From a virus (lineage: Duplodnaviria > Heunggongvirae > Uroviricota > Caudoviricetes), in the IMG/VR virus record IMGVR_UViG_2671180433_000011: a stretch of DNA of 5,385 nt; one strand, 5' to 3'. This document shows, piece by piece, positions 1-5,385 of this stretch; positions within the stretch are counted from its first letter, which is position 1, and the number at the start of each line of letters is the position of its first letter. Position numbers and translations under genes: made by a program. The notes beneath the pieces are model-generated. The model saw nothing but the letters and a program-made list of their open reading frames with translations, did no database searches and was not told where the DNA came from.

Positions 1-282
1 ATATCCAGGACTGGCCGGCAAACCGGGTACGCGATCTGTTGCCCTGGAAAGTTGATCTGAGCTCTCAGTAAATATCAATACGGTTCTGACGAGTCGCTTA
101 CCCTGCATCTGTGCCTGCAGCCAGTCTTCCGGTGCGATACGAAAATACGCCTCCGGCTCTGCAGAAATATTCACACAAGGGATATACCACTCCCCCTCCG
201 GCGTGCTTATCACGAAGCCGCACGACTCCGCAGGCGCACACCGCCGGGCATGCGCCAGAATCGCTGATTCAGTCTGTGTCAT
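1..282 (-). CDS. K: Tail tip assembly protein K, N-terminal part; K-like sequence is recognisable only for about 97..282 (ORF stays open to the window edge)
   Basis: Hand translation from the ATG at 280..282: MTQTESAILAHARRCAPAESCGFVISTPEGEWYIPCVNISAEPEAYFRIAPEDWLQAQMQG, which matches my recollection of the lambda gpK N-terminal region. After MQG (plus coordinate about 100) it reads KRLVRTVLIFTESSDQLSRATDRVPGLPASPGY and lacks the expected MPN/JAMM H-S-H-P motif. Not in the ORF track because it is truncated by the window edge. Confidence 0.65.
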   Translation of the reverse strand, partial: MTQTESAILAHARRCAPAESCGFVISTPEGEWYIPCVNISAEPEAYFRIAPEDWLQAQMQGKRLVRTVLIFTESSDQLSRATDRVPGLPASPGY

Positions 283-292
283 AAACCGGGAT

Positions 293-991
293 TTACTGCG
301 AAAGTTTATTAATGGAAAGGAAACCGCCAAAATTAGCCACCATGCCGCGCATCTCACACCCGCGCATGCACTTGCTGCATCTGTCCTTACGGATATCGGT
401 GGTGGGTTTATCGAACTCATCCGCCACAGCCCCGCCCGTGTAACCACACTCATCAGAGCGGTAGGTCCACATACAGGTGTTCGCCAGCATGATGCGACCG
501 GGAAACAGCGCCCCGTCCGTCTCGGTCGGTGTGGCCAGCACAAACGAGGCTGTCATGGCCGTCAGCTCTGACATCTGCTCCACCACCCAGCGGTCGCTCA
601 GCTCCTGCTCCGGGTCCGCTTCCGGATTGCCCGCCACAAAATTCACCGCATCCAGAAAACGGGCATACACCCGGCGGCGGACCACCGTGGCCCCCACCAG
701 GCTCTGCAGGTCCTCCGCCATCCCGGTGACCAGACCAAACAGATTGGACACCGTCAGCGACGGTCTGGCACTGCTGCCCTTCCCGTTCATCTCAAAGCCA
801 CTGCCGTCAATCGGGTATGCCTGGTACTTCCGCCCCTGCCAGGTCACCGGCTCCCCTTTTTCATTCAGCTCATTGCAGAAAAAATACCGCTCACCGCCCT
901 GTACCGTCAGGTCGATTTCCCAGAGTACCACCCGCGGTGACTGCTCTGATTTAACCGACTCGCTCAGACTTTCTTCGTGAATATCCTGCAT
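293..991 (-). CDS. L: Tail tip protein L (minor tail protein with a C-terminal Cys cluster)
   Basis: 232-aa ORF MQDIHEESLSESVKSEQSPRVVLWEIDLTVQGGERYFFCNELNEKGEPVTWQGRKYQAYPIDGSGFEMNGKGSSARPSLTV..., the same length as lambda gpL. The C-terminal cysteines (…CMWTYRSDECGYTGG…DRCSKCMRGCEMRG) are consistent with the reported gpL iron-sulfur site. An AGGTGGTGA Shine-Dalgarno lies 4-5 nt upstream. Confidence 0.93.
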   Translation of the reverse strand: MQDIHEESLSESVKSEQSPRVVLWEIDLTVQGGERYFFCNELNEKGEPVTWQGRKYQAYPIDGSGFEMNGKGSSARPSLTVSNLFGLVTGMAEDLQSLVGATVVRRRVYARFLDAVNFVAGNPEADPEQELSDRWVVEQMSELTAMTASFVLATPTETDGALFPGRIMLANTCMWTYRSDECGYTGGAVADEFDKPTTDIRKDRCSKCMRGCEMRGMVANFGGFLSINKLSQ

Positions 992-1320
992 CAGTTCACC
1001 ACCTGCTTAAACTCCGCGCTGAACTCAACGCGCAACATCCCGACCCGCGCAGACCACCCGGCACAGGTCACCTTTATCTGCCGGTATGCATAGGGTGGCT
1101 TCCACAAAAATGCCTTCCAGCCACCGTGCTCTGCCAGGAACGCTTCCAGATGCCGGGCCTCCTCCCGGGTCACGGAAAGCGTCACCCTGTATGTTTTCAG
1201 GTCAGCATTCAGCCCTGCCGCCATACGCTGTGAGTACCCGTCACCAAAACGCACTTCACGCACCGACGGCTGCGAGTTCACCTCCATATCCGGCTTCACT
1301 TTCCAGCGAAAGGTTTTCAT
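991..1320 (-). CDS. M: Minor tail protein M
   Basis: 109-aa ORF MKTFRWKVKPDMEVNSQPSVREVRFGDGYSQRMAAGLNADLKTYRVTLSV..., the same length as lambda gpM and recalled as closely similar. ATGA overlap with the H stop and a 1-nt TGATG stop/start overlap with L indicate translational coupling. A GGGAG Shine-Dalgarno lies upstream. Confidence 0.93.
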   Translation of the reverse strand: MKTFRWKVKPDMEVNSQPSVREVRFGDGYSQRMAAGLNADLKTYRVTLSVTREEARHLEAFLAEHGGWKAFLWKPPYAYRQIKVTCAGWSARVGMLRVEFSAEFKQVVN

Positions 1321-1757
1321 CCACCGCTCCCTGATAACATACCGCCATCACGCAACTGCAGCCGGAGTTCATCCTGTGCCCCCTTGCGGGCCATCTCATA
1401 CACCGCTTTCATCAGCTGCGGCCCTGCCCGCCCGTTGGGGCCGTCGTTCTGAATCACCACGTGATTGTTCTGATTAAAATTAATGCCTTCCGCCCGCCGC
1501 ATCTGCGCCGGACTTCCGGCACCGCCGACATAACCACCTTCCGCATAGCCCCGCATCAGGCGGTACAGATTGCCGACACCAATCCGGCTGGTCGCCTCCT
1601 TCGTGAAGACAAACTCCCCGCGATGAACAATCCCCGCAGGTTCATATTTACCCCCCCGTCCCCGTAAATCCCCCGGTCGCGAAATGGAAGTTCGCCGCCG
1701 CAGCCTGAATGGCCGTCCCCGTGGAGGCAGACGCACCACCACCGAAAGTACCGCCAA
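1317..1757 (-). CDS. H: Tape measure protein H, extreme C-terminal fragment ORF (true H coding about 1317..1650; upstream part is a different frame of the preceding fragment)
   Basis: ORF from the track containing ...KYEPAGIVHRGEFVFTKEATSRIGVGNLYRLMRGYAEGGYVGGAGS...LRDGGMLSGSGG*. Its stop TGA (1317..1319) overlaps the M start. Confidence 0.5.
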   Translation of the reverse strand: MAVLSVVVRLPPRGRPFRLRRRTSISRPGDLRGRGGKYEPAGIVHRGEFVFTKEATSRIGVGNLYRLMRGYAEGGYVGGAGSPAQMRRAEGINFNQNNHVVIQNDGPNGRAGPQLMKAVYEMARKGAQDELRLQLRDGGMLSGSGG

Positions 1758-2823
1758 TGGCGCTGCCGATACTCCCGACTATCCCCACCATCGCCTGCTT
1801 CAGAAAAATCTCTGTCAGCATGGACAGCACAGAACGGGTGAAACCACGCCAGTTCTGTTCGCTGCCGGTCAGCATCGCTGCCATATTCTGTGCAATACCG
1901 TCAAAGGTCTGCGTGGCCGCGTTTTTAACCTGCGAAAAACTGTCCGTCGCACTTTCCGCCCACTCGCCCCAGCCGGACTTCATCCCGGCCATCCAGCTTC
2001 CACGAAGCTGCTCCTCCGCAGACCAGGTGTTCTTCAGTGCAGATGTGGCCTTCGCCAGCGCAGCCGGATTATCACCGTACACCTCACGAAGGCGCTGCTC
2101 TTCCGACTCCCGCTGCGCCTGACGGTCAGTGAGGCCGCGGGCTTTTGCGCTGATTGCCGCCTGCTTCGCGCTCTGCTGCTGTTCAAACCGCGCCGCCTGC
2201 TGTGCCAGCTCATTCAGCCGCTTCTGGTGTTCAATCTTGTCTCCCAGCTCAGCCAGCTGGCGTTTGTACTCCAGCGTCTCTTTCTCATGAGCCAGCAGGG
2301 ATTTTTCCTGCTCAGATAACTGCCGTTTCGTGGCGGCCTCTTTCAGGACCACATACTGACTTTCCGCTTCCCATAAATCCCGGCGCTGCTGGCTGATTTT
2401 CTCATTCACACCGCTGTGTTTTTCCAGCGTCCTGAGCTCGGTTTCAAGCGCCAGCATGGCTGCATGCGCCCGGTCTTCCTGGCGCTCACCGGCAGACACC
2501 TTCACACCTGACGGCTTTTTCAGCGTCGATTCATAATCCTTTTTTGCCGACGCCATCAGCGTGTTGTAATCCGCCTGCAGGATTTTTCCGTCTTTCAGGG
2601 CCTTATTCAGCTCTTTCTGACGGGCGGTATATTTATCCAGCGGCGTCTGCAGGCGCTCATACGCCTTCTGCGCCTCTCCGGTATACTTCAGCTGTGACGC
2701 CTCACGCTCAGCCCGGTCCCTTGCCGCCAGTTCACCGGCTTTTTCCATATCCGACTGCAGCGTGGCCGCTGCCAGACCCAGACGGGCATTTTCCCGGTCA
2801 TCCCATGCATTTCCGCTTCCCAT
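1648..2823 (-). CDS. H: Tape measure protein H, central/C-terminal fragment ORF (its first ~5 codons are junction-derived)
   Basis: 391-aa ORF from the track. After MGSGNA it reads WDDRENARLGLAAATLQ... through ...AAAANFHFATGGFTGTGG, then stops at a TAA created by the extra base in the C7 run. Confidence 0.55.
   Translation of the reverse strand: MGSGNAWDDRENARLGLAAATLQSDMEKAGELAARDRAEREASQLKYTGEAQKAYERLQTPLDKYTARQKELNKALKDGKILQADYNTLMASAKKDYESTLKKPSGVKVSAGERQEDRAHAAMLALETELRTLEKHSGVNEKISQQRRDLWEAESQYVVLKEAATKRQLSEQEKSLLAHEKETLEYKRQLAELGDKIEHQKRLNELAQQAARFEQQQSAKQAAISAKARGLTDRQAQRESEEQRLREVYGDNPAALAKATSALKNTWSAEEQLRGSWMAGMKSGWGEWAESATDSFSQVKNAATQTFDGIAQNMAAMLTGSEQNWRGFTRSVLSMLTEIFLKQAMVGIVGSIGSAIGGTFGGGASASTGTAIQAAAANFHFATGGFTGTGG
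2361..2808. repeat. Tandem direct repeat, copy A (448 bp; variant allele) inside the tape measure gene
   Basis: Aligns base-for-base with 2810..3257 at a constant offset of 449. Both flanks are identical; 11 mismatches are confined to A-coordinates 2509..2616. Confidence 0.95.
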
Positions 2824-4340
2824 AAATCCCGGCGCTGCTGGCTGATTTTCTCATTCACACCGCTGTGTTTTTCCAGCGTCCTGAGCTCGGTTTCAAGCGC
2901 CAGCATGGCTGCATGCGCCCGGTCTTCCTGGCGCTCACCGGCAGACACCTTCACACCGGACGGCTTTTTCAGCGTCGCTTCATAATCCTTTTTCGCCGCC
3001 GCCATCAGCGTGTTGTAATCTGCCTGCAGGATTTTCCCGTCCTTCAGTGCCTTGTTCAGTTCTTCCTGACGGGCGGTATATTTATCCAGCGGCGTCTGCA
3101 GGCGCTCATACGCCTTCTGCGCCTCTCCGGTATACTTCAGCTGTGACGCCTCACGCTCAGCCCGGTCCCTTGCCGCCAGTTCACCGGCTTTTTCCATATC
3201 CGACTGCAGCGTGGCCGCTGCCAGACCCAGACGGGCATTTTCCCGGTCATCCCATGCCCCCTGAAGGTTCGCACGAAAAGAGGAGGTCTTTCCCCGGCGC
3301 TGGCTCCGGCTCTGGTACCACTGCCATTTTTTATCCGCCTCATCAAATGCCTTCTGCGCACTGGCGAGCATATCCGCTGAGGATTCAGGACGACCGATAT
3401 CCAGAATGGCATCCCACATCGATTTGAATGCCTTCCCTGTTTTATCCGCCCAGGTCTCCAGTGTTCCCATGTTTTCTTTCAGGCGACGGGTCTGCTCATC
3501 AAAGCCTTTCGTGGCGATATCGTTCGCCGCCTGCAATGCCCCGGCCTCGTCTCCGGAACGCTGCAGCTGTGCAACATACGCAATCTGCTCTGCCGTCACG
3601 TTACGGAACTGGCGCGCCATCGCCATCAGTCCCGACGTCGGGTCAGTGGTCAGCTTCCCGAAGGCTTCAGCGACTTTATCCACCTCCACACCGGATGCAG
3701 ACGCAAAACGCGCGACACTCTGGTTGATGGCATCAAACTGTTCACCACCACGCACACCGGCATTCACCAGGGCTGCCAGTGACTCTCTCGCCTGGTTAAA
3801 CGTCAGCCCTGCTGCCTGCCCGGCTCTTGAGAGAGTCAGCATACGATCGGCAGTCAGTCCGGACTGATTACCGGAAAGAACCAGGGTTTTATTAAACGCT
3901 GAAAGCGTGGAATCTCCCTGGTACCAGGCGTACACCAGCGCACCTGTCGCCACCGCCAGCGAGGTGACCCCGACCATCGGCAGGGTGATCGCACCGGCAA
4001 GCCCCCTGAACATGGGGATCATCCCGCCGAAGGAGTCCTTCACCTGACCGCCCTGTTGCAGCAGGATCAGCCAGGGATTCTGACCACCGGCAAGCTGCGT
4101 GGCGATATCCGTAAACTGTGCGGGCAGGGTTCGCATGGCCGCTTTATACTGCCCGACGGAAATCCCGGCTTTTTGTGCAGCCAGCGCCTGGCGGCTCAGG
4201 CCCTGTTCAACAGCACTGGCGGTTTTTCTGGCGTCGGTATCCAGACCTGAAAAATGACGCCTTACCCGGCTCATCTGCTCATCGAAACGGACAGCATCCA
4301 GACTCAGGTCAATAACAAGATCACCAACCGGCTGGGACAT
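2688..4340 (-). CDS. H: Tape measure protein H, N-terminal fragment ORF (true H coding about 2810..4340; the last ~40 codons, 2688..2809, are out-of-frame read-through into repeat copy A)
   Basis: 550-aa ORF from the track. The sequence is H-like up to ...QQRRDLWEAE, then becomes MHGMTGKMPVWVWQRPRCS... exactly where the reading crosses the repeat junction at 2809/2810. Confidence 0.55.
   Translation of the reverse strand: MSQPVGDLVIDLSLDAVRFDEQMSRVRRHFSGLDTDARKTASAVEQGLSRQALAAQKAGISVGQYKAAMRTLPAQFTDIATQLAGGQNPWLILLQQGGQVKDSFGGMIPMFRGLAGAITLPMVGVTSLAVATGALVYAWYQGDSTLSAFNKTLVLSGNQSGLTADRMLTLSRAGQAAGLTFNQARESLAALVNAGVRGGEQFDAINQSVARFASASGVEVDKVAEAFGKLTTDPTSGLMAMARQFRNVTAEQIAYVAQLQRSGDEAGALQAANDIATKGFDEQTRRLKENMGTLETWADKTGKAFKSMWDAILDIGRPESSADMLASAQKAFDEADKKWQWYQSRSQRRGKTSSFRANLQGAWDDRENARLGLAAATLQSDMEKAGELAARDRAEREASQLKYTGEAQKAYERLQTPLDKYTARQEELNKALKDGKILQADYNTLMAAAKKDYEATLKKPSGVKVSAGERQEDRAHAAMLALETELRTLEKHSGVNEKISQQRRDLWEAEMHGMTGKMPVWVWQRPRCSRIWKKPVNWRQGTGLSVRRHS
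2810..3257. repeat. Tandem direct repeat, copy B (448 bp; lambda-like allele) inside the tape measure gene
   Basis: Same alignment as copy A. A single junction base (a, 2809) separates the copies. Copy B continues in frame into unique upstream H sequence. Confidence 0.95.
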
Positions 4341-5192
4341 ATCTCACACCTCCCGGAATCCCCGCTGAAGCCATCATTAATGCGGCATCATCCACCATGA
4401 CATCCGCCACATCCGCAGACGATAAAATATCGCGCCCTCCGTCCCCACCGAACCGGACGCCTCCGGCAAGTCCTGCCGCTTTCTGCATCAGCATTTTGTC
4501 CTCATCCGGCCTCTCCACCTGCTCTTCCTCATGCCGGGGGACAAGCAGACTGAAATCAGAGGGATGCATATCCGGATCGCAAAAAAACAGGCTGAGTACA
4601 GCGTACGTCAGCCCGGAAAAATGCATATCCAGCTGGGTATCCTGAAAATAATGCGTGCGGTAAAAACGGTGCCAGTCGGCATATTCGGTGGATGTCATCC
4701 CGGCAAGCATGGCGCGCCAGTCGGGTCTCCCCATCTCACGCGCCAGTCTGAGGGCAAAGTTCAGCTCGCCGTCGAAGACTTTCCCGCAGAAAAATCATCA
4801 TCAGTCAGCGTGTTATTTTTCGCCACTTCAGTAATATCAGTATCCGGACGAACAACTTCGATCATCCCGGACAGGCACAACACCACGTCTTCCGCCCGGG
4901 CAATGGCATCGGCAGGCCAGGTGGTGAGCACTTCCTGCTCTATCTTCATCACGGCCTCATTCATTGACGGTGACCCCGTTTTCTGCGGATGGTTATGCCA
5001 CAGGGACATCGCCACCAGAAACGCGCCGGTTCTGACGAGATCTTCCACGCTTACCTGCAGGTTGCCGCTGGATTCTGCCTGTTCTGCACGCCGTTTCAGG
5101 AGGGCAAGATGCTCGATACGCTGCAGCGCAGACAATTCGGAAAGCGTGACAGACACACCGTTATATTCAAATTGTTCTGTTTTCAGAAACAT
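4321..5192 (-). CDS. T: Tail assembly chaperone G-T fusion, made by programmed -1 ribosomal frameshift (T-frame part about 4321..4785)
   Basis: The -1 frame downstream of the slip site reads VFDGELNFALRLAREMGRPDWRAMLAGMTSTEYADWHRFY..., matching recalled lambda gpT. The T frame has no separate start context and is entered from G at GGGAAAG. ORF-track entry 4321..4734 is the Met-initiated subset of this frame. Confidence 0.88.
4348..4353 (-). promoter_or_regulatory. Shine-Dalgarno sequence (GGAGGT) for tape measure gene H
   Basis: Minus-strand GGGAGGTG lies about 6-8 nt upstream of the H ATG at 4338..4340. Confidence 0.55.
4761..5192 (-). CDS. G: Tail assembly chaperone G
   Basis: 143-aa ORF beginning MFLKTEQFEYNGVSVTLSELSALQRIEHLALLKRRAEQAES..., recalled as closely similar to lambda gpG (about 140 aa). 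Position between V and T/H is as in lambda. The slippery heptamer lies 5 codons before its stop. Confidence 0.92.
   Translation of the reverse strand: MFLKTEQFEYNGVSVTLSELSALQRIEHLALLKRRAEQAESSGNLQVSVEDLVRTGAFLVAMSLWHNHPQKTGSPSMNEAVMKIEQEVLTTWPADAIARAEDVVLCLSGMIEVVRPDTDITEVAKNNTLTDDDFSAGKSSTAS
4779..4785 (-). promoter_or_regulatory. Programmed -1 frameshift slippery heptamer G_GGA_AAG (G to G-T)
   Basis: Plus-strand CTTTCCC at 4779..4785 is GGGAAAG on the minus strand, in the G zero frame as G GGA AAG. This is the same heptamer and the same position relative to the G stop as the lambda G/G-T frameshift site. Confidence 0.88.
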
Positions 5193-5197
5193 GTATT

Positions 5198-5203
5198 ACC
5201 TCC
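5198..5203 (-). promoter_or_regulatory. Shine-Dalgarno sequence (GGAGGT) for G
   Basis: Minus-strand GGAGGT lies 5 nt upstream of the G ATG at 5190..5192, between the V stop and the G start. Confidence 0.6.
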
Positions 5204-5205
5204 GT

Positions 5206-5385
5206 TTACCCTGCAGCGCCCGCTTCAGTAACGGTGACTTCAGCCACTGCGGCGAACTGACCATTTCCGCTCACCACAGGGATCTGCACCTTACCTGTCG
5301 CCACGCCGTTTACCGTAATTGTCATATCTTTCACACTAATGGTGGCTTTCGACGGATCGGCGGAAACCGCTCTGAACGTCTTGTC
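5206..5385 (-). CDS. V: Major tail protein V, C-terminal part (5' end lies beyond the right window edge)
   Basis: Hand translation of the minus strand from 5385 down to the TAA at 5206..5208 gives ...[59 protein letters not shown], which matches my recollection of the Ig-like C-terminal domain of lambda gpV. It sits directly upstream of G as in lambda. Not in the ORF track because it is truncated by the window edge. Confidence 0.85.

What the first reader, a model, noticed from the sequence alone, without database searches (positions are those of the whole stretch)
1..115. K gene appears to lose K-like sequence about 62 codons in: possible deletion endpoint or prophage boundary
From the ATG at 280..282 the translation is K-like through ...EDWLQAQMQG. 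Immediately afterwards (plus coordinate about 95..105) I expected ...EIVALVHSHPGGLPW... with the MPN/JAMM H-x-H motif, but the sequence reads KRLVRTVLIFTESSDQLSRATDRVPGLPASPGY with no histidine. The frame stays open by chance over only about 32 codons. On the plus strand a different frame is open from the window start to a TAA at 69..71 (…IQDWPANRVRDLLPWKVDLSSQ*), which could be the 3' end of a flanking gene. In an intact lambda-like module K is followed by I and the large J gene, so a junction here would mean the distal tail genes are deleted or replaced.
Basis: partly seen in the sequence, partly recalled or inferred. Interest (0 to 1): 0.45.

Follow-up and report, generated by a model that had tools for sequence, protein, structure and literature searches.

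The report
Insertion sequence splits phage tail gene K
The phage tail gene K stops looking like K after 61 codons because a common 2.7-kb jumping element (ISCro1, IS66 family) landed in it; the draft contig simply ends inside that element, the rest of K and the next tail genes sit on another contig of the same assembly, and the event is ordinary.

Summary
On the minus strand, K reads normally from the ATG at 280-282 through ...EDWLQAQMQG (codon 61, window 102-100). It then loses all K similarity. A + strand frame ends at TAA 69-71.

The interpretation (deletion endpoint or prophage boundary, distal tail genes lost) is wrong. Window 1-101 is 100% identical to the last 101 nt of the 2,699-bp IS66-family element ISCro1. 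It holds the last 22 codons of transposase TnpC and the terminal inverted repeat GTAAGCGACTC.

The window is a whole draft scaffold, CYBE01000102.1 of E. coli assembly GCA_001286205.1, and it ends inside this repeat. A second contig of the same assembly, CYBE01000111.1, starts at the same IS end. It carries the complete IS, then the 8-bp target duplication GATGCAGG, then K codons 59-247, gene I and the start of J.

Removing the IS and one duplicate copy restores a K gene 744/744 nt identical to the intact K of sister assemblies. This is therefore a recent, simple ISCro1 transposition into K. It should inactivate tail-tip assembly in a prophage that probably already has a frameshifted tape-measure gene. 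Known element, known gene, known mechanism: low interest.

The parts
1..101 (+). Right-hand (tnpC-proximal) 101 nt of a 2,699-bp IS66-family insertion sequence (ISCro1). The window/scaffold ends inside the element.
   Evidence: 100% identical to the last 101 nt of the ISCro1 copy in NZ_AP022177 and to rc(L014 1-101) of the same assembly. 2,932 E. coli records match, annotated 'IS66-like element ISCro1 family transposase'.
3..71 (+). Last 22 codons plus the stop (TAA 69-71) of the IS66-family DDE transposase TnpC.
   Evidence: IQDWPANRVRDLLPWKVDLSSQ* equals the C-terminus of the 523-aa TnpC (WP_000381395.1). The full protein from L014 hits DDE_Tnp_IS66, DDE_Tnp_IS66_C, zf-IS66 and LZ_Tnp_IS66.
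72..101 (-). Terminal inverted repeat region of the IS. It reads GTAAGCGACTCGTCAGAACCGTATTG... on the minus strand, starting at 101.
   Evidence: It pairs with the left end GTAACCGGCTCATTTAAACCGTCTGG of the same element. The element's ends are defined by 8-bp target duplications in NZ_AP022177 and here.
102..109 (-). One copy of the 8-bp target-site duplication: GATGCAGG on the K sense strand, CCTGCATC on +.
   Evidence: The same octamer directly follows the other IS end at L014 2700-2707.
102..282 (-). 5' fragment of tail-tip assembly gene K (nt 1-181, codons 1-60 and the first base of codon 61), the N-terminal half of the MPN/JAB domain. Read into the IS it gives a 96-aa fusion ORF that lacks the H-x-H motif.
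   Evidence: 181/181 nt identical to intact K in seven sister contigs. Prok-JAB hit on profile positions 3-59/114 only. Fusion ORF length from the reconstruction.
293..991 (-). Gene L (minor tail protein L), intact, immediately upstream of K.
   Evidence: 232-aa ORF. Pfam Phage_tail_L, and the exact protein is found in 13 contigs.

Best explanation
A complete 2,699-bp IS66-family insertion sequence (ISCro1: tnpA, tnpB, tnpC) transposed into K of a lambda-like E. coli prophage. It duplicated the 8-bp target GATGCAGG (K nt 174-181, codons 58-61). In the window, K is on the minus strand and the IS lies to its left with tnpC on the plus strand. The short-read draft assembly broke inside this multi-copy repeat. 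The scaffold, which is the whole window, therefore ends 101 nt into the IS. The IS body, the rest of K, I and the start of J lie on another contig.

Shown: the element's identity, its exact ends, the duplication on both sides, and perfect restoration of K on in-silico excision.

Inferred: the consequences. K is cut before its JAMM H-x-H motif and NlpC/P60 domain, leaving a 96-aa K'-IS fusion ORF and a 189-aa remnant that starts at the ATG within the duplication. With about 2.7 kb of antisense IS DNA between L and I/J, the prophage should not be able to assemble tail tips or make infectious particles.
For: - Window 1-101 is 100% identical to the ISCro1 3' ends in E. coli genomes and plasmids, and the + frame equals the TnpC C-terminus.
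- Identity to intact K stops exactly at the IS terminal base, with the IR GTAAGCG....
- The window equals NCBI scaffold CYBE01000102.1 of GCA_001286205.1 over its whole 5,385 nt.
- The K remnant MQGEIV...ACM (189 aa), predicted from an 8-bp duplication model, exists as CTU07370.1. It lies on CYBE01000111.1 of the same assembly.
- That contig starts at the IS terminal base and overlaps window 1-101 exactly. It carries the entire IS with Pfam-confirmed TnpA/TnpB/TnpC, then GATGCAGG, then K, I and the J start.
- Removing the IS and one duplicate copy gives a K gene 744/744 nt identical to K of sister assembly contig L006.
- Sister assemblies with identical L and K 5' ends have intact K-I-J.
- An independent ISCro1 insertion elsewhere in K shows the same 2,699-bp element with an 8-bp duplication (TACCACTC) and K', I and J on the far side.
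- The literature reports a 2,699-bp ISCro1 with an 8-bp TSD (PMC12115866).
Against: - Physical linkage of the two contigs is inferred from the 101-nt overlap, the matching 8-bp duplication and the complementary K halves. No read or long molecule spanning the IS was seen.
- J beyond its first 17 codons was not seen, because the contig ends there. Loss of distal J or the tail fibres by another event is not excluded.
- The functional consequences (no tail assembly, polarity on I and J) are inferred, not tested.
- The junction was not found in 5,426 complete E. coli genomes, GTDB representative genomes or metagenome contigs. It rests on one draft assembly, for which the collection records the same contig in two samples.
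Confidence: 0.95

Rival explanations
1. IS-associated deletion or rearrangement: the IS abuts K codon 61, and the DNA distal to it (rest of K, I, J) has been deleted or moved.
For: From the window alone nothing lies beyond the IS end, because the contig stops at window position 1. ISCro1 copies can mediate recombination and deletions on plasmids (PMC12115866).
Against: The same assembly holds the complementary junction, with an identical 8-bp duplication, followed by K codons 59-247, I and the J start. Excision in silico restores K perfectly. A deletion would remove the duplication and the adjoining K sequence.
Confidence: 0.03
2. Prophage boundary: the prophage ends within K and the + strand ORF is a flanking host gene.
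For: K similarity ends abruptly and an unrelated gene's 3' end follows.
Against: The 'flanking gene' is the IS66-family transposase TnpC, present in up to 26 places per genome on both chromosomes and plasmids. The break falls exactly at an IS terminal inverted repeat, not at an att site. Phage genes K', I and J resume after the IS.
Confidence: 0.01
3. Assembly chimera: the K/IS junction is an artefact of short-read assembly or scaffolding rather than a real insertion.
For: The scaffold demonstrably contains one scaffolding artefact: a single N at 2809 flanked by a 448-nt overlap. Both contigs end at or within the repeat.
Against: Both junctions fall exactly at the IS termini and carry the 8-bp duplication expected of IS66-family transposition. 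A random misjoin would not produce these. No N lies near either junction.
Confidence: 0.01

Closest known systems
ISCro1 (IS66 family; tnpA-tnpB-tnpC) insertions in Enterobacteriaceae
   Same: Same 2,699-bp length and 99.85% identity to the NZ_AP022177 copy. Same three ORFs with IS66-family Pfam domains. Same GTAA... terminal repeats and 8-bp target duplication, as reported for ISCro1 in PMC12115866.
   Different: Only the insertion site differs. This K nt 174-181 site was not seen in 5,426 complete E. coli genomes.
ISCro1 insertion in K of the lambda-like prophage of E. coli WP7-S17-ESBL-04 (NZ_AP022177)
   Same: Same element in the same orientation relative to K. It also splits K and leaves K', I and J on the far side, with an 8-bp duplication.
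   Different: An independent event at a different site (duplication TACCACTC, about 93 nt into K) in a prophage with a different tape-measure allele.
Bacteriophage lambda gpK (MPN/JAMM + NlpC/P60 tail-tip assembly protein)
   Same: The restored 247-aa protein has Prok-JAB and NLPC_P60 domains and the HSHPGG motif. It sits in the lambda gene order V-G-T-H-M-L-K-I-J.
   Different: Here the gene is interrupted after codon 61. The window holds only the N-terminal half of the JAB domain, without the metal-binding H-x-H.

Membership tests
IS66 family insertion sequence (ISCro1) | Three ORFs, tnpA, tnpB and tnpC, with an IS66-type DDE transposase | tested here: met
   L014 carries TnpA (HTH_Tnp_1), TnpB (TnpB_IS66) and TnpC (LZ_Tnp_IS66, zf-IS66, DDE_Tnp_IS66, DDE_Tnp_IS66_C), all above the Pfam cut-offs. 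The window holds the last 22 codons of TnpC.
IS66 family insertion sequence (ISCro1) | Terminal inverted repeats beginning GTAA | tested here: met
   Left end GTAACCGGCTC..., right end (reverse complement) GTAAGCGACTC..., with partial complementarity over about 25 nt. That IS66-family IRs start with GTAA is from my own knowledge of ISfinder and Han et al. 2001, which could not be read here.
IS66 family insertion sequence (ISCro1) | 8-bp target-site duplication on insertion | tested here: met
   GATGCAGG flanks both ends (window 109-102 minus strand; L014 2700-2707). An 8-bp TSD for a 2,699-bp ISCro1 is reported in PMC12115866.
IS66 family insertion sequence (ISCro1) | Near-identity to named ISCro1 copies over the full length | tested here: met
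   2,699 nt, with 4 mismatches to the copy annotated 'IS66-like element ISCro1 family' in NZ_AP022177. Not compared directly with the ISfinder reference entry.
Lambda gpK-type tail-tip assembly protein (Prok-JAB + NlpC/P60) | N-terminal MPN/JAB domain with an H-x-H metal motif | tested here: not met
   Not met for the window's fragment: the Prok-JAB match stops at profile position 59/114 and there is no H-x-H. Met for the restored gene: HSHPGG, profile 3-113.
Lambda gpK-type tail-tip assembly protein (Prok-JAB + NlpC/P60) | C-terminal NlpC/P60 domain, and position between L and I in the tail module | tested here: met
   NLPC_P60 lies on the 189-aa remnant on L014, followed by Lambda_tail_I. 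L lies immediately upstream in the window.

The most novel reading that the evidence does not exclude
The most novel reading not excluded concerns the 189-aa K remnant. It starts at an ATG that lies within the target duplication and keeps the H-x-H motif and the whole NlpC/P60 peptidase domain. It might be expressed from an outward-reading promoter at the IS left end and retained as a free-standing peptidase. A second possibility is that the 5' part of K is a preferred ISCro1 target, since two independent insertions in the same orientation were seen. Neither was tested.
Probability: 0.03. Interest if true: 0.2.

Novelty: already known. Interest (0 to 1): 0.05.

Why it matters
It matters little beyond annotation. 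It shows that an apparent truncated gene or prophage boundary at the end of a draft contig is a contig break inside a multi-copy IS. It also shows how the missing half can be recovered from the same assembly. For this strain, the lambda-like prophage has K knocked out and, if the poly-G call in H is correct, is very probably defective. IS hits on prophage tail genes are a routine step in prophage decay in E. coli.

Tried and rejected
- The junction was searched as an exact pattern in GTDB representative genomes and in metagenome contigs, with no match.
- No complete E. coli genome covers 80% or more of window 1-300, so the junction is strain-specific and the source could not be found by DNA search.
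- Exact look-up of the 550-aa H fragment found nothing. The exact L protein did find the source scaffold.
- Nine guessed K-remnant products starting inside the IS left end were absent from the protein collection. Only the ATG(M59)-start product exists.
- The metagenome contig L015 carrying the same 189-aa product begins AG|ATGCAGG, which is intact K sequence. It is a plain contig break, not a second example of the insertion.
- Han et al. 2001 (PMC95320), the primary IS66-family description, is not held.
- The deletion, prophage-boundary and assembly-chimera readings were considered and rejected (see rival explanations).

Full report
**Observation.** The minus strand of the window carries a lambda-like tail module: V' (partial), G, T, H, M (991-1320), L (293-991), and then K from the ATG at 280-282. 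Translating 282 to 1 gives MTQTES...EDWLQAQMQG, followed by KRLVRTVLIFTESSDQLSRATDRVPGLPASPGY. Plus-strand frame 3 gives IQDWPANRVRDLLPWKVDLSSQ* with TAA at 69-71. Pfam agrees. The window's fragment matches Prok-JAB over profile positions 3-59 of 114 only, whereas intact K matches 3-113 plus NLPC_P60.

**What lies left of the break.** Megablast of window 1-300 against 5,426 complete E. coli genomes splits cleanly. Positions 101-300 match K and L at up to 100%. No record covers 80% or more of the query. Window 1-101 alone matches 2,932 records on chromosomes and plasmids, up to 26 places per genome. More than 1,800 match at 99% or better, and all are annotated 'IS66-like element ISCro1 family transposase'.

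In NZ_AP022177 the same element is 2,699 bp long and carries tnpA, tnpB and tnpC. It ends GTAACCGGCTC... on one side and ...GAGTCGCTTAC on the other, flanked by the 8-bp duplication TACCACTC. It happens to sit in K at a different site, with K', I and J on its far side. Window 1-101 equals the last 101 nt of that element. The + frame is the last 22 residues of its 523-aa TnpC. The IS ends at window 101 and K sequence begins at 102, inside codon 61.

**Why the window stops there.** An exact look-up of the L protein returned a 5,385-bp NCBI record, CYBE01000102.1 of assembly GCA_001286205.1. It is the reverse complement of the window at every base except 2809, which is N in the record. The window is therefore a whole draft scaffold whose end lies 101 nt inside a multi-copy repeat. 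This is the usual place for a short-read contig to break.

**The other side of the IS.** If this is a simple IS66-family insertion, it makes an 8-bp duplication. A 2,699-bp ISCro1 with an 8-bp TSD is reported in PMC12115866. The far junction should then read IS-left-end|GATGCAGG|GGGAGATT..., and the K remnant would start at the in-frame ATG of codon 59.

I built that 189-aa product from the K of sister assemblies and looked it up by exact sequence. It exists as CTU07370.1 on a single contig. That contig is CYBE01000111.1 of the same assembly (L014, 4,142 bp). Read in the K sense:
- It begins at the IS terminal base (GTAAGCGACTCG...) and overlaps window 1-101 exactly.
- It carries the complete 2,699-bp IS, with 4 mismatches to the NZ_AP022177 copy and Pfam-confirmed TnpA, TnpB and TnpC.
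- GATGCAGG follows at 2700-2707.
- K codons 59-247 follow, including HSHPGG.
- Gene I follows at 3267-3848.
- After the usual intergenic stretch comes MGKGGGKAHTPREAKDN, the first 17 codons of J. The contig ends there.

The window's side reads ...CACAGATGCAGG|GTAAGCGACTCG, so the same octamer flanks both IS ends. Joining the window's K nt 1-181 to L014 from 2708 onward drops the IS and one duplicate copy. The result is a K gene 744/744 nt identical to the intact K of sister assembly contig L006. Seven sister draft contigs with the identical L protein and an identical K 5' end have intact K; those that extend further also carry I, and two reach J.

**Interpretation.** This is a recent, simple ISCro1 transposition into K. 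It is not a deletion endpoint, a prophage boundary or a divergent K allele. The element's identity, its ends, the duplication and the perfect restoration on excision are shown.

The consequences are inferred. K is cut before the JAMM motif and the NlpC/P60 domain. This leaves a 96-aa K'-IS fusion ORF and a 189-aa remnant, with 2.7 kb of antisense IS between L and I/J. From established lambda biology, K is required for tail-tip assembly, so the prophage should be unable to build tails.

It was probably already defective. The tape-measure gene H carries a +1 G in a G-run (C7 on the + strand at 1651-1657, against G6 in NZ_CP185789) that ends the frame 121 codons early. Sister assemblies align to the window across that site without gaps.

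**Rivals.**
- An IS-mediated deletion is contradicted by the matching duplication and the contiguous K', I and J on the second contig.
- A prophage boundary is contradicted because the 'flanking gene' is an IS transposase and phage genes resume after the IS.
- An assembly chimera is unlikely, because both junctions fall exactly on the IS termini and carry an 8-bp duplication.

The remaining caveat is that contig linkage rests on the overlap, the duplication and the complementary K halves, not on a spanning read. J beyond codon 17 was not seen.

**Comparison and novelty.** ISCro1, the IS66 family, lambda-type K and IS disruption of prophage genes are all well known. This insertion site is absent from 5,426 complete E. 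coli genomes, from GTDB representative genomes and from metagenome contigs. It is a strain-specific instance of a known process, so interest is low.

**Caveat about the window as a whole.** The apparent 449-bp tandem duplication in H (2361-2808 and 2810-3257, 97.5% identical) straddles the N at 2809. It is therefore a scaffolding artefact in which two overlapping contig ends were butted together. The two sides also differ in relatedness to sister contigs: 99.9% for 101-2808 against about 95.8% for 2810-5385. The V-G-T-H5' half may therefore come from a different lambdoid prophage than the H3'-M-L-K' half.

Noticed in passing
window 2361-3257 (N at 2809 in the source record): An apparent 449-bp tandem duplication lies inside tape-measure gene H (2361-2808 vs 2810-3257, 97.5% identical) and breaks the reading frame. 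The single base between the copies is an N in the NCBI record. This is two overlapping contig ends butted together by a scaffolder, not a real duplication.
   Followed up: yes
window 101-2808 vs 2810-5385: The two halves of the scaffold differ in relatedness to sister contigs L004 and L009: 99.9% for the left half against about 95.8% for the right half. The V-G-T-H5' part may therefore come from a different lambdoid prophage than the H3'-M-L-K' part, or the prophage is mosaic.
   Followed up: partly
window 1651-1657 (C7 on +, G7 in the H sense): A +1 G in a homopolymer run, relative to the intact H of NZ_CP185789 (G6), ends the tape-measure frame at ...FTGTGG*, 121 codons early, and leaves a separate downstream ORF. 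Sister assemblies align to the window across this site without gaps. It is therefore either a real lineage mutation or a recurrent poly-G sequencing miscall.
   Followed up: partly
L001 (NZ_AP022177) 3403-6101: There is an independent insertion of the same 2,699-bp ISCro1 element, in the same orientation, about 93 nt into K of another lambda-like prophage (8-bp duplication TACCACTC). In NZ_CP148289 an IS66-like ISEc22 sits in the tape-measure gene. IS66-family hits on lambdoid tail genes therefore recur.
   Followed up: partly
window 4779-4785 (minus strand): GGGAAAG, the lambda-type -1 slippery heptamer, lies just before the stop of G (ORF 4761-5192). This fits the conserved G/GT programmed frameshift of tail assembly chaperones. 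The T ORF follows at 4321-4734.
   Followed up: no
L014 3620: The partner contig CYBE01000111.1 also has a single N, inside gene I. It aligns to sister contig L006 at only 96.9% with 12 gaps downstream of K, so it may contain a similar scaffolding join.
   Followed up: no

What the first reader, a model, noticed from the sequence alone, without database searches (positions are those of the whole stretch)
2361..3257. Frame-breaking 449-bp tandem duplication inside the tape measure gene, with copies derived from two different alleles
Copies A (2361..2808) and B (2810..3257) are direct tandem repeats separated by one base. The period of 449 is not a multiple of three, so translation from the H N-terminus runs into junk and stops at 2688. 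The copies differ at 11 positions, all within A-coordinates 2509..2616, with about 150 bp and about 190 bp of perfectly identical flank. By my codon-by-codon reading, 8 of the 11 differences are synonymous third-position changes and 3 are conservative replacements (S/A, S/A, K/E). That pattern means both copies diverged under purifying selection as parts of functional genes before being joined. It points to recombination between two related lambdoid tape measure alleles, or an assembly chimera of two prophage copies, rather than decay after an in-place duplication. Tape measure length sets tail length, so an in-frame version would add about 150 residues (roughly 20 nm of tail).
Basis: seen in the sequence. 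Interest (0 to 1): 0.62.

Follow-up and report, generated by a model that had tools for sequence, protein, structure and literature searches.

The report
False duplication at a scaffold gap
The apparent 449-bp duplication that breaks the phage tail tape measure gene is an assembly artefact: two contigs with overlapping ends were placed end to end around a one-base gap (an N in the public record), so there is nothing biological to explain.

Summary
The repeat is in the window as described. Copy A is 2361-2808 and copy B is 2810-3257. They differ at 11 positions within 2509-2616: 8 synonymous third-position changes plus S/A, S/A and K/E.

The window is a whole public draft contig, GCA_001286205.1 CYBE01000102.1 (5,385 bp). 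In that record the "one-base spacer" at 2809 is an N. So the window is two contigs, 1-2808 and 2810-5385, joined by a scaffolder across a 1-N gap. Their ends overlap by 448 bp and were never merged. No sequenced read supports the junction, so the 449-bp period and the frame break are not observed facts.

The unit is bounded on both sides by sites where natural tape measure alleles differ (2360 C/T, 3258 C/G). Between those sites the alleles are identical. This is the signature of assembly-graph branch points.

The junction is absent from 5,426 complete E. coli genomes, the GTDB species representatives, IMG/VR and JGI metagenomes. Related draft contigs run through the region in single copy.

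The prophage does show real decay elsewhere: a shared C7 frameshift in H, and an IS66-family end that replaces the rest of K at the contig edge.

Verdict: not a real feature.

The parts
1..100 (.). End of an IS66-like (ISCro1-family) insertion sequence at the contig edge
   Evidence: 100/100 identity to many annotated ISCro1-family copies in E. coli. Matches of the rest of the window to prophage tail modules begin at base 101.
101..282 (-). N-terminal 60 codons of tail gene K (C40 peptidase), cut off by the IS end
   Evidence: Aligns to the start of the annotated C40 family peptidase of E. coli M15; translation. K is intact (247 aa) in sibling contigs.
293..991 (-). Minor tail protein L (232 aa)
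   Evidence: ORF. The exact protein is found on 13 public contigs with Pfam PF05100.
991..1320 (-). Minor tail protein M (109 aa)
   Evidence: ORF; PF05939 on the same gene in L009 and its siblings.
1317..2808 (-). Contig 1 part of tape measure gene H: the C-terminal half, ending in the copy-A version of the shared block
   Evidence: 99.9% identical and colinear with L006 and L011, which continue in single copy. PF09718 on the product in L009.
1651..1657 (-). C7 homopolymer (C6 in intact H genes): a real +1 frameshift that puts about the last 110 codons of H out of frame
   Evidence: C7 in the window and in six other draft assemblies (L006, L008, L010, L011, L012, L015); C6 in L001 and L016. 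ORFs 1648..2823 and 1317..1757.
2361..2808 (-). Copy A: the 3' end of contig 1, a 448-bp block that is 100% identical to the single-copy block of natural H alleles
   Evidence: 100% identical to L001, L006, L011, L022 and L023.
2809..2809 (.). Scaffold gap: N in the public record, shown as A in the window
   Evidence: It is the only difference between the window and CYBE01000102.1, and the only N in that record.
2810..3257 (-). Copy B: the 5' end of contig 2, the same 448-bp block with a different allele in the 2958-3065 patch
   Evidence: 11 differences from copy A, each one a state seen in other natural H alleles. The full B haplotype was not found elsewhere.
3258..4340 (-). Contig 2 part of H: the N-terminal portion
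   Evidence: About 99.6% identical to E. coli M15 H (8 differences across 3258-5385). It differs from the L006/L011 continuation starting exactly at 3258.
4321..4734 (-). Tail assembly protein T frame (the GT fusion part)
   Evidence: ORF. The exact protein is widespread, with PF06223.
4761..5192 (-). Tail assembly chaperone G, with slippery GGGAAAG at 4779-4785
   Evidence: ORF; PF06894 in L009. The heptamer was read in the sequence.
5206..5385 (-). C-terminal 59 codons of major tail protein V (Big_2 domain), cut by the contig end
   Evidence: Gene 1-180 of L009 with PF02368; translation.

Best explanation
The 'tandem duplication' is a false duplication created when a short-read draft assembly was scaffolded.

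Inferred: the source genome carries at least two lambdoid prophages. Their tape measure (H) genes share a near-identical 448-bp block. The alleles differ just outside that block, at 2360 and 3258, and in a 108-bp patch inside it.

Shown: the boundaries coincide with natural allele differences. One contig was built from the K-L-M side, runs through the block with the A patch, and stops at 2808, the last base before the alleles diverge. The other contig was built from the V-G-T side, runs through the same block with the B patch, and stops at 2810, which corresponds to 2361. That is the first base after the other divergent site.

Shown: a gap lies between the two contigs. A scaffolder linked them by read pairs, failed to merge the imperfect 448-bp overlap, and wrote them end to end with a single N. 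The window preparation later turned that N into 'A'.

In the real genome the block occurs once per H gene. The junction, the 449-bp period and the frame break do not exist.

Inferred from relatives, at about 60:40: the two halves belong to two different prophages, so the join itself is chimeric, rather than one locus with a redundant overlap.
For: 1. The window equals the public contig CYBE01000102.1 (GCA_001286205.1, 5,385 bp) except that 2809 is N in the record. It is the record's only N.

2. The junction 36-mer is absent from the GTDB species-representative genomes, IMG/VR and JGI metagenomes.

3. No listed hit in 5,426 complete E. coli genomes matches the junction contiguously, although 3,714 of those genomes carry a match to the query spanning the repeat. 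Every listed hit is single-copy: the record span is 752 bp for the 1,201-bp query, and the junction query splits into two pieces that map to the two ends of one 448-bp block.

4. L006 and the same-batch sibling L011 are 99.9% identical to 101-2808 and pass through the block once, with no N.

5. Both unit boundaries sit exactly at natural polymorphic sites. Position 2360 is C or T, and position 3258 is C or G. The L006-type and L022-type alleles differ at ...2134, 2360 | 3258, 3270... and are identical in between. The chance that both flanking bases are polymorphic is about 0.003-0.008.

6. L006 and L011 diverge from the window's right half starting precisely at 3258 and stay about 4-5% different from there on.

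7. The contig of sibling assembly L008 ends at 2508, the last base before the first A/B difference. This fits a graph branch at that patch in a related strain.

8. E. coli genomes that carry this H sequence have a median of 2 and up to 8 copies, so co-resident alleles are the norm.

9. All 11 B bases are natural variants of other H alleles.

10. [quoted passage not shown] Greedy scaffolders such as SSPACE and GapFiller make false joins and leave N gaps (PMC5320598).
Against: - I could not see the reads, the assembly graph or the assembly method of GCA_001286205.1. The scaffolder's behaviour (a single N written for an unmerged negative gap) comes from my own recollection of SSPACE and was not verified here.
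- I could not retrieve the other contigs of the same assembly. The second H allele in that genome is therefore inferred, not shown.
- The complete copy-B haplotype was not found in any other public sequence searched, so its source allele is unsampled.
- An N does not by itself prove that a real junction is absent. It only shows that none was sequenced.
Confidence: 0.94

Rival explanations
1. A real tandem duplication of about 448 bp exists inside H in this isolate. The assembler could not call the junction base(s) and left an N.
For: The two copies are adjacent and in the same orientation in a deposited record. Prophages in this lineage are decaying anyway, with a C7 frameshift and an IS end.
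Against: A real junction would produce junction-spanning reads and k-mers, and there would be no gap. Both unit ends coincide exactly with natural allele-divergence sites, which has a chance of about 0.003-0.008. The junction is found nowhere else. The closest relatives L006 and L011 are single-copy. The copies carry different alleles, which an in-place duplication does not predict.
Confidence: 0.03
2. The scaffold adjacency is correct and this is one prophage. Contig 1 and contig 2 are true neighbours that overlap by 448 bp. One of the two patch versions (A or B) was threaded in from a second H allele elsewhere in the genome. This is a sub-case of the artefact explanation, without a chimeric join.
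For: Natural genomes exist in which both halves are contiguous with a single block. E. coli M15 matches the left half at 98.5% and the right half at 99.6% outside the patch. A scaffolder needs read pairs linking the two contigs (PMC5320598).
Against: The closest relatives of contig 1 (L006, L011; 99.9%) continue with a different upstream H sequence that diverges from contig 2 exactly at 3258. M15 is only 98.5% identical to contig 1.
Confidence: 0.35
3. The A and B versions come from a mixed or contaminated culture, two strains with different H alleles, rather than from two prophages in one genome.
For: The B haplotype is unsampled elsewhere. The graph signature would look the same.
Against: Multiple H alleles per genome are the norm, with a median of 2 per genome. 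A sibling assembly breaks at the same patch, which suggests a lineage property rather than a one-off contamination.
Confidence: 0.05

Closest known systems
False 'heterotype' duplications flanking assembly gaps (Ko et al. 2022, Genome Biol 23:205, PMC9516828; earlier Kelley & Salzberg 2010, cited there)
   Same: Two adjacent near-identical copies are separated by an assembly gap. The copies differ by allelic variants. The region is single-copy in better or independent assemblies. The result is a spurious gene disruption or gene gain.
   Different: There, the two versions are the haplotypes of a diploid genome. Here they are most likely paralogous tape measure alleles of co-resident prophages in a haploid bacterium. 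The read-depth and discordant-pair criteria could not be tested here.
Scaffolding and gap-closing of Illumina bacterial drafts (Velvet + SSPACE + GapFiller type pipelines; Page et al. 2016, PMC5320598)
   Same: Contigs joined by read pairs get N gaps. The authors state that the greedy tools can make false joins. The window is a short contig that ends in repeats (an IS end and a V gene), as expected of such drafts.
   Different: The method used for GCA_001286205.1 is not known to me. That a single N stands for an unmerged negative gap is my own recollection of SSPACE, not a result obtained here.
Phage lambda gpH tape measure protein and tail-length determination (Katsura & Hendrix; own knowledge)
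   Same: The gene is a lambda-type H, flanked by G, T (with the GGGAAAG slip site), M, L and K. It has TMP_2 and Tape_meas_lam_C domains in intact relatives.
   Different: In-frame duplications in H lengthen tails experimentally. Here no duplication exists, so no inference about tail length applies. The real lesion in this H is the C7 frameshift near the C-terminus.

Membership tests
False duplication at an assembly gap | An assembly gap (N) lies between the two copies | tested here: met
   Position 2809 is N in CYBE01000102.1 and is the only N in the record.
False duplication at an assembly gap | The region is single-copy in independent or related assemblies | tested here: met
   L006 and L011 (99.9% to 101-2808) are single-copy. 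All listed matches in complete E. coli genomes are single-copy, and the junction is absent from every collection scanned.
False duplication at an assembly gap | The copies differ by pre-existing allelic variants, not new mutations | tested here: met
   All 11 B states occur in natural H alleles L002-L005. There are 8 synonymous and 3 conservative changes.
False duplication at an assembly gap | Copy ends coincide with assembly-graph branch points, the sites where co-resident alleles diverge | tested here: met
   Positions 2360 and 3258 are natural polymorphic sites that bound a block identical between the L006-type and L022-type alleles. The chance of this is about 0.003-0.008.
False duplication at an assembly gap | Read depth and read pairs are inconsistent with two copies | not testable with these tools
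   There is no access to the reads of the source isolate.
Genuine tandem duplication within a tape measure gene | A sequenced junction joins the end of one copy to the start of the next | tested here: not met
   The junction base is N. No public sequence holds the junction.
Genuine tandem duplication within a tape measure gene | Recurrence in related isolates or independent assemblies | tested here: not met
   Of the other public contigs shown that carry the identical L protein, none shows the duplication. Two run through the block once.
Lambda-type tail module (V-G-T-H-M-L-K) | Gene order and the family domains of gpH (TMP_2, Tape_meas_lam_C), G, T, M and L | tested here: met
   Precomputed Pfam hits on L009 and its relatives, and RefSeq annotation of E. 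coli M15.

The most novel reading that the evidence does not exclude
The isolate really carries an out-of-frame tandem duplication of about 448 bp in its tape measure gene. On this reading it formed by illegitimate recombination between two co-resident prophage H alleles exactly at their divergence points, and the assembler merely failed to call the junction base.
Probability: 0.03. Interest if true: 0.3.

Novelty: not a real feature. Interest (0 to 1): 0.03.

Why it matters
There is no biological significance. The tape measure gene is not duplicated, and no tail-length or recombination inference should be drawn.

The practical value is methodological. Windows taken from scaffolded drafts can contain N gaps. 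Here the N had been rendered as a normal base, and that converted a routine scaffold gap into an apparent frame-breaking duplication. Flagging N positions, or checking for near-identical sequence on both sides of a former gap, would remove this class of false finding.

It is also a clean bacterial example of how co-resident prophage alleles break and mis-join short-read assemblies.

Tried and rejected
- **Other occurrences of the junction.** I searched for the 36-mer junction in GTDB representative genomes, IMG/VR and JGI metagenomes and in complete E. coli genomes. Nothing was found.
- **Junction-spanning ORFs.** I looked up the 550-aa and 391-aa junction-spanning ORFs by exact sequence. Neither is on record. 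The reason became clear later: the record's own product contains an X from the N.
- **A natural donor of copy B.** No complete E. coli genome has copy B (best 97.7%, which is the A type). None has the B patch (best 3 mismatches in 128). The exact 109-nt patch is absent from IMG/VR and JGI metagenomes. The donor allele remains unsampled.
- **Gene conversion after a real duplication.** I considered this and rejected it because of the N and the boundary coincidence.
- **A finished reference for the contig-1 prophage lineage.** The best match among complete E. coli genomes is only 98.6%.
- **The second H allele of the same assembly.** I tried to reach it through the T protein. T is too widespread (27,721 blocks), and only long contigs from other genomes were returned.
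- **Literature on the source.** The assembly accession appears in no paper held in the library.
- **The single-N rule.** I found no citable statement that SSPACE writes a single N in this situation. That point stays marked as my own knowledge.

Full report
**What is in the window.** All genes lie on the minus strand and form a lambda-type tail module:
- the end of V (5206-5385);
- G (4761-5192), with the GGGAAAG slip site at 4779-4785;
- the T frame (4321-4734);
- the tape measure gene H, starting at 4340;
- M (991-1320) and L (293-991);
- the first 60 codons of K (101-282).

Bases 1-100 are the end of an IS66-like ISCro1-family element.

**Checking the observation.** The repeat is real in the window as given. 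Tandem Repeats Finder reports 2361-3257 with period 449, two copies and 97% matches. A base-by-base comparison gives copy A at 2361-2808, one base at 2809 and copy B at 2810-3257. In the H reading frame, eight differences are synonymous third-position changes. The other three are S/A, S/A and K/E. With 'A' at 2809, the ORF that starts at 4340 stops at 2688.

**The decisive result.** An exact look-up of the L protein returned 13 public contigs. One of them, CYBE01000102.1 of assembly GCA_001286205.1, is 5,385 bp long. Its reverse complement is identical to the window at every position but one: window 2809 is 'A', and the record has 'N'. The record reads ...gcggaaaNgcatggga..., and this is its only N.

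So the "one-base spacer" is a scaffold gap. The window consists of two contigs, 1-2808 and 2810-5385. They were placed end to end, and their ends overlap by 448 bp with 11 mismatches. The junction was never sequenced, so the 449-bp period and the frame break are artefacts of treating the N as a base.

**Independent support.**
- The 36-nt junction is absent from the GTDB species-representative genomes, IMG/VR and JGI metagenomes.
- Of 5,426 complete E. coli genomes, 3,714 match the region. Every listed match is single-copy. The 1,201-bp query spans 752 bp in the records. The junction query splits into two pieces that map to the two ends of one 448-bp block.
- Two draft contigs are 99.9% identical to window 101-2808: L006 (GCA_045009895.1) and L011 (GCA_001284885.1, from the same accession batch). 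Both run through the block once and contain no N.

**Why the contigs end where they do.** I compared the window with 11 natural H alleles.
- The base just left of the unit, 2360, is a common C/T polymorphism.
- The base just right of it, 3258, is a C/G polymorphism.
- The A-type block between them is 100% identical in five alleles.
- The L006-type and L022-type alleles differ at ...2134, 2360 | 3258, 3270... and nowhere in between.

The "duplicated unit" is therefore exactly the maximal identical block between natural allele types. Between 5% and 9% of H positions are polymorphic in this set. The chance that both flanking bases are polymorphic is therefore about 0.003-0.008.

This is what de Bruijn-graph contig ends look like when two alleles coexist. 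Each contig runs through the shared block from its own side and stops where the exits branch. A sibling assembly's contig (L008) stops at 2508, the last base before the first A/B difference, so the patch is also a branch point in a related strain. Co-resident H genes are normal in E. coli: genomes that have this sequence carry a median of 2 and up to 8 copies.

**Origin of the two versions.** Copy A is identical to the block in E. coli M15 and several other genomes. Each of the 11 copy-B bases is a state found in other natural H alleles.

The complete B haplotype was not found anywhere else. The best match in complete E. coli genomes has 3 mismatches in 128, and there is no exact match in IMG/VR or JGI metagenomes. 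Its donor allele, presumably in a second prophage of the same isolate, is unsampled.

**Are the two halves from one prophage?** L006 and L011 share contig 1 at 99.9%. Upstream they continue with a sequence that differs from contig 2 starting exactly at 3258 and stays about 4-5% different. This suggests that contig 1 and contig 2 belong to different prophages and that the scaffold join is chimeric.

Against that, E. coli M15 shows that both halves can be contiguous in nature, though it matches contig 1 at only 98.5%. I put the chimeric join at roughly 60:40 over a correct adjacency with a redundant overlap. Either way the duplication is false.

**Relation to what is known.** This is the known class of false duplications in assemblies. 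[quoted passage not shown] 2022, PMC9516828). High-throughput bacterial pipelines that scaffold with SSPACE and close gaps with GapFiller insert N gaps at joins. Their authors note that these greedy tools can make false joins (Page et al. 2016, PMC5320598).

That SSPACE writes a single N when it estimates a negative gap but cannot merge the overlap is my own recollection. I could not confirm it in the library. I also do not know which pipeline produced this record.

**What is real in the window.**
- H carries a C7 run at 1651-1657 where intact H genes have C6. The same C7 is present in six other draft assemblies. This prophage lineage therefore has a genuine frameshift that puts about the last 110 codons of H out of frame.
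- K is replaced after codon 60 by an ISCro1-family end at the contig edge, while K is intact in sibling contigs.
- The contig-1 lineage is not represented among complete E. coli genomes (best 98.6%).

**Verdict.** The repeat is in the window, but it is a scaffolding artefact (confidence 0.94). A real duplication with an uncalled junction base remains possible at about 3%. Reads from the isolate or a PCR across 2300-3300 would settle it.

Noticed in passing
window 2809 (L009 position 2577): The window shows 'A' where the public record has 'N'. The preparation of the window turned an assembly gap into an ordinary base, and that created this finding. Other windows from scaffolded drafts may be affected in the same way.
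   Followed up: yes
window 1651-1657: There is a C7 homopolymer in H where intact H genes (L001, L016) have C6. The same C7 occurs in six other draft assemblies (L006, L008, L010, L011, L012, L015). This is a genuine lineage-wide frameshift that puts about the last 110 codons of the tape measure protein out of frame.
   Followed up: partly
window 1-100 and 101-282: The contig ends in 100 bp that are 100% identical to the end of an IS66-like ISCro1-family element, directly abutting codon 60 of tail gene K. K is intact in sibling contigs. This is either a strain-specific IS insertion or another repeat-edge join.
   Followed up: partly
window 2958-3065 (copy-B patch): The 11-site B haplotype was not found in 5,426 complete E. 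coli genomes, IMG/VR or JGI metagenomes, although each single variant is known from other H alleles. Its donor allele is unsampled.
   Followed up: partly
L008 (GCA_001286145.1), contig end = window 2508: A sibling assembly's contig stops exactly one base before the first A/B difference. Other siblings stop at 1592-1973. The H gene is a recurrent assembly breakpoint in this lineage.
   Followed up: partly
window 4779-4785 (minus strand): The slippery heptamer GGGAAAG lies 16 nt upstream of the G stop codon, with the T frame following. This is the ordinary lambda G/GT programmed -1 frameshift site.
   Followed up: no
window 101-2808: No complete RefSeq E. coli genome matches this half better than 98.6%. 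Matches at 99.8% or better come only from draft assemblies, so the source lineage (possibly Shigella or an under-sampled E. coli clade; not determined) lacks a finished reference.
   Followed up: partly
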